Assembly (NCBI GenBank): GCA_963748825.1
Contig: CAVVKN010000003.1
Coordinates: 66,552 to 130,551 of the forward strand
Length of the DNA: 64,000 nucleotides
Source of the DNA: Methanotrichaceae archaeon
GTDB lineage: Archaea; Halobacteriota; Methanosarcinia; Methanotrichales; Methanotrichaceae
Reading direction: 5' to 3'
Positions 1-64,000 of this stretch are shown piece after piece. The first letter of the stretch is position 1, and every line of letters begins with the position of its first letter. A program made the translations under genes and the position numbers. The notes beneath the pieces were generated by a model. It did not search any database. It worked only from the letters and a program-made list of their open reading frames with translations, and was not told the origin of the DNA.

Positions 1-1601
1 CAAATGAGAAGGTAGCCTTTGAGGTTGCTGCGGGAGCCTCCCTGGCCGGAGCACGCTCCATTGTGACCATGAAGCATGTGGGGCTGAATGTGGCGGCAGA
101 CCCGCTCATGACTTTGAGCTATATCAGCGTTGAGGGAGGATTTGTGGCCTGCGTGGCCGATGATCCGGGCATGCACTCCTCGCAAAACGAGCAGGATACC
201 CGCAATTACGCTCGCTTTGCCAAAATTCCCCTATTCGAGCCCTCCGACAGCCAGGAGGCAAAGGACTTCCTCAAGCTGGCCATCCAGGTCTCGGAGGGGT
301 TCAAGACGCCGGTCATCCTGCGCACCACCACCAGAGTCAGCCACTCCAGGAGTCTGGTGGATCTAGGCGAGCGCATTCTTTCCGAAAAGAAGATCGGCCT
401 GGTCAAAGACCCGCCCCGTTTTGTGCCCATACCCGTCTGGGGCCGGCCCATGCGCCAGAGGGTAGAGGACAGGCTCCTTCGCCTGCGAGCCCTTTCAGAA
501 TGCTCGCCCGCCAATCGCATAGAATGGCGGGAAAGAGATTTGGGGATCATCACATCTTCCATCGCCTACCAGTATGCCCGAGAGGTCTGGCCCCAGGCCT
601 GCATTCTCAAGCTGGGAATGTCCTATCCTTTCCCTGATGCTCTGATCCGGGAGTTTGCGGCTGGCGTCTCAAGTCTTCTCGTGGTGGAGGAGCTGGACGA
701 CTTCATTGAGCAGCACGTCAAGGCCCTGGGCATCACATGTCGGGGAAGAGATGTTGTTCCTGGGATCATGGAGCTGTCCGTGGACCGGCTGCTGGCGTCC
801 CGGGCCAGGCTAGAAGGAAGGCCGGTGCCAGAGGAAAAGCCCTCTATGTTTTCGGACCGCTTGCCGCCCCGCCCGCCGGTGCTCTGTCCCGGCTGCCCTC
901 ACCGCGGCATCTTCTATTCCTTAGGCAAAGAGGACGTGGTGGTGACTGGCGACATCGGATGCTACAGCCTGGGAGCTTTCCAGCCGCTGGACAGAATGGA
1001 CAGCATCCTCTGCATGGGCGCCGGCATATCCATGGCCCACGGCCTAGAGAAGGCAGGCGAGCCTCGCAAGGTCGTGGGCATTGTGGGCGACTCTACCTTC
1101 TTTCACTCCGGCATCACCGGCCTACTGGATATCGCCTACAACAAGGGCCATTCGACCATAATCGTATTGGACAACCGCACCACGGCCATGACCGGCCATC
1201 AGGACCATCCCGGCACGGGCAGAACTCTCATGGGTGAAGCGGTAAAAGCCGTCTCCATAGAGGATATCGGCCGGGCCTGCGGCATCGAGCGTGTCTGTGT
1301 GATCAATCCCTATGACCTGGACGCTTCCCGGCTGGCCATCTCTGATGAAATCGCGGCAAAGGAGCCGTCCCTGATCGTCTCGCGTGCGCCCTGCCCTCTG
1401 CGGGAGAAGAAAAAGGTTGGTGTGACCAGAAAAATCGTGGCGGATGAATGCAAGGGCTGCGAGCTGTGTCTGGATCTCGGCTGCCCGGCTATTGAAGGCG
1501 GAGAGGACGGCCCCAGGATAAACGAGACGCTCTGTGCTGGCTGCGGCCTATGCCAGCAGGTCTGTCCGGCCGGGGCCATCATCAGCGGGGGGAGAGCATG
1601 A
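1..1601 (+). CDS. iorA: Indolepyruvate:ferredoxin oxidoreductase alpha subunit (5' end lies before the window)
   Basis: MKHVGLNVAAD, DDPGMHSSQNEQD, LCPGCPHR, GDIGCY and GDSTFFHSG (TPP-binding) motifs; C-terminal 2x[4Fe-4S] ferredoxin motifs. The frame is open to the window start. Confidence 0.95.
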   Translation, partial: NEKVAFEVAAGASLAGARSIVTMKHVGLNVAADPLMTLSYISVEGGFVACVADDPGMHSSQNEQDTRNYARFAKIPLFEPSDSQEAKDFLKLAIQVSEGFKTPVILRTTTRVSHSRSLVDLGERILSEKKIGLVKDPPRFVPIPVWGRPMRQRVEDRLLRLRALSECSPANRIEWRERDLGIITSSIAYQYAREVWPQACILKLGMSYPFPDALIREFAAGVSSLLVVEELDDFIEQHVKALGITCRGRDVVPGIMELSVDRLLASRARLEGRPVPEEKPSMFSDRLPPRPPVLCPGCPHRGIFYSLGKEDVVVTGDIGCYSLGAFQPLDRMDSILCMGAGISMAHGLEKAGEPRKVVGIVGDSTFFHSGITGLLDIAYNKGHSTIIVLDNRTTAMTGHQDHPGTGRTLMGEAVKAVSIEDIGRACGIERVCVINPYDLDASRLAISDEIAAKEPSLIVSRAPCPLREKKKVGVTRKIVADECKGCELCLDLGCPAIEGGEDGPRINETLCAGCGLCQQVCPAGAIISGGRA

Positions 1602-2218
1602 GCGAGAATGGCAGTATGGCGAAGGAGACCGCGAAGGAGACAGCGGAGACGAAGAGCATCGTAATAGTTGGCGTGGGCGGACAGGGAATTTTGCTGGCCA
1701 GCGAGATACTGGCCCAGGCGGCCATGCTGGAAGGCTACGATGTCAAGACCAATGAGGTGCACGGCATGGCGCAGCGGGGCGGCTCGGTGATGGCTCAGAT
1801 TCGCTATGGCAGAGAGGTGCATAGCCCCCTGGTGGCCAGGAATGCAGCTCACATTCTGGGCGCTTTGGAGAAGGTAGAGGCGCTCCGCTACGCAGACTAC
1901 CTTCGACCAGACGGCCTGGCTGCCGTAAGCTCTCAGGCCATAATGCCTGTGACAGTTTCCTCGGGCGCGGCCCATTATCCGGAAGACGCGGAAGAGCTGC
2001 TGCACCAAGCCTTTCCCAGGCTGGTTTACATCGATGCCGCAAAAATAGCCAAAGATCTGGGTGACATTCGGGCGGCCAATGTCGTCCTCCTGGGAGCCAT
2101 CTCCCAGGGTCTGGATCTGCCCTTGGAGTCGTGGGAGAAGGCCATTGCGCTATGCGTGCGGGAGAAGTTTCTAGATATCAACCGGAAAGCCTTTGCCGCG
2201 GGAAGGAACTATTCATGA
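1598..2218 (+). CDS. iorB: Indolepyruvate oxidoreductase beta subunit
   Basis: GVGGQG and EVHGMAQRGGSV motifs; ATGA overlap with the iorA stop. Confidence 0.93.
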   Translation: MSENGSMAKETAKETAETKSIVIVGVGGQGILLASEILAQAAMLEGYDVKTNEVHGMAQRGGSVMAQIRYGREVHSPLVARNAAHILGALEKVEALRYADYLRPDGLAAVSSQAIMPVTVSSGAAHYPEDAEELLHQAFPRLVYIDAAKIAKDLGDIRAANVVLLGAISQGLDLPLESWEKAIALCVREKFLDINRKAFAAGRNYS

Positions 2219-3507
2219 CAAAAAATGACAATTTTCACAATAAATTAATGGAAACCGCTTCCAGAAAGGACATATTGGAGATGCAGTCCGCGAGGCTGAA
2301 AGCCATAGTCAAACACGTTTACGAGTCCAATGCCTCCTACCGGCGGCTCTTTGATGAGGCGAACGTAAAGCCGGAGGACATCCGGACAGCAGACGATGTG
2401 GTCAAGCTTCCCATGACCAACAAGGACATCCTGCGGGAGAGCTACCCTCTGGGGCTCTCCTGCGTGCCGCGCCAGAAGATCGTGGAGATGCACATGTCCT
2501 CTGGCTCTACAGGAACGCCGGTGGTCATGCCTTACACCGAGAATGATCTGTTGCAATGGGCGGAGTGCATGGCCCGCTGCTACCGCATGGCCGGGGCGAA
2601 GCCCGGAGACGCCACCCAGATCACACCTCTCTTCGGCCTTTTCAACGGTGGCTTTGGCATGTACCACGGGGCGCGGGCGGCGGGGCTCTTTGTCATACCG
2701 GCCGGGCCAGGAAATACCGCCCGGCAGATACGCCTGGCCAAGGATCTGAAGACGCGGGTCTTCACGGGCGTTGTGAGCTACGGTGTGCGGCTCATGGAGA
2801 TCTTGGAGGAGCAGAAGGAGACTCTGCCGGACCTCGAGATCGGCATCTTCGGGGCGGAGGCATTCTCTGAGTCCATGAAAAAGAAGATCTCAAACGGCCT
2901 GAACATCGATGTCTTCGACATCTACGGCATGACCGAGTCGGGCGGCGTGGGCACGCTGGGCATGGACTGCTCGGCTCACGACGGCCTGCACGTCTGGGAG
3001 GATCAGTACATTCTGGAGATCATCGATCCCAAGACGGGAGAGCCGGTGGATGACGGAGAGGAGGGCGAGCTGGTCTTCACCTCCTTAACGCGCGAGGCGT
3101 TGCCCATGATTCGCTTCCGCACCGCTGACCTGACCCACATCATATCCCGGGACACCTGTGAGTGCGGCAGGACTCATCTGAAGATCGCGCCCATCACCGG
3201 TCGGCGGGACGACATGCTGATTGTCAAGGGCGTGAACTTCTTCCCCAAGCAGATCGAGCAGACGCTCCTTGGCATTCCCGGCATCGGCAACAACTACCAG
3301 ATCATTGTGGAAGAGGTGGACGGGGTCAACAATGTGCGGGTAAATGTGGAGGCCGGGCCCGGAGTCACGGGCTACATGGTGGAAAAGGCGCTCAAGGAGA
3401 CACTGGGCTTTTCACCCAAGGGAGATGTCTTTCCCATAGGCGGCCTGCCCCGCCAGGAGGGCAAGGCGAAAAGGGTGTTCCACGAGAAGATCGGAGGGGG
3501 GAAATAG
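2215..3507 (+). CDS. paaK: Phenylacetate-CoA ligase family protein
   Basis: SSGSTG P-loop, DIYGMTE, RFRTADL and GRRDDMLIVKGVN motifs; ATGA overlap with iorB, the usual iorAB-paaK arrangement. Confidence 0.92.
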   Translation: MTKNDNFHNKLMETASRKDILEMQSARLKAIVKHVYESNASYRRLFDEANVKPEDIRTADDVVKLPMTNKDILRESYPLGLSCVPRQKIVEMHMSSGSTGTPVVMPYTENDLLQWAECMARCYRMAGAKPGDATQITPLFGLFNGGFGMYHGARAAGLFVIPAGPGNTARQIRLAKDLKTRVFTGVVSYGVRLMEILEEQKETLPDLEIGIFGAEAFSESMKKKISNGLNIDVFDIYGMTESGGVGTLGMDCSAHDGLHVWEDQYILEIIDPKTGEPVDDGEEGELVFTSLTREALPMIRFRTADLTHIISRDTCECGRTHLKIAPITGRRDDMLIVKGVNFFPKQIEQTLLGIPGIGNNYQIIVEEVDGVNNVRVNVEAGPGVTGYMVEKALKETLGFSPKGDVFPIGGLPRQEGKAKRVFHEKIGGGK

Positions 3508-3961
3508 GCCCCTCGCGCATTTTTAGAATCGCGTTTTATACACATCGTTGCTAACCTATGTGGGAATGTTGTCGTTTGGATCTGTGAGCAGATAATATTA
3601 TGGTGTTATTCCACTTAGACCGAAATAATTCCGGCTAGGTGAGAATTATTTGGTAGAGATCGAGAATAGAAGTAGGGAACTGACAGATGCATTAACCCTT
3701 AAAGCTGTGTGCTTGAAACCTCGTTAGAATCAAATTCCATTTTACCAAATTACTTCTTATTATTTTTTATTCCAATCAATGCATCATTGTTTATGAATAA
3801 TGATAATAAATCGCCATTTTTTAGATTTCGATTACTATTTCCTAGGTCTTTTCTAATTTCTATATTTAAAGATGTGCTCAAAATTACACAAAGCACCACA
3901 TCTAGAAATAGTTCTTACGATCTTGCCGTTGCATCAAGCATTTCGCAATAAGTCTGGAGGG

Positions 3962-4278
3962 CTATGTAGATCCTGTATGTGGAAAATCAAGGCAAAATTC
4001 CTGACCATATGCAGCCATCTCGCAATCCTTCCTGAAGCTTTCAGGTATTTCAGCAAGGATTATTGTATATTTTGAGGCGATTGAATATTCGCTAATTAAT
4101 GCTCCGGAATCCATCTTAGTTTCTGGATGATTACTGCTTCGGCATTCTCTATCAAGGTGATGCTCTGCGCCCTGTGCCTGCCGCTCTTCACAATAACCAC
4201 CGGCCCCTGCATCTTTCGGGCCTCGGCGTAGATCTTTGCACCGTGCAATGCATCGCCTTCTTCGTAGCAATCCATCAA
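3962..4278 (-). pseudogene. Degraded or frameshifted small ORF(s) translationally coupled to the RHH gene
   Basis: ORF 4096-4278 overlaps the stop of 4275-4616 and continues in another frame toward an AT-rich decayed stretch (~3700-3960). No family recognised. Confidence 0.3.
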
Positions 4279-4616
4279 ATGGCCTCCAGGCGGCCTTCTT
4301 TCTTCAGCTCGGCAGTAATGCGGCGCACCAGGTCAAAATCCAGCTCCAGATCCTGAGAGATCTCATCAGGATAAGCCTCTTGCTTTCTCTGGAAGTATCC
4401 GATGATTTCCTTTTTTGCCGTCTCATAATCGACGTCACGGCATTTTATCACTTTTATGGCTGCCAGCTTGTCACGGATAGCTTCTCGAACGAAGTCCGAT
4501 GCGTTGAGATAAACTCCTGCATCAATCAGATCCTGGATCTGCGTCAACTCGCTGCGCGTGATCTTCGATCCTATAACACATCCCTGGGATTCCTTCGACC
4601 TCACCGCACTGGCCAT
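4275..4616 (-). CDS. Ribbon-helix-helix (CopG/Arc-MetJ) regulator with C-terminal winged-helix-like domain
   Basis: IQDLIDAGVYLNASDFVREAIRDKL is the archaeal RHH signature; C-terminal YPDEISQDLELDFDLVRRI helix-turn-helix. Confidence 0.75.
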   Translation of the reverse strand: MASAVRSKESQGCVIGSKITRSELTQIQDLIDAGVYLNASDFVREAIRDKLAAIKVIKCRDVDYETAKKEIIGYFQRKQEAYPDEISQDLELDFDLVRRITAELKKEGRLEAI

Positions 4617-4653
4617 GCGTTAAATTAGGTTAACGTTGGTTAAAAACTTTTCC
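4617..4653 (-). promoter_or_regulatory. BRE/TATA promoter with three TTAAC direct repeats (candidate autoregulatory operator)
   Basis: The minus strand reads gaaaag-tttTTAACcaacgTTAACctaatTTAACgc-ATG: 10-bp periodic repeats and leaderless spacing. Confidence 0.5.
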
Positions 4654-4780
4654 CAGGAGATTTGATTTGTCCTCACTTGTGCTTCAATGGGATTGATACT
4701 CAACCCTAAGTCCTGCTGGGGGGATCGGTCTTGAGTCAAAAATAGAATTTTAAGAGTCGCGTAAAAATTCCGCAGCTTCT

Positions 4781-5395
4781 CTATACCGTCCCGCAGGGGC
4801 TCTCCGTGAAGCTCTTCTCGAAGACCTCCCTCTCGGCAGCCACTTCAGCGAAGATCTGCGCCTGGAAGTGCTGAACCTCGGTGTCCTCATCCAGCCAGGC
4901 ATCCGGGGGCAGTCCCGCCTTGACGCAGGTCTGCGAGAGGAATTCCAGCGGGTCGAAGCCCCACTCCGGAGCCACCTGGGGCAGGAGCAGGCCGGAAAAA
5001 GGCCCTTTGGTGACAATTAGCCCGTCCTTGCCGATCTTCACTAGCTCAGGCAGCTTCTTTTTGGGCTCGATGTAAGGTTCGGGCTGGGTGAGTATGGTCA
5101 CCTCTATCTCGATCCTCTCGAGCTCGCCCGGGTGCACGCAGGGAAAGCGCGGGTCGCGGGAGCAGGCATTGATGGCCGAGTCCACAATAGCCTTTCCGAG
5201 CGGCATGATGGGCTCCGGGTAGCCGATGCAACCGCGCAGGTCACCGTCCTCGTGCAAGGTCACAAAGACGCCCCGCTTTTCCTCGAATACAGGCGGCAGG
5301 CCCCTGGGCTCGATGATCTTTTTCTTCTCGGTGTAGCCGGTCAGAGCCTTTCTGGCCAAATGGACGGCCAGACGGCCCTCTTCCAGTGTCAGCAT
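4781..5395 (-). CDS. AMMECR1-domain protein (TIGR00296 type)
   Basis: GVFVTL, LRGCIG, DPRF, IEVTIL, GLLLPQVA and TCVKAGL motifs. Confidence 0.93.
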   Translation of the reverse strand: MLTLEEGRLAVHLARKALTGYTEKKKIIEPRGLPPVFEEKRGVFVTLHEDGDLRGCIGYPEPIMPLGKAIVDSAINACSRDPRFPCVHPGELERIEIEVTILTQPEPYIEPKKKLPELVKIGKDGLIVTKGPFSGLLLPQVAPEWGFDPLEFLSQTCVKAGLPPDAWLDEDTEVQHFQAQIFAEVAAEREVFEKSFTESPCGTV

Positions 5396-5473
5396 AAACG
5401 TTACTGTAGGACTGGAAACTATTAAAGAGTTGTGCGGCTCCGACCTCTGAGAGATCTTGAGAAAAGCATCTCC

Positions 5474-6136
5474 CTAGTTCCAGTTGAGACGATTCCAGTA
5501 CTCGTATTCGTGCTCCCAGTTCTCTTTGTTCATCTTCACGAGCTTCTTGAAGTACTCCCGCGTTTCCTCTTGCATCTTCCTCTGCTCGACGTAGTCGCGC
5601 TTGGTCTTGATATCCTCAGCTAGAGATTTGCCGAGCACAATGGCCTTCTTCTCCGCCTCCTCTAGAGTCCCCGGCCCCTGGGACATGGCAGCGCCCACGC
5701 TTCCCGTGACGAAGGCTCCGAAATTGAGCATCAGGCCGTCCAGATAAGTCGTGACCTGATCGTAGTTGCTGCCGCCGCTGGAAACGCTGCAGCAGTACTT
5801 GCCTGTGAGAAGCTGGCAGTGAATGGCGTCCGCCATGCGATCGATGAGCGTCTTCATCTGCGCCGTGACGGTGTGGAAATAATTGGGCGAGCCCCAGACC
5901 ATGCCGTCTGCGGCCAGGATTTTGTTATAGAGCCCCTGGAAGTCGTCTTTATGCACGCATTCGCCTTTCTTGAAGCAGACCTGGCAAGCGTTGCAGAATT
6001 TGATGTCCAGCTCACAGACATCCACCAGCTCCACCTCGGCCCCGGAAGCTCTTGCCCCATCCAGGGCGGCCTGAACCAGCCGCAGCGTCGTGCTCTTGGA
6101 GCCCCGCGGGCTGGCGCAAATTCCTAAAATCTTCAT
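5474..6136 (-). CDS. Flavodoxin-family / iron-sulfur flavoprotein (NADPH-dependent FMN reductase fold)
   Basis: SPR FMN loop, CxxCxxCxxxxxC cluster motif, GSPNYF...KTLIDR. Confidence 0.9.
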   Translation of the reverse strand: MKILGICASPRGSKSTTLRLVQAALDGARASGAEVELVDVCELDIKFCNACQVCFKKGECVHKDDFQGLYNKILAADGMVWGSPNYFHTVTAQMKTLIDRMADAIHCQLLTGKYCCSVSSGGSNYDQVTTYLDGLMLNFGAFVTGSVGAAMSQGPGTLEEAEKKAIVLGKSLAEDIKTKRDYVEQRKMQEETREYFKKLVKMNKENWEHEYEYWNRLNWN

Positions 6137-6260
6137 ATCTTATCCTCCATTAACCTATCCTGATAATCATGATATTATGTTCCGTTAATATTTTTCCATG
6201 CACTCGTTAATATCCAGTTTTATTCATTTATTTTTTCCCATCGTTTCGCAAAATTTCGAT

Positions 6261-7097
6261 TCAGGTGACCACTGCGTTCTTGAAAACCCTCCAGGCCACC
6301 AGGAACATGGCCGCCGCAAAGCCCGTCAATGCCAGAAAGGAGAGCATTACGTCGCTGCTGCTGTAAACATAATGAATGCCGATGGCGTAAAAGTCTCTGC
6401 CCACGGCAAAGTAGCGCACCCCGTTCACCAGATGGGTAAGCGGATTGAACTGAGAGAGCGTTCTCACCACGCCTGGGAAGGCATCAATGGGGTAGAGGGC
6501 ATTGCTGGCGAAGAACAGGGGCAGGGTGAGAAGGGTGATCACGGCCTGTAGCCCCTCCGGAGTGTCCATGCTCATGGATATGGCCGAGGAGAGGAAGAGA
6601 AATCCTAAGGAAAAGACGCCCACAAAGAGCAGAACTCCCAAAACAGCCCCAACCGTCTGCATCAAGGTATAGCCGGGAAAGAAGCGCACCCCTATGACAA
6701 GGCCAAAGCCCATGATAACCATCACCTGGATGAAGGACTTGGTGACGCCGGAAAGGCCAATACCGAGGATTATGTGGTTTCGGGGCATGGGGCTGGCCAG
6801 AAGCTCCCTCATCAGCCCCCAGTTCTTGTCGAATAGCAGGGTGATCCCGCCGAAGAGGCTGGTAAAAAGTGTGGTCAGAGCAATCACTCCTGCCCCCATA
6901 AAGGTCAGGTAGGATACGGCGGTCACGCCCTCGGGCACGACCATGCCGGAGCTGAGCCGGGAGAAGTTGCTGGACATGGCTGCCCCGTAAAGCGCCATCC
7001 ACAAGGCGGGCTGGATGAGGGATACCACCAGAGCAATTCGAAAGCGCACAAAGCGAAGCATATCGCGCCAGTAGATGGTTAAAAACTCCCAGGACAT
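6261..7097 (-). CDS. ABC-2 type exporter permease
   Basis: Six hydrophobic segments, ELLASPM and NPLTHLVNGVR motifs; downstream of the ATPase gene. Confidence 0.9.
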   Translation of the reverse strand: MSWEFLTIYWRDMLRFVRFRIALVVSLIQPALWMALYGAAMSSNFSRLSSGMVVPEGVTAVSYLTFMGAGVIALTTLFTSLFGGITLLFDKNWGLMRELLASPMPRNHIILGIGLSGVTKSFIQVMVIMGFGLVIGVRFFPGYTLMQTVGAVLGVLLFVGVFSLGFLFLSSAISMSMDTPEGLQAVITLLTLPLFFASNALYPIDAFPGVVRTLSQFNPLTHLVNGVRYFAVGRDFYAIGIHYVYSSSDVMLSFLALTGFAAAMFLVAWRVFKNAVVT

Positions 7098-7098
7098 A

Positions 7099-8088
7099 TC
7101 ATTTCCCTCCTTTGGACTGGAAGGGGAGCCGGTGCAGCTTCCCCGCTCCCGCCTCTCTGATATCGCGTCCTGTGTAGTGCACGAAGACGTCATCTAAAGT
7201 TGGCTTTTTCAGGTTGACGCTAATGATATCGATGCCCCTTTCCCGCAGCCGGTTCATGATGATGGGAAGGCAGTGCGTGCCATCCGCGTTTATGGTGACG
7301 GCCAGGCCCGCGGCTGCCGCTTTGACATCTCGAACTGCCTTCATGCCTCTTAGCATTTCTTCCGTCGCGGCGTTGTCGCTGGTGTCCAGGTAGATCATAT
7401 CATTTCCAAGGGCATCTTTGAGCTTGGTCGGATCGCCCGAAGCGATGATCTTGCCGTGGTCCAGAATGTCGATCCAGTTGCTCACCTGATCTGCCTCATC
7501 CATGTAGTGGGTTGTCAGGAAGATGGTGGTTCCGGAATCGTTGACTTTTTTGATGTAGTCCCACAGCCTGCGCCGGGTTTGCGTGTCCAGGCCGATGGTA
7601 GGCTCATCCAGGAAAAGCACCTTGGGCCTGGTCATCAGCCCCCGGCCAATCTCCAGCCGCCGCTTCATGCCGCCGGAGAGAAAGCGGGTGCGCACATTCC
7701 TCTTCTCCTCCAGCTCCACGAGCTTTATGATCTCTTCAATCCTCTCTTTTCGTTCCGCTTTGGGCATGGAGTAGATGCGACCGTGCAGCTCCAGGGTCTC
7801 CCAGACGGTGAGATCCCTGTCCAGTGTCTCATCCTGAAAGACGATGCCGATGGAGCGGCGCACCTGCTGCGGCTCTTTTGCCAGGTCGTATCCGGCGATG
7901 GTGACGGAGCCCTTCTGCACGGGCAGAAGCGTGGTGAGAATATTGATGACTGTGCTCTTTCCCGCCCCGTTGGGCCCCAGGAAGGAGAAGATCTCTCCCT
8001 CCCGGACAAAGAAGCAGACGCCATCCACTGCTTTGAAGTCCCCGTATTTGTATTCGAGATCCTTGACCTCTATGATTCTCTCGCTCAT
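7099..8088 (-). CDS. ABC exporter ATP-binding protein (DrrA-like)
   Basis: GPNGAGKS Walker A, LSGGM signature, LFLDEPT Walker B, TTHYMDEA, PTLDDVF. Confidence 0.95.
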   Translation of the reverse strand: MSERIIEVKDLEYKYGDFKAVDGVCFFVREGEIFSFLGPNGAGKSTVINILTTLLPVQKGSVTIAGYDLAKEPQQVRRSIGIVFQDETLDRDLTVWETLELHGRIYSMPKAERKERIEEIIKLVELEEKRNVRTRFLSGGMKRRLEIGRGLMTRPKVLFLDEPTIGLDTQTRRRLWDYIKKVNDSGTTIFLTTHYMDEADQVSNWIDILDHGKIIASGDPTKLKDALGNDMIYLDTSDNAATEEMLRGMKAVRDVKAAAAGLAVTINADGTHCLPIIMNRLRERGIDIISVNLKKPTLDDVFVHYTGRDIREAGAGKLHRLPFQSKGGK

Positions 8089-8140
8089 TTGTAGGGCGTC
8101 TTGTCACCTCTGAGAATTTATAGATGCCAGATCTGGCCGG

Positions 8141-8176
8141 TTGGTAGACAAAAGTCTTAACTTATTTGTCAGCCAA
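8141..8176. promoter_or_regulatory. Imperfect inverted repeat between the divergent ABC and rubrerythrin genes
   Basis: TTGGTAGACAAA-N12-TTTGTCAGCCAA (10/12 complementary). Confidence 0.45.
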
Positions 8177-8223
8177 GTTAAGGTATAGCTAAAAAAACAA
8201 TGCCATATTATGGAGTGATTTAA

Positions 8224-8721
8224 TTGACCAAGACTGAGGATTTCTTAATGGAGGCTTTTTCTGGTGAGTCGCAGGCGAACAGGAAGTACACCGCTTTTGC
8301 CGCCCAGGCGGACAAAGAGGGTTTTGCTCAGGCCGCCAAGCTCTTTCGGGCTGCAGCCGAGGCGGAGGCCGTGCACGCCGCCAACCACCTGCGTGCCTTG
8401 AAGGCCATCAAGAACACCAAGGAGAACCTGCGCGAGGCCATCGCCGGGGAGACACATGAGTTCAAGGAGATGTACCCGGAGATGATCGCGTCCGCCAAGG
8501 CCGAGGGTGCCAAGGACGCGGAGAGGAGCTTCAATTATGCCAACGCCGTGGAGGAGTACCACGCCCGGCTCTACCACGATATGCTGGAGGGCCTGGAGGC
8601 AAAGAAGGAGAGCTACCCCTACTTCGTCTGCCCGGTATGCGGCATGACTGTGGAGAAAGAGGCACCGGACAAGTGCCCGGTATGCGGAGTGAAGGGAAGC
8701 ATGTTCAAGAAGGTCGAGTAG
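8224..8721 (+). CDS. rbr: Rubrerythrin
   Basis: AFSGESQANRKY, EAVHA and EEYH di-iron motifs; C-terminal CPVCG...CPVCG rubredoxin domain. Confidence 0.93.
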   Translation: MTKTEDFLMEAFSGESQANRKYTAFAAQADKEGFAQAAKLFRAAAEAEAVHAANHLRALKAIKNTKENLREAIAGETHEFKEMYPEMIASAKAEGAKDAERSFNYANAVEEYHARLYHDMLEGLEAKKESYPYFVCPVCGMTVEKEAPDKCPVCGVKGSMFKKVE

Positions 8722-8892
8722 ATCGGAATCATCCTATTTTTCTTTGCCTGAATTTGAGTTTCCGCTCTTCCCTCAAATTGAGAATGAGTTTCATGTGACT
8801 CTGTTTCCCGAATGAAGACTTTTCTGCCCTTCATCCATTCAATGGTGCCATGTACTACTCTGATATACGTATAAATTTTGAGAGCTGATTCA

Positions 8893-9102
8893 TCAGCTCA
8901 GATCGGGTGGCAGCTCCCCTGTCAGGCACTCAATCCTTCTCTGTGCACCCTCCAGCCGGGAATTGCAGAGCTTGACCAGCTTCATGCCCTTCTCATACTG
9001 GTCCAGGCTCTCCTCCAAGGTCATCTTTCCCTCTTCCAGCACCTCTACAATCTGCTCCAGACTGTCCAGAGCCTCTTCCAGGCCGATCTCATTCTTCTTC
9101 AT
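8893..9102 (-). CDS. xseB: Exodeoxyribonuclease VII small subunit
   Basis: LEEALDSLEQIVEVLEEGKMTLEESLDQYEKGMKLVKLC pattern; overlaps the xseA stop. Confidence 0.92.
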   Translation of the reverse strand: MKKNEIGLEEALDSLEQIVEVLEEGKMTLEESLDQYEKGMKLVKLCNSRLEGAQRRIECLTGELPPDLS

Positions 9103-10304
9103 AGTGAAGCCTCTTCATCATCCAGGCATTCCAGCACCCTGCATCTGAGCCTTCCCTGGCTCAGGATCAGCTCCAACACATCTCCCGGCCGGGCGTCCTG
9201 GGCCTGCAGTATCAAGCCCCTCCGTGAGCGGGCGATGGCATAGCCCCGCAGGAGGGTGGCCCGCGGCCCCACCGCGGCCAGGCGTCCTTTGGCCAGCTCC
9301 AGCCGGCTCTTCAGGCTCTGCATCTTATCTGCCTGGGCAGCTTCCAGGCTTTGGCTCAGATAATCCAGGCGCTGGCGAGCATCCCGCGACAGAGAGTACA
9401 TCCTTTTAGCAGAGATGCTGTGCTTTAGATACTCCAGACGCTCCTCTTTTCGTTCCAGGCCCGTCCAGAGAGCGCGCATCATTCTGACCTGGGCGGAGCG
9501 CAGCCCTTCCTTAATCTCCTCCACATCCGGCACAGCCATCTTAGCCGCAGCGGTAGGTGTCGCGGCTCGCATATCCGCCACATAGTCGGCAATGGTTACG
9601 TCCGTCTCGTGCCCGACGGCGGAGATGACAGGCGAGTCGCAGGCGAATATGGCACGGGCTACAATTTCGGAGTTGAAGCACCACAGATCCTCTGTCGAGC
9701 CGCCGCCGCGACAGACTATGATCACGTCGGCCCTGCCTTGCAGGGCCAAGATTGCAAAGGCAATACTCTCCTCGGCTCCGTCTCCCTGCACCTGGGCCGG
9801 GGATAGGATGATTCTGGCGGGATAGGGGCCTAAGGTTCGCAGAACATCTCGCAGCGCCGCTCCCTGGGGGGATGTGACAATGCCGATTCGCTCTGGATAC
9901 AAAGGCAGCGCCCGCTTTCTCTCTACCGAGAAGAGCCCTTCTGCGGCCAGCTTCTTTTTGAGCGCCTCCAGTTGCAGGTGCCGGAAGCCCAGGCCCTCAT
10001 CCTGCTTTATGCCGCGAGCTACGAGCTGCACTCTGCCCTGCGGCCTGTAAACGGCAACATCTCCGAAGACCAGCACATTCTTGCCGTCCTTCAGCTCAAA
10101 GTTTAGGGAGAGGCCGTTGTTCTTGAAGAGAACGCAGGAGATCGAAGAGCCCTGGTCCTTGAGAGTGAAATATCTGTGTCCAGACCTGTGATGAAGGTAG
10201 TTGGAGACCTCGCCTCGTGCCCAGAGGTCATGCAGGCGGGGATCGTTCTCCAGGCGGTCTGCTATCCTCTGATTCAGGTCGGTGACAGTGAATATCTGGG
10301 TCAA
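9099..10304 (-). CDS. xseA: Exodeoxyribonuclease VII large subunit
   Basis: SGHRYFTLKD OB fold, RGGGSTEDLWCFN, SAVGHETD, ATPTAAA. Start set at a TTG (approximate). Confidence 0.95.
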   Translation of the reverse strand: MTQIFTVTDLNQRIADRLENDPRLHDLWARGEVSNYLHHRSGHRYFTLKDQGSSISCVLFKNNGLSLNFELKDGKNVLVFGDVAVYRPQGRVQLVARGIKQDEGLGFRHLQLEALKKKLAAEGLFSVERKRALPLYPERIGIVTSPQGAALRDVLRTLGPYPARIILSPAQVQGDGAEESIAFAILALQGRADVIIVCRGGGSTEDLWCFNSEIVARAIFACDSPVISAVGHETDVTIADYVADMRAATPTAAAKMAVPDVEEIKEGLRSAQVRMMRALWTGLERKEERLEYLKHSISAKRMYSLSRDARQRLDYLSQSLEAAQADKMQSLKSRLELAKGRLAAVGPRATLLRGYAIARSRRGLILQAQDARPGDVLELILSQGRLRCRVLECLDDEEASL

Positions 10305-10515
10305 GATAATGGCGTTTCTATCCGGCCCAATATTTAAGGACGATTCATGTGCGAGGCGAAACTGATGAAGCGTAATTATCGGCAAACTCAAGCAGAATGA
10401 GATTTTTTTGTTTTAGGGATGGTGCTACCGAATTATATCTTCAATTAAACTAATTTGGTCCTAACACAAGAAAACTTTATATGGCAGAATATCGTTGCAA
10501 TTAAGCGGTGAAGCA

Positions 10516-11212
10516 ATGCACATAATGGAGGGTTTTCTTCCTCATCCCTGGTGGGAGATCTGGTTTCTACTCTCACTTCCCGTAGTTGCCTTTGGTGTCT
10601 ACAAGATGAACATGATGATAAAGGATAATCGGGAAACTTTGCCCTTGTTGGCCGTGGCGGGAGCCTTCGTCTTCGTTCTCTCCTCCCTAAAGCTGCCCTC
10701 CGTCACCGGGAGCTGCTCTCATCCCACAGGTACGGGAATGGGCTCCATAATCTTCGGCCCCTGGATAACATCGGTCCTGGCCGTGATTGTCCTGGTCTAC
10801 CAGGCCGTATTTCTGGCGCACGGCGGCCTGACCACCCTGGGTGCAAACACTTTTTCCATGGGAATTGCCGGCCCGGTTATTGGATACCTGGTTTACAAAG
10901 CCGCCACACGAGCGAGGCTGCATCTGTACCTGGCGGTTTTCCTGGCGGCGACTTTGGCCGATTGGGCCACCTATCTTGTCACATCCATACAGCTGGCGCT
11001 GGCCTTTCCGGCGGCATACAGGTGGCGTGCTCGCCTCCTTTGAGGCCTTTGCCGCTGTCTTTGCCATAACCCAGATTCCTCTGGCCATAGTGGAGGGGAT
11101 GGTGACGGCATTGATGTTCAAATATATCGTGCAACTGAGAAGCGATGTGCTGGTGAGAATGAATGTGGTCTCCCTAAATACGATAAAAAAGCTGAAGGAG
11201 GCTGTGGCATGA
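10516..11212 (+). CDS. cbiM: Cobalt/nickel ECF transporter S component CbiM (frameshift near 11020, probably a sequencing indel)
   Basis: MHIMEG N-terminus, GSCSHPTGTG, AHGGLTTLGAN; the C-terminal FAITQIPLAIVEG lies in ORF 10841-11212. Confidence 0.9.
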
Positions 11213-11538
11213 AAATAAAACTGGAGCTTTTAACATTAGGCGTTATAGTGCTCTTCATCGCCGCCTTTGCTTATGTCAGCTCCAGCCAGAATCACGAGTG
11301 GAGCGGAGCAGACAGCCAGGCCGAGGATGTGATCTCCGATCTCACCGGCGGCACCTACATCCCATGGTTCCAGTCCATTTATACTCCGCCTAGCGGCGAG
11401 ATTGAGAGCCTTCTCTTTGCCCTGCAGGCGGCCATCGGCAGCCTTATAATCGGCTATTTTTTAGGCTACTACCGTGCTCTGGCCAAGATAAAAGCAGATA
11501 ATGCAGCCCAGGAGCGAGATGGAAAGTCTAATGCATAA
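11209..11538 (+). CDS. cbiN: Cobalt transport protein CbiN
   Basis: GADSQAE, PPSGEIESLLFALQAAIG. Confidence 0.93.
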   Translation: MKIKLELLTLGVIVLFIAAFAYVSSSQNHEWSGADSQAEDVISDLTGGTYIPWFQSIYTPPSGEIESLLFALQAAIGSLIIGYFLGYYRALAKIKADNAAQERDGKSNA

Positions 11539-12313
11539 TCTTCTTGACGACTACGCCCATGGCAATGCTCTGCGGGAGACCAGTGCCCGGCTCAAACTGT
11601 TCTTGGGCCTGGGGGCCATCCTCCTTTCGGTATCATCCACGACTCCAATAGCGCCTCTATTCATGGCCATAACCTTGAGCCTCGTAACTGTGGTGCTGGC
11701 CAAAATTCCCGGACGCATCTATTCCCGGCTGCTGATGGTGCCTCTATCCTTCGCCTTGCTCAGCGCCGGCGTGGTGGCCTTCATGCATGGCAGCGGGCAG
11801 ACACTATTTTCCGTGGAGCTCTTCGGCTTTAATTTGGCCATCGGAGAGGAAGGAGCAAACCTGGCCGCACTTCTTATCGCCCGGACCTTTGGTGGCATGT
11901 GCTCTATGTTTTTCATAGCTTTAACCACGCCCATGATTGAGATCTTTGCCGTGCTCAAATCCTTGCGGATACCGCAGTCCGTCATTGAGCTGTCCATGAT
12001 GATTTATAGGTACATCTTCGTCTTTTTGGACCAGGCGGCCATGATCCACAGCGCCCAGATGATGCGCCTGGGAGATGCCGGGACAAAGAATTCCCTGAAC
12101 TCCTTTGCCATGCTTTCCAGCGTTCTTTTCCTCCGCTCCTGGGAGCAGGGGGAAAGGCTCATCGTGGCCATGGACTCTCGTTGTTACGACGGCAAGCTCG
12201 ATCTCATGGTGCCTGCAGAGGGGGCAAAGCCCAGGGCGATTTTTGCGGTAACAGTATATTTGGCCGCAGCTACAGCCATCGCTGTTTTAACCAGAGGCGT
12301 CCAGCTTCTGTGA
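11531..12313 (+). CDS. cbiQ: ECF transporter T component CbiQ
   Basis: Multiple TM helices, MIYRYIFV, AMDSRCYDG. Confidence 0.92.
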   Translation: MHNLLDDYAHGNALRETSARLKLFLGLGAILLSVSSTTPIAPLFMAITLSLVTVVLAKIPGRIYSRLLMVPLSFALLSAGVVAFMHGSGQTLFSVELFGFNLAIGEEGANLAALLIARTFGGMCSMFFIALTTPMIEIFAVLKSLRIPQSVIELSMMIYRYIFVFLDQAAMIHSAQMMRLGDAGTKNSLNSFAMLSSVLFLRSWEQGERLIVAMDSRCYDGKLDLMVPAEGAKPRAIFAVTVYLAAATAIAVLTRGVQLL

Positions 12314-12320
12314 GGCTACT

Positions 12321-13481
12321 ATGACAATCATCCTTGAAACCAGAAGTCTCAGTTATTCCTATGGAGACGGAACCCCTGCCCTGAAGGACGTGAGCATATC
12401 TCTGCAAAAGGGAAAAAAGGTCGCCCTGGTGGGGCCCAATGGAGCCGGCAAGTCCACGCTCATGCTCATGTTCAACGGCATCCTGCGGCCTAGCGAGGGC
12501 GAGGTTCTCTTTCAGGGCCGGCCCATGAGTTACGATGCCGCCAGTCTGCGGTCCATCCGCCGGGCAGTGGGCATGGTCTTCCAAAATTCAGACGACCAGC
12601 TCTTTGCGCCTACCGTTTACCAGGACGTGGCCTTCGGCCCTACCAATCTGGGATATGCTGCGGAAAAGGTGAAGAGGTACGTGGGCTTTGCCCTGCAGTA
12701 CGTGGGCCTCTTTGGATATGAGCGCCGTCCACCCCACCACCTGAGCGGCGGCGAGAAGAAGAGGGTGGCCATCGCCGGCATACTGGCCATGGAGCCGGAG
12801 GTGATTATTCTCGATGAGCCCACCTCCAACCTCGATCCGGCAAGCTCCGAAGAGATCATGGAGATGCTCGATGAGCTGAACTACGGCGGAAAGACATTGA
12901 TCATCTCCACTCATGATGTGGACCTGGCCTACCGCTGGGCGGATGAGGTCATTCTCATGAAGGAAGGTGGTGTGGTGCGCCGGGGCACAGGACAGGAGGT
13001 ATTCGGAGATGCCAAGCTGATACGAGACGCCCGGCTCAAGCTACCCCTCGTGGTAGACCTCTACCAGGAGCTAGCCGGAAGGGGCATTGCCAGAGGGTCA
13101 AAGCCGCCCAGGAACATCCTTGAGCTTTGCGATCTCTTGCAGCCAAAGGCGGAGGAGCGTGCCCTTCCCGCGGCTCTGGGCAAAATATACATCTGCAATG
13201 TAGATGAGGATGAGGGGGAAGAGATCCAGGCCATGCTCGAAAAAATTCCGGCTGGCTTTAAGGGCGCTATGGGCACCAGTGCCAAGGTCATGGCGGAAAA
13301 GTGCGGCATCTCAATAGATTTTACTTATGGCGTCATCGACAAATGCATCCTCAAGGCGTTGATTGGCAAGAACTCTATCATAATGACCTCTGGGGGAATG
13401 GTAGACCACACCCTGCAGAGGATCAAGGACTACGGCCTGGAGTCTGGAGCTTGCATCGAGGCGATCAGGCTTTTGCAATGA
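12321..13481 (+). CDS. cbiO: ECF transporter ATPase CbiO with C-terminal extension
   Basis: GPNGAGKS, LSGGEKKR, ILDEPT; about 110 extra C-terminal residues. Confidence 0.92.
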   Translation: MTIILETRSLSYSYGDGTPALKDVSISLQKGKKVALVGPNGAGKSTLMLMFNGILRPSEGEVLFQGRPMSYDAASLRSIRRAVGMVFQNSDDQLFAPTVYQDVAFGPTNLGYAAEKVKRYVGFALQYVGLFGYERRPPHHLSGGEKKRVAIAGILAMEPEVIILDEPTSNLDPASSEEIMEMLDELNYGGKTLIISTHDVDLAYRWADEVILMKEGGVVRRGTGQEVFGDAKLIRDARLKLPLVVDLYQELAGRGIARGSKPPRNILELCDLLQPKAEERALPAALGKIYICNVDEDEGEEIQAMLEKIPAGFKGAMGTSAKVMAEKCGISIDFTYGVIDKCILKALIGKNSIIMTSGGMVDHTLQRIKDYGLESGACIEAIRLLQ

Positions 13482-13539
13482 TTTTGTGGTTTCTTGCTGT
13501 TTCTAGAGGCACCGAAAACCTTAAGTAAAATCAACTTGA

Positions 13540-13650
13540 CTGAAGGAAAGTACATTGGAATAACTGGCTATTCCAAGCGTCCATTCAGCACCAGATGCGA
13601 GGATCAACTGGCTGGCAGTTCAGTCCTCGCTCTGGATCTCCCCTCCAAAG
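13540..13650 (+). ncRNA. Candidate sRNA (two hairpins plus a CU-rich tract)
   Basis: Promoter-like gaaaacCTTAAGTA at 13514-13527; stems TTGGAATA/TATTCCAA and CCAGA-GCGAGGA/TCCTCGC-TCTGG; CTCCCCTCC at 13638-13646; intergenic between convergent genes. Confidence 0.5.
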
Positions 13651-13689
13651 CAATCTTGTTACAAGTATAATTGGGTAATATGCATACAA

Positions 13690-13752
13690 TAAGTAACGAG
13701 CGGGTAGGGGAGTGGGGGTTAGTGAAAAAGATGTGTGTACCCGCTCTCGTTC
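13690..13752 (-). ncRNA. Candidate sRNA hairpin with C-rich loop
   Basis: Minus-strand gaaaagTATTTATA promoter near 13769-13782; stem 13695-13706 pairs with 13738-13751; the loop contains ACCCCCACUCCCC. Confidence 0.45.
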
Positions 13753-13795
13753 AACAACTTTTTGATCGTATAAATACTTTTCTGGAAATAATTTA

Positions 13796-14572
13796 TTACT
13801 GTTTTTGTCCATATGCTTTTTGTCTGGCGATCTTTGCCGCATAAGCGCCTGCTACAAAGCCCGCATCAATATTGACCACAGTGAGAACGGAGCAGGACTG
13901 CAGCATGGAATAAAGGGCCGCCTGTCCAGCTCCGCCCAAACCATAGCCGGTGGAAACGGGCAGGCCGATAACCGGGGCCTCTACCAGTCCGGCCACCACA
14001 GCCGGCAGCGTCCCTTCCCGTCCGGCCGCCACCACGAAGGCATCAACATTTGCCATCCTCTCCAGGCAGGGAAAGAGCCTATGAATGCCTGCCACTCCCA
14101 CGTCGTACTCCGAGATGACATTGCAGCCCATCTCCTCCGCCACCACGCGCGCCTCCTCAGCGACCGGCATGTCGGCGGTGCCTGCTGCCAGGATGCCCAC
14201 CCATCCCCTTTTGGCCTGCGGCTTTGCGGACCGGAGGACCACCGTCTTGGCTCGAACGTTGTGCTCCAGCTCACAGCCCTCGGGCAGTTTTGCTGACTGC
14301 AGGTGCTCCAGCTGTTCTGCCGAGACGCGCGTGATGATCACACTGCCAGTTGCCTGCAGGTGGGCCAGGGAGATGGCCACAAGATCGGTTTTATCCTTTC
14401 CTTCAGCGAGAATGGCCTCAGGAATGCCGATGCGATCCGCCCGGCAGATGTCAAGCTTTGCCACCTCTCCTACTGCCAGGAAGCTTTGGCGTTTGATGCG
14501 GCGCAAGGCCTCTTCCAGGTCCATATCCCCCCGGCCAAAGCACTCCAGCAGCTCTCTCAGGTTCTCTTGCAC
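13796..14572 (-). CDS. larB: Nickel-pincer cofactor biosynthesis protein LarB (PurE-like)
   Basis: GIPEAILAEGK, AGTADMPVAEEA, DVGVAGIHRL, AGREGTLP, PVSTGYG, VVNIDAGF. Confidence 0.92.
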   Translation of the reverse strand: MQENLRELLECFGRGDMDLEEALRRIKRQSFLAVGEVAKLDICRADRIGIPEAILAEGKDKTDLVAISLAHLQATGSVIITRVSAEQLEHLQSAKLPEGCELEHNVRAKTVVLRSAKPQAKRGWVGILAAGTADMPVAEEARVVAEEMGCNVISEYDVGVAGIHRLFPCLERMANVDAFVVAAGREGTLPAVVAGLVEAPVIGLPVSTGYGLGGAGQAALYSMLQSCSVLTVVNIDAGFVAGAYAAKIARQKAYGQKQ

Positions 14573-14632
14573 AGCCCTTAAAATAGATCGTCAAGCATAA
14601 AGGGTTTATCCCCGCATGGAGGATGAAAAGAG

Positions 14633-15847
14633 ATGCTTGTAAACCTTGATCTTCACATTCATTCCCGCTATTCGATGGCCGTCTCCGCAGACATGAAGCT
14701 GCCCGAGATTGCCAGAGAGGCGGCGCGTAAAGGCGTGAAGATCATGGCCACGGGAGACTGCCTGCATCCCCTGTGGCTGGATGCCATAAAGAAGCTCCCC
14801 GAGGCCGACGGGCTCTTTCATCTGGACGATACGCATTTTGTCCTCAGTGTGGAAGTGGAGGATCGCAGCCGCGTGCATCATCTCATCTTTTTGCCGGATA
14901 CGGCCAAGGCCGAGCAGCTGCAGGAAGCTTTCGCTCCCTACTCTACGAACCTGTCGGCAGACGGCAGGCCACGGCTGCATTTGAACGGCGCTGAGATTGC
15001 GGATCTTGTTATTGAGGCGGGCGGCCTGCTGGGACCTGCCCACGCCTTCACACCCTGGACGGGCATATTTGCTTACTTTCGCTCTCTTGCCGAATGCTAC
15101 CAGGAGAAGGCGGAACAGATTCGTTTTATTGAGCTGGGCCTCTCGGCGGACACGGATTATGCGGACCGGATTGCGGAGCTCACCTCCCGGACATTTCTCT
15201 CCAACTCCGATGCTCATTCGCCGCGCTCCAACAAGCTGGCCCGGGAGTTCAACCAGATGGATCTGGACAATTTCAGCTATCAGGATCTTATCCTCGCCAT
15301 CAAGCGTGAGGGCGGGCGGCATCCTACAAAGAATGTGGGCCTTTTCCCGGAGGAAGGAAAATACAATCGCACCGCCTGCACGCGCTGCTACCGGCAATAC
15401 TCTCTTAGCCAAAAAGATGAGCTGATGGGACGCTGTCCGGAATGTGGGGGCCAGATCAAGCTTGGCGTGACGGACCGGGTAAATCTTCTGGCCGATTATG
15501 AAAATCCCGTGCATCCGCCTCACCGGCCACCTTACTTGCATATCATTCCCCTGGCCGAGATCATTGCCCTTGCCCTGGGCCACAAGAGCGTCATGACGGC
15601 CGGCGTGCAGAAGCGCTGGAGCGAGCTGACGGAGGAGAAGACGGAGATTGAGGTATTGTTGCAGGCCGATCTCGCGGAGATGAAGGCCGAGCCGAGAGTT
15701 ATCGAGGCCATCCAGAACTTTCGCATGGGCCGGGTAGAGGTCAGGCCCGGGGGCGGAGGCAAGTACGGAGAGGTCAGGCTGGCCGAGCCAGCCGGGGCGG
15801 AAGCGGGGCAGGGGAAAGCGGGGCAAAAGTCTCTCTTCGACTTTTAG
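14633..15847 (+). CDS. PHP-domain / Zn-ribbon nuclease, TIGR00375 (endonuclease Q) family
   Basis: DLHIHSRYS, GPAHAFTPW, ELGLSAD, NSDAHS, GKYNRTACTRC...CPECGG, PGGGGKYG. Confidence 0.88.
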   Translation: MLVNLDLHIHSRYSMAVSADMKLPEIAREAARKGVKIMATGDCLHPLWLDAIKKLPEADGLFHLDDTHFVLSVEVEDRSRVHHLIFLPDTAKAEQLQEAFAPYSTNLSADGRPRLHLNGAEIADLVIEAGGLLGPAHAFTPWTGIFAYFRSLAECYQEKAEQIRFIELGLSADTDYADRIAELTSRTFLSNSDAHSPRSNKLAREFNQMDLDNFSYQDLILAIKREGGRHPTKNVGLFPEEGKYNRTACTRCYRQYSLSQKDELMGRCPECGGQIKLGVTDRVNLLADYENPVHPPHRPPYLHIIPLAEIIALALGHKSVMTAGVQKRWSELTEEKTEIEVLLQADLAEMKAEPRVIEAIQNFRMGRVEVRPGGGGKYGEVRLAEPAGAEAGQGKAGQKSLFDF

Positions 15848-15866
15848 CAATCATGAGGCACCAAAT

Positions 15867-16830
15867 ATGGAAAGATCCAGGACTAGATATTTGTTAAAGA
15901 CCTCAATTGCGTTGATATTGGGGCTGGCCCTCATCTCCAGCGGGAGCGCAACTTTCTGGTCTTCCACAGTGGGCACGAAATCCTCATCCTGGTCCATCTA
16001 CCGCCAGAGCGGGAACTTGAGCTTCGATTACTCTCAATCGGTTCAAGGGAACCGTATCGCCCGTAGACTACCATGGCAGATCCCTGAGCCCTTACCACTC
16101 CGACTACCAAGAGGTGAATGTGAACGACGTCCGCCTGCGCGACCGAACCTCTGCCTTCCAGGGAAACTACAGCTCAGAGGAGCTGATGTACCTGCGGTCG
16201 GATACCAGCAATTCGATTAGCATTGACAACACCAAGTCCGGAGGAAGCTCGGTCTACACCATCCAGTACGTTGAGCAATGGCCTGTGATTCTCAAATATG
16301 GCAAAAACATGAGGTACTCCGGCAGGGAGATAAACGACCGGGAGTTTGTGGGGAACAATCTGGACTTTGCAGGCAGCAGTCTGCTCTACAACCAGGAGCT
16401 TTCTAGGGATACATACGCGGGCCTACTGCTGAAGAGGATGAACGCTACCGTGCTGGCTACCGATGATGCTATTCTCTCTGCTGATTTCATGCCTTCCAGA
16501 GAGATGGTCTACAGGATCAAGACTCATACTACCGGCATTGCAGACCTGAAATACAGGCTGACCAGCCCCAGCTATGATCTCAAACATGTGAGCTATCCGG
16601 CGTTGATCCAGGGCGAGGAGAGGTACGTTGGGACCTACAATATCACAAGGAGCATCCACATTAAATCCGATTTCGAGAAGCCCGACTTCGAGAACAGCAC
16701 GCCAGAGGACTGGCTCCCCTGCTGCTTTGCCGGCTGGAGCGACATGAATCCCCTGGACAAGAGGGACTTGGGGGTCAGTGCCAAAGAGATCTTCGACTGT
16801 AGCTGCGGCAAATTTCCCGCTATTGAGTAG
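15867..16830 (+). CDS. Secreted hypothetical protein with Cys-rich C-terminus (frameshift near 16050)
   Basis: Signal peptide in ORF 15867-16220, body in ORF 16114-16830, ending WLPCC...IFDCSC. Confidence 0.7.
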
Positions 16831-16845
16831 CTAGATCAGGCAGCT

Positions 16846-17601
16846 TTGCTGGTCTTTGAGAAACAGTCCAATCCCTACCTCAATGCAGTCCATTCTCAGG
16901 TCGAACAGGATGTCTTGAGGAGGCTTCAGAAATCCTTTGACAACTTCTTTCGAAGAGTTCGCGAAGGGGCTCGAAAAAAAGGCTACCCCAGGTTCAAGTC
17001 CATTAACCACTATCGCTCGGTTACCTATCCACAGTCCGGGTTTAAGCTGAATGGCTCTCGGCTGACACTTTCAAAAATTTTCGGCACAATTAGAACCTTT
17101 GTGCATAGGCCGATTGTGGGCAGGATCAAAACCTGTTCGATCAAGCGAGATAAGACAAATGCATGGTATGTCATATTTACGACCGAGCTTGAGAATCCAA
17201 CCAAGCAGGAGACCAAGACCACGATCGGAGTAGACCTTGGCATCACTCATGCAGCCGTAACTTCGGACGGTCAGTACTTCGACTATCCAAAGTACTATTT
17301 CCAAGCTGAAAAGAAGAATCGAGCTGCCAATAAATCGTTGTATCGCAAGGAGCTCGGTTCCAATAACCGGAAGAAAGCCCAGACAAAGTTGGCCCGGATC
17401 GCAAAGAGGGTAACCAACCTTCGAGAGGAGTTCTTGCATCAGGTATCCTGGAAACTTGTAAACTCGGCTGACAGAATCATATTCGAAGATCTGAGCATCC
17501 AGAATATGCTTAAGAACCATTGTCTGGCAAAGCATATTCAGGATGTCTCATGGGGAAAGCTAATACGCTTCACGGTGAGCAAGGCTGAAAGAGCTGGCTG
17601 A
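16846..17601 (+). pseudogene. tnpB: Truncated IS200/IS605-family TnpB (RNA-guided nuclease) remnant
   Basis: KGYPRFKS, YPQSGF, GVDLG (RuvC-I) and IIFEDL (RuvC-II) are present. The N-terminal segment is missing, and the ORF stops at KAERAG before the Zn finger and RuvC-III. Confidence 0.85.
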
Positions 17602-17611
17602 ATCCAGAAGA

Positions 17612-17785
17612 TCATGCTAAATCTCTCACCGCCTCCAGCACCTTTTTCGCCGCCGAGCACCTCTCCGCCCTGGAGGTATCTGCCGCCATCTGCTCCAGAT
17701 CCCCGACGTTGATTTGGCCCATCTTGAACTTTGTAACAAGAATGCCGGTCATGACGGCATCGCTATGCTTCGCTTTCTTAGCCAA
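17612..17785 (-). CDS. Small 57-aa hypothetical protein (not in the ORF track)
   Basis: TTG start after a G-rich RBS; MAKKAKHSDAVMTGILVTKFKMGQINVGDLEQMAADTSRAERCSAAKKVLEAVRDLA; host-like codon usage. Confidence 0.6.
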   Translation of the reverse strand: MAKKAKHSDAVMTGILVTKFKMGQINVGDLEQMAADTSRAERCSAAKKVLEAVRDLA

Positions 17786-17919
17786 TTTTCCCCCTACCTA
17801 ACACGCCTGCCTGGATCTCTCTGGCCTGGCCCCTCAGGTAGTCGATGGAGGAGTAATTAGCTTGTGCTCAGCCGTTCGACCGCCAACTACAAATATTCAT
17901 AACGATCATATAGATAGTT

Positions 17920-18420
17920 TGCCGCTTCACGCCATGATAGGGTGGCGGGCGTGCCGTGGGCTTAACGTATCTGATGATGCTCTGATGACAAGGGTGTTTG
18001 CTCCACCATGGAGCAACATGCCGCTAGCTCCTAAAGGCTGGTTGGTCTTGATCCCTTGGTACAGGAGATGCATGCCGTCGTGGCACTGCATTTGGCTACG
18101 AGCCTGTGAGGCTGATATTTCGGCGGGCTGAAAAAGTTGCGCGCTGTAACAGGCGCAGTAATCTGCCGGATCTCACGCTAATACACGGTCGGGGCATGAA
18201 ACGGCACAAGTAGAAGTCGAAGGCGAGAGGGCGAGCACGAGGCCCCATGAGAACGGGTTCCCATAAAACGGACGCTGTGTGAGATTCCAGCGCTTGTGCC
18301 GCCTTCGAGCCCGGCTTATTAGAGTCGAGCTTCGGGCAGGGTCAGGCCAACACTATGCGGTGATTGGCTCCTCCTAAAAGGGCGCTGTGGATCGGCGCTG
18401 GCCTGCCTGAGACTTGATGT
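17920..18420 (+). ncRNA. Candidate large structured non-coding RNA (unassigned family)
   Basis: More than 12 complementary helices covering nearly the whole span, including two crossing (pseudoknot) pairings; AT-rich promoter-like tract at 17890-17915; no credible ORF. Confidence 0.6.
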
Positions 18421-18937
18421 ATCATTTTCTTGGCTATTTCTTTTGGGGTGGAGATGGTCTTTTCTAACTTGAAGCGAAAGCCTTTTATCTCGGCAATTGA
18501 CGTATGGTATATTGGCGAAAGTCGATGGCAGTTTTTCCCCTCCTACATCCAATTGACTTTCTCCTCCCACCTTCTTATTCATCAAACGCTTTCATAAGGG
18601 CCTAAAGCATCCTGCCTCAGCTTTCTAAAAGAAAGACTTATAGCCTGACTCGTCCTTCATTCCTTCAAGAACGCCAGCCATAAGGAGAAGAGGCAATTAA
18701 GTCGGAGCGATGAGGCTTGAGGACTGGCCAGGCCCGCAGCTCCATTTATCTCATTCAGCATAATCGATTTTATGGGCTCGCTGCAGGTTGTACGCACCGC
18801 CTCATACAACAGCTCGGTATGATGAAAAACGGCTAAAAGAGCTCTTTGAGCTAAGTCGTCATTTCATAGTTTATAGGCATAAAACAAAATCCTCTCTGCT
18901 ATTGATCTAATCAATATGCCCCGACATAAATTTGTAA

Positions 18938-20586
18938 CCTGACCTCCCCAAAGTTTAGGCACACATATGAAGTGCATCCAGGATTTCTCGCTGTTTCTTG
19001 GTAATCTCAGTTGTGATTTTCTCGCCATCCGGCAAGATCATTAGCTTGATCTTTTCTAGTTCAGTGAGCAGTCCTTCCACTGAATATCGTTTATTCAGCT
19101 CGGCATTGACCATGAGCCTGGTCAGCTTCATTCTTAAGATCAGAGCAAGAAAAGCGACGAACAGATAGCCACTCAAACTGTTATTGGTTCTTAGGTTTGT
19201 TGGCATCAGTTCAATGTCGTTCTTCAATACATCGAATCCTTTCTCGACGACATCCTTGCTTCTGTAAAGTGAAAGACAATCATTCCAAGAAAACTCGCCC
19301 CGATACAGCAGAATAAACTTACCCATCTTATTGATGGCCTGAGAGACGGCATTTTTTCTGAGGGAGACCTCAAATTTTCCGTCAATTGCTTTCCATTCGA
19401 TGAACTTGGCATCCTTTTTTGCCGTTTCCCTGAAAACCACACTCGGAATCATCCAGCTCTTTAAGGTCACAGCCTTGAGCCGTTCCATTAAATCGTATAG
19501 CCGCTTATAGAGAGTACTTCGTTCCAACTGCTCTCGCTTCTGATCGTAATATGCGTATCCTTTCAGCTTGTTTTTGCCTACCTCGATGTCCACAGGCATG
19601 ACAAAAAGCGGTTCTTTCTCGTAGAGTTCCAAATTCTCAGGATCATCGATGCTGCTATGGATGGCGGATATCGCCTCTTTGACATTTTTGAGAGTACTTG
19701 TTGGGGGGATGATGAACGACAAATCCGCTGAGACCATCTCATGGATATTGGCAGTCGAGAAGAAACCACGATCCATGATCATAGTATAATTCTGAACACC
19801 CAGGGCCTTTATTTTTTTGACTGTATTCGTGAGGGTAGTTACATCCGAGATGCTTCCTGGATATAGATCATACATTACCGGTATGCCTAGATCCTTGTCC
19901 ACAATCAGAGACAGGTTGATCTGAGGCAGATCGAGACCATCTCGATTATAACCGTATTCCAGTAGGCCTATGTTTTGAGAGTAAGAGGACAAAGAAGTGA
20001 TATCATAAACCAGAGTGCTGCATGTTGAGATTCTTTGGATTAGTCGATGAGCGAATTCCAGATTCGCGGTGCTCTCACCGATACGGCTTAGCATTCGAGA
20101 AAGGCTCTGAGAGGATAGGGGAAGATCAGGATGGTCTTCCGATAGAATTGTGCCTTCATACCAGCTTTGGATATGGGTTAATGCTCGGGGACGCAAAGCA
20201 AAATTCATAGCCAGAGTTAAAACAGGCCAGACTTCTTTGCTGGGCAAGACTCCAGAGAGAATTTCGTCTAGTTTAAGGTCTTCTGTTATCTTTTTCAGTG
20301 GAACGAATTCGCCATGTGATAGAACTTTCTTTGGTATTTTTCCCTGAGATCGGACCTTGACAGGAACTCCATTAACATTCTTGCCGAGGTACTTGCTCTT
20401 CTGGCGAATTTTCTTCTTTTCTTTGTCGTAGTAAGGAGTGATTTTGTATATGTATTCAATTCCACTTATATTTTTTATTCGATTAAACGATTTCATGTGC
20501 ATATTTAGGCACATAATATTATTTATAGATTTCGGCTATAGATAACGAAAATTGTTTAAATATGCCTAAATCATGGGGAGGTCAGG
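18938..20586 (-). mobile_element. IS1634-family insertion sequence, complete
   Basis: TIRs CCTGACCTCCCCAaagTTTAGGCA / CCTGACCTCCCCAtgaTTTAGGCA; 6-bp target duplication TTGTAA at 18932-18937 and 20587-20592. Confidence 0.92.
18955..20514 (-). CDS. IS1634-family DDE transposase
   Basis: YDITSLSSY, GYNRDG, IMDRGF and YRSKDVVEKGFDVLK motifs; intact 519-aa ORF. Confidence 0.92.
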   Translation of the reverse strand: MCLNMHMKSFNRIKNISGIEYIYKITPYYDKEKKKIRQKSKYLGKNVNGVPVKVRSQGKIPKKVLSHGEFVPLKKITEDLKLDEILSGVLPSKEVWPVLTLAMNFALRPRALTHIQSWYEGTILSEDHPDLPLSSQSLSRMLSRIGESTANLEFAHRLIQRISTCSTLVYDITSLSSYSQNIGLLEYGYNRDGLDLPQINLSLIVDKDLGIPVMYDLYPGSISDVTTLTNTVKKIKALGVQNYTMIMDRGFFSTANIHEMVSADLSFIIPPTSTLKNVKEAISAIHSSIDDPENLELYEKEPLFVMPVDIEVGKNKLKGYAYYDQKREQLERSTLYKRLYDLMERLKAVTLKSWMIPSVVFRETAKKDAKFIEWKAIDGKFEVSLRKNAVSQAINKMGKFILLYRGEFSWNDCLSLYRSKDVVEKGFDVLKNDIELMPTNLRTNNSLSGYLFVAFLALILRMKLTRLMVNAELNKRYSVEGLLTELEKIKLMILPDGEKITTEITKKQREILDALHMCA

Positions 20587-20802
20587 TTGTAAGCCTATTT
20601 TCCATAGCGCACTATCAGGGAGTTTGAGCCGGGAAGTATCCTTATAATAATATCTCGTGGTTTAATGGATATCGAAAAAAAAGAAAGATGGATTACAGGT
20701 TGCACATACTACGAAGAACTGGAATCTGTTCGTATATCCCAGTTCCTCAGCCTTGGCAAAGGCCTGCATCGCTTCTAAGATTGCTCATAAATGGTACTAT
20801 CT

Positions 20803-21525
20803 CTATGCCCAGCCCTGCTCCTTTAGCACATTTGATGCAGCATCTCGGATGTAGCTATCCTTGTCCTCCTTGGAAGCCTGGATCAATGGATCAGCTGCTC
20901 GAGCATCATTGATTTTTCCAAGAGCCCCAGCAGCCCAATATCTAACGCTTTTATAATCATCCTTCAGCGCCTGTATGAGCGGATCTACAGCACGGCTATC
21001 TTTGATATTTCCCAGAGCTTCCGCAGACTGATATCTTACGCGGGGGTCTTCGTCCTTCAAAGCCTGAATCAATGGCTCGACTGCTTTTTCACTCCCGATC
21101 TTTCCAAGAGCCCCAGCAGCTCTAGCTCGGACAGAACTATTAGCATCATTCAGAGATTGTATCAGCGGATCCACAGCTCCAGAATCATTCAGCTCCCCAA
21201 GAGCCAACGCCGCAGAACCTCGAACTTCCCAATTTGGATCATTCAAGGCTTGAATCAATGGATCAACAGCACGGTCATCTTTGATCCATCCCAGAGCTTT
21301 CGCAGACTCCGATCGAACAGAGCTATTGTCATCCTTAAGGGCCTGGATTAAAGGCTCAACAGCACTGACATCATTTAGCTCGCCGAGAGTCATTGCCGCA
21401 TCTACTCGGGTAATGCTATTTTCGTTTTTGAGGGCCTGAATACTCTGATCAACGTTTTCAGCTAAAACTGGCGTTGCGAACACCATTAGGATAAACGCAA
21501 ATACAATGGTCAATTCACATCTCAC
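20803..21525 (-). CDS. Secreted HEAT / PBS-lyase repeat protein
   Basis: Signal peptide followed by about seven 31-aa repeats (VR..AA.ALG.I.D..AVDPLIQALKD). Confidence 0.9.
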   Translation of the reverse strand: MRCELTIVFAFILMVFATPVLAENVDQSIQALKNENSITRVDAAMTLGELNDVSAVEPLIQALKDDNSSVRSESAKALGWIKDDRAVDPLIQALNDPNWEVRGSAALALGELNDSGAVDPLIQSLNDANSSVRARAAGALGKIGSEKAVEPLIQALKDEDPRVRYQSAEALGNIKDSRAVDPLIQALKDDYKSVRYWAAGALGKINDARAADPLIQASKEDKDSYIRDAASNVLKEQGWA

Positions 21526-21592
21526 GTTTTTATCTCCTTTTTAATTCGTTTTATACTAGATTTCTGCTTAGGGACAACTCAATTGCGAAAGA

Positions 21593-21618
21593 GATATGGG
21601 GATCCGGATCCCCATATC
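21593..21618. terminator. Perfect 26-bp palindrome (terminator or operator)
   Basis: GATATGGGGATCCGGATCCCCATATC, downstream of the minus-strand gene ending at 21664. Confidence 0.55.
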
Positions 21619-21663
21619 GCTCGGCTTGGTCCTTGATGAAGGAATGGCGCATTTTGCGGTATT

Positions 21664-22836
21664 CTAGCGTGGGATTAGCTTAAACGTCTCCCAGGGACCT
21701 ATAGCATTTCGGTTAGCTACGACTGCTCCGCCACCGCCGTTTTCGGCACAGACGTATTGGCCATTGGCGGCCTGCAGAGCATAATATCCATTTTCCCTAT
21801 CTATGAGTTTGAAGGTCTCCCAGGAACCTATAGCATTTCGGTTAGCTACGACTGCTCCGCCACCGCTGCCTTCGGCACTGACGTATTGGCCATTGGCGGC
21901 CTGCAGAGCATAATATCCATTTTCCCTATCTATGAGTTTGAAGGTCTCCCTGGCACCTATAGCATTTCGGTTAGCTACGACTGCACCGCCACCGCTGCCT
22001 TCGGCACTGACGTATTGGCCATTGGCGGCCTGCAGAGCATAATATCCATGGAATAAACCAAAGGTTCCTAATGGGAAGGAGTTGAAATCCGGATAGTAGT
22101 AGGGATAGTAAGTAGATAAATAATTGGTCCGGTAATAGGTCTGATCCGGAGACTGAGTCTGAGTAGGTAGATAAGTGAGAACTGGTTGTTGGTATGATGG
22201 TGGGGTGTAGCTCGTAACATCGATAACTATTGAATTACTTATCTGACCGTCAATAGCGATAAGCAGTATGTGCTGTCCCATCGAATCTGCATAGAAGTCT
22301 ATTTGATTATATCCTGGGTAGAAATAGAAGGTATTCTTATACAACATTCCGTCAGGATGTATCTCGTAGAGTTTACCATTTCCACCAGTTGATGATGTCG
22401 CCATTAACGACAGACTTGATCCTTGCGGAACTTTGGCGTACTGAGTCCAGCTTGAAGAGCCTTGTATCCACAGTGAATTACCACCTGTGTATGTGGCATA
22501 AGTCTGGTATTGAGTATATGGCATTGCCTGCATTTGATAGCTGAAGTAAACTGTAGTTGGTGTCTTGTCTTTTATCTCACCCTTCTTCGGAGCTTCAATA
22601 TGCTTCTTAGGGGAAGATCCTGTGGGGATCGAGTAGTATTGAGAATATATATCAGATGCACCATAAGAAGGTGGGTTGCCACCTACCCAGGGCTGACCGA
22701 AACCATAATTGAACAGCTTTTCTGCCGTAGCTTCACCAGGACGCGTTTTTACGTCGCTTCCATCTAATGCTGAGACACACCCCATCAAAGAAATGATGAG
22801 GACAATCGATATCAGAATCTTATTCATATTCCTCAC
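21664..22836 (-). CDS. Secreted Tyr/Pro-rich protein with C-terminal fascin-like beta-trefoil
   Basis: Signal peptide, NSLWIQGSSSWTQY domain, three 43-aa repeats ALQAANGQYVSAEG..GGAVVANRNAIG.WETF. Confidence 0.8.
   Translation of the reverse strand: MRNMNKILISIVLIISLMGCVSALDGSDVKTRPGEATAEKLFNYGFGQPWVGGNPPSYGASDIYSQYYSIPTGSSPKKHIEAPKKGEIKDKTPTTVYFSYQMQAMPYTQYQTYATYTGGNSLWIQGSSSWTQYAKVPQGSSLSLMATSSTGGNGKLYEIHPDGMLYKNTFYFYPGYNQIDFYADSMGQHILLIAIDGQISNSIVIDVTSYTPPSYQQPVLTYLPTQTQSPDQTYYRTNYLSTYYPYYYPDFNSFPLGTFGLFHGYYALQAANGQYVSAEGSGGGAVVANRNAIGARETFKLIDRENGYYALQAANGQYVSAEGSGGGAVVANRNAIGSWETFKLIDRENGYYALQAANGQYVCAENGGGGAVVANRNAIGPWETFKLIPR
21670..22047 (-). repeat. Three near-identical 129-bp tandem repeats (fascin-like blades)
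   Basis: ataatatccattttcc recurs at 21781 and 21910. Confidence 0.9.
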
Positions 22837-23230
22837 ACGTTATGCATCCTTTAGAATTCCAGTTCGATCTCCATTGCATAGGTTCTGCTTTTCCCTTTTG
22901 CATCGGAGATTAGTAATTCTAGATACTCCCAGTTATGCATGCAATAGAGCTATTACAACAACATATACCATAAGATATGTCCGTCATCGAACGATCTCTA
23001 ACGTATCCGCTTTGGCCCATGTTGGGGCTAATCCAATCTCCGCTAGATCCCATTACGCTGCCACTACCACTGGAATTTTAACGTTTCCGCCTTCTAGATA
23101 GTCTTGTCCAGTTTCTCCGAAGACTATTATGCTATATTTGCATTTAAAGCTATTTACAATTTACAATTAAAAATTAAAAACTAGAAAGCACTAAAATTTA
23201 CTATCCTGACTACCTGCGTTAGGACTTCCC

Positions 23231-24295
23231 TTGGAGCGCATTATCTGTAACCAAGATGACGTTTTGGGAGCAACATCTTTCCGGCTCGGTGCGCCCATTG
23301 CCGAAGAGTATCAACGTGCGGTCAAGGGCAGCCGCTTCACCCTCCTGATCCTCAGCCCCGCCTATTTGGCCGACCAATGGGGAGTATTTGGCAAAAACCT
23401 CGTATTTTATCTCAATGTGGCCGAGCAGCGTTACCGTTTGATACCGATGGCGCGGGAGCAGTGCGAGCTCCCTCTGAATATTGAGTTTCTCGTACAATTG
23501 GACTGCACCGCCCAAGACCGGTGGGAGGCCAAAGCCAAAAAACTGCGGGAGCTGCTCAAGCAACCGGAGCCGGAACTCGAGCATATTAAATGCCCCTACC
23601 CTGGCATGGGAGCCTTCTCGGACGAGAGGGCCCTGGTGGCTAACGGCGGTTTTCTTGGGGCCGGGACCATGAGTGCCCGCCTTCGCTCTGAATCCAAAGG
23701 AACTGCCAGCGCAGTGGCTTGTGTTTCTGTGGACGGGAAGCAGTGGCTGGAAGATGAGGATCTTAATAACGTCAACCGCGACCGTGATGGCATGGTAATG
23801 TCCCTGGAAGGCCTTCGTGCAGATCAGACGGGAAATCTGGGCACCTTGTGCATGCGGGCTGCGGACATGAAACGAGCCGATTATGAGGCGGAATTTGGGC
23901 TAAACCGGCAGGCATCCAATGCCGGATCAGCCTCAACGGATGCATTCTTACAGGACGGGGCCATCACATCCACGATTTTGTACCTGAACAATCCCAGCGC
24001 CTACCTGCTGAAGGGATGGAAATGGACTGCGACGGACCCTCAGATCAACTTGATCCTGAAGAACGACGCGGTCCTCGCAAGCGAAGGTCTTGGTACAAAT
24101 GCCCAGGCAACAATCGCCGCTGCCGCCAATATCTGGGATAATGCCGTGGCTAAGAACCTCTTTGCAGATGGCAATGCTCTCGTGACATTGGATCCTGGTG
24201 CAAATGTCGATACCCGGGATAATAGAAATGTGCACGCTTGGGCGCCCATAATACTCCTCGCGAAGCAGGATCGCCTCCTTGAGTATTTTCATTAG
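23231..24295 (+). pseudogene. Chimeric ORF: TIR-domain fragment fused to a truncated metzincin-precursor paralog
   Basis: AVKGSRFTLLILSPAYLADQW...RLIP is TIR-like, followed by CPYPGM. From AFSD onward it aligns with ORFs 24566 and 26271 but ends before HExxH. Confidence 0.7.
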
Positions 24296-24565
24296 CAGGC
24301 GGCATGCTCAATTATTGCGGGTGAAGAGATAATACGGTAATATCACAATGGCTAACTATACCACCATTATAAATTTTTTAAAAGACGTAGCGTAAGAATT
24401 ATTAGACCTTATCATTCATTCTTATCTTTTCATTTTGAGGATAGTTCTATAAGGTAATCGTAATCTATTGTGAGTTTAAGCAATACGATTTCGCACCCAT
24501 ATGGCCCAAAAACTTAAATACAGACTTTTAAAATAATTCTAATACTGAATATTGAGGTTGTATGT

Positions 24566-26077
24566 ATGGTGGGCAGACTTCTTGGCTTGACTTTGACATG
24601 GCTCATGACTGTATTTACTATTGTTGCGCCTGTGTCAGGCATCCAGGTAAGCTGCAGCACTGGAGATGTCTCATCCACAGAGAGCTTCGATTTGGACGAC
24701 TCCACATCTCTGCATGAGCAGCTCGACCTTAACAGGGGCAGCATCTACCAGGACCGTCAGGCGAGCGGCGCCGGCAAAAACAGCCTGACGCATTCTATCT
24801 CGGGAAATGGTTACTCTCTGCAAAATGACATCGCCAACGAGGGAGCGTTTGGCGTCTCTACATCCTCAGCCGCAACAGCAGAGGCGGCCAGCCTCAGCCA
24901 GGACGTGAGCGGCGCGGGCAGCCTGAATCTTGCCCTGAGCGGCACGCAGGGGTCCAGGGAGGCGGGCCAGGATGCTGGCATTGAATTTGGTGCATTGTCC
25001 AGCGCGCAATCTCTCTATGTCGGCCAGGATGCGGCGATCGCCAGACAGAGCAGCGCCATGGCTGGCCAGGAGGGCTACTTGGGCACGGGAGCCTTTTCCG
25101 AGAGCAACGCCATGCTGGCGGCAGGCAGCTTCCAGGGAGCAGGAATCCTACAGGCACAGCTTAGCTCGACAGCAACAGAGCGGGCTGCGGCTGGTGGAGA
25201 GGCCTCACTGGATGGAGTAACCTGGCTGAATGATGACACTTTCCAGGCGGTGTCCTTGGAGAGCATAGGAATGGGCATGGCTGGGCAAAGAGTGGTGGGG
25301 GATGGCGTAGGCACCTTTGAAATGAGCGTTCTTAACCTGGGGCAGGGAGAGCCGGCAGCGAAGGAGAGCGGTCAAGCCTATCAGACGGCCGCTCAGACGG
25401 CGGGAGGCTCCTCTTCATCTTATCTATTGACTGGATACCGGTTGAACAGCGCGACTCCGGTGCAGCTCTACCTGAATCCGGCAAATGCACCATCCGGCAT
25501 GACGGATGCCTCCTCCAGGGATGCCATAGCCGCGGGGGCCAATACCTGGGATGACAACGTTGCTTCGAACATCTATGCGGACGGGAGTGCAGTGATTGTG
25601 GACTCTTCCAAGGTGGTGGACAATCCACTCTCCAGCACGCCGAAGAGAGACGGCTACAATGTGAATGCCTGGTGGGGTCTGGGGAGCAACTATCTGGGAT
25701 TATGTCGCTGGTGGACCAATGGGGTGGCGGCGGATGGTTATTATTCAATTATCGAAGCAGATGTCTGGTACTCTCGCGACAAAAGCTGGACTACAGACTG
25801 GAATACGGCAGTTAGTACAGGCAAGATCGACCTGCAGAGCGTTGCCGTACACGAGCTGGGTCACGGCATAGGCATGGGGGATATTTACTCTTCGACTTAT
25901 GGCGGAACGCTGGATCCCAGCGACCCGCGAACCAAGGACTTCGACCAGGTGATGAATCTCTACAACGGGCCGCAGAGGCTCCTCGGAAACGGGGATTTGA
26001 CAGGGGTGCAAAAGCTGTATGGGCAGACGGGCGCGGGCCCGTTGTACTGCATGTCGGCACCGTTTACGACACTTTAG
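24566..26077 (+). CDS. Secreted matrixin-like (metzincin) metalloprotease
   Basis: Signal peptide, Ser/Gly/Ala-rich N-domain, DLQSVAVHELGHGIGMGD, QVM Met-turn. Confidence 0.85.
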   Translation: MVGRLLGLTLTWLMTVFTIVAPVSGIQVSCSTGDVSSTESFDLDDSTSLHEQLDLNRGSIYQDRQASGAGKNSLTHSISGNGYSLQNDIANEGAFGVSTSSAATAEAASLSQDVSGAGSLNLALSGTQGSREAGQDAGIEFGALSSAQSLYVGQDAAIARQSSAMAGQEGYLGTGAFSESNAMLAAGSFQGAGILQAQLSSTATERAAAGGEASLDGVTWLNDDTFQAVSLESIGMGMAGQRVVGDGVGTFEMSVLNLGQGEPAAKESGQAYQTAAQTAGGSSSSYLLTGYRLNSATPVQLYLNPANAPSGMTDASSRDAIAAGANTWDDNVASNIYADGSAVIVDSSKVVDNPLSSTPKRDGYNVNAWWGLGSNYLGLCRWWTNGVAADGYYSIIEADVWYSRDKSWTTDWNTAVSTGKIDLQSVAVHELGHGIGMGDIYSSTYGGTLDPSDPRTKDFDQVMNLYNGPQRLLGNGDLTGVQKLYGQTGAGPLYCMSAPFTTL

Positions 26078-26270
26078 GGACGTTAGAGACCATGACCCCG
26101 ATCCGAGCAATATCTCGGGACGCTATCAAGTCTCCAAAGCGAGTTTCAATGCTGATGCAGAGGTTCGGCACGACAGCCGCAAGGTATATATTCGGCGCGT
26201 GTCGTACTACGTCGCGTGTCGTAGTACTATGTGATAAGTACTTAACTCAAATAAGGAGGAGTGTTTCTTT

Positions 26271-28112
26271 ATGTCTTTCCGGTTGGCAAGCTTGATGATA
26301 ATATCCTTATTCTCGGTGGCTCTCCTTGCAGCCCCTGTCTTGGGAATTTCGGTTAGCGTCTCCACTGGAGACGGCAGCGGCGTGGCAACTTCTTCCAGCA
26401 GCTACAGCCTGGATGATTCGACCTCACTAAAGGAGCAGACCACCCTCAAGGATAGCGAGCTGCAAAAGAGCCTGCAGGCCAGCGGCAAGGAGAAGAATGA
26501 AATCAGCCAGCAGATGTCGGGCGGCTCCTCCTCTTTACAGAGCAGCCTCTGCAGCCAGGGAAGCCTGGATATCTCCTCTTCGGGCTATGCATCGTCAGGC
26601 TCGGCCAGTCTCGGAGTGGGCTTATCTGCGCAGGGAGACATCTCTTTATCCGGGCAGGCCAGCCAGGGCCGGGCTGAGAGCGTCCAGGAAGCGGGCGTGG
26701 CCGGCGGCCTGATCTCCACCAGCCAGAGCCTCTCTGCCGGACAGGGCGCGCTTTCCAGCCAGAGCACGGCGATGGCGGGCGTAGCGGGCTACTTGGCCTC
26801 CGCCGCTTTTTCGGAGCAAAATGACATGGTGGCCACAGGAAGCTTTTTGGGCGACGGGCAGTTAAGCGCTGATCTGGGCGCTCTCTCCGCAGGCACGGCT
26901 GCGACCAGCGGGCAGGCGGCCATGGACGGGGTGACTTATCTTAACTACGCGACTTTCCAGGAGATATCCTCGGAGAGCCTGGGAATGCGCATGATGGGCC
27001 TACGCGAAACGGGAAATGGCATTGGCACCTTTGACCTGGATGTATTCAATAGAGAGGCCGCCGACAGCCCCGCTTATGATCAGGCCGCGGACGAATCGGG
27101 CGGTTCCTCATCCTCCTACGATTTGACAGGGTACAGATGGAACCAGAACAACCCCCAGATACAGCTTTACTACAATCCAACCGGCAAGCCCTCCGGCCTG
27201 GTAGACACTGCGGCCCGGGATGCCATAGCCGCCGCAGCCAACACCTGGGATGATGCCGTGGCCCAAAACATCTTCAAGGATACCAGCACTGTAATTGTGG
27301 ACACCTCCAAGACGGTGAGTAACCCCTTTGCATCCGGCTCCATGGACGGCTACAATGTCAACGGCTGGTGGAGCCTGGGCGGCAGCACATTGGGACTCAG
27401 CCGCTGGTGGTATGATCCCGGCTCGCTGGTGGGCGGATACAAGGGCATCCTGGAGACGGATCTCTGGTATACCAAGGACAAGAGCTGGACCACCGATTGG
27501 AATACCGCGGTCAACAACGGGAATATTATCGATCTGCAGAGCGTAGCTACGCACGAGCTGGGGCACTCCATCGGCATGGGTGATCTCTATACTCTGCCTT
27601 CCAGCGATCCGCGCAAGAACGACTATGCTCAGGTCATGAACCTGTACGATGCGCCGCAGAGGGCGCTGGGGAACGGGGACCGGACGGGGGCGCAGGTGAT
27701 GTATGGTGCCGGTACGATCTCTCCTACTCCATCTTATATGGCCCTTCAAGCATATAACGGCCAATATGTCTGTGCCGAAGGCGGCGGCGGTCGAGAAGTG
27801 GTTGCGAATCGTAATGCGGTAAATGCTTGGGAGACGTTTAAGCTCTTAAATTTGGGCAATAACAATGTGGCCCTTCAAGCATATAACGGCCAATATGTCT
27901 GTGCCGAAGGCGGCGGCGGTCGAGAAGTAGTTGCGAATCGTAATGCGGTAAATGCTTGGGAGACGTTTAAGCTCTTAAATTTGGGCAATAACAATGTGGC
28001 CCTTCAAGCATATAACGGCCAATATGTCTGTGCCGAAGGCGGCGGCGGTCGAGAAGTGGTTGCGAATCGTAATGCGGTAAATGCTTGGGAGACCTTTAGG
28101 TCTTCTTCCTAA
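26271..28112 (+). CDS. Secreted matrixin-like metalloprotease with C-terminal fascin-like beta-trefoil
   Basis: Paralog of 24566; HELGHSIGMGD; three 43-aa C-terminal repeats. Confidence 0.87.
   Translation: MSFRLASLMIISLFSVALLAAPVLGISVSVSTGDGSGVATSSSSYSLDDSTSLKEQTTLKDSELQKSLQASGKEKNEISQQMSGGSSSLQSSLCSQGSLDISSSGYASSGSASLGVGLSAQGDISLSGQASQGRAESVQEAGVAGGLISTSQSLSAGQGALSSQSTAMAGVAGYLASAAFSEQNDMVATGSFLGDGQLSADLGALSAGTAATSGQAAMDGVTYLNYATFQEISSESLGMRMMGLRETGNGIGTFDLDVFNREAADSPAYDQAADESGGSSSSYDLTGYRWNQNNPQIQLYYNPTGKPSGLVDTAARDAIAAAANTWDDAVAQNIFKDTSTVIVDTSKTVSNPFASGSMDGYNVNGWWSLGGSTLGLSRWWYDPGSLVGGYKGILETDLWYTKDKSWTTDWNTAVNNGNIIDLQSVATHELGHSIGMGDLYTLPSSDPRKNDYAQVMNLYDAPQRALGNGDRTGAQVMYGAGTISPTPSYMALQAYNGQYVCAEGGGGREVVANRNAVNAWETFKLLNLGNNNVALQAYNGQYVCAEGGGGREVVANRNAVNAWETFKLLNLGNNNVALQAYNGQYVCAEGGGGREVVANRNAVNAWETFRSSS
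27739..28096 (+). repeat. Three almost identical 129-bp tandem repeats
   Basis: gcccttcaagcatataacggccaatatg recurs at 27741, 27870 and 27999. Confidence 0.92.
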
Positions 28113-28234
28113 CCAACTTTTCTTATGGCTTCGAGGCTTTCTTGAAGCAGCGACCATCTATTCGGTTCAGATAACCTTTTTATCATGTTAGATCCTTTAG
28201 CCAAATCCGTATCAATAGGACGTCGGTGTTTGCT

Positions 28235-29506
28235 ATGAGGATATCCATAGTAGGAGGGGGGTATGTTGGGCTAGTTTCAGCAACTTGCTTAGCAGACCTT
28301 GGGCATTCTGTTATCCTGATCGATATTGATGAGGATCGAGTAGAAGCTATCAATGGTGGGATGTCGCCTATTTACGAAAAAGGCCTAATTGAACTCCTAT
28401 CAGCACATATTGGCAGAGGTCTCCAAGCAACAACAGGCTACAAGGACCTTGTTAGTTCCGACCTTACTCTGATCTGCGTCGGCACTCCCTCGCTTCCGGA
28501 TGGCAGTGCAGATTTATCTATGATTGAATCAGCAAGCGCCTTGATAGGGAGCGCTCTTGAGGAGAAGGAGAAGTACCATGTGGTGGCAGTGAAGAGCACT
28601 GTGCCTCCAGGAACAACACAAAATCTGGTGATGCCTGCGGTCTTGAAGCATAGCGGCAAAAGCGCAAGCAAGATTGGCTTTGTCATGAATCCGGAGTTCC
28701 TGAGGGAGGGGCTCGCGGTCCAGGACTTCATGAAGCCAGATAGGATCGTGATTGGTAGTTCTGATGAACAGGCGGGTGATATAGTTGAATCAGTCTATCG
28801 TAGGATCGATGCGCCAATTGTTAGGACTGGCCTAATCGCGGCAGAAATGATCAAGTACACATCTAATGCCTTCTTGGCTACGAAGATATCATTCTCCAAT
28901 GAGATAGGAAATGTCTGCAAGAAACTGGGTATTGATGTCTATGAGGTCATGAAGGGAGTCGGCCTGGATCATAGGATCAATCCCTACTTCCTAAATGCTG
29001 GTGTAGGCTTTGGAGGAAGTTGCTTCCCGAAAGACGTCTCTGCACTCATCCATCTTGCAGAGAGAATGGAAGTGACTCCGGTCCTGCTCAGATCCGTTAT
29101 AGAAGTAAATAAGCAGCAGCCTATGAAAATAGTCGAAATTCTTTTAAAAAGGGCAAAAGATATCAAGGGTAAGCGAGTAGCAGTTCTCGGTCTTGCATTT
29201 AAGAACGATACGGATGATGTGAGGGAATCAAGGGCAGTGCCAGTTATAAAAGAGATTGTAGGAAGGGGTGCACAGGTTGTCGCTTATGATCCCAAGGCAA
29301 ATGAGTCTATGCGAGAGATACTGCCCGAAATAGAGTACTGCAAGAGCGCTTCCGATGCACTGATTGGCGCAGATGCCGTCCTCGTTCTAACAGAATGGCC
29401 TGAGTTTGGAGATCTGGATAAGGAGTTCGAACTTATGCGATCCAGGGTTATTATCGACGGCAGAAGAATTCTCTCGTGCAGAGATGCAGAGGGAATCTGC
29501 TGGTAA
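28235..29506 (+). CDS. ugd: UDP-glucose 6-dehydrogenase
   Basis: GGGYVG, KSTVPPGT, NPEFLREG, GFGGSCFPKD, GLAFK..TDDVRES. Confidence 0.93.
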   Translation: MRISIVGGGYVGLVSATCLADLGHSVILIDIDEDRVEAINGGMSPIYEKGLIELLSAHIGRGLQATTGYKDLVSSDLTLICVGTPSLPDGSADLSMIESASALIGSALEEKEKYHVVAVKSTVPPGTTQNLVMPAVLKHSGKSASKIGFVMNPEFLREGLAVQDFMKPDRIVIGSSDEQAGDIVESVYRRIDAPIVRTGLIAAEMIKYTSNAFLATKISFSNEIGNVCKKLGIDVYEVMKGVGLDHRINPYFLNAGVGFGGSCFPKDVSALIHLAERMEVTPVLLRSVIEVNKQQPMKIVEILLKRAKDIKGKRVAVLGLAFKNDTDDVRESRAVPVIKEIVGRGAQVVAYDPKANESMREILPEIEYCKSASDALIGADAVLVLTEWPEFGDLDKEFELMRSRVIIDGRRILSCRDAEGICW

Positions 29507-29519
29507 AGATAATTATTAA

Positions 29520-30407
29520 TTGGTGATCTCTTTGAATAAATCCTCCATCAGAAAAGCAGTGATACCGGCGGCTGGAATGGGTACGAGGTTTCTTCCCATA
29601 ACCCGAGCACAGCCAAAGGAAATGTTACCCGTTGTTGATAAGCCAGTCATACAGTATGTAGTGGAGGAGGCCATTTCATCTGGAATAGAGGATATCCTGA
29701 TAATAACCGGAAGAGGAAAAAGGGCCATAGAAGATCATTTTGATCTATCATGCGAGCTGGAGAGAAAGCTTAAGCTGCAGAAAGATCCAACGCTCTTCGA
29801 TCAGGACAAGCAGATCTCAAATATGGCTGATATCCATTATATTAGACAAAAAGAGCAAAAAGGTTTAGGTGATGCGATACTTCATGCTGCTCGGCATTGC
29901 GACGAAGAGCCGTTTGCGGTATTATTGGGAGACACAATAACAGTTCCATGCAACGGTGCGAAGACATGCACCAGCCAGATGATCGACGCCTTCAATAAAT
30001 ATCATAGGACAGTTGTAGCTGTGGAGCGAGTCCCGCAGAATAAAGTTAAAGATTACGGCATCATCGACGGCGTCCCTCTGGAAGACGGCGTTTACCAGAT
30101 AAAGGATATCGTGGAGAAGCCGTCTCTCCAAAATGCACCCTCCGATCTTGGGGCAATTGGTCGATATATCCTGACACCGGACATATTCGATATCCTCAGA
30201 GAGATTGAGCCTGGACACGGAAGCGAGATACAGTTGACAGATGCTCTTCGGCATTTGAATGGATCAATCGGGCTGGTGACTTGCTGCAAGCGATATGATA
30301 TCGGCGACAAGCTAGGATGGATGAAATCGAGCATAGAGATGGCCCTGGCCAGAGAAGAGTTCGCCGATGATCTGAGAGCCTTTATGAAGGATTTGCTGAT
30401 TGACTGA
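29520..30407 (+). CDS. galU: UTP-glucose-1-phosphate uridylyltransferase
   Basis: AVIPAAGMGTRFLP, PKEMLP, GLGDA, EIQLTDA. Confidence 0.95.
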   Translation: MVISLNKSSIRKAVIPAAGMGTRFLPITRAQPKEMLPVVDKPVIQYVVEEAISSGIEDILIITGRGKRAIEDHFDLSCELERKLKLQKDPTLFDQDKQISNMADIHYIRQKEQKGLGDAILHAARHCDEEPFAVLLGDTITVPCNGAKTCTSQMIDAFNKYHRTVVAVERVPQNKVKDYGIIDGVPLEDGVYQIKDIVEKPSLQNAPSDLGAIGRYILTPDIFDILREIEPGHGSEIQLTDALRHLNGSIGLVTCCKRYDIGDKLGWMKSSIEMALAREEFADDLRAFMKDLLID

Positions 30408-30427
30408 TTTACTAGATTTATTTAGGA

Positions 30428-31450
30428 TTGGTATTAATGGCATGGGATAACAAGAGGGAGATTGAGAAGATCAACAGAGATCTTGGGGGCATATCCTTTC
30501 AGGGCCAGAGGATCCTTGTTACAGGCGGAGCTGGGTTTCTTGGCTCATGGATCTGTGACGTTCTTGTGGCCCAAGGAGCCGAAGTAATATGTCTGGACAA
30601 CCTTGCGAGCGGCCTTCAGTCCAACATTTCGCATCTTTTGGATTCTGGTAGATTTTGCTTCGTAGAGCATGATATTTCTGATCCGATCAGCTTTGAAGAT
30701 CGGCTGGATCTGGTGATCCACATGGCCAGCAGAGCCTCGCCCTTTGAGTTCGAGCATTACCCGATTGAGATCCTCAAAGCGAACACCATCGGACTGATGG
30801 TATCTCTGGAGATCGCAAAGAAGCATAAGGCAAGGGTCCTTTATACATCCACAAGCGAGACCTATGGCAATCCGCAGGTGGTGCCAACGCCGGAGAGCTA
30901 TTATGGAAACGTTAACGCGATCGGGCCGAGGGGATGCTATGACGAGGCTAAGCGATGTGGAGAGGCTTATGTCGTGGCATATAGGAAGCAATACGGCCTG
31001 GACACGAGAATTGCGCGAATCTTCAATACCTACGGCCCGCGGATAAGGTCAGACGGCATTTACGCCAGGGCAATTCCCAGGTTCATAGATCAGGCTTCAT
31101 GCGGCAAGCCCATAACCATCTTTGGTGATGGCACGCAGACCAGGAGCTTCACTTATGTTACAGACCAGATAGAAGGTTTGCTCAAGCTAGCTGCTCTGGA
31201 CGAGGTGCAGGGGTCTATAGTCAACATCGGAAATGACAATGAGACGAGGATAATAGACATGGCAAAGATGGTCCTGGATATCACAGGCTCTCTGTCTGGC
31301 ATAACCTACCACCCGCTGCCCGAGGATGATCCCCTGCGCAGAAGGCCCGACATCTCACGGGCAAGAGATCTTCTGGGCTGGGAGCCCAAGGTGGCTTTGC
31401 AAGACGGTCTACGGCATACCGTGGAGTGGTTCAGGTCGCAGGGAGGATGA
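30428..31450 (+). CDS. UDP-glucuronate decarboxylase (UDP-xylose synthase) family SDR
   Basis: GGAGFLGS, ASRASP, STSETYG, CYDEAKR, RIFNTYGPR, DDPLRRRPDI. Confidence 0.88.
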   Translation: MVLMAWDNKREIEKINRDLGGISFQGQRILVTGGAGFLGSWICDVLVAQGAEVICLDNLASGLQSNISHLLDSGRFCFVEHDISDPISFEDRLDLVIHMASRASPFEFEHYPIEILKANTIGLMVSLEIAKKHKARVLYTSTSETYGNPQVVPTPESYYGNVNAIGPRGCYDEAKRCGEAYVVAYRKQYGLDTRIARIFNTYGPRIRSDGIYARAIPRFIDQASCGKPITIFGDGTQTRSFTYVTDQIEGLLKLAALDEVQGSIVNIGNDNETRIIDMAKMVLDITGSLSGITYHPLPEDDPLRRRPDISRARDLLGWEPKVALQDGLRHTVEWFRSQGG

Positions 31451-31800
31451 GCCTCCTGGCAATTTATGTATCTACTTCCTGTCTGATGGATGGAGGGAGA
31501 TCTGTCTTTCGTCTTGGATATTTACAGGAAGTGGGTGCGTTAAGAAAATAGAGCTGGGAAGCAGTCATGACTACGTAGAAGGCATGGATGGATTGCTCAA
31601 ACAGCACTCGGAAAAGAACTTCTTAGTGCACAACTACTTTCCACCTGGGGGGTGCCCGTCGTGATTAACCTGGCAGACGAGGACGAAAGAATGCGAATAA
31701 ACCAAATTTATGCCTTCTTTCCAGGCAATACATGATAGCTACCTGTTCCAGGAGATCCCTGGTGGACATTTCGCACCTCATAGTCTTCCTACCAGGAAAA
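31447..31800 (+). pseudogene. Remnant of a sugar-phosphate isomerase/epimerase TIM-barrel gene
   Basis: IYVSTSCL, IELGS and FLVHNYFPP...INLA fragments across several frames. Confidence 0.5.
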
Positions 31801-31895
31801 AATCCTGGAAAAAATGGATAGGACTGAACCTTATCCACTATACCCCGAGTCTTTAGTGTTGGCTAAAGGCCACATTCTTATATGTTCTGGGATGT

Positions 31896-32576
31896 TTACT
31901 GTCCTGCGACTCTTATGAGCCAGTTTATGGGAAGTGTCTGGTTGTTTCTCAATGGCAACTCATAAGAGTAAAGTTGGCCCGAAAACTTATCGAAGAGATA
32001 AGAGTTGCCTGTCGCATTCTGAAGCTCAGTAGCAAGGGCGAGGGATCTATAGCCGTAGAAGCAAACGAAGAAATCATCGCTCACGGATATGTCGGGCACT
32101 TCTATGCCTCCCAGTCTGATCCCTTCGCTGCTGGTGAAGTAAGGCAGTTGAATATCTGCAAAGTGATATAGCAGCTTCAAATTGGCATCACGAATCTCAA
32201 TAGCGAAGGGCAAGGGATTAGGCAACTGTTTGCTGCTCGCGTTCCAGCCATCAGTGGCCATTATCAATATGCTCTCAAGCTTCCAGCCTGACTTTGGTGC
32301 TGTGAACTTTACTGTCTGCCCTGACCCGTAAGTAGGTGAAACAGCAAAGGTTAGATTCATTTTAGAGATATTTGTTCCACTATCTTGCTTCAACACTTGA
32401 GCCTGCGTAGCGGCAGAGTTCGCTGGTTGTTTTGTGGCAGGAGCATTGGTTACGGATTCGGATTGTTTAAGCTGATTTAGCCCTAATGATGTCCCAGATT
32501 GCGGAGTTGCAGCAAAACCACTGGAACAGAGGGTTGCACAACAGAGTAGCGCTATTATTAATATAATTTTCCTCAA
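31896..32576 (-). CDS. Secreted hypothetical protein
   Basis: TTG start after GGTGA, hydrophobic signal, Ala/Thr/Gln linker, beta-rich domain ending NWLIRV. Confidence 0.75.
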   Translation of the reverse strand: MRKIILIIALLCCATLCSSGFAATPQSGTSLGLNQLKQSESVTNAPATKQPANSAATQAQVLKQDSGTNISKMNLTFAVSPTYGSGQTVKFTAPKSGWKLESILIMATDGWNASSKQLPNPLPFAIEIRDANLKLLYHFADIQLPYFTSSEGIRLGGIEVPDISVSDDFFVCFYGYRSLALATELQNATGNSYLFDKFSGQLYSYELPLRNNQTLPINWLIRVAGQ

Positions 32577-32816
32577 TTTATCACCCAACAGAGATTGAAG
32601 CTCATTCGTATATAGATGATGCGAGACGAATACCGCAAAAGGCAACTGAGTTCAAGCGGCTTGAGGTCATAGCGAAGTATTCGGATGACAGAGAACGGTG
32701 CGTACCTAGGGGTCTAGTGCTGCCAGCTGAAAGAGAGCGACAGATTGTCGGTCGTTGGCGAGGAAAAGAACTTTAAACTAAAAAAATACGTGGACTCATA
32801 TCTTTGATGTGATCTG

Positions 32817-33713
32817 ATGAAAACTTCGCTCGTGGTTCCCGCCTATAACGAGGAGAAAGGCTTGCCCCTGGTAGTTCAGGAATACCGTGATGTGGTAGAC
32901 GAGATTATCGTAGTGGACGACGGCTCATCGGATGGAACCTTCCGGGCGGCAGAGCTGCTTGCAGGAAATAAGGTCAAGCTTTTCCGGCATGAGAAAAACG
33001 CAGGAAAGGTAGCGGCCCTCAGAACGGGAGTGGAGCAAGCCACCGGAGACATAATCATATTCACTGATGCCGACTATACCTATCCTGCTAGGTTTGTTCC
33101 CGATTTGATCCGAGAAATCGAGAAAGGGGCTGACCTGGTGCTGGGCGCACGGCTGCAGGAACGCGATAATATCCCTGCCTTCAATCGGATAGGCAACAAC
33201 ATATTCTCCTTTATTGCAACTTATATAAGCTGCATGAGAATCAAGGACAGCCAGACCGGGCTGCGGGCTTTTAAACGGCAGATGTTCGAAAAGTTGGATG
33301 TCAAAGCCAAGGGCCTGGAGTTCGAGACCAAGATGACGGTCAGGGCTGCAAAGCTGGGCTACAAGATCGTCGAGGTGCCTATTGAGTACAGGGTGCGAGT
33401 GGGAAAGTCCAAGCTCAATCCCATTAAGGATGGGGTGAGGATGCTGACGGCTCTATTTTCTGTGGCCTATACCGAAACATCTCTGCTTTCCAAGATGATA
33501 CTTCTACCATCGATGATTTTTATTTTGATGGGTTTGATCACAGGTTTCATATCTGTATACGAGAAGGTCCAGTTCGGCGTGATATCGCACGAGTTTTATC
33601 CCATATTTACGGCATTTCTGATTCTCATTGGTGTGCAGTTGATCTCGTTGGGACTGATCGTAGACTATCTCACTAAGAAGTTGGACCGGATAGAGGAGAG
33701 GTTGGTTAGATGA
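32817..33713 (+). CDS. GT2 polyprenol-phosphate glycosyltransferase (DPM synthase / GtrB-like)
   Basis: VPAYNEE, VDDGSSDGT, DAD, DSQTGLR, EVPI.YR.R.G.SKL; two C-terminal TM helices. Confidence 0.9.
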   Translation: MKTSLVVPAYNEEKGLPLVVQEYRDVVDEIIVVDDGSSDGTFRAAELLAGNKVKLFRHEKNAGKVAALRTGVEQATGDIIIFTDADYTYPARFVPDLIREIEKGADLVLGARLQERDNIPAFNRIGNNIFSFIATYISCMRIKDSQTGLRAFKRQMFEKLDVKAKGLEFETKMTVRAAKLGYKIVEVPIEYRVRVGKSKLNPIKDGVRMLTALFSVAYTETSLLSKMILLPSMIFILMGLITGFISVYEKVQFGVISHEFYPIFTAFLILIGVQLISLGLIVDYLTKKLDRIEERLVR

Positions 33714-33776
33714 GGCAGGAATGTTGCGTTCTTTTCTCGTGAAGGCTGTATACTCTATCATCAGGAAGGGCCAGCT

Positions 33777-34134
33777 ATGAATGCAATTGTGATAATTATT
33801 ATTGGTATCATCTTCGCGGCTATTGGCCAGGTATCTTGGAAGCTGGGCATGAACCAGGCGGGGCAATTGGCAACTCTTAATCTGACAACTCTGTCTACGG
33901 TGCTGCTGAATCCTTATGTTCTGCTGGGCTTCGCAATGTACGGGCTGAGCACCATCTTCTGGCTGATCGCGCTATCCAAGAAGGATTTGAGCTTTGTGTA
34001 TCCTTTTATATCGTTGACTTATATACTCGTGCTGGTACTGTCGAGCCTGGTGCTTAAAGGAGAGCATCGGACTCAATAAGTTAGTTGGGACATTAATAAT
34101 TATATTTGGGCTTATAATAATAGTAAGAGTCTAA
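33777..34134 (+). CDS. Small EamA/SMR-type membrane protein (ArnE/F-like flippase; frameshift near 34060)
   Basis: GQVSWKLG and WLIALSKKDLSFVYPFISL motifs; the fourth TM helix lies in a shifted frame. Confidence 0.8.
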
Positions 34135-36312
34135 TGATGGGTATTAGGTGGGGGAAAATGTTTTTAGTAAAAGAAAAAATTTTTGATTTCATAAGCAAAA
34201 ATGATAATATTTTCCTGTTTTTCTTGGTTTTCTAATTTACAATATAAATTGACAGAGCCATCGACTCTGGTGACACAATCCCTGCTTCGTTATTGCCCTT
34301 TAGCTTATTGGAGTATCATAATTTGTATCTTGATCAATTTTATCATTATTATTATTATAATTTTGATAATTTTTATTTTTTTGAGAAATCAAAGGACATT
34401 ATTTATCAATTTATCCGATCGTCACACCAATTTTGTCGACTTTTTGTATATTATCCCTTATATCTATTTAAAATTAAATCAGTATTCCTGTCGACATGTT
34501 CCATCCTGCTTTTCAATGATCGTCATGATCATGCAGAAATTATCCGCTTCTTTAATCGCTCACCCTATCTGTTATTTTCGTCTATTTGTCGCTGAAAGAA
34601 TTGCTGGACGAAGGACTGCATTCATTGTTGCGATGGTATTTGCATTTGCCACCAACACCTGGACAATTAGCAGTCAAGCACTCTGGCAACACGGATTGGT
34701 TGAACTTTTTCTTGCAATTTCAATATTTCTTGTCTTAAGATATGAAAAGCATAGTTCCAACAGATTGATTATTTGCTTGGGAATTTTGTCAGGTTTATTT
34801 TTATTTAATAGGCCAATTGATAGTATTCTCCTAATTTCAGTGATATATTATATATTTGCAATGAAGGGTGAAAAATTATATATTATATTATTTCGCAGCT
34901 TAATATCAAGCATTCCTTTCATTTTTTACAATTTGAATTTTTTTGGAAGTTTTTTTGGAGGTTACTCCTTACTTTTGAGTGGATTTGATTTAAGTTCGGA
35001 CATGATCAGCAGACTAATCGGATTGTTAATTAGTCCAAGCAGAGGCTTGTTTATTTACACTCCGATTATTCTTCTTTCAATCTTAGGCTATTTTAAAATT
35101 TATAGACTATCAAATAAAAAAATTAAGGATTTTCTGTTAATTTTGGGACTTTTCGAGCTTGGTTCTGCTTTTTGCATATAGTGCTTTGGCATTGTATGGT
35201 GGGCAGGTGGATGTTATGGTCCTAGATTCTCTGACAGGTATGCTTCCTGTTTTGCCAATATTTTGGGCTATTTATTAAGGATATAGATCTTATATAAGAA
35301 TGGGAACAAATTGTTGAAAATTTGCATTATCATCGTTTTACTGGTTTGGTCATTTTTGCGCAGTTTGTTGGTGCCTTTTATTATCCGAACGGAGAATTGG
35401 GATGGAAATCCAAATGTCGATTTCCACCCAGAGAAGTTGTGGGATTGGAATGATACACAAATAAAGAGGACCTTTAATGCAGGAATGTTCCCCCTTATAG
35501 ACCGCATAAAATCCATAGCAACTCTAGCTGGCGCGAAAGATATCGCAAATGATGGGATTCTATTGGCAGGAGGGTGGTATGGAATCGAGATGTGGGACAA
35601 TGTTTCCACTCGCTGGACGAAGTCAGATGCCGCTTTTGAGGTATTCTCGCCCAAAAACTGCACAGCAAACCTTTATCTAAAGGCGCACAGCTTCCTTCGT
35701 CCTCGAATCATGGAGATCTATGTTGGTGACGATCTTGCGGCGAATGCTGCTGTTCCCACAGAATTCATCGAAATGATCTTACCTATCAATCTTGAAAAGG
35801 GAACAAACACTATTCGCCTGCATCTGCCAGAAGGCTGTATGCGGCCATGTGATATACCGGAGTTGAATAGTCCTGATTGCAGATGCCTTGGCCTAGCCGT
35901 TCAAAATATCGAGATCTTTGAGCAAAATCCAACATCAATTAGCACTTCGTTCTCAACCGGCTTTAACGGATTCGAATCCTGGTCCGGAGTGCCAACGCAG
36001 TGGATGGATCCCAATGCCACACTCTCATTCTCCTCACCCGTCAACCGAAGCTTTAACCTGAGCCTGCGGGCTATGAGCTTTTATCGTCCCCGGACCCTTG
36101 AGATTTATGTTGGCAATGAACTTGCAGGGCGCTCGGCAGTTTCCAGCACGACCTTCACTGATGTGAATGCGCATATGCGCCTCGTGAAGGGCACAAATAC
36201 CGTGCGGCTGCACGTGCCTGAGGGCTGCGAGCGGCCGAGCCAGATAAAGGAGATCAGCAGCCAAGATTCCAGGTGCCTGAGCATCGCGGTGCAGAATGTC
36301 ACCGCGACGTAA
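34134..36312 (+). CDS. GT-C membrane glycosyltransferase with two C-terminal extracytoplasmic beta domains (multiple frameshifts)
   Basis: SGDTIPASLLP, WTISSQALWQH, GLLISPSRGLFIYTP and WWAGGCYGPRF motifs across frames; duplicated C-terminal W...LHxPEGCxRP...DxRCL domain. Confidence 0.7.
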
Positions 36313-36694
36313 TTGGGGAGCAGCTCGACGAAATTTATCTATGCAGGTTTTTAGTTGTATACTTAACTCTGGCCAGGATAAGCCTGATTTCATTCTTCGC
36401 TAGGAATGCGGCGAAAGCACTCTCCGATTTCACCATCCGTCTTACTTGCGAAGAAATGTGGACTAGTATCAGTGATTATATAATGCCAAGCTTTAGGACT
36501 CTACAGCAGCTCGATCTGAAGGACAATCTTTATTAGAACCAACATCACAGGCATAAATTATGTTCGATATGGTCACAGAACGTAAAGTACGTCAGATGCG
36601 GTTTGGAGATCGTATTAAAATGACAAGCTTATATCCGTATAGCTTATGTAATTATGTTAGAACATATATATGAATATAATTAACAAAGAAAAGT

Positions 36695-37837
36695 TTGACT
36701 ATGACTTTCATCTCCTATGCACAAAACTTCGAAGATGTTATGCTCTGGCGAGCGCTGAAACACATCGAAAATGGATTTTATATCGACGTTGGTGCTTGGT
36801 GGCCAGAAACAGATTCCGTAACAAAAGCATTTTATAATCATGGTTGGTCTGGCATAAACATCGAACCTGATTTTACAGCGTATTCCAGGCTGATTTGTGA
36901 AAGACCACGAGATATCAATCTGAGGATCGCCATCTCAGATTATAACGGGGAAGCGGATATCCATATTATAAAAGGCACAGGTCTCTCAACGCTCAGAAAC
37001 GACATAGCCGAAAATCATCTTGACGCGGGTTATGTAGAGACCAAAATCCGCACAGAGGTTAGAACTCTTAAAGATATTTGGAAGGATTACGTACCGCCCA
37101 ATAAGGACGTCTGTTTTCTAAAAGTCGACACCGAGGGTTTGGAAAAAGAGGTACTGATGGGCAATGACTGGTCGAAATATAGGCCCTGGATCGTTCTCGT
37201 CGAGGCTAATTTGCCAAATTCGCAACAAGAGGCCCATGAAGCTTGGGAGAATATACTGACAACTGCAGATTACCTTCTTGCATTTAAAGACGGACTTAAT
37301 CGATTTTATGTAGCCAGTGAGCATCGTGAGCTTCTGCAGGCATTTGAGTATCCGCCAAATTTTTTTGATGGCTTCAAGCTGAATGCACAGAAAAGGGCAG
37401 AGGAGAAGGCCGATGAATGCATCGAGAAGCTTTCAGACGAGATAGCTATCGTCCGTGATCAATCAGATCAGCTACTAGAGAGAGAACGCCTGCGATCTCA
37501 AATGATCGAGCGTGAACTCGAGCGTGAACTCCAGTCCCTGCACACAAGCCGATGCTGGCGAATCACCGCCCCGCTGAGGGCAGGCTTCGATCTTCTGCTC
37601 AGGGCAAAAGCAACACTTTTGCGCTTCGCCAATGCCCATCCGTCGCTGAAGGCCCGCGCCGTTTCCCAGGTTCGCAGGTATCCGCGGAACGTTGCTCGTC
37701 CCAAGTTATTGATAGGCGACACGCCCGAGCAGATCTCGATTCAGCTGCCCTTGCCGACTTCTGACTTATCTCCACAAGCTCGGCGCATCTGCGCAGATCT
37801 TAAGAATGCAATCGAGAGGAATAGGAGGCGAAACTGA
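36695..37837 (+). CDS. FkbM-family methyltransferase with coiled coil and C-terminal anchor (WbdD-like)
   Basis: SYAQNFEDVMLWR, IDVGA, GINIEP, LKVDTEG, DGLNRFYVA; then a coiled coil, WRITAPLR and LSPQARRICADLK. Confidence 0.88.
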   Translation: MTMTFISYAQNFEDVMLWRALKHIENGFYIDVGAWWPETDSVTKAFYNHGWSGINIEPDFTAYSRLICERPRDINLRIAISDYNGEADIHIIKGTGLSTLRNDIAENHLDAGYVETKIRTEVRTLKDIWKDYVPPNKDVCFLKVDTEGLEKEVLMGNDWSKYRPWIVLVEANLPNSQQEAHEAWENILTTADYLLAFKDGLNRFYVASEHRELLQAFEYPPNFFDGFKLNAQKRAEEKADECIEKLSDEIAIVRDQSDQLLERERLRSQMIERELERELQSLHTSRCWRITAPLRAGFDLLLRAKATLLRFANAHPSLKARAVSQVRRYPRNVARPKLLIGDTPEQISIQLPLPTSDLSPQARRICADLKNAIERNRRRN

Positions 37838-40800
37838 TGCGCATTGTTATAGACCTTCAGGGAGCTCAGACCAAATCCCGCTTTCGTAGCATTGGGCGCT
37901 ACAGCCTCTCGTTGGCCAAAGCCATGGTTCGCAATCATGGCAACCATGAGATCCTGATCGCCTTGAATGGCCTCTTTCCAAAGACCATCGAGCCCATTCG
38001 TGCCGCTTTCGATGGTCTCTTGCCACAGGAGAACATTCGAGTCTGGTATGCCCCTGGCCCTGTCCATGAGTGTCAGCCCGGAAACCTCTGGCGTCGCGAG
38101 GCAGCGGAGCGCATTCGTGAGGCCTTCCTGGCAAGCCTGGAGCCTGATGTGCTGTTTATTACCAGCCTTTTCGAGGGCTTTGGTGATGATGCGGTCACTA
38201 GCATTGGTGTCTTTGACCGGGGAACTCCAACCGTTGTCATTCTCTACGACCTGATCCCATTAATGAATCCTGATCTATATCAGCATCCTGATCCAGCTTG
38301 CGAGCTATTTTATCTGAGAAAGGTCGAGCATCTTAAGAGAGCCTATGCCTGGCTTGCTATCTCAGACTTCTCCGCAAATGTAGGTTCTGATGCCTTATGC
38401 CATCGTTTATTCAACATATCAATAGCGTGCGACGAATCCTTCAAGCCTGCTGAGGTCTCCCCTGAGGAAAAAGAAGGGCTGCTCCGAAAGTACGGGATCT
38501 CAAGGCCTTTCCTTTTATACACTGGTGAAGCAGATGCTCGCAAGAACCTTCATCGTCTGATCCGTGCCTATGCAAGCCTATCTCCCGATCTGAAAAGATC
38601 CTATCAGCTTGTGTTGGTAGGGGAAATTGACGAAAGAGAGGCCCGCGCCCTGCAGAGTACCGCCAGGTCAGCGGGCCAGAAGAGGGATGAGATAGTGCTC
38701 ACCGGCTACGTCTCAGATAAAGAGCTGGTATCTCTTTATAATCTCTGCAGATTGTTTATTCTGCCTTGCCTGCAGGAGGGATTTGGACTGCCAGCTCTCG
38801 AGGCGATGTCCTGCGGCGCACCTGTGATCGCATCCAATACATCCAGTCTGGCCGAGGTCATTGGTCGTGAAGATCTGCTATTTAATCCCTACTCGGAAGA
38901 ATCAATAGCGTCCAGGATAGCGGAGGTGCTAGCGAACGATGCCTTGCGCGACAAGATGCACTTGCATGGGCTTGCGCGGTCAAGAGAATTCTCCTGGAAT
39001 AAGAGCGCTAAGCAAGCTATCGCAGCACTGGAGAGAATTTATGCACAGCGACAAAATGGCTGCGAGATCACAGTGCCTTCCTGCCGCCCAAAGTTAGCCT
39101 ATATCTCGCCGCTGCCGCCTGAGCGTACAGGCATCTCTGACTACAGCGCCGAGTTGCTTCCTGAACTGGCCTGCTACTATGATATCGAGGTAATAGTCTC
39201 CCAGCCTGATGTGTCGCATCCGTGGATCATAGCAAGTCTGCCCATCCGTTCCGTCGAGTATTTCGCAAAAAATGCGGATCATTATGACCGCCTGCTCTAC
39301 CATTTCGGCAACTCACACTTCCACGCCCACATGCCAGATCTGCTCAAGCGGTTTTCCGGGGTAGCGGTCCTGCATGATTTCTATCTGGGCAATGCAATTA
39401 CTCATCAGGAGATGGGCGGGCAGAGTCCTGATAAAAGCATGGTAGAGGTTTACGATTCGCACGGGTACCTGGCGATTTGGGAGCGCTTCCATATGCAGGA
39501 TGCTGCAAAGCTCATCATCAAGTATCCATGCAACTTCAACGTAATAAAAAATGCGTCAGGCGTGATCGCGCACTCTGCCTATTCCGTGGGATTGGCTCGC
39601 GAGTGGTACGGGCTAGGAGACGACTGGGCCGTTGTTCCTCATTTGCGTGCTTTGCCCAGTACTGTGGACCGAATGGCAGCACGCATGAAGCTGGGGATTG
39701 CAGAAAATTCGTTCCTGGTTTGCAGCTTTGGCATTCTAGGTCCTATCAAGAAAAATAATGAACTGCTGAAGGCCTGGCTGAGATCGAGCCTGGCACGGGA
39801 TAACTGTTGCCAATTAGTTTTTGTGGGCGAAAACCAGGGCGGAGATTATGGAAGAGAGCTTCTGGAGGCAATTCGCGATAGCGGTCTTGAGCAGCGCATT
39901 CGCATAACCGGCTGGGCAAATACAGAAACCTTTAAAGATTTTCTGGCGGCGGCGGACGTAGCTGTTCAATTGCGTACGCTTTCCAGCGGCGAGACCTCCG
40001 GGGCGGCTTTGGATTGCATGAGCTTCGGCCTGCCCACCATAGTTAATGCCAACGGCTCGATGGCAGAGTTGACGGAGGATGCCGTGTACATGCTGCCTGA
40101 TGATTTCAGGGTCGATGAACTTACCGGGGCGTTGGAGACGCTCTGGCAGGACGCAGGGAAGCGCGAGGCACTTCGTGCGCGGGCACGCGAGGTGATCCAG
40201 ATCTGCCACGCGCCCCGTGCGTGCGCCGATCAGTACGCCAGGGTGATCGAAGGGTTCTATGCTCGCGCGCAAACGGACCGCGGGGCATTGGTTGAAGCGC
40301 TGGCCCGGCTGGAGAACTCGCCATCTGACGGGAAGTCAATAGCTAACCTGGCTGCCTCTATTGCTCAAAGTCTGCCCGAGAAGCGTCCCGCTCGCATGAT
40401 TTTTGTAGATGTCTCTACGCTGGTACAGGCAGATCTGAGGACAGGCGTTGAACGCGTGACGCGTAGCATTCTGCTGGAACTTCTTCACAACCCTCCCGGC
40501 GGCTACAGGGTAGAGCCTGTCTATGCGACGGCAGACATCCGACGGCTATCGCCATGCCCGGAAGTTTGCTTTGAGCTTCCTGCAGTGCCCTCCCCTCGGC
40601 CTGGAAGACGATCCATTAGAGCCGCAAGCAGGAGATGTTTTCCTGGGGCTTGATCTGAATCAACATGTAGTGGCAGCACAGGTGGACTATCTTGAATCCA
40701 TGCGTAGCTGTGGTGTTAGGAATTTTTTTGTTATATACGACCTGCTTCCAATAATGATGCCGGAGGCGTTCCCGCCAGGCACGGACGGGCTGCATAAAAA

Positions 40801-41732
40801 GTGGTTTAGCTCGGTTTGCCGCGTTTCAGAAGGAGTGATTTGCATATCAAGAACCGTGGGCGACGAGGCGATACAGTGGCTGGAGATAAACACAGAAAAA
40901 AGACTCAGGCCTCTGAATGTGGGCTGGCTGGCATATCGGCGCGGATATCGAAAAATCCGCAGCCACGCAGGGTCTGCCCGATGACGCCTCGCAGGTGATC
41001 GCCCAGCTATCTGCCCGTCCCAGCTTCCTGATGGTTGGCACCATTGAGCCGCGCAAGGGCTATTTACAGGCTATTTCCGCATTTGAGCAGCTCTGGAAGG
41101 ATGGATTGGATCTTAATTTGGTCATCGTGGGCAAGGAGGGCTGGAAAGATGTTCCCGGAGAGATGCGCCGAAGCATCCCGCAGATCGTGGAGAGGCTGAG
41201 AAATCATCCGGAGAATGGAAGGAGGTTACTCTGGCTGGAGGGCATCAGCGATGAATTCCTGGTGGCGATTTATCACGCCAGCGCCTGCTTGATTGCTGCT
41301 TCTGAGGGAGAGGGCTTCGGCCTGCCGCTCATAGAGGCAGCACAGCACAGGCTGCCGCTGATTGTTCGCGACATACCCGTCTTTCGCGAGGTGGCTGGAG
41401 AGCATGCTTTCTATTTCCGTGGCGAGGAGGCATCGGACCTGGCAGATGCACTCAAGTCCTGGCTGAGATTATACAAATCAAACCAGCATCCCAGCTCTGC
41501 TGGCCTGCCTTGGCTGACCTGGAAGCAATGCACGGAAAATCTGCTGGATATAATTCTAAGGGGTCAGTGGTATGCCGCTCAAAGCCCGCAGGAGGCAGGC
41601 TTTTCCGGGTCAGATGCGCGAGGCTGTCAGCTAAAAACTTGTCTGAGAAAAGGAAGAGTTGCAGCAAGGGAGCCACTCATCAGCAAGGAGCGTATCATTG
41701 CTCATGAACTGGCTGGCAATCTTTCTATTTAG
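37837..41732 (+). CDS. Three-domain GT4 glycosyltransferase (WbdA-like polymerase; frameshifts near 40540 and 40930)
   Basis: MRIVIDLQGAQ start; three GT-B modules with EGFGLPALEA, GETSGAALD and EGFGLPLIEA motifs. Confidence 0.85.
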
Positions 41733-42501
41733 TTCGATCTGCCCGATGTAGCTCTGCATTATATCCGTGCCATTTGTGATCGAGTGCAGGTCCGAGGAGC
41801 CTACGAACCGAGTGTCGATATTATAAACGGTATAATTATTGTGCAACGTTTTGGTCACGTTATCGTCGAGCCTCACTTGCAGGTGCTGACTTGTGATACG
41901 GCTGGCTTTTGATATGGCTCCAGCTCTTATATTTTCATTTATTAAATCTTCTTTATTCTGAATTTGAATATATCACTGTAAGATCTGGCCAAAAAAATTT
42001 ATGGCGTCTTGTGTATCTATATTTGTCCGAGTATAATTAAAGTCTGAGCCTTTGTTAGTTCTTCAAAAGCGAATTGCGTTTTCTGGATTGGGTTAGATTT
42101 CCATACCTGGCGCTTACACTCTGATAGGCCTTATAATCCTCATCATCAGGCCCCTCCAATTTGCTTCGCACGGCGAAGCCCCCCATCCCTTTAACATCAC
42201 TTGTCATGGTGAAAACCATAGTTGGATTGGATGTGCCAAGGCTGGACAGATTGTCGTTTTTAGGAGGAGTGTCTGTGGTGGGGGTGAACTTGGATATAGT
42301 TACCGCAGGGGTCATATAATTAGCAGGGTTCCTTGTAATAACAATAGTCTTAGGGGAATTGTATATAGGTGGGGGTGATGCAGTCCCAAAAGAGGAACCT
42401 GGACCAATCACAGCTATATTCTCCCCCCTAGCCTCATAACATTCTCCAATCAGAATGAAACCCAGCATCAATAGCAAGAGGGGAAAGAAGTTTCTGGACA
42501 T
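41631..42501 (-). CDS. Secreted hypothetical protein ending in WLPCC (several frameshifts)
   Basis: ORF 42055-42501 has the signal peptide and joins, via TNKGSDFNYTRTNIDTQDAINFFG...NKEDLINENIRAG, to ORF 41631-41876. Confidence 0.6.
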
Positions 42502-42699
42502 TGGCACCTGCTTATCCCATCTCGAACTTAAAGATTGCGGCAATATCTGATTGTGTCGGAAGAACGCGGTGGCCTCAGCACTCCTGGAGGGGGCAGACCA
42601 GGCCAGCCGCGGCTGGCGCGCCGTTATCTTTGTAGAGCACCCCCTTTTAGCACCGATGCAGGGTATCTCGTGAAGACTCCGTCGCGAAAGGCGTCCTCC

Positions 42700-43087
42700 T
42701 CGCGTTCCCAGCCCGGAGACTGTCTAGGGGACAACCATATCCGGGCCATAGAGCTTGGGTATCTTCTGGGAGAGCAAGGGCTTAAGGTAGCGATCTTCGG
42801 CTTTGGCATATTCAACCTCCAGAAGATCGCAGAGATAATGCCCTGGGAATCACTATGCTGTGCTCGATATCACCTATTTCGAAGGGTTTAGTGGACTGTT
42901 GAGAGATCTTATCCGTGCCGATCTCTTGAAGGTTCGGCTGAAGCTTTCGAGGTGTGGAAGAAGGATCAAGTCATCACCATTCAGCGCTCACCTTCGAGCC
43001 TATATGGAAGGTAATGGACTTGGTCGGCAGGGTGCATCGTGTTTGAGTTACAGCCCGAGAGATAATGCTAGGGGCCGTGTGGGTTGA
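42700..43087 (+). pseudogene. Possible degraded gene fragment
   Basis: Protein-like stretches (HIRAIELGYLLGEQGLKVAIFG; LDITYFEGFSGLLRDLI) in shifting frames; no family recognised. Confidence 0.3.
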
Positions 43088-43390
43088 TCTCTCTAAAAAC
43101 ATCATGGATATTTTGGATTCGACGATGTCACTGCTCCTCAAAGGGATTCATGCTCAGGATATATGGCTCATATCGGTTATTGGCGCATTCGGTGCGCGTT
43201 CGATCTGATTTTTATGCTAATTGCTCACTTGAATACTCACTTGATTAATACAGATTGTATCAGAATGACTTCATATTCCTTAAAGCCTTTTGATGGTTAG
43301 AATTTATAAACAAATTTTTAGAGATAGGGGCAGATTTCCTTATCGAAACATTTATTAGGCCATGTGGTAAAGGAGTGCTGATCAAAATCA

Positions 43391-43481
43391 TTGGTGTAAG
43401 GGGCGTGGGTTCAGCAGGCGCAATGAAGTTGAAATGTATTGGTTAAAGTCGCTTGCTCGGATCATGACCTTCTGATGCCAA
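43391..43481 (+). promoter_or_regulatory. Long 5'-UTR stem-loop immediately before the GGAGG RBS
   Basis: TTGGTGT-AAGGGG-CGTGGGTTC-AGCAGGCG pairs with CGCTTGCT-CGGATCATG-ACCTTCTG-ATGCCAA; TATA-like tttatta near 43350. Confidence 0.6.
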
Positions 43482-43494
43482 CGGAGGGTAATCC

Positions 43495-45322
43495 ATGAGA
43501 AATAAAAGCTTAATGGGGATGACGATAGCTATAATTCTGGCTATAATAGTAGGGCCCTCAATGGGGACTACTATGAATATGCCCAGTGGAACTCAATCCA
43601 TCACAGCCGAGGCTGGTAAATCAGTAGGAAATGTGGTGTACTCTTTCGACTACGATATAACTGGTATTCAGGCCGATATATTGGCTATTGCTACGGCAAC
43701 GGGCAAGGGGTCTGTCACGGCCAATGCCTATGGCAATGTAAATCCAGAAGCAATCGGGTCAGTAGCTACTCTTGGAGCTCTAGCTGCCACTGGTATTACC
43801 GTTAGCACTAAGGGAACGGTTGATGTCAACGTCAAGGGTACAAGCGATGACGCCAAAGTAACATCCATGGCTCAGATTCACTCGAAAGCTTCTAAGACAG
43901 CTACTTCATTAGAGGGAGAGGCCTGGATAAGATCTGAAATTGGCAACGAATGGACCGTGGCTGCTGGCGATTCGTATCAAAAGGGCAAAGTCACTGGTAT
44001 TCCTGTGGGCCAATTCTATGCTGATTCTAAGGCAGAAGGCGTAGCTTCGTATGAGGGCTCAATAACTGTTGGTCTTGTTGCTCCTGCTGTGCCTCAGACA
44101 TTCTCGGTTTCCGGCTCTACAGATGGGAAAACAACACTTAAATCTGAGGTTAAGAACGTAAAAGCAGCCATTGGCAAGACACTTTTAGGCTTAACCACAG
44201 AAAATCCGGCCTATTCTCATATGTCTTCTCACTCCCTTGTCTCAGGAGCATTCGTAGCAGGCACTAATAAGCTTGTAAGTGGAAAGATAGAAGCCGACAA
44301 TAAAAACGAAATTTCCATAGCGGCATCGAATTCACGAGATTTATGTGAGGAGGATCCGCTGGGCGGATTGAGCTGGGTTTCCGGCACAGTCGCTGGCAAA
44401 GGCGATGCCAAGAGTAAATCGTATTACAACGACTGCAATCCTACATCAGGATTGTGTGACAGGGAGACCTTTGCTGCAAACACGGAAAGGAAGACTCAAT
44501 GAGCGCCGATGTCAGGGTATCTGAAGCTGGCGATCAAGCTTATGCCCAGGCCCTGCTCAACCCAATCGCACAGGTAGAATTAAATACTGCTGCCGTTCCA
44601 CCCATGACAGATTGGGTGTCCTCTGCCACTAACAAAGTGACAACTAATGGATTAGTTGCCCGGCGTATCCCAGGGGATCAAGCTAAACAGGATGCCGGAA
44701 CGGAAGAACGTGTCTACGGAAAAGCCGCTATCGGCAGTGGCAATTGGAAGGCAGCCGCAAGCCACATCGGATTCACACGTACGGCTTGGCCGGCCCTAGT
44801 AGAAACCACTAATGTTTACTCCGATGTTGCGGTATCTGGCGCGTTAGGAAAGGTCAATATAAATAATCCTGACCAGCCGATGGGCATGAATGCGGCAGCA
44901 TTCCTCCTGTTCAAACAGGATCCCGCTCAAGCTGCAATCACAAATGAGCAAAGTGCTGTGGCTGATGAGCAGACGAATAAGTTATCAACATCCATCAAGA
45001 ATACAGGGCTTGCCCAAGGTCCAAGGGCAGCGAGTTTGGCGGCGTATCTACTTGGGATGGCGAAGGCTTCTATGCTGCCTTCAAGAATCTGAATGTGAAG
45101 GCAGCAGATGATAATGCAGCAACCACGAAGGTGTTTTCCACGTCCATGCCAGATGCTCAGGCATATATGTGGATTGATGGCACCAACGACGCTATGTATA
45201 ATGGCCCTGGCTTCATAGTAAATCCAACCCCAACTATGACTCAACGCAACCGGCACATATACTGGAGTGCAGTTCGCCTTCACGCCTTCCATGACCGAGA
45301 GGAAGACTCAGGTTACAGCTGA
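43495..45322 (+). CDS. Large secreted Ala/Thr/Gly/Ser-rich beta-strand protein (split by frameshifts near 44500 and 45060)
   Basis: Signal peptide; three consecutive ORFs of the same composition; followed by a long T-tract. Confidence 0.7.
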
Positions 45323-45355
45323 TACAAATCAGGCATCACCGTAAGCTGAGGCTAC

Positions 45356-45374
45356 CTTTTTTTTCTTTTTTTTT
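45356..45374 (+). terminator. Archaeal oligo-T terminator
   Basis: cttttttttcttttttttt downstream of the secreted gene. Confidence 0.65.
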
Positions 45375-45390
45375 AATCTCCAGACAGGTC

Positions 45391-46740
45391 GTGTTTTTAA
45401 TGTCAAAAGCATTAATCTTCCTAAGCCTAATCTTGCTGCTCTGCCTTCCTGCCTATGGTAGGATGGAGATGGGCGGCGGATGGGCAATCAGCAGCGAAGG
45501 CCAGGCGTCGAACAGCGGCCAGAGCCAAATCTCCTCGATCTCGGGCGATCCGTCTATAACTTTGGGCGTTGTATCCTCTTCCAGCCTCTACGGACCTGGC
45601 AATGTCAATTCTATAAGAGAAGGCTCGATAAGCGACAGCCTTAGCCTGGGTGGCTTCGGTCTTTCCGCCAGCTTCGATGGTGATGTCCAGTCCCAGGTCA
45701 TTCTGACCAGTGCAGGCACCGCCTCGGCTGCATCCTTCGTGGGCGTGACGGCAACCGGCCTGCCCACGGGATTTGGCAGCGATGAGATCTTCGGTACGGC
45801 TGACGTAAACACCGAGGGATTCCTGCACGGCGTGGGCTCGGCCACCGCCAGTGCCAGCGGCTCCTCAAGCTACGGGGTTACGCGGGACGGCACAGCCTCC
45901 GAGGTCTGGGGACAAGCACAGGGAAGCAGCAGCACCTCATTGGTGGGCTCGTCCTCTGATTCTTACGCCAGCACAGGCGGTAAGAAGAATGGCATCCATG
46001 CCGAGTCCAGCGTTCTCTACAATCGCCGGGGCGAGGTATCCGACAGCTCCGTTGATACCGTCTCTGCCTATGCATCGGCCCTGAACAGCGCTACAGCTAC
46101 CGTTTCCGTATCCGGCGAGGCCCAGAGCGGCGGCTGGGACCCAAGCGCGACCGGGACCAAGACCAGGAAGGTCAACGAGATCACCACAGCCACTGCCTCA
46201 GGAACCTTGACCGCCGAGGCCTCAGCACCAGGCTCAGGGGATGTAGCGGATGTATCGGCAATAGTTGAAGCCTCTGCCACTCGCAACTCTGTCCAGTACG
46301 CAGGCCTGCAAAAGGGCCTCTACGTTTCGGGCGGGCCGTCCACCTACGCCTCATCGATCTTGTCCTCTTCTTCAGATGAGGCCAATGCCCACGCTAAGAT
46401 AGCGGATGCTTTATGGGGTTCCGTGGCAAGGCAGACGGGCAGCACTGCGCTTGAGTGGGGCAAGATGACTCGGTTGAATGCGGTGCCATATCCCTAGAGT
46501 CTGGAGCCTCAGGATTGGCATTCGCCAAGCTCCTCTTGAGCTCGGATCTTCTGGAGCGGGCGGAGCCATCAGCTCCTCCGGAAACATGACCATCGCCACT
46601 TCTGCCGAGGTTTCTGGCGTCCAAGAAGGCTGCGGCCGGAGCAATGATCTACGGCTTGGGCGAAGGGGATACTTGGACCGATGACGGCTTATGCACAATT
46701 CGGCTGGCTATATCGGCGATGCAAGCCGAGCTTGTAGATC
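45391..46740 (+). CDS. Secreted Ser/Gly/Ala-rich beta-strand protein (frameshifted C-terminus, end approximate)
   Basis: Signal peptide; composition and spacing resemble the upstream gene; similar sequence continues past 46497 in other frames. Confidence 0.65.
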
Positions 46741-46971
46741 ACTAGTCCTTTGTCAGCTCTGAGGTGGTCAAAGGGCGAGATAAGGACCTTTGCCAAGCAT
46801 ACCTGGATTTCTGCCGAGCCCCGCGGCACGGCAATTCTCGCCAAACCCTATTGGCATAGACACCACTGTAGATCCCATGTACGCCTGGTCCAGCACGGAA
46901 GGCTGGTATTACCAGGCGCACTAACCTTTTTATTTCCGGGGCATAAACAACCCGAACGGGTGGTGATCAAC

Positions 46972-47892
46972 GTGTTGAATTTGCAGGCAGGACAGTTGCT
47001 AAGATGCCTCATGGCGCTTCTGCTGGTAAGCTGTGCCTTTCCCAATCTTGCCCAGGAGGCCACGGCCTATCCCCTGGAGGCGGCTGGCACCTGGCCCCAG
47101 GATCAGCTGAGCCTAATTGCAGAGAGGATTGGCCTTAGAGGCGATGCTGAGATGGGGCAGGCCATGCTGGCCAAGCCTGATGAGGTCGGCAGCGGCGACA
47201 TCATACTGGATGTGAGCGATGGTGCCGACGCCTACATCCCCCGTGCCGTCCACATCAACTACACCGCGCTAAGCGGCGAGAATAAAACCCTCAAGCCGCC
47301 TGAGGATCTGGCCGAGATCTTCGGGAACGCTGGCATATCGGATAAGGACTCTGTGGTCATCTACGGCGAATGCGAACCCTGCGGAGGATCCGGTGTCACT
47401 TTGCATCCCTCCACCTACACCTACTTCGCCCTGCTCTCCCTGGGCCATCAGAATCTCCGGATGCTCGATGGTGGCCTGAAGGGCTGGATTGCTGCAGGAA
47501 AGCCCACGACCGGGAATCTTTCCACCAGGCCTGCCGTTCGCTACATCCCTTATCCCCGGCGGGATCTGCAAGCTTCCATCAGTTACGTCAAAGAGAATGC
47601 GGTGCAGCTTGTCGACGCCAGAACCATCAGCGAGTTTGGGGTGTCATCCATTCCTGGTTCGGTAAATATACCTGCTGATAGGGTGGCTGTGAACAGCAGC
47701 TTTTGCAGTGATGAAGAGCTGGAGATGCTCTTTAATGGACTGAGCAAAGACAAGCCCGTGGTGGTCTATACTGCCACGGGCCTGAAGGCCTCAGTTGTCT
47801 GGTTCGCCCTGGAGAAGATGGGGTATCAGGCAAAGCTCTTCGTCTTGGGAGAATGGGCGAGAGACAATCAGCCCCTGGTGAAGCCGAACTAA
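46972..47892 (+). CDS. Secreted tandem rhodanese-domain (sulfurtransferase-like) protein
   Basis: YIPRAVHI, SVVIYG, MLDGGLKGW, LVDART..EF...IPGSVNIP; N-terminal hydrophobic signal. Confidence 0.82.
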   Translation: MLNLQAGQLLRCLMALLLVSCAFPNLAQEATAYPLEAAGTWPQDQLSLIAERIGLRGDAEMGQAMLAKPDEVGSGDIILDVSDGADAYIPRAVHINYTALSGENKTLKPPEDLAEIFGNAGISDKDSVVIYGECEPCGGSGVTLHPSTYTYFALLSLGHQNLRMLDGGLKGWIAAGKPTTGNLSTRPAVRYIPYPRRDLQASISYVKENAVQLVDARTISEFGVSSIPGSVNIPADRVAVNSSFCSDEELEMLFNGLSKDKPVVVYTATGLKASVVWFALEKMGYQAKLFVLGEWARDNQPLVKPN

Positions 47893-47913
47893 TAAGGCAA
47901 GGACGCTTCGAAT

Positions 47914-48204
47914 ATGTTTTCTATCTGCTCAAGCATCAAACGCGCGATCAAGGATCTGCTCCGCCCCATCCTGTCTTTTCTGATCAAGTTCGCCCTAGCT
48001 CATCCAGCACTGAGAGAATGGTTTTTAAATTTTGTGCCCATGTTCCCCGCCCTTGAGGAACGGCTGTATAAGTTTGCCGTTTCGACGGGGCTAGTGAAGC
48101 TTAAAATGCCTATGCCTATTATAAGATCAATAGATCCCTTAAAGCTCACACCCAAAGCCAATCTCATCTATATTGATCTGAAAGCTGCCAATGAAACAAC
48201 ATAA
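47914..48204 (+). CDS. Small protein resembling the C-terminal anchor of the FkbM/WbdD-like protein
   Basis: FALAHPALR vs FANAHPSLK, and LTPKANLIYIDLKAA vs LSPQARRICADLKNA. Confidence 0.6.
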   Translation: MFSICSSIKRAIKDLLRPILSFLIKFALAHPALREWFLNFVPMFPALEERLYKFAVSTGLVKLKMPMPIIRSIDPLKLTPKANLIYIDLKAANETT

Positions 48205-48218
48205 CAAGAGGGCCTGAA

Positions 48219-50770
48219 ATGCGTATCATCATTGACATGCAAGGAGCGCAAACGCCATTTTCAAGAAATAGAGGTGTTGGCCGGTATACAATTGAATTGG
48301 TTAAAGCGATTGCGCTGAATAGCAGGGGCCATGAGATAATTCTCGCTCTTAATGGAGCCTTTCCTGATACAATCGAACCTATACGCGCAGAATTTGATGA
48401 AATATTATCTCAAGATAATATACGAGTATGGCAGCAATTCCTAAATACTGCTGCAATAGTCACTAAGAACACTTGGAGCCGGAAAGCAGGAGAAATCCTC
48501 AGGGAGGAGTTTTTAAACAGCCTCAAAGGTGACATCGTCTTCTCAACAAATTTGCAGGAAGGATTCTTTGACAATTCCTGTACAAGTGTCAAAATGTTGC
48601 CAACTAATTCGCTAATATGCTCAACGCTCCATGATGTTATCCCTCTGATTTACCCCAACAGGTATCTCTGCGATCCCGTAAACCGGGCGTGGTATATGGA
48701 AAAAATTGATTTTGTTAAAAATTCGGATCTTGTCATAACCGTTTCATATGCTTCAAGGGAGGGGATTAGCCAACTTTTGGCAATACCCGATGAAAAAATA
48801 TATGTGATTTATAACGGAGTAAATCACGATAAATTTAGACCAATAAATATTGGAATTGACGATAAGAATAAGCTGCTAACGAAAATGAATATATCTCATC
48901 CATTCATAATGTATGCGGGTGGATCTGATCTACACAAAAACCTGGACGCATTGTACTCAGCATTCTCAAAACTGCCCCAAAATATTTTATGTTCACATCA
49001 ATTAGTTATGGTTGGAGAAGGGCCGAAACGTGAGCAGAACCGTTATCATAATAAACTGAAAAAGATGGGGGTCAGTGACAATGTAATCTTTGTTGGACAG
49101 GTTTGTGACGAAGATTTGATAATGCTATACAACCTATGTGATTTATTTGTTTACCCTTCTATCAACGAAGGTTTTGGGCTTCCACCACTTGAAGCTATGG
49201 CATGCGGAGCTACGGTCTTAGCGTCAGAGACATCAAGCCTTCCTGAAGTTGTGGGGTGTCAAGATGCATTATTCGATCCGAACGATGATGTCTGCCTTGC
49301 CCAAAAAATAGAGCGTGTCTTGACCGACAAAAATTTCAAGAATCTTCTAAGAGATCAGGAGATCAGGCATGCCAGCAATTTTTCCTGGGAAAATAGCGCG
49401 AAAACTTTGTTGAGCATATTTGAAAAAATTGTTGATAACAATTTTTTAATTCAACCTTCATTACCGAGACCTGATCCCACTCAGGCCATCATCGGGCATG
49501 TGGCATCCATGAACTCGAATATACCTTTTGAAGATACGGAATTGAAATTGCTTTCGTCTTCCATCGCTGAGTCTTTTTGCAGTAGAAAAGAATGTCCGCG
49601 CAGGATGTTTCTGGATGTCAGTTCCATCATAAATCTCGATCATCTTTCGGGATCCAGAGGGTAGTGCTGGCTGTTTGCAGTGAGCTGGTTAATAATCCGC
49701 AGATAATAGATGTTGAATTGGTTTACACAACAACCGATGATTCTGAGTTCTATCGTGCGAATGATTTTCTAAAAAGGTCTCAGGAATCGACGGAGAGTGC
49801 TTCCGCGACGAATGGATGGAGTTTTGCTCAGGCGATATTCTATTGTTCCTTGATCTCCATCCATCTGTTGCGATTTCGCACAAGGACAAAGTGCAATCTT
49901 TGAGAAATAAGGGCATTTGCGTTTATCACGTTGTTTATGACCTCCTTCCTGCATTGAGGCCAGAGTTCTTCTGGCCTGAACTATGCATTGAATTTAACGA
50001 GTGGTTATCGACGATATCGCATTCGGATGGAGCGATCTGCATCTCCCGCTCCGTTGCCGATGAGCTAAAACGATGGGCCGAGGTCAAAGGCCCGAAACGA
50101 ATCCGCCCCTTAAAATCGGCTGGTTTCATCTGGGTCAGATGTCGAAAACGCTGTTCCCACTCATGGATTGCCTGAGGATTCCTCGCAAATACTCGCCCAA
50201 CTTGCTTTCCGTCCCAGTTTTTTGATGATAGGTACGCTTGAGCCGCGCAAAGGTCACTCCCAAACGCTCGCAGCCTTTGAACAATTGTGGGCGAATGGTG
50301 TGGATGCGACCCTTGTGATCATCGGCAGGCAGGGCTGGATAGGGAAGATACTTTTGGAGTCCTTGCGCAACCACCCCGAACGAGGCAAGCGGCTATTTTG
50401 GCTTGAGGGCATCAGCGACGAATACCTTGAAAAGATCTATTCTGTCAGTACCTGCCTCATTGCTGCTTCTGAAGGCGAGGGATTCGGCCTGCCACTCATC
50501 GAGGCCGCCCAACACAAGCTGCCTATCATTGTCCGTGACATTCCTGTATCCCATGAGGTGGCAGGTGAGCATGCGTTTTATTTCAAAGGCAAAGAGCCTG
50601 ATGATCTTGTGGGAGCGGTACGGGAATGGCTGGAGCTTTACCAATTGGGCCGGCATCCTAAGTCAGATGACATGTCATGGCAGACTTGGAAGCAAAGCAC
50701 CAGGCAAGTCTTGAATATTATCCTGAATGGGCAGTGGTATATCGAATTAAGTTGTAAGGCGGATGAATGA
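48219..50770 (+). CDS. Two-domain GT4 glycosyltransferase, paralog of 37837 (frameshifts at ~49650, ~49800 and ~50130)
   Basis: MRIIIDMQGAQ, EGFGLPPLEA, EGEGFGLPLIEA. Confidence 0.83.
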
Positions 50771-50872
50771 GGTGCTATCTGCGAGTATCGTCCACGATGC
50801 ATCGTGCTCGGTGCAAATAATTAAAATATAATACTTAATATTTAGATTGCGTCGGCCGATCTTCCGAAGTAA

Positions 50873-51631
50873 TTACTTTGCATCTTTCTCACAATATGCA
50901 AGAACCTCATAAGCAAAATCTAAATTATCGTTATCTATCGGATCTATGTTGTATTTCATGGATTTTAAGAATGTGAAGCATTCTCGTCGGAGATCGGAGC
51001 TGTGTACAGATAAAAATATCATTGGATGATATTGCTTTAACATATTCTTGCAGCCGTCCAATGCGTACATCTCAGCTCCTTCGATATCAATTTTGATACA
51101 ATCAGGAATCGGAAAATTGCACCCTTCAATGGCATCATCTAAGCAGATCATGGGCACGGTTATATATTCGTCCTCCGGTGTATCGACCCAATTTGAAAAA
51201 ACATGCCCCATGGCAGAGTTTCTTCCCAAGCAAAACAAGGTTGAACCGTTTTTATTTGAGACTGACTTCTCGACGACATTGACCGTAGTTATGTGATTCA
51301 TTTTCAAATGTTTTTTTAGATAATATAAATTTCTCGGAACTGGTTCAAATGCAATGACCCTCCCATTCTTGCCCACAAGAAGTGCCGCCAAAAGTGTGTA
51401 AAATCCTACATTTGCGCCAATATCATAAACTACATCGCCTTGTGCGATCATCTTCTCAAATAGTGCTCTTTGGCCAGATTCGTAATTGCCCAACGCGCAC
51501 TCCACTTGGGTGGAGCCAATTATCCATTTTTTCCAAAAAAGTCTACCTTGTAATATAGGCACAACTAGGTTGGGATGGGATTTCCAAAGATATTTGTAGA
51601 TATAATTGATGTACGCAGATAGCATGATCAT
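50873..51631 (-). CDS. FkbM-family methyltransferase
   Basis: VYDIGANVG, AFEP, IKIDIEGAE; AT-rich. Confidence 0.88.
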   Translation of the reverse strand: MIMLSAYINYIYKYLWKSHPNLVVPILQGRLFWKKWIIGSTQVECALGNYESGQRALFEKMIAQGDVVYDIGANVGFYTLLAALLVGKNGRVIAFEPVPRNLYYLKKHLKMNHITTVNVVEKSVSNKNGSTLFCLGRNSAMGHVFSNWVDTPEDEYITVPMICLDDAIEGCNFPIPDCIKIDIEGAEMYALDGCKNMLKQYHPMIFLSVHSSDLRRECFTFLKSMKYNIDPIDNDNLDFAYEVLAYCEKDAK

Positions 51632-51648
51632 ATCAGAACATCTACGAG

Positions 51649-51850
51649 ATGAAAAGAGTTTTGGCGCGCCCGGAGCTGTACCAATACCAATCTGGCCAGC
51701 ATCCCAAGTCGGACGGGATGCCCTGGTTTACCTGGAAGCAGAGCACAGAAAAGCTGCTGGATATCATCCTGCTGGGGCAATGGTATACAGGGTGGAAAAA
51801 CCAAAATCCGGTCAATGACGCGGTCTCGATGTATCCGCGTCATCGAATCC
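51649..51850 (+). pseudogene. Orphan 3' tail of a third WbdA-like GT4 paralog
   Basis: QHPKSDGMPWFTWKQSTEKLLDIILLGQWY matches the C-termini at ~41500 and ~50680. Confidence 0.7.
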
Positions 51851-51854
51851 TAGC

Positions 51855-53054
51855 TCACGTAACCCAATTGCAAGACATGGCAATAAGGCCTGCATCACCA
51901 CTTGTAGGTATTACTTCAAAAGAGTACTGTTTATCAATCCAGTCATAAGTGATTTGGTAGTCTGAGCTTTGGGCTGCAGGACTAAGAAGGAACTTTCCCG
52001 AAAGCATTGGTATATGCTCTATCTTAAGATCTATACGTCCATCACCTGGCAATACTCGTAGTAGTATATTTTTTATCTTAGTGTTTGTTCCAAAGAGGTG
52101 ATGACCATCATCGGAGTGAATGGCAATACCAAATGTGATATCCGATATATCTTCGACTGCATGGTAGTGTATTCTTACCGTCATGGGGTCCATTGAACTA
52201 AATCTCGTACATTTGATTCCAAATTTATCTAGAAACTCCACATCAGTTATGATAACCTTTTTATTGCCCCATCTATTTGAGTCACGCTGCTCCTTATTGG
52301 AATCATCATAGCTATTCCCACTTTCAGACCTACCATAGACGTATCTATCTAGTACCTTTTCAGTCTCTCCAAACGCTCTCTGCTCTCCTCCACCAAGAAG
52401 CAGCGTCCTGTCGCAGAATCGCCTTACCGCACCAAGATCATGCGATACGAAGAGGATTGTCACCCCCTCTTTTCGGTAGCGGTTAAATACATCAAAGCAC
52501 TTCTGCTGAAACTCCATGTCCCCCACAGCCAAGACTTCATCTACAAGAAGCACATCGGGTTCCGTCTGTATCGCCGTAGAGAAGGCCAGACGCACCTGCA
52601 TTCCGGATGAGAGGTTCTTCAGCTTGGTGTCCTCGAACTTCTCCAGACCGGCGAACTTGATCACATCATCAGATATCTCCAGGATATCTTTCCTGGACAG
52701 CCCCATGACCGTGGCGTAAACACCTATATTCTCCCGCACCGTAAGGTCCGGCTGGAAGCCCACCCCCAGCTCCAGAAACGGCGTCATCTTGCCCTTAACT
52801 CTGACCGTTCCCTTGTGGGCCGAAGGATGTTAGCTATGATCTTGAGCATTGTGCTCTTGCCGGAGCCGTTGTCACCTATTATGCCCACGCATTCGCCTTC
52901 CTCCACCTCGAAAGCTTACATCCTTCAATACTGTGAAGGTCTCGTATTGCCTGGGCTTCATCATGCCCACCAGGTTCTCGAAGAGCGTCGTCCTCTTCTC
53001 GTGTGGTATCTGGAAGGTCTTCCAGAGGTGCTCCACCTCCACGGCACTGGCCAT
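51855..53054 (-). CDS. wzt: Polysaccharide ABC transporter ATPase with C-terminal carbohydrate-binding domain (frameshifts at ~52815 and ~52910)
   Basis: IIGDNGSGKST, LSSGMQVRLAF, LLVDEVLAVGD, VSHD; ~150-aa Wzt-C domain beginning NRWGN. Confidence 0.88.
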
Positions 53055-53837
53055 CAGATCGCCTCCGCAAACCTGGGCTCCAGACGTGCAAAGATCGCGT
53101 AGCCTAGCAGGAGCACGACCAGAGTGCATACGGCCACATATGCCAGATTGGCCGGCTCAGGCGATATCCCGTACAGGGTGCAGTCTCGCATCATAGTAAT
53201 TATCTGGGCCATGGGATTGAGCATCACTATCCAGCGTATCATTTTCAGGAAATATAGTTATGGGATATAAAATTGGCGTGCCAAAGAATCCCACCTGGAC
53301 TATAAGCCTCCAGATGAATTGCACATCTCTGAAGTAGACGTTGAGAGCTGATAAGGCCATCGATAATCCTAATATTATGAAAAACTCTAGTATAAACAGA
53401 ATCGGAAAGTAGGCCACCGTCATCTCCGGCAGGACTCTGAAGATCACCATGAATATTATGAATACTACGAACTCCAGCGCCGTCATCATCAGCGCCGTGA
53501 TGCAGGTGGATATGACTAGAATGTCTCTGGGAAAATAGACCTTCTGCACCAGGCTGGGCTTTCCTACGATCCCCCAGATGCTCATGGACGTTCCTCTGTC
53601 AATGAAGTTCCAGAGGATGATTCCCAGCAGCAGGAAGAGCTGGTAATGCTCCACCTGCACGCGCATGAGGTTGCTGAAGACCACGTAGAGGACGACGAGC
53701 ATAAGCAGCGGCTCTAAGAGCGACCAGAAGAAGCCCAGAGCCGAGCTCTTGTAGCGCAGCTTGAAGTCACTCCAGGCCAGCCTGAGAATTAGATCGCGGT
53801 ACCTGTAAAGCTCATGAATGTGATTTGCGGTCAGCAA
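53054..53837 (-). CDS. wzm: Polysaccharide ABC transporter permease (frameshift at ~53240)
   Basis: DFKLRYKSSALGFFWSLLEP, LVQKVYFPR, FRDVQFIW, LNPMA. Confidence 0.9.
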
Positions 53838-54034
53838 CTTGTACACCTGATATCTTAATTGATTGCCTTGGAGCCGCCTGAGAGCTGTGCACGAGTGCGC
53901 AATCAGATTCAGCTCCGAAGTCGCCGGGGGAATGCGGCCCATCTTTATCCTGGGCGGTGATAATAAACCTTTGCACTCAGTTTCGTCCCGCATGAATTAA
54001 CCTTTAATATTAATAGCGCAGATTTTATCCTTGG

Positions 54035-54637
54035 ATGAAACTCAAAATTGTGATCCATGGTCCTAAGGTCCACAATGTAGGATATCGCTATTTCCTGCTT
54101 AACGATGCTGATAATCTTGGCCTGAAGGGTTTCTCGGCACGAAATATGAAAGCGAATGGCCAGCAGGTAGTGCAAATCTTTGTGGAGGGAGATGAGAACC
54201 AGGTCTCCGAATTCCAGGAGATCGTAAAAACCCAGCAGCCAAAAGCCGCAGAGGTCGCCGACGTAACCTTGGAGGATTATCCGGATCGCGTGGAAAGCTT
54301 ATCGAGATTCTCTTTTCGATTTCAGTCTCTGCAGGTCAGCAAGGGTATTGAATCAATTTTGAGGATAGAGAAGTTGCAGGAGACCATGCTGGAGAAACAA
54401 GATCAAATGCTTGGTAAGCAGGATCAAATGCTCGACAAGCTGGAGAATGTTCGACTTGATATTGTCGATGAAATCCGAACGTCCTCAGAATCCCACATTT
54501 CTGAAATGAAGAATGCCGGGGAACGGAATGCCGTGGATTTGCGAGATTCACATGCCGACCTGAAGTCTTATCTCGATGACTAGACTGGGCAAGATTGAGG
54601 TGGATATTTCTCGCATCAAAGCCAGGATCGGCATGTA
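54035..54637 (+). CDS. Acylphosphatase-domain protein with QDQMLxK heptad tail (frameshift at ~54580)
   Basis: GPKVHNVGYR...ARN; the tail ends RIKARIGM in a shifted frame, as in the paralog at 61263. Confidence 0.8.
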
Positions 54638-54662
54638 AAATAGGCTCTTCGCTATTTCCAAT

Positions 54663-55110
54663 TACTATGGTTTTCCAGTTGTTAGTTAGTCGCTCTGTGC
54701 GTTCTCTGTGAGCTCCGTGTCTCTGTGGTGAAAATCGTAAGCCGTAGGGTTTAATCCACATGATCGATGATTATAACCAGGGGTTTACGAGAATAAAACC
54801 GCAGAGCCGCAGAGCGCACGGAGGACGAGCGGACGGAGACGACTATTACTCAGGAAGCAAATATGCCATTCTAATTTCAAGTGCTCATAATAAGGAAAAT
54901 GGCACGTCTCTGCGAACTCTGCGTCTCTGCGGTTAATAATCGTAGCTGAATAATTAAGACTCAGGTTTTCGAATCAGCTAAATCGTCTCTGTGCGTACTC
55001 TGTGAACTCTGTGTCTCTGTGGTGGAATTAGTCGTTAGCCACTGGTTATAACCTAATGGCTACGGACTACCACCACCGCAGACACAGAGCGCACGGAGGA
55101 CTCACAGAGG
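54663..55110. repeat. Cluster of five ACCRCAGAG/CTCTGYGGT multimer repeats in alternating orientation
   Basis: Units at 54693-54729, 54797-54823, 54907-54934, 54986-55023 and 55072-55109. Confidence 0.85.
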
Positions 55111-55148
55111 ACTCGATTATTATATTAATATACAAGGCGCAACAAGCA

Positions 55149-56237
55149 CTACATCTGCATTGTTTTCTTCATCTTTTCCAGGAATATAGACGTATCGAAA
55201 TCTGCAGCACGCTTCTTGCATGCGTCTTTATATTTCTGCGGGTCTTTGGAGATCTCCTTTACCGCTCTCACCAGTTCGTCTCTGTCAGCCTCTACGAGAA
55301 GTCCCGTCTTGCCGTGCACTACTGTCTCCTTAAAGCCGCCTTCATTCACTGCCACCACAGGCTTGCCGCTGGCCATGGCCTCAATCGGCGTCAGCCCGAA
55401 ATCCTCATCCAGCGCTGTGCATATCAGGCCCTTGCACTTTGCATACAGCTCCATCAACTCCTCTTCGGAGACTGCGCCGCGCATCTCTACGTTGCTCGGG
55501 ATGTTCTTGATCAGCTTTTCATAGTATTTGGCAGCATGATCCCCCTCTGCATACCCGCCGATAATAACCAGCCTCTCCTCCGGCAGCTCCCTGAAGACCT
55601 CAAACTGCAGATCAATCCTCTTCTCAGGATAGATTCTGTTCACCGAGAGCCAGAAGTCGCCGTACTCCTTGAATTGGAACCTTTTGGTATCCACGGGCGG
55701 ATAGATTATTTCTGAGGATCTGCCGTGGAAATCCTTAATGCGTCGCTGCACAGTCTCGCTGATCGCAACCACCCTGTCCAGGTTTCGCACCGAGCGCTGA
55801 TCAAACCAGCTATGAGCTCTTATCCACGAAGCCGCCAGGAATTTCATGGCCGCGTTGGGCTGCCTGGAGATCATGGACTCTTTCAGATCGTAAAAGGCCC
55901 TCACCGGTGTGTAGCAGTACCACAGGTTGGGATGATGCTTTCCGGCTGCGTAATGTGACCAATTGCCCGAGAATATGAAAAAGTCATATTCCTGGGAAAA
56001 GTCGCATTTGGCAAATAAAAATGATGCAGAGATCTGCTTGAAGGGCGGCAGCTTCACGGTCTTGCCGAGACTTCTTATCCTGACATCCCCGTACCCCAGC
56101 CGCTGCACCGCCTCCAGGCTCACATCTGTGGTTATGATATCAGCCTGCAGAGCGCGGGCCAGCATGAGGGCAACTCGCTCCCCCCCGCCGATCGCTCCAA
56201 TGTAGTCCAGGAAGATGGCCGTCCGCAGCGCTCTCAC
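55149..56237 (-). CDS. GT4 glycosyltransferase
   Basis: [35 protein letters not shown]. Confidence 0.92.
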
Positions 56238-56238
56238 C

Positions 56239-57486
56239 TCAGTAGGATCCCTTGCGCTCTTTTTCTTCTAAATAGTGATCAAGCTGGTCTCTGATGATAT
56301 CTCTTACAGTGTGCTCTTTCTTAAACCCGAGCGCTTCAATCTTCTTCGTGTCTGAAAGGAGGATGGGAACCTCAGCCGGCCTGAATCTCTCTGGGTTGAA
56401 GATGATCCTTATGCTCTTTTCTCCAGTGTGAGCAATCACGCCTCCGTCTTCTAAATCAAACTCCAATTCCCCTCGCAGCATCATGCCGTCAACCTTTGTC
56501 TTCTCGAAATCAAGGCCGAAGATGGGCGAATTGTCAGGCTCGTTGGGCTGTGCTATGACCTTCTCTCCCTTGAAAGTCTCAATCTTGCTGACCGGATAGC
56601 CTGCTTCTTCAAGGCTCATCAGCAGATAACTCATCACGGAGTTAGTCCTCATGGAGCCCTGGTTGAACACGTCTCCGTACTTGCCCTTCTCTGCCAGGAG
56701 TATATAGCCGTTGATAATATCGTTTACATGGCTCCAGTCCCGTAAGGCGTTGACGTTTCCTATGGTGATTGAGTCGGATTCTCCAAACTTCATCTTCATA
56801 ACCTGGTTGGTGATCACGGAGGTCACGAACATATTGCCTCTGCCCGCTCCCTCATGGTTGAATGCCCTGGAGATGAGGGTCTTGACGCCATAAGAGTACC
56901 AGTAGTTCCTCATCAGAAAATCACCGTAAACTTTGCTTACTGCATAAGGAGACATAGGCCGGAGCGGATTCGTCTCAGCGATGGGCACTTCGGGCATCTG
57001 CACAGGTGCGGGGAATATTGTACCATATTTCTCCAAGGCCTTTTTGTGTTGTTCTTCCGAGGACAATACCAGGCCGTACTCCTCGCTGCTCCCTGCGAAT
57101 ACTACGATTGGATCTGCATCTTTGATCCTCACCGCCTCCAGGAGGTTCGAGGTTCCCCAGCAGTTGCAGAGCATGGTCTCATTTGGGTCCTCGAAAGATC
57201 GAGGCACAAACGATTGTGCGGCCAGATGGAAAATAATATCAGGCTCGCTGGCGGTGATGGCGCTCCCTATGCTCGATATGCTCTCCAGATCGCCTTCCAC
57301 CAGCCGTATCTCTTTTCCTAGACCAAGACGCAACATGTTGTGGGGCACTTTGCCATCCGCCCGGCGGCGCAGCAAGCCAAAGACATTCGCGCCTTCCTCT
57401 ACCAGCTGTTTGGCCATCCGTGACCCGACGAACCCGCTAATTCCTGTTATTAAAATATTTTTATCTTTAAGATCCAAGGATCCCAC
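56239..57486 (-). CDS. gmd: GDP-mannose 4,6-dehydratase family
   Basis: [42 protein letters not shown]. Confidence 0.85.
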
Positions 57487-57490
57487 CGCC

Positions 57491-58396
57491 TTATTTTACA
57501 TAGAATCGAAGGAGCTCTTTTACCCCTTCCTCCAGGTTGTATCTTGCCTTAAATCCGAGCACTTTCTCTGCCTTAGCAGTGTCGGAAAGGGTGTGCTGAA
57601 CATAGTTCTTTATGGGATTCTCCACGTGTTGCGGCTTCAAGGCCAACCCCATGTTCCTGTTCAAAATCTCTACGGTTTGGTTGAATGTGTAGGCCTTTCC
57701 CGTCCCCACATTCAGAATGCCGTGATAGTCCGACTTCATGGCCAGCTGCAGGGCACGCGTCACGTCTTTGACATAGGTGAAATCCCTGGTCTGCAAGCCG
57801 TCTCCGAAGATCACAGGTGCTTTGCCGTCCCGCATTTCCCAGAGGAACTGAGTAACCATATTTGCATATTGCTTCTTGGCTGTCTCCTTCGGCCCGTAAA
57901 CGGAGAAGAACCTCATGCCCACAGAGTCGACGTCGTAGAGCTGCCTGTAAAGCTCAGCCATCCTCTCCATGGCCAGCCGGGCTTCTGTGTAGTAATCGGC
58001 TACCTTAATGGTCATGTCCTCGCGATGGGGCGGCAGGAGGCCGTTGTAGAGTGAAGAAGATGAGGCATAAACTACTCTTGCCCCTGACTTTCTGGCCAGC
58101 TCGAAGACGGCCGTGAAGCCGTTGAGCGCTTCTCCCACCAGGTAAGGATTCTTCTTGTACATGGGCGATGAGGATGGAATGCCCAGATGGTAGATCTTCT
58201 CAGGATGAAGGTCCATGCCCGGCAACTCGTTGCAGCTCGCCCGGATCAGCTTCAGGCTGTCCTTCAGGTTTTCTAAGTTAGAGGGGCTTCCTGTGTGCAT
58301 GTTGTCCAGCACTATAACTTCTTCCCCTGCTGCCAATAGCTCTTCCACCAGGTTGGAGCCTATGAATCCTGCGCCGCCCGTTACAAGTATGCTCAA
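57491..58396 (-). CDS. NAD-dependent epimerase/dehydratase
   Basis: TGGAGFIGS, ASSSSLY, RFFSVYG, QTRDFTYV. Confidence 0.9.
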   Translation of the reverse strand: MSILVTGGAGFIGSNLVEELLAAGEEVIVLDNMHTGSPSNLENLKDSLKLIRASCNELPGMDLHPEKIYHLGIPSSSPMYKKNPYLVGEALNGFTAVFELARKSGARVVYASSSSLYNGLLPPHREDMTIKVADYYTEARLAMERMAELYRQLYDVDSVGMRFFSVYGPKETAKKQYANMVTQFLWEMRDGKAPVIFGDGLQTRDFTYVKDVTRALQLAMKSDYHGILNVGTGKAYTFNQTVEILNRNMGLALKPQHVENPIKNYVQHTLSDTAKAEKVLGFKARYNLEEGVKELLRFYVK

Positions 58397-58569
58397 GTTG
58401 AGTCCTCCTATTAAATATGAAAACCATACATGGTTGAATTTTGGTGTAAGCTTTTTCTGAAGTTTGCCGGCGCTTATTTTTTCCCGACGTATTTAAGATT
58501 GATGCTGGTAATGCATTGAGGAATTGAGTCTTGAGTAGCTCATTTGCCTTTAAGAAGATGGATTAGAAC

Positions 58570-59343
58570 TCACGTTTTCCTGGATACTATCATGAAATCT
58601 TGAGATATGAGGGATAGCGGCGTTTTGCATAATAACTTATCTAATTTATATATTGTATGATGATTTTTATCGAATATGCTTTCTAAGGTGTGGCTGATCC
58701 TGTTTACCTGAGCAGGTATTACATGTTCCATAGAAAGATGATTGATCTCGAAGCCACAACTATTAACCAAATTTTTTATATCATGCCGGGAGTAAGTCCT
58801 TCCATGATGCCATAAACCCATTTTTTTGCTTAGATATTCAGACAAAGAATATTTATTCGGCAATTGAAATATTATATTGCATCCTCCACTTCGCAAGCAT
58901 CTATGAATCTCTTTCAGGAATGCCACGTCGCTATTGGCATGTTCCATGACTCCGAACGATACTATGACGTCGAAGCTTTCGGACGAGAATGGCAGAGCCG
59001 TCGCATCACATATACAAAACTTGCCGCCAAATTTTCTTAAATCTTTCCACGTAATGTGCTCACTCATATCTGCTCCGAGGATCTTTATGTCTTCGCGAAA
59101 AGATGCCAGCAATGCTGTAGTGTGGCCAAGACCGCAGCCAAGGTCCAGCACATCGGATTGTGGTAGAATAGTAGCATCTAGATACTCTACTTGCGTTATG
59201 TATCGCAGCCAATTCAAATCGCTCGTGACATGAAAAGTGAGGTCGGGGTAAATCTTTGCATGCCTCTGCATTATCTTCCTGATTTCGTTGATCGCTTGCT
59301 TGTTTTGGCAAGTCCGCTTTCTTTCCCAATCAGCCAAGTCCAT
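58570..59343 (-). CDS. Class I SAM-dependent methyltransferase
   Basis: VLDLGCGLG, DATALPF..ESFD, VMEH, EIHRCLRSGG. Confidence 0.88.
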   Translation of the reverse strand: MDLADWERKRTCQNKQAINEIRKIMQRHAKIYPDLTFHVTSDLNWLRYITQVEYLDATILPQSDVLDLGCGLGHTTALLASFREDIKILGADMSEHITWKDLRKFGGKFCICDATALPFSSESFDVIVSFGVMEHANSDVAFLKEIHRCLRSGGCNIIFQLPNKYSLSEYLSKKMGLWHHGRTYSRHDIKNLVNSCGFEINHLSMEHVIPAQVNRISHTLESIFDKNHHTIYKLDKLLCKTPLSLISQDFMIVSRKT

Positions 59344-59600
59344 CTCTCCTTAGCGTCTTCCACAGGATTGCGGATCTTATCCCATTTTCCGCCCATCCGG
59401 CTCCTGCTTCTTCTCACCGCCAGACGTTTTTCTACCCCATTTCTTCCCAATCTTTCAATTTTTCGATTCGCTTTGTGGGCGATGACTGCCCACAACTTGG
59501 ACCTCTCTTGCCCCCCTGGCTAAATATCGCCTGCTTTCAGGAGCTCCTCTGCCAAATCGGAGCCTATAAATCCCGCGCCGCCTGTAACCCGTGTGCTCAT
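59344..59600 (-). pseudogene. Internally deleted NAD-dependent epimerase remnant
   Basis: MSTRVTGGAGFIGSDLAEELLKAG followed by a stop, paralogous to the 58396 N-terminus. Confidence 0.65.
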
Positions 59601-59672
59601 AATTATCTGTTCCTCAAAATCCGCGATCTACTATATCCGTCTGTCGAAATTCCGCAGGGCACAATAATTTTA

Positions 59673-59960
59673 TTATTCCGTTATAAATATTAACCGCAGG
59701 GACGCAGAGGGCGCAGAGATGTGAAATTTACCTTATTACCAACACTAAAAAGGGACCGCATATTGCTTATGATCAATAGTCGTCTCCGTTCGTTTGTCCT
59801 CCGTGCGCTCTGCGACTCTGTGGTTCTATTCCGTAATCCCCCGGGTTTAATTATTCCGCTATGAATATTAAAGGCAGAGACGCAGAGACGTGAAATTTAC
59901 CTCTCGCCAACACTTGAACGGAACAGCATTCTTCTCCCGCCCGTCCTCCATGCGTCTCTC
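59673..59960. repeat. Inverted ~170-bp copy of the 54770-54940 element plus a degenerate tandem partial copy
   Basis: The reverse complement of 59690-59855 aligns along its length with 54770-54940; 59851-59960 repeats 59673-59810. Confidence 0.85.
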
Positions 59961-60223
59961 TAGCCAGGATTGTTCTCAAGTCATCTCCTCCTGCCTCTTC
60001 AGATGCCCAGTGCCTCCTTCCCCCTGTCCGTGATCCTTTACATGGGAATTTTGTCCTGGATTCGCAAGTTGATCCGTTGCATCTCTTAGCGGCCATAGCG
60101 AATGCAATTGATGAATCTTGGCAAAGAAGTTCCGACCGATGAGGGTTCCCTGGGCCCTTGTGCCCGGAAATGCCTTTGGCGGTCGATAGGATCATATACA
60201 AAGAACGTCGAATTTCTATCCGA

Positions 60224-60787
60224 ATGATGAAGCTCACCGCATACGTCTCCGGCAAAGTCCAGGAGGTCGGATATCGAGGCAGGGTCGTCGATATAGCCAA
60301 TGCGTTTGGCCTCAAGGGCATGATCGAGAACCAAAAGGATGGCCGTGTGAAGATAATAGCCGAGGGCGATGATGAAAAGCTCAAGTGGTTCGAGAGTGCC
60401 ATAAACATAAAGAACACCTTGATCTGTGTCTCGTCCATAGACAAGGAATACTCTCCAGCAAGCGGTGAGTTCGACGGATTCGGCAAGCTTGTGATCAAAG
60501 GCGAGACCGACACCCGCCTGGACATGGCAGCGGGCTATCTAAAAATTCTGATCTCCGCGGTCAACAATCTGAATGATAACCTGGGCGGCAAGATGGATCA
60601 GATGCTCGATCGGCAGGATCAAATGCTCGATAAGCAGGATCAAATGCTCGATAAGCAGGACGAGCTTTTGGTCGAAGTCAAGGATATGAATAGGAAGTTC
60701 GACAAGGTACTGGAAAAGGATATCGCTGAGTTGAAGAGCGATATGGCCGAGGTAAAAACTGCTCTGAGGGCAAAAGGAATTATCTGA
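60224..60787 (+). CDS. Acylphosphatase-domain protein with tandem QDQMLDK heptads
   Basis: SGKVQEVGYR...IEN...DGRVKIIAEG; 21-bp repeats at ~60596-60661. Confidence 0.85.
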   Translation: MMKLTAYVSGKVQEVGYRGRVVDIANAFGLKGMIENQKDGRVKIIAEGDDEKLKWFESAINIKNTLICVSSIDKEYSPASGEFDGFGKLVIKGETDTRLDMAAGYLKILISAVNNLNDNLGGKMDQMLDRQDQMLDKQDQMLDKQDELLVEVKDMNRKFDKVLEKDIAELKSDMAEVKTALRAKGII

Positions 60788-60808
60788 CTCGAGAGCAAAA
60801 AGGAACTG

Positions 60809-61247
60809 TCAGTCGAAGCTTATCACCGCGTTCAGGTCGCTTCTCGGAATCATCCACCCGTGCTCCAGCTTTCTGATCTTCAGCTTCTCTAGCGACTGCA
60901 CCAGCCTCTCCCGCGCTGCCGCAGCAGTTCCGTCATCTCGCAGCACCTTGCCCTCCAGGAGGGCATCCACCACGAAACAGGTCTTGGCAATGACCATGTC
61001 TTCCAGCTCTTCCGGGTTCATCCAGATGTCCTGAATGCGGGCCAAAGATCGGAAGGGCGGCAACTCGTCCCGTCTCTTCAGCTCCGGCAGGCCCGATGCC
61101 ACGACGATGAGATCGATATCGCTGTGCTCCTTGGCCTGGCCTCTGGCCAACCGAGCCGAAGAGGATGACGCTTTTAATATTAATATTATTATCAAATTTG
61201 CAGTCTTTCAGCCTGGCCAGATAGTTCTCTATCATCTCTTCAAACAT
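60809..61247 (-). CDS. Minimal nucleotidyltransferase (MNT antitoxin type), frameshift at ~61145
   Basis: Near-identical to 61964-62401; LFGSV.RG...SDIDL. Confidence 0.8.
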
Positions 61248-61262
61248 GCATCGATCCTTTAC

Positions 61263-61899
61263 TTACATGCCGATCCTGGCTTTAATTCGTGTGATATCCT
61301 CTTCCATCTTGCCCATCCGGTTAAGGTAAGACATCAGATCGGCAGGGAATCCCGCAATTCCATGCACTGCGCTCTCTGGATTCTCTAATCTCAGAGACGA
61401 TGGCATCGGTTGAGGATCGGACCTCCTCACTACATCCTCTAACTTATCGTAGTACGTTCTTGCTTTTCTCATTGATCCGTTTGCCAATCTCTGCTCTTGC
61501 TTTCCAAGCATCCCTTTAGCGCGCTCTATCATCCGATCTTGTCTTTCTTCTATTCTGATTATGGAGCTTATGCCTTTCCTCAGTTGTCTTGCCTGTAATC
61601 TAGCGGCAAAAACGTTAATGTCTTCTACCTCGTCCTCCATTCCTCAAAAGTGATGGCAGATATCACCGCTCTATCCGGTCTTTGCACTTGTACGATTTTT
61701 TGAAACTTTTCCACAGAGCCTCATTGCTCCCTCGAGGTAGAGCAATAACTGTCTGCAAGCCCTCTTCTACCCTGTTTTGTGCAAAAAATCCCCGCATTCT
61801 CAGGTCTTCCGCGGCTTCCAGGAGAAATGCCCGGTAACCCACATCGTGGACCTTTGCACCGGATATCTTGAGCGTGAGCTTCACATCAATCGTCTCCAT
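61263..61899 (-). pseudogene. Third acylphosphatase-heptad paralog, frameshifted and degenerate
   Basis: GAKVHDVGYR...AQN in ORF 61663-61947; ERQDRMIE...MLGKQE...RIKARIGM in ORF 61263-61640. Confidence 0.75.
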
Positions 61900-61963
61900 A
61901 TGTTTTTCGGCGGCTGAGATGATATAATTTATGTCCGCGGTGCGCAAGTGAAAAGCATCCTCA

Positions 61964-62401
61964 TCAATCGAAGCTTATCACCGCGTTCAGATCCTTTCGC
62001 GGAATCATCCACCCGTGCTCCAGCTTCCGGATCTTCAGCCTCTCTAGCGACTGCACCAGCCTCTCTCGCGCTGCCGCAGCAGTTCCGTCATCTCGCAGCA
62101 CCTTGCCCTCCAGGAGGGCATCTACCACGAAACAGGTCTTGGCAATGACCATGTCTTCCAGCTCTTCCGGGGTCATCCAGATGTCCTGAATGCGGGCCAA
62201 AGATCGGAAGGGCGGCAACTCGTCCCGTCTCTTCAGCTCCGGCAGGCCCGATGCCACGACGATGAGATCGATATCGCTGTGCTCCTTGGCCTGGCCCCGG
62301 GCAACCGAACCGAAGAGGACGACGCTTTTAATATTAATATTATTATCAAATTCGCAGTCTTTCAGCCTGGCCAGATAGTTCTCTATCATCTCTTCAAACA
62401 T
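61964..62401 (-). CDS. Minimal nucleotidyltransferase (MNT)
   Basis: VVLFGSVARGQAKEHSDIDLIVV motif. Confidence 0.88.
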   Translation of the reverse strand: MFEEMIENYLARLKDCEFDNNINIKSVVLFGSVARGQAKEHSDIDLIVVASGLPELKRRDELPPFRSLARIQDIWMTPEELEDMVIAKTCFVVDALLEGKVLRDDGTAAAARERLVQSLERLKIRKLEHGWMIPRKDLNAVISFD

Positions 62402-62786
62402 GGGTCCATCCTCACCAGGACGCTTTCCAGCTCCTTTGCGCCAAGCGTCGAGTAGAAGCTGTGAGCTGCAGCCAAAACCGTCTTTGATCTGCCCATTATC
62501 TCACTTGCTTTCTCTTCGTCGTAAATCTCCGAAGGCTTGATGATTCGGTCTCTTGTCTCCCAGCCATAGCGGGGCATGCTTCGCTGCTTTTCGATTGAGG
62601 CTGCATTGTCTGCCATAGCCAGCAGAAATCCAATCTGGTCTCTTGAAAGAGTCAGATCTCGCGTCGTCTCTGGATTGTTCAATACTTCCCCCACCAGCTG
62701 GTCCGATGGAAAATGCGTTTTTTCATGAAAGACTCCAAAGAAGTACAGGACTGATTTTAGAAGTTTTTCTGCACATTGCTGCTGTG
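62386..62786 (-). pseudogene. HEPN-domain protein lacking its N-terminus
   Basis: In frame upstream of ORF 62386-62694: AQQQCAEKLLKSVL...EKTH, then PRY; overlaps the MNT start. Confidence 0.72.
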
Positions 62787-62850
62787 CTCCTTGGCCTGGC
62801 CCCGCGCCACCGATCCGAAGAGGATGACGCTCTTAATATCAATATTATGG
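62786..62850 (-). pseudogene. Short third MNT fragment
   Basis: INIKSVILFGSV..GQAKEHS coding sequence, fused to the HEPN and cut off by the repeat upstream. Confidence 0.7.
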
Positions 62851-62950
62851 CTCTTTCCAGTTGTTAGTTAGTCGCTCTGTGCGTACTCTGTGAACTCTGT
62901 GTCTCTGTGGTTGAAACGTCGTTAGATACTGGTTACAACCAATGGCTGAC
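62845..62950. repeat. CTCTGTG-multimer repeat; composite of 54663-54730 and 54986-55065
   Basis: ttccagttgttagttagtcgctctgtgcg matches 54673 onward; gtcgttag..actggtta.aacc.aatggct matches 55031 onward. Confidence 0.85.
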
Positions 62951-63084
62951 GATATAAAGTTAATTCATGCGGAGCGAAAATGATCCCCTCTCACTTCTCA
63001 TCCGCTTGCAGCCCTCATCCTCTCGTGGTTCATGAGCAGGCAGCGGCTGCACAGCGAGCGCACCGTTCCATTGGCGAAGATGCG

Positions 63085-64000
63085 CTATCTTTCCGCATAG
63101 ACCCTCTCCGCCTGGTCGCAGATCTCCTCCCAGTCATACTTCTTGGCCTCTTCTATGCACCGCCCTCGCATTTTTTCCTTCTTTTGCAGCGTGCGGCAAA
63201 TTGCCTCGGCTAGAGCCTGCTCTGTTGGCTGGCAGACTGCGCCCGTTTCTTTCGTGACCAGATCCATCACCGCATTCATTCTGTGCTTGACGGTAACCAC
63301 AGGAAGCCCGCAGGCATTCGCCTCCAGGGCGGCCATGCCAAAGCCCTCTCTGGTGGAAGGTGTTGCGAATATGCGTGAGGATTTCATAAGGGAAAGTGCA
63401 TCATTGTAGTCTTCCAGAAAGCCGCAAAACTCCACATTTTTTCCCAGTTCCAGCTCCTGGACCAGGGACTTCAGCCTTCCCATCTCCGGGCCATCGCCCA
63501 CAATCAGGGCTTTTACATCCGGAAGATCCGCTTTCACAGTCTTCAACGCCTTGATGAGTAGATCAACGTTCTTGTGCTCGACCAGCCTTCCCACGTAGAT
63601 GATATCCGACTGCTTGGCCGACGGATGCACCCGGTTTATTCCCTGCCAATCAATGCCGTTGGGCACAACCTGGACATCTTTTGCCCCCAGGCTCGATAGC
63701 TCCCTTTGCGTCCTCACCGATACGGCAATGTTCTTCTCCGTCAGCCTGGCTGCAGCCCACTCAATGACCTGACCGGCCCTGCCTTTCTCTCCCAGGTACT
63801 CGCGCCAGTAATCGCCCCACACCTCATGCCAGGTGATGAAGAGCTTCTGTCCTTTAAGGCTGGAGAGCAGCTTTGCCGAAAAGCAGGATAAGTAAGGGAA
63901 ATTCTGGCAGTCGATCACATCGCAATCGGTGCGAAGCGATAGGAGCTTGCCCGCGAAAAAGGCGGCCTCGGAGATCGATCTCTTGCCGTTGCTATAAAGT
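63085..64000 (-). CDS. GT4 glycosyltransferase (5' end lies beyond the window)
   Basis: VVPNGID, VGRLVEHKNVD, REGFGMAALEANACG. Confidence 0.9.
   Translation of the reverse strand, partial: LYSNGKRSISEAAFFAGKLLSLRTDCDVIDCQNFPYLSCFSAKLLSSLKGQKLFITWHEVWGDYWREYLGEKGRAGQVIEWAAARLTEKNIAVSVRTQRELSSLGAKDVQVVPNGIDWQGINRVHPSAKQSDIIYVGRLVEHKNVDLLIKALKTVKADLPDVKALIVGDGPEMGRLKSLVQELELGKNVEFCGFLEDYNDALSLMKSSRIFATPSTREGFGMAALEANACGLPVVTVKHRMNAVMDLVTKETGAVCQPTEQALAEAICRTLQKKEKMRGRCIEEAKKYDWEEICDQAERVYAER

What the first reader, a model, noticed from the sequence alone, without database searches (positions are those of the whole stretch)
17920..18420. ~500-nt highly structured, doubly pseudoknotted non-coding RNA candidate
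Seen, 5' half: CACGCC/GGCGTG (17928-17953); tandem box C/D-like CTGATGATGCTCTGATGA (17971-17988); CAAGGG/CCCTTG (17989-94/18053-58) enclosing TTGCTCCA/TGGAGCAA and a second hairpin; TACAGG/CCTGTG enclosing ATGCA-TGCC/GGCA-TGCAT; TTCGGCGGG/TCTGCCGGA (18119-27/18162-70) enclosing a GAA/AGTA internal loop and TGCGC/GCGCA. Seen, core: CTAATA/TATTAG and GTCGGGGC/GCCCGGC close a domain in which GGCACAAG (18203-10) pairs with 18293-300 while TCGAAGGC (18217-24) pairs with 18301-08. These helices cross, giving a pseudoknot on one contiguous 3' strand. The loop of hairpin 18273-92 (GTGAGAT) pairs with ATCTCAC (18170-76), a second pseudoknot. Seen, 3' end: a multibranch domain (18332-45/18398-410) holding two or three hairpins. 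G-U pairs and purine-rich linkers favour the plus strand, and an AT-rich promoter-like tract precedes it. I do not recognise it as RNase P, SRP, a group I/II intron or a HEARO RNA. Inference: a large structured ncRNA (ribozyme or RNP scaffold, possibly L7Ae-bound) that may be undescribed in archaea.
Basis: partly seen in the sequence, partly recalled or inferred. Interest (0 to 1): 0.85.

Follow-up and report, generated by a model that had tools for sequence, protein, structure and literature searches.

The report
Abundant structured RNA family in Methanothrix
This stretch is one copy of a roughly 500-base, elaborately folded non-coding RNA gene that occurs in several copies in Methanothrix methane-producing archaea, matches no catalogued RNA family, and is covered at very high depth in environmental RNA libraries, but its job is unknown.

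Summary
It is one of 3 long copies in this genome. It was found in 85 of 105 genomes of the order and 58 of 58 of the genus. A covariance model found it in none of 76 genomes of the four sister families. Record titles name Methanothrix/Methanotrichaceae.

No Rfam family matches. The genome has separate RNase P and SRP RNAs. RNA-library contigs from 4 studies cover 17928-18419 at summed depths of 10^2 to 3x10^6.

A comparative model of 119 pairs is 94.1% paired, and 42 pairs changed on both sides against 21.4 in shuffles.

Its long-range helices and both pseudoknots do not. The 5' end pairs with 18193-18206 (P0). 18294-18317 pairs with 18214-18240 (P11). 17944-50 probably pairs with 18401-07, which would be one pseudoknot.

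It is not a TnpB guide RNA, a MITE, a coding gene or an intron. Function is unknown. My best guess is an abundant trans-acting RNA or RNP core. I found no description in the papers I searched.

The parts
17876..17916 (+). Conserved AT-rich leader, including AAATATTCATAA at 17891-17902. I read it as a BRE/TATA-type archaeal promoter, about 20-30 nt ahead of the first paired base.
   Evidence: Homology between copies starts sharply at 17876. Many columns are invariant or nearly so across 49 copies. The promoter role is inferred from a recalled archaeal consensus and was not mapped.
17917..18425 (+). The RNA itself, about 500 nt. Both ends are approximate.
   Evidence: P0 needs bases from 17920 onward. 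RNA-library contigs cover 17928-18419. Many genomic copies end at query position 543-544, which is window 18418-19. Strand comes from G-U pairs that are the commonest type at 12 paired positions and from the fold z-scores.
17920..18206 (+). 5' domain, closed by helix P0 (17920-33 with 18193-206, 14 bp).
   Evidence: 91% of cells paired. 7 of 14 pairs changed on both sides, 43 such cells, in 87 distinct copies. 91.3% paired on A2.
17944..18407 (+). P1, GGCGGGC 17944-50 with GCCTGCC 18401-07. It crosses P0, so it would be a pseudoknot tying the 5' domain to the 3' end.
   Evidence: 97-98% paired, but only 1 pair has a double change. The rival partner 18332-40 is 87-89% paired, with 13 A-C cells, and it breaks in one 4-copy lineage. 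I call P1 probable, not settled.
17953..18189 (+). P2, GCCGTG 17953-58 with CACGGT 18184-89. It encloses P3 (17959-61/17979-81), the P4 domain and the central rod.
   Evidence: 99% paired. CG to UA in 10 of 49 copies. 3 of 6 pairs with double change in 87 copies.
17989..18058 (+). P4 domain, which is optional: CAAGGG/CCCTTG closing hairpin 17998-18004/18010-16 and a second variable hairpin.
   Evidence: Covariation. Genomic copies join query 113 directly to 188-189 in 3 places. RNA contigs skip 47-84 nt here (table 5).
18067..18104 (+). Hairpins P6 (18067-72/18087-92 plus 18074-76/18082-84) and P7 (18094-96/18102-04).
   Evidence: 98-100% paired, mostly invariant or with one-sided changes.
18105..18177 (+). 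Central rod: P8 (18105-11/18171-77), P9 (18119-26/18163-70) and P10 (18136-45/18152-62).
   Evidence: for the central sub-alignment 18052-18194 that holds P6 to P10: 37 pairs, 95.8% paired, and 43 cells changed on both sides against 9.0 +/- 2.6 in shuffles (0 of 500 reach it). Slid partners give 35-51% paired. Model R1 scores 170.3 bits here and matches nowhere else in the window.
18214..18317 (+). Middle domain. Long irregular stem P11 (18214-40 with 18294-317) closes three hairpins: 18244-46/18255-57, 18259-61/18270-72 and 18273-77/18288-92.
   Evidence: Alignment-free duplex folding of the two strands in 87 distinct pairs: median z -3.4, and 94% have z below -1.5. The inner 13 pairs are 84% paired on A2, with 6 pairs changed on both sides. 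The hairpins are 97-98% paired.
18327..18410 (+). 3' domain. Hairpin A (18345-49/18365-69 plus 18351-53/18360-62, whose loop is UUCG in many copies), a short variable hairpin, and hairpin C (18381-87/18393-99).
   Evidence: Hairpin A is 93% paired with 24 double-change cells. Hairpin C is 96% paired with 10.
18425..18444 (+). T-rich tract (TTTTCTT ... TTTCTTTT). I read it as an archaeal oligo-T terminator.
   Evidence: Sequence. The role is inferred from recalled knowledge of archaeal termination and was not mapped.
18445..18782 (+). Two further non-coding modules (to about 18582 and to 18782) that travel with the RNA gene in some copies. Role unknown.
   Evidence: Copy end points recur at query 707 and 907.
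17607..17789 (+). Remnant of the upstream cassette. In relatives that cassette holds an MC1 gene and a DUF1699 gene. Here only its tail is left, abutting a truncated TnpB-like ORF.
   Evidence: homology to the -806..-625 part of L010. (gene order in L010). (Pfam DUF1699 E 1.4e-55, MC1 E 3.1e-39).

Best explanation
Shown:
- Window 17917-18425 (+) is one member of a multicopy gene family for a roughly 500-nt non-coding RNA. I found the family only in Methanotrichaceae among the genomes searched.
- The fold has three domains: a 5' domain closed by P0, a middle domain closed by P11, and a 3' hairpin cluster.
- It has many compensated base-pair changes and one dispensable peripheral arm (P4).
- A conserved AT-rich leader precedes it and a T-rich tract follows it.
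- RNA libraries from four unrelated studies hold it at very high contig depth.

Inferred:
- It is transcribed on its own from a BRE/TATA promoter and ends at the oligo-T tract.
- 17944-50 pairs with 18401-07, a pseudoknot that clamps the 3' end onto the 5' domain.
- The several gene copies serve high output, as with rRNA or tRNA genes.

Most likely mechanism, which is a guess: a stable, very abundant, trans-acting RNA that works as the folded core of a ribonucleoprotein or as an RNA-only machine. It would be comparable to OLE, SRP or RNase P RNA in kind of role, but not in ancestry.
For: - Repeat family. There are 3 long copies in the own genome at 100, 92 and 85% identity. 85 of 105 genomes of the order match, and 58 of 58 of the genus. 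Model R1 found it in 42 of 74 sampled genomes of the family and in 0 of 76 genomes of four other families. The conserved motif gave 95 stretches in genome contigs. All 80 listed are titled Methanothrix, Methanosaeta, Methanotrichaceae, 'uncultured Methanosarcinales' or 'uncultured archaeon'.
- Structure. 119 pairs are 94.1% paired. 42 pairs changed on both sides, against 21.4 +/- 2.8 in shuffles (0 of 500 reach it). There are 157 such cells against 46.4. Slid partners give 38-44% paired.
- Strand. G-U is the commonest pair at 12 positions. Fold z is -3.08 on the plus strand and -1.41 on the minus strand.
- Not coding. The four ORFs inside keep their frame length in 19-36 of 83-87 copies and stay open in 6-47. 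They have no Pfam hit.
- RNA libraries. Runs X1, X2, X3 and X10 come from 4 studies. 6228, 4388, 5154 and 801 contigs were laid. Summed depth over 17928-18419 runs from 2.5x10^2 to 3.4x10^6. In X3 and X10 the contigs that lie on the flanks have depth 0.46-13.
- Stable loci. A MoaA-like gene lies upstream of the copy in 4 genomes.
- Not a known family. There are 0 Rfam matches at gathering score, and nothing overlaps the region at E up to 10.
Against: - No function, partner or activity is shown.
- Contigs show neither strand, ends nor level, and the tool warns that contig depth is a poor measure of expression. DNA can sit in RNA libraries, although that would not explain a 10^4-10^6-fold excess over the flanks.
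- The copies are kin, so the shuffle controls overstate the signal.
- P1 has almost no double changes, and a nested alternative (18332-40/18402-10) is 87-89% paired.
- The comparative fold of the window copy lies 28 kcal/mol above its unconstrained minimum (-184.9 against -213.3).
- Multicopy, modular and tandem behaviour, and IS neighbours in the window, also fit a selfish repeat.
- DUF1699, the commonest neighbour, is in 148 of 151 genomes of the class, including 73 of 76 that lack the RNA. So it is not a dedicated partner.
Confidence: 0.6

Rival explanations
1. It is the non-coding part of a selfish or mobile repeat: a MITE-like element, or the guide RNA (omega-RNA type) of an IS200/IS605 or similar transposon. 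On this view its structure and abundance serve its own spread.
For: - It is multicopy, with sharp 5' boundaries, recurrent end points, deletion variants and tandem copies.
- In the window it sits between a truncated TnpB-like ORF (OrfB_IS605, E 1.9e-21) and an IS4-like DDE transposase.
- The neighbouring DUF1699 protein has a C-terminal helix-turn-helix that weakly resembles transposase DNA-binding domains (Z 5.3-5.6).
Against: - A TnpB relative lies within 3 kb of 1 of 107 distinct copies, and the IS4-like gene near 3 of 107.
- There are no terminal inverted or direct repeats of 14 nt or more in 17800-18850.
- Copies sit at shared chromosomal places across genomes.
- There are 0 matches in viral contigs, plasmids and phages.
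- There is no HEARO or other Rfam hit.
Confidence: 0.12
2. It is a long 3' untranslated region, or a stable processing product, of the upstream DUF1699 (and MC1) messenger. It would act in cis or accumulate as a decay-resistant fragment.
For: - DUF1699 lies upstream on the same strand and ends within 400 nt in 33 of 107 distinct copies.
- 27 of 75 DUF1699 loci with room have the RNA or part of it downstream.
- MC1 lies upstream in 13 of 107.
Against: - 74 of 107 copies have no DUF1699 gene upstream, and the window copy is one of them.
- The roughly 45-nt AT-rich leader is conserved in all 49 aligned copies whatever lies upstream.
- Other DUF1699 paralogues are followed by ordinary genes.
Confidence: 0.08
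3. It is a very divergent member of a known RNA class: RNase P, SRP, a group I or II intron, OLE, ROOL, GOLLD, or a C/D box RNA.
For: Its size, ornate fold and abundance resemble these classes. The window copy has C/D-like boxes at 17971-17988.
Against: - No Rfam model matches, even at E up to 10.
- The genome's own RNase P RNA (216 bits) and SRP RNA (193.5 bits) lie elsewhere.
- Both C/D-like boxes occur in only 11 of 49 copies.
Confidence: 0.03
4. It is a protein-coding gene or a decayed pseudogene, and the pairings are incidental.
For: ORFs of 50-89 codons overlap it on both strands.
Against: The frames are not kept. Length differs by a multiple of 3 in only 19-36 of 83-87 copies. The ORFs have no Pfam match. 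Compensated pair changes are present.
Confidence: 0.02

Closest known systems
OLE RNA (ornate, large, extremophilic RNA of anaerobic Firmicutes). Properties recalled, not read here.
   Same: It is a lineage-restricted ncRNA of about 500-600 nt with many conserved helices and very high cellular abundance. It was found by comparative analysis before any function was known, and a small protein gene often lies beside it.
   Different: - There is no sequence or model match.
- This RNA is archaeal, not bacterial.
- It is present in several copies per genome, where OLE is single copy (recalled).
- The neighbouring gene (DUF1699) is far more widespread than the RNA.
ROOL and GOLLD RNAs, large ornate RNAs that form RNA-only multimeric cages (abstract of bioRxiv 10.1101/2024.12.08.627333, seen in the listing).
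   Same: Large, ornate, multi-domain RNAs of unknown function that match no protein partner.
   Different: - There is no Rfam match.
- This RNA is chromosomal, with 0 hits in viral contigs, phages or plasmids. ROOL and GOLLD are often phage-borne (recalled).
- There are no tRNA genes in the window.
- Multimer formation is untested.
Archaeal RNase P RNA and SRP RNA.
   Same: Abundant, stable, pseudoknotted or long-range-paired archaeal RNAs with their own promoters, acting as RNP cores.
   Different: Both are present separately in this genome. They are single copy and universal, whereas this RNA is confined to one family.
TnpB/IscB omega-RNAs (HEARO).
   Same: Structured, often pseudoknotted RNA found in repeated copies near IS elements. 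A TnpB-like fragment lies 275 nt upstream in the window.
   Different: There is no HEARO match. A TnpB relative lies near 1 of 107 copies. The RNA does not overlap a transposon end.

Membership tests
Any Rfam 15 family, including RNaseP_arch, Archaea_SRP, group I/II introns, OLE, ROOL, GOLLD and HEARO | Match to the family's covariance model | tested here: not met
   There are 0 matches at gathering score in the whole window. At E up to 10 over 17500-18900 there are 3 matches, all outside 17920-18420 and 30-55 bits below their cut-offs.
RNase P RNA / SRP RNA | Being the genome's only gene of that kind | tested here: not met
   RNaseP_arch is at C9:33744-34048 (216.2 bits). Archaea_SRP is at C23:164670-164984 (193.5 bits).
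Box C/D sRNA (L7Ae-bound) | Conserved C (RUGAUGA) and D (CUGA) boxes | tested here: not met
   Both boxes are present in 11 of 49 and 16 of 87 copies. L7Ae binding itself is not testable here.
TnpB/IscB omega-RNA | Fixed position at the end of a tnpB or iscB gene | tested here: not met
   A TnpB relative lies within 3 kb of 1 of 107 distinct copies.
MITE / non-autonomous IS | Terminal inverted repeats and target-site duplication | tested here: not met
   No inverted or direct repeat of 14 nt or more in 17800-18850.
Group II intron | Domain V/VI core and a 5' GUGYG start | tested here: not met
   No Intron_gpII or group-II-D1D4 match. The unit starts GUUUGCC. The consensus is recalled.
snoRNA-like rRNA guide (U3-type) | Extended complementarity to pre-rRNA | tested here: not met
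   There are 0 complementary 10-, 11- or 12-mers to one 8.8-kb rRNA operon region, against shuffled means of 4.4, 0.94 and 0.35.
Large ornate ncRNA as a descriptive class (OLE, ROOL, GOLLD type) | More than 400 nt, many covarying helices, no coding potential, restricted lineage | tested here: met
   This is a resemblance in kind, not shared ancestry.

The most novel reading that the evidence does not exclude
This is a new class of large RNA, specific to Methanothrix and its family, that folds into a three-domain, pseudoknot-clamped body and is among the most abundant transcripts of these methanogens in wetlands, peat and sediments. On this reading it acts as an RNA machine in its own right: a ribozyme, a self-assembling RNA particle, or the core of an unknown RNP. 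It would be neither a regulator of neighbouring genes nor a selfish repeat.
Probability: 0.3. Interest if true: 0.9.

Novelty: categorically new. Interest (0 to 1): 0.8.

Why it matters
Methanothrix is a major acetate-using methane producer in wetlands, rice fields and digesters (recalled). An uncatalogued 500-nt structured RNA held at very high depth in environmental RNA libraries of four studies would be a large, unexplained part of its cell biology.

Large structured RNAs of unknown function are rare. Past ones (RNase P, group II introns, OLE, ROOL/GOLLD) led to new biochemistry. To my knowledge, few if any such RNAs are known from archaea beyond the universal ones (recalled).

There is also a practical side. 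Such an RNA can take up many reads in metatranscriptomes, and it gives spurious ORFs on both strands.

Tried and rejected
- Known families: Rfam at gathering score and at E up to 10 gave nothing on the region. RNase P and SRP RNA lie elsewhere in the genome.
- TnpB guide RNA: rejected, 1 of 107 copies has a TnpB relative nearby.
- MITE: rejected, no terminal repeats.
- Coding: rejected.
- rRNA guide: no complementarity beyond chance. Only one operon region was tested.
- Viral or plasmid origin: 0 matches of the motif in viral contigs. No blastn match in plasmids or phages.
- DUF1699 as a dedicated partner: weakened. It is in 148 of 151 genomes of the class, against 43 of 151 for the RNA. Other paralogues have ordinary neighbours.
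- DUF1699 fold: the model is confident (pLDDT 93.5). Foldseek gave no match at E 0.001 or better; the best hits were HIV integrase cores at E 0.016-0.08 and TM about 0.3. VIA-align gave no Z of 8 or more. The best were DRTGG-like alpha/beta domains (Z 6.3) for residues 1-87 and transposase, terminase or homeodomain helix-turn-helix domains (Z 5-6) for residues 88-135. These are leads only.
- The search for homologous proteins on DUF1699 listed only near-identical proteins and added little.
- My own candidate 17917-25/17942-50 was dropped because 5'-side changes are not compensated.
- The all-against-all covariation scans were too noisy to use alone.
- Parts without cover: bins 17805-17886 and 18420-18460 had depth 0 in all four runs, and most flank bins had depth 0 in X1 and X2.
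- The fall in summed depth from the central rod to the 3' domain (up to 10^4-fold in X1) might mean a more stable 5' product. Contig depth cannot rank parts of a gene, so I make no claim.
- Backward joints in RNA contigs (for example 18197 to 17939, depth 658) are about 0.1% or less of local depth. They may be chimeras, so I make no claim of circular RNA.
- Literature: 8 searches found no description. One search returned only papers that seem to mistype another family's number. One search was badly framed and uninformative. I saw only search listings and the starts of abstracts and read no paper. Supplements are closed, so a mention there would be missed.

Full report
**What is there.** The region is not unique. 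The own genome (2.88 Mb, 25 contigs) holds three long copies, at 100, 92 and 85% identity, plus fragments. Homology between copies starts sharply at window 17876. It runs to 18782 in one copy and to about 18586 in the other. A blastn search of the order found it in 85 of 105 genomes and in 58 of 58 genomes of the same genus, usually several times per genome. Copy end points recur at query positions 543-544, 707 and 907, which are window 18418-19, 18582 and 18782. Variants also occur that join position 113 directly to 188-189. Three genomes of 1-2 contigs held 3-5 matches each, of which 2-3 were long. Record titles of related loci name Methanothrix, Methanosaeta and Methanotrichaceae.

**It matches nothing catalogued.** Rfam 15 gave no match at gathering score anywhere in the 64-kb window. 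A permissive scan of 17500-18900 gave only three chance-level matches, all outside the region. The genome's RNase P RNA and SRP RNA are elsewhere, with full-length matches. Eight literature searches returned nothing on such an RNA or on DUF1699 in archaea. I saw listings and abstract starts only.

**It is not coding.** The four ORFs that overlap it keep a length difference divisible by three in only 19-36 of 83-87 copies, and stay open in 6-47. They have no Pfam match.

**Structure.**
- I aligned 49 copies from the own genome and relatives (A2, 72% mean column identity). I then aligned 87 distinct near-full copies with nhmmer.
- RNAalifold found two unexpected long-range helices.
- Helix-by-helix counts, a central-domain test and alignment-free duplex folding lead to a three-domain model.
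- In the 5' domain, P0 pairs the 5' end (17920-33) with 18193-206. It has 14 bp, and 7 of them changed on both sides. For example, UU/AA becomes GC/GC in a whole lineage.
- Inside P0, P2 (17953-58/18184-89) encloses P3, the dispensable P4 arm, hairpins P6 and P7, and a long rod P8-P9-P10.
- The middle domain is a long irregular stem, P11 (18214-40/18294-317), that closes three hairpins.
- The 3' domain holds hairpins A and C.
- The highly conserved GGCGGGC at 17944-50 is complementary to 18401-07 (97-98% paired). Because this crosses P0 it would be a pseudoknot. It has almost no double changes. A nested alternative (18332-40/18402-10) is 87-89% paired, but it breaks in one lineage where P1 holds.

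**Test of the whole model.**
- On A2 the model has 119 pairs, and 94.1% of cells are paired.
- 42 pairs changed on both sides, against 21.4 +/- 2.8 in shuffles. There are 157 such cells against 46.4. No shuffle of 500 reaches either value.
- Pairing drops to 38-44% when partners are slid by 1-3 columns.
- The copies are kin, so these controls overstate the signal somewhat.
- For the window copy, the comparative fold lies 28 kcal/mol above the unconstrained minimum.

Its local hairpins score well. Its four long-range or crossing helices score 64-80%. The second proposed pseudoknot loses to P8, which is compensated in exactly the lineages that vary. The C/D-like boxes are both present in 11 of 49 copies.

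**Strand and ends.** G-U is the commonest pair at 12 positions of the model. Those would be A-C mismatches on the other strand. The plus strand has the better z-score. A roughly 45-nt AT-rich leader is conserved in all 49 copies whatever lies upstream. A T-rich tract follows at 18425-44. Reading these as promoter and terminator is inference.

**Expression.** A word search found parts of the stretch in 20 runs of 12 studies, 10 of them on record as RNA. I laid four RNA runs from four studies: sediment, freshwater, wetland and peat. Between 801 and 6228 contigs per run lay on 17928-18419, with summed word depths from 2.5x10^2 to 3.4x10^6. In the two runs with any cover on the flanks, that cover was 0.46-13. 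Contigs also show forms that skip 47-84 nt of the P4 arm, matching the genomic deletion variants. Contigs cannot show strand, ends or true level, and the tool warns against ranking by depth. Still, a difference of four to six orders of magnitude is hard to explain by DNA carry-over.

**Distribution.**
- A covariance model of the central domain (R1, 146 positions) hit 42 of 74 sampled genomes of the family and 0 of 76 in four other families of the class.
- R1 hit the window only once, on the plus strand at 18052-18194, at 170.3 bits.
- The conserved 21-nt motif occurs in 95 stretches of the genome collection. All 80 listed come from this lineage.
- The motif occurs in 0 viral contigs.
- There is no blastn match in plasmids or phages.

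**Neighbourhood.**
- Among 107 distinct copies, a DUF1699 gene lies just upstream on the same strand in 33, and an MC1 chromatin-protein gene lies further up in 13 (Pfam).
- The window copy has lost both and keeps only the tail of that cassette.
- Four genomes share a MoaA-like gene upstream of one copy, so at least some loci are stable chromosomal places.
- A TnpB relative lies near only 1 of 107 copies, and there are no terminal repeats.
- DUF1699 is present, in 2-21 copies, in 148 of 151 genomes of the class. So it cannot be a partner dedicated to this RNA.
- The DUF1699 model (pLDDT 93.5) has a small alpha/beta domain and a C-terminal helix-turn-helix, with only weak fold matches.

**Verdict.**
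- The main interpretation, a large, structured, undescribed archaeal ncRNA, is supported.
- What the RNA does is open.
- I favour an abundant trans-acting RNA or RNP core.
- A selfish repeat and a UTR-derived fragment are the main rivals.
- There is no complementarity to the rRNA operon.

Noticed in passing
L010:2477-2884 (-) and many loci L056-L135. No intact copy next to the window's RNA gene.: DUF1699 (PF08004) is a strikingly conserved multicopy gene. The 80 best loci are 81-100% identical across species and paralogues. There are 2-21 copies per genome in 148 of 151 genomes of the class. The AlphaFold model is confident (pLDDT 93.5), with an alpha/beta domain plus a helix-turn-helix, and has no strong fold match. 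Its function is unknown and there is no archaeal literature on it in the library.
   Followed up: partly
window 17612-17785 (-); L010:3032-3262 (+): A small ORF of 57-76 codons, antisense to the MC1-DUF1699 spacer, is conserved between the window and a relative (MAKKAKHSDAVMTGILVTKFKMG...). It has no Pfam match. It could be a real small protein or just conserved spacer DNA.
   Followed up: no
window 16846-17601 (+) and 18955-20514 (-): A truncated TnpB-like ORF (OrfB_IS605, 251 codons, with the C-terminal part missing) and an intact-looking 519-codon IS4-like DDE transposase flank the RNA gene. The upstream cassette seems to have been cut by the insertion.
   Followed up: partly
window 18445-18782 (+): Two non-coding modules downstream of the RNA are co-repeated in some copies, with end points at 18582 and 18782. 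They match no family, and their role is unknown.
   Followed up: no
window 17937-18197 (RNA contigs, tables 5c and 7): A few RNA contigs join a downstream place back to the 5' leader, for example 18197 to 17939 through ...CGGCAC|GUUUGCCGC.... Their depth is about 0.1% or less of local depth. They may be template-switch chimeras, tandem copies or circular forms. I cannot tell which.
   Followed up: no
G000:C13:26741-26883 (+): A weak full-length match to the central-domain model (27.9 bits, E 3.8e-5). It is possibly a much more diverged paralogue in the same genome.
   Followed up: no
G000 contigs C5, C7, C10, C18: Four full-length 16S rRNA matches with identical scores in a 2.88-Mb assembly. 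That is a high count for a genome of this size, or a sign of repeated contig ends.
   Followed up: no
L017:58-788 and L017:1501-2368; G053:C201:3185-3785: There are tandem copies of the RNA gene about 1.4 kb apart. There is also a compact variant that lacks both the P4 arm and query positions 557-791.
   Followed up: no

Follow-up and report, generated by a model that had tools for sequence, protein, structure and literature searches.

Integron attC sites, which are imperfect palindromes, separate small cargo genes that have no promoter, toxin–antitoxin pairs included. The repeats analysed here, from a glycan locus of a methane-producing Methanotrichaceae archaeon, resemble them as imperfect palindromes between small cargo genes. 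Unlike attC sites, they are built of heptamer arrays and dispersed singly; RYYYAAC/GTTRRRY core sites were absent by eye, and the repeats have no linked integron integrase. Like MITEs, they are small, non-coding and intergenic, and one subfamily (A-type) has terminal inverted repeats (TIRs), A/T-rich insertion sites and presence/absence polymorphism. Unlike in MITEs, no clear target-site duplication was seen, B-type copies lack terminal repeats, and TIR pairs up to 420 bp apart revealed no cognate insertion sequence sharing these ends.

A further described system is that of REP/REPIN elements with their RAYT (Y1 HUH) transposase (Bertels and Rainey 2011, PMC3116915). Our repeats share with REPINs the short, inverted-paired repeats that form hairpins, and the extragenic dispersal with clusters and tandem forms. 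Shared with REPIN/RAYT are also repeats that far outnumber a single-copy enzyme gene, itself flanked by repeats, and the existence of several repeat groups, each paired with its own enzyme variant. The differences lie in the linked enzyme, here a PD-(D/E)XK protein of ~120 aa (GxxExxY) and not a tyrosine HUH transposase; in the arm, made of 3–4 phased heptamers instead of one REP palindrome; and in the gene, which here can sit inside the hairpin loop. No RAYT gene flanked by repeats was found in the focal genome, whose sole Y1_Tnp match (PF01797) is broken by stops and lies in a locus free of arms.

We propose, with a probability of roughly 0.6, that the units of this locus are gene-less copies of a dispersed hairpin family homologous to cassettes carrying a GxxExxY nuclease gene. 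The GxxExxY family is given as ‘Unknown’ in a 2012 survey (PMC3424549), and we found no published description of a pairing between such a repeat and this enzyme.

Arms and clusters in the window

The window (the whole stretch of DNA analysed, 64,000 nucleotides) contains, as read from its sequence, nine arms of 3–4 CTCTGYG blocks ending in GGT. They are grouped into cluster I (54.64–55.11 kb; arms at 54693+, 54797−, 54905+, 54987+ and 55074−), cluster II (59.69–59.89 kb; 59692−, 59796+ and a degenerate arm at 59873−) and cluster III (62.85–62.95 kb; 62875+). The initial annotation had described these units, their number, their clustering and their GGT ends correctly; of its ~9-bp spacing, the phasing of the blocks stood but the flat period did not, the measured phase within arms being 8–11 bp. 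The arms fit a scheme of at least 3 C-R-C-N-R-A-G heptamers in helical phase, with ACC/GGT at the end. The window contains CTCTGYGGT 7 times versus 0.75 expected, a count reached in 0 of 100 shuffles, and a two-block pattern matched 10 times versus 1.62 expected. The CTCTGYGGT match at 47349, inside a rhodanese gene, and the two-block matches at 21011 and 21290, inside a HEAT-repeat gene, were rejected as chance.

The first part of cluster I is the left-hand outer module of an A-type element (54643–54692, plus strand). This module starts with GGCTCTTCGC, the terminal inverted repeat, and also opens the C10:171.1 kb insert, missing from six relatives. A y-type arm follows (54693–54730, plus strand; four CTCTGYG/CTCCGTG blocks and a GGT end), then the palindromic loop of a first, hybrid hairpin (54731–54796) and an x-type arm in reverse complement with the outer flank GACGAGCGGACGGAGACGAC (54797–54843, minus strand); the fold of 54690–54838 has an energy of −30.5 kcal/mol (z −4.1). 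From this x-arm a conserved spacer (54844–54904), found again inverted at 59723–59795 and also in another genus (L003), leads to a B-type y-arm of CTCTGCG blocks followed by GGTTAATAATCGTAGC (54905–54934, plus strand). In the sister genome G088, this arm and loop half are found again at the border of the GxxExxY gene. The last element is a complete A-type hairpin (54987–55112, plus strand), composed of a y-arm (54987–55024), a loop (55025–55073) and an x-arm (55074–55112), with a folding energy of −38.8 kcal/mol (z −7.7, equalled in 0 of 200 shuffles) and an nhmmer score of 174.6 bits.

Cluster II begins with a y-type arm in reverse complement (59692–59722, minus strand), placed directly after ancestral intergenic sequence that G051 also has, and continues with an x-type arm (59796–59825, plus strand) and a loop with the degenerate reverse-complement y-arm (59826–59893). 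The ~170-bp element of cluster I was said to recur inverted at 59690–59855, and it does so at 74% (54750–54852 versus 59770–59872) and 78% (54875–54957 versus 59669–59751) identity. The further partial tandem copy, formed by the loop and degenerate arm, was likewise recovered, with repeats of 86% (59668–59709 versus 59846–59887) and 95% (59712–59733 versus 59881–59902). Cluster III is a truncated A-type element (62854–62950, plus strand) with part of the outer module, a y-arm (62875–62912) and the left loop half, and without a right arm. Since 62854–62916 matches 54672–54733 at 93.7% and 62875–62947 matches 54987–55061 at 89.3%, the proposed relation, in which cluster III equals 54663–54730 joined to 54986–55065, holds as sequence. 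Mosaic elements with a duplicated arm, which flanks a ~255-bp insert, are present, and such mosaic clusters were probably made by recombination between arms.

Genome-wide distribution and age of the copies

Across the focal genome, 59 of 64 merged arm loci were kept, all of them intergenic, with an ORF of at least 120 aa spanning 0 of the 59. Most are solitary and lie between genes of ordinary size and orientation, with no bias to gene ends or gene orientation; genome-wide, 80 arms fall into 49 clusters. Exact triple phased arrays number 20 for CACAGAG and 14 for CGCAGAG, versus 0 in a shuffled genome. The units are dispersed over the genome and not special to the glycan locus. The alternative of a MITE/REP-like family given in the initial annotation holds: the 59 intergenic loci form hairpins and are absent at the orthologous sites of relatives. 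Pattern matches per genome range from 0 to 114 within this one genus, several near-complete genomes having 0, and the focal genome, with 60, is among the highest. Several copies in G059 are located at contig ends.

Two inverted arms and a palindromic loop make a hairpin of 125–160 bp, and inverted arm pairs fold with z scores of −7.7 and −8.4 (A-type), −4.1 and −5.1. In the A subfamily, added outer modules with GGCTCTTCGC terminal inverted repeats produce a foldback element of ~260 bp, whose TIR pair (GGCTCTTCGC / GCGAAGAGCC) extends to about 25 nt; B-type copies have no such repeats. The TIR 10-mer occurs 35 times versus 5.9 expected, about half of the occurrences within 100 bp of arm loci. 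A-runs border both sides of three full-length copies, and flanks are simply A-rich; a clean target-site duplication was not found at the sites examined, and the C10 site has a diverged duplication of ~14 nt.

Could A-type copies be classical MITEs of a DDE insertion sequence sharing the GGCTCTTCGC ends, with the heptamer arrays as passengers and the GxxExxY association as a by-product of shared hot spots? The TIRs of about 25 nt, the small size, the lack of an ORF, the A/T-rich sites and the presence/absence polymorphism agree with this. However, no partner with GGCTCTTCGC ends was seen among TIR pairs up to 420 bp apart, and within the same limit only one 337-bp copy in the focal genome and the fetched loci has a TIR pair with internal arms. 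The window does encode a DDE transposase (18936–20588), so that the earlier statement that it holds no recombinase was inaccurate, but the 26-bp ends of this insertion sequence are unrelated. B-type copies, without GGCTCTTCGC ends, are just as widely dispersed and surround the nuclease gene, and across phyla it is the arms that are common, not the TIRs. We regard the MITE explanation as improbable.

Comparison with relatives shows gain and loss of copies at orthologous sites. The copy at C10:171128–171292 is absent in 6 relatives, that at C9:220788 is absent in 2 and present in 1, and cluster I (54.64–55.15 kb) is missing from G089 and G103 as judged by sequence, and from G087, G102 and G036 as judged by coordinates. 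As these orthologous sites in sister genomes are empty, the copies are insertions, the whole of cluster I included. Pairs of A-type copies at least 95% identical amount to 0 of 56 in the focal genome and to 29 of 362, 16 of 91, 2 of 20 and 1 of 92 in four other genomes; the focal copies are the most diverged of the five. The focal assembly (94.9% complete, 25 contigs) contains no GxxExxY gene or remnant. With no gene found and the copies so diverged, those of the focal genome look like relics, most likely old and immobile.

Variation of the glycan locus

An acylphosphatase-like gene with a heptad-repeat tail (54035–54583, plus strand; PF00708, E 2e-15) adjoins cluster I. Between clusters I and II lies a block encoding a GT4 glycosyltransferase, a GDP-mannose dehydratase, an epimerase and a methyltransferase (55149–59343, minus strand), the first three genes of which are syntenic in relatives. 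Alignment to relatives identified a remnant of the original epimerase 5′ end with original intergenic sequence (59527–59680, minus strand). On this alignment, replacement of the epimerase end plus a methyltransferase explains the remnant, and no arm abuts it. A 3.3-kb cargo block (59681–62950), of which the cluster II y-arm is the left edge, is bracketed in the order ACC-arm … arm-GGT. Its cargo (60158–62848) comprises an acylphosphatase-heptad gene (plus strand), an MNT fragment, a second acylphosphatase-like gene (minus strand), an MntA-type gene, a 102-aa ORF and an MNT 5′ fragment. The acylphosphatase-heptad and MntA-type nucleotidyltransferase genes noted initially as cargo, and the truncated genes (epimerase remnant, MNT fragment), were borne out, but the supposed HEPN partner was not: the 102-aa ORF (62386–62694) matched no family. 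The glycan-locus copies occupy two intergenic hot spots beside toxin–antitoxin and acylphosphatase-heptad genes, which also differ between relatives.

The main reading of the initial annotation was that the arms are site-specific recombination sites, analogous to attC, at which a trans-acting recombinase inserts, excises or inverts gene cassettes in surface-glycan and toxin–antitoxin islands. Locally, several observations agree: the cargo block with arms on both sides, the mosaic elements and the duplicated arm around the insert, and cluster edges that match breakpoints relative to relatives and, at the edges of cluster I, to contigs of a related strain. Moreover, at C21, C18 and C25 small genes such as HicAB and acylphosphatase-heptad have an x-arm and a conserved leader in front of them, and arm-rich arrays occur in a cassette island of G049. 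As a general rule, however, cassette shuffling is not supported. The 59 loci are mostly solitary between ordinary genes, and seven orthologous glycan loci of relatives differ in cargo and lack arms, among them that of G042, which has an MNT cassette at site I. No integrase-type gene is linked, the window's only transposase has unrelated ends, the arms do not fit attC cores by eye, and the one ‘opposite strands’ joint does not establish an inversion, as its short side has only 37–77 letters and the contigs that contain it are metagenomic. We consider such a recombination system decidedly improbable; for the window, the repeats are better seen as old insertions than as a device that shuffles the glycan locus.

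That the arrays instead serve the host as phased protein-binding sites or structured RNA (terminator, insulator or small RNA) kept by selection is very improbable: the heptamers are helically phased, the hairpins strong, arrays persist in genomes without the nuclease gene and an RNA-library contig (54069–54717) extends from within the acylphosphatase gene as far as the first arm, but contigs cannot demonstrate transcription, copy number varies from 0 to 114 within the genus with none in several near-complete genomes, orthologous sites are empty in most relatives, the loci show no bias to gene ends or orientation, and Rfam gave nothing at gathering score, with sub-threshold microRNA-precursor hits only (34.6 bits versus 99; 24.9 versus 67). 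For annotation, the hairpins are markers of intergenic hot spots that vary, and short-read assemblies break at them.

Association with GxxExxY nuclease genes

The reading of the units as gene-less copies of nuclease cassettes is carried by sister Methanothrix-type genomes, in which these arms, together with their loop halves and outer flanks, surround a GxxExxY gene (PD-(D/E)XK, TIGR04256). In G088, the gene lies exactly between a B-type y-arm with GGTTAATAATCGTAG and GGTTTACGGAAATATAACC with an x-arm, and GGTTAATAATCGTAG and GGTTTACGGAAATATAACC are the two loop halves of the focal genome's gene-less B copies; arms, loop halves and flanks are likewise shared by L249. The statement in the initial annotation that similar motifs flank GxxExxY genes holds for sister genomes, whereas the four-helix-bundle family also named there (PF05635) is absent from the focal genome. 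PF13366 turned up in 17 of the 81 genomes of the family and in 2 of 5 additional ones, and phased heptamer arrays lie within about 700 bp of 17 of the 18 full-length GxxExxY loci in the family. Heptamer word and nuclease phylogeny agree: proteins adjoining CACAGAG arrays form one clade (support 0.94), and among metagenome relatives heptamer labels require 19 changes on the protein tree, whereas 300 shuffles averaged 28.3 and never fell below 23, although such clustering may arise through shared descent alone.

From these sequence associations, the nuclease may recognise the heptamer arrays or their hairpin, and by analogy with REPIN/RAYT or homing nucleases it could drive the copying of both cassettes and gene-less hairpins. 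If the nuclease acts on the arrays, this would be a repeat–enzyme partnership on a PD-(D/E)XK fold in both prokaryotic domains. It would stand beside the REPIN/RAYT and MITE/transposase pairs and offer a candidate DNA substrate for a large protein family. More tentatively, and at clearly less than even odds, GxxExxY nucleases and phased heptamer-array hairpins may jointly constitute a distinct enzyme-plus-repeat mobile class of Bacteria and Archaea. The heptamer word would then be a recognition code co-evolving with the nuclease. Like a homing nuclease gene, the GxxExxY gene would be carried in the loop or spacer of the target it acts on, while gene-less hairpins would be multiplied in trans and would persist as relics once the gene was lost. 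On this broader reading, the genus offers a natural experiment, its genomes having 0–114 copies in the presence or absence of the gene.

Gene and copy number are only loosely linked across genomes. In G090 (77% complete), there are 114 matches and young copies, but no gene was found in it, nor in G092 and G095; G045 carries the gene, of CACAAAG type, with 0 CTCTGYG arms. Arrays were present in 45 of 80 metagenome relatives, with none by the strict criterion in 35 of 80. Beyond the archaea, at least 122 bacterial stretches from many phyla contain this arm, and 4 of 80 of them have an adjacent GxxExxY ORF. Arm geometry around the gene is variable, being inverted, direct or one-sided, and the GGT ends point outward in the bacterial (metagenome) sample and towards the gene in G088.

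Phased heptamer arms and their hairpins

The initial annotation had described at least nine CTCTG(C/T)G units in three clusters, and sequence reading bore out this number. Nine arms were counted, each made of 3–4 CTCTGYG (or CTCCGTG) blocks in 8–11 bp phase and ending in GGT: 54693+, 54797−, 54905+, 54987+ and 55074− in the first cluster, 59692−, 59796+ and a degenerate 59873− in the second, and 62875+ in the third. The motif lies well above chance, with seven CTCTGYGGT sites in the window where 0.75 were expected, a count that none of 100 shuffles attained. A two-block pattern gave 10 matches against 1.62 expected. Of the matches to these patterns, those at 47349 (CTCTGYGGT), 21011 and 21290 (two-block) are intragenic and due to chance. 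The proposed relationships between clusters also held: 59669–59872 is an inverted form of 54750–54957 (74–78% identity), the second cluster contains a partial tandem copy (86–95%), and the third cluster pairs with two pieces of the first, on the left (54672–54733 with 62854–62916, 93.7%) and on the right (54987–55061 with 62875–62947, 89.3%).

The arms are of two kinds, y (CTCTGYGAACTCTGYGTCTCTGYGGT) and x (GTCCTCCGTGCGCTCTGYGNCTCTGYGGT), and a hairpin of 125–160 nt arises where a y-arm is joined through a palindromic loop to an inverted x-arm. Folded as single-stranded DNA, A-type hairpins reach −38.8 and −40.9 kcal/mol (z −7.7 and −8.4), and none of 200 shuffles folded as well. Two subfamilies were distinguished, A-type with mainly CTCTGTG and B-type with mainly CTCTGCG, and the first cluster (cluster I, 54.64–55.15 kb) is a mosaic of modules from both. 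Full-length A copies carry outer modules bounded by terminal inverted repeats, GGCTCTTCGC(TATT) and its complement (end pair GGCTCTTCGC...GCGAAGAGCC), for a total of ~260 bp. The terminal 10-mer GGCTCTTCGC occurs 35 times against 5.9 expected, about half of them no more than 100 bp away from an arm locus. In B-type copies the series x-arm, 65-nt spacer, y-arm, loop is repeated as a chain, and the spacer is conserved even in another genus. The choice of T or C in the heptamer is weakly correlated between the arms of a hairpin (r 0.29, n = 16 pairs), and we therefore make no claim of arm covariation. Rfam returned nothing above threshold for the window region and four other copies.

An x-arm also heads what resembles a portable upstream module, in which a conserved ~200-nt leader comes next, made up of a half-loop with TTATAATTATC and then a GC-rich stretch. 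This module, which has no Rfam match, is found at C21:61267, 62246 and 63485, C18:59110, 62042 and 62397, and C25:31294 and 33204 of the focal genome. The genes 3' of it differ and include HicB/HicA-like, acylphosphatase-heptad and PIN-type small genes.

Dispersal, gain and loss of copies

Simple block chaining over the focal assembly (G000; 2.88 Mb, 25 contigs, 94.9% complete) identified 80 arms in 49 clusters. Merging arms with profile searches gave 64 loci, of which five were dropped as two-block matches that no profile supported (three lie inside long ORFs), and none of the 59 loci kept is spanned by an ORF of at least 120 aa. Exact triple phased 7-mer arrays were found for CACAGAG (20), CGCAGAG (14), CGCGAAG (2) and CACAAAG (2), against zero in a shuffled genome. 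Flanks were compared across the 59 loci for gene size and orientation. Flanking genes are not small (33/113 below 150 aa beside loci vs 1017/2944 genome-wide), and the intergenic regions with copies are tandem in 34 cases, convergent in 13 and divergent in 12, against a background of 1227, 437 and 481. The link to the glycan locus drawn by the initial annotation stands only in part: copies do cluster there (3 loci in 8.3 kb of the window, compared with a genome average of 1.3 per 64 kb), but the family is dispersed over 59 loci genome-wide and is therefore no feature of the glycan locus.

Comparison with relatives revealed both occupied and empty sites. The A copy at C10:171128–171292 sits between two conserved genes and is absent from the orthologous site in six relatives (G090, G080, G057, G027, G094 and G065), where the anchors are 185–217 nt apart, with flanks 80–94% identical, vs 430 in G000. 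The copy at C9:220788 is absent from G080 and present in G051, and G094 has only an older CACAAAG half-arm. Cluster I (54640–55150) is absent from G089 and G103, in which the glycosyltransferase gene begins ~45 bp beyond the acylphosphatase gene. By coordinates it is also absent from G087, G102 and G036, and G027 and G051 lack both cluster I and the acylphosphatase gene. Target-site duplication was not established at the copies inspected, and their flanks are A-rich. We conclude that the copies are insertions.

A related element with the word CTTTGTG occupies, in G033 (L041), the same site as the C10 copy. CTTTGTG/CACAAAG-word elements lie at the same sites as CTCTGTG elements of other genomes or directly beside them (C10:171.1 kb, C9:220.75 kb). 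Such variant-word elements suggest repeated insertion at the same spots or beside existing arms.

Pairs of A copies with at least 95% identity number 0/56 in G000 (best 93.3%), 29/362 in G090, 16/91 in G059 (many at contig ends), 2/20 in G067 and 1/92 in G088. We read the repeat family of the focal genome as quiescent relics. In G059, copies 100% identical over 121–126 nt lie at the ends of contigs C63, C72, C81 and C33 and at C37:1997–2122, so short-read assemblies break at this repeat; among the contig-end copies, some may be a single physical one.

Inserts in the glycan locus

The epimerase gene is separated from the last glycosyltransferase gene by 51–185 bp in relatives, ~1.35 kb in G089 and 4.7 kb in G000. 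Positions 59527–59680 hold the surviving 5' end of the original epimerase gene and the original intergenic sequence, and the working epimerase end and the methyltransferase gene are therefore a replacement. The order at 58397–59680 is working epimerase gene, methyltransferase gene, then the older epimerase 5' remnant with ancestral intergenic sequence. This replacement is typical of glycan loci and owes no visible debt to the arms, none of which abuts it. From 59681 to ~62950 the locus holds arms, two acylphosphatase-heptad genes, MntA-type genes and fragments, in a block edged by an ACC-arm on the left and by an arm with GGT and a half-loop on the right.

That the arms are cassette boundaries, as the initial annotation proposed, is true of some boundaries, but the exchange of cargo does not require them. 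No heptamer arms were found in seven orthologous loci of relatives (3.7–6.3 kb each), and in G042 site I holds an arm-free MNT cassette. Contigs of a related strain have their breakpoints at the edges of cluster I: 54636 is joined to 60799, and the glycosyltransferase block starts at 55157. The archived runs that matched were all contigs, and no run contained more than 0.39 of the search words; an opposite-strand joint, 54635|59906, with short sides (37 and 77), and the stretches without cover were not taken as evidence. Taken together, these observations mark the sites of this locus as hot spots that receive inserts of several kinds.

The MntA-type gene is duplicated (60809–61108 and 61964–62263, 300 nt at 96%), with a further 5' fragment at 62781–62848 (68 nt at 91%), and for an adjacent 102-aa ORF (62386–62694) neither Pfam nor NCBIfam gave a family. 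Proteins that combine an acylphosphatase-like part with a heptad-repeat tail (QDQMLDK-type) are multicopy (16 genome matches), with copies in the window at 54035–54583, 60158–60787 and 61263–61947 and elsewhere in G000 at C21:62324–63097, C2:86829–87302 and other places. Five of these genes are no farther than 500 bp from an arm locus, vs 122 of the 2944 ORF-called genes, though three of the five are in the window and so are not independent. The C21 copy is bracketed by arms. At 18936–20588 the window also carries an insertion sequence that encodes a 519-aa DDE_Tnp_1 transposase; its inverted ends (26 bp, 88% complementary) are unrelated to the arms.

The GxxExxY nuclease gene and the nature of the repeats

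Of the two gene associations named in the initial annotation, that with GxxExxY, a PD-(D/E)XK nuclease family, was recovered in sister genomes, where phased heptamer arrays lie no more than ~700 bp from the gene at 17 of the 18 full-length loci (words CACAGAG, CACAAAG, CGCGAAG and CGCTAAT); that with four-helix-bundle genes was not, PF05635 being absent from G000. The focal genome itself gave no PF13366 match, nor any GxxExxY remnant by tblastn. PF13366 matches occur in 17/81 genomes of the family and 9/34 of the genus. In G088 (L249) a B-type element has the gene (TIGR04256, E 6e-46) placed exactly in its loop, with a y-arm and GGTTAATAATCGTAG on one side and, on the other, GGTTTACGGAAATATAACC, an x-arm and the outer flank GACGAACGGACGGAGACGAC. 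The parts of this cassette are identical in kind to those of the gene-less B copies of G000.

The association extends beyond the sister genomes. Among 80 metagenome relatives (L254–L333), fetched with a profile of the family's GxxExxY proteins, 45 have arrays, 19 of them on both sides; for the 58 loci whose two flanks each span 300 bp or more, arrays are on both sides in 12, on one in 20 and on neither in 26. Proteins beside CACAGAG arrays form one clade (support 0.94). On the protein tree (51 labelled rows) the heptamer label changes 19 times, vs a mean of 28.3 and a minimum of 23 in 300 shuffles. The heptamer word is co-inherited with the protein, a clustering of labels that shared descent alone can produce. 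In bacteria, the exact arm pattern is present in at least 122 genome stretches from many phyla, and a GxxExxY ORF lies beside an arm at 4 of 80 fetched loci. Bacterial proteins near CACAGAG arms are 46–62% identical to archaeal ones; the archaeal CACAGAG and CACAAAG clades were not separated in this comparison, which was set aside.

Copy number and gene presence are loosely related. Genomes of the genus contain between 0 and 114 pattern matches, with zero for the reversed pattern everywhere; G000 has 60 matches and no gene, and G090 has 114 with none found (77% complete). The prediction that high-copy genomes carry the gene was not retained: it was found in two of five further ones, the misses being 62–77% complete. 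The idea that young copies occur only with the gene was likewise rejected, since copy age fits it only in part: no gene was found in G090 despite its young copies, and G088 has the gene with 1/92 pairs at 95% or above. Arm geometry around the gene varies among loci, and the ACC/GGT ends point outward from the gene in the metagenome sample, with GGT toward the gene in G088. The 3.3-kb cargo block of the window has the outward layout of the metagenome sample.

We rate the repeats of the window as real, ordinary selfish DNA that belongs to a wider, apparently undescribed system, in which the GxxExxY nuclease would recognize the arrays or the hairpin and promote their copying. A 2012 survey (PMC3424549) lists the function of PDDEXK_3 as unknown and notes that the family has been transferred many times between Bacteria and Archaea. 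Among the literature matches listed, GxxExxY is used as a gene name only, with no activity test found. The closest published analogue is REPIN/RAYT, as outlined in PMC3116915, but enzyme fold and arm design differ here, and the only Y1 transposase match in G000 is broken and without nearby arms. A-type copies resemble MITEs in being small and in having terminal repeats, but no cognate element was found among end pairs up to 420 bp apart, nor a clear target-site duplication. Literature searches gave, by title, nothing on Methanothrix repeats (Methanosaeta/Methanothrix MITEs) and, among the archaeal MITE matches listed, none combining the MITE phrase with 'Methanothrix'.

In relatives, acylphosphatase-heptad genes also lie beside GxxExxY genes (L003). 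A complete sister genome, G049, holds a 30-kb island packed with arms (C1:735–768 kb, L023 and L024) that contains two GxxExxY genes, toxin-antitoxin pairs, acylphosphatase-like genes, duplicated glycosyltransferase genes, a transposase and truncated 5' ends of UDP-GlcNAc 2-epimerase genes, and that mirrors the locus of the window on a larger scale.
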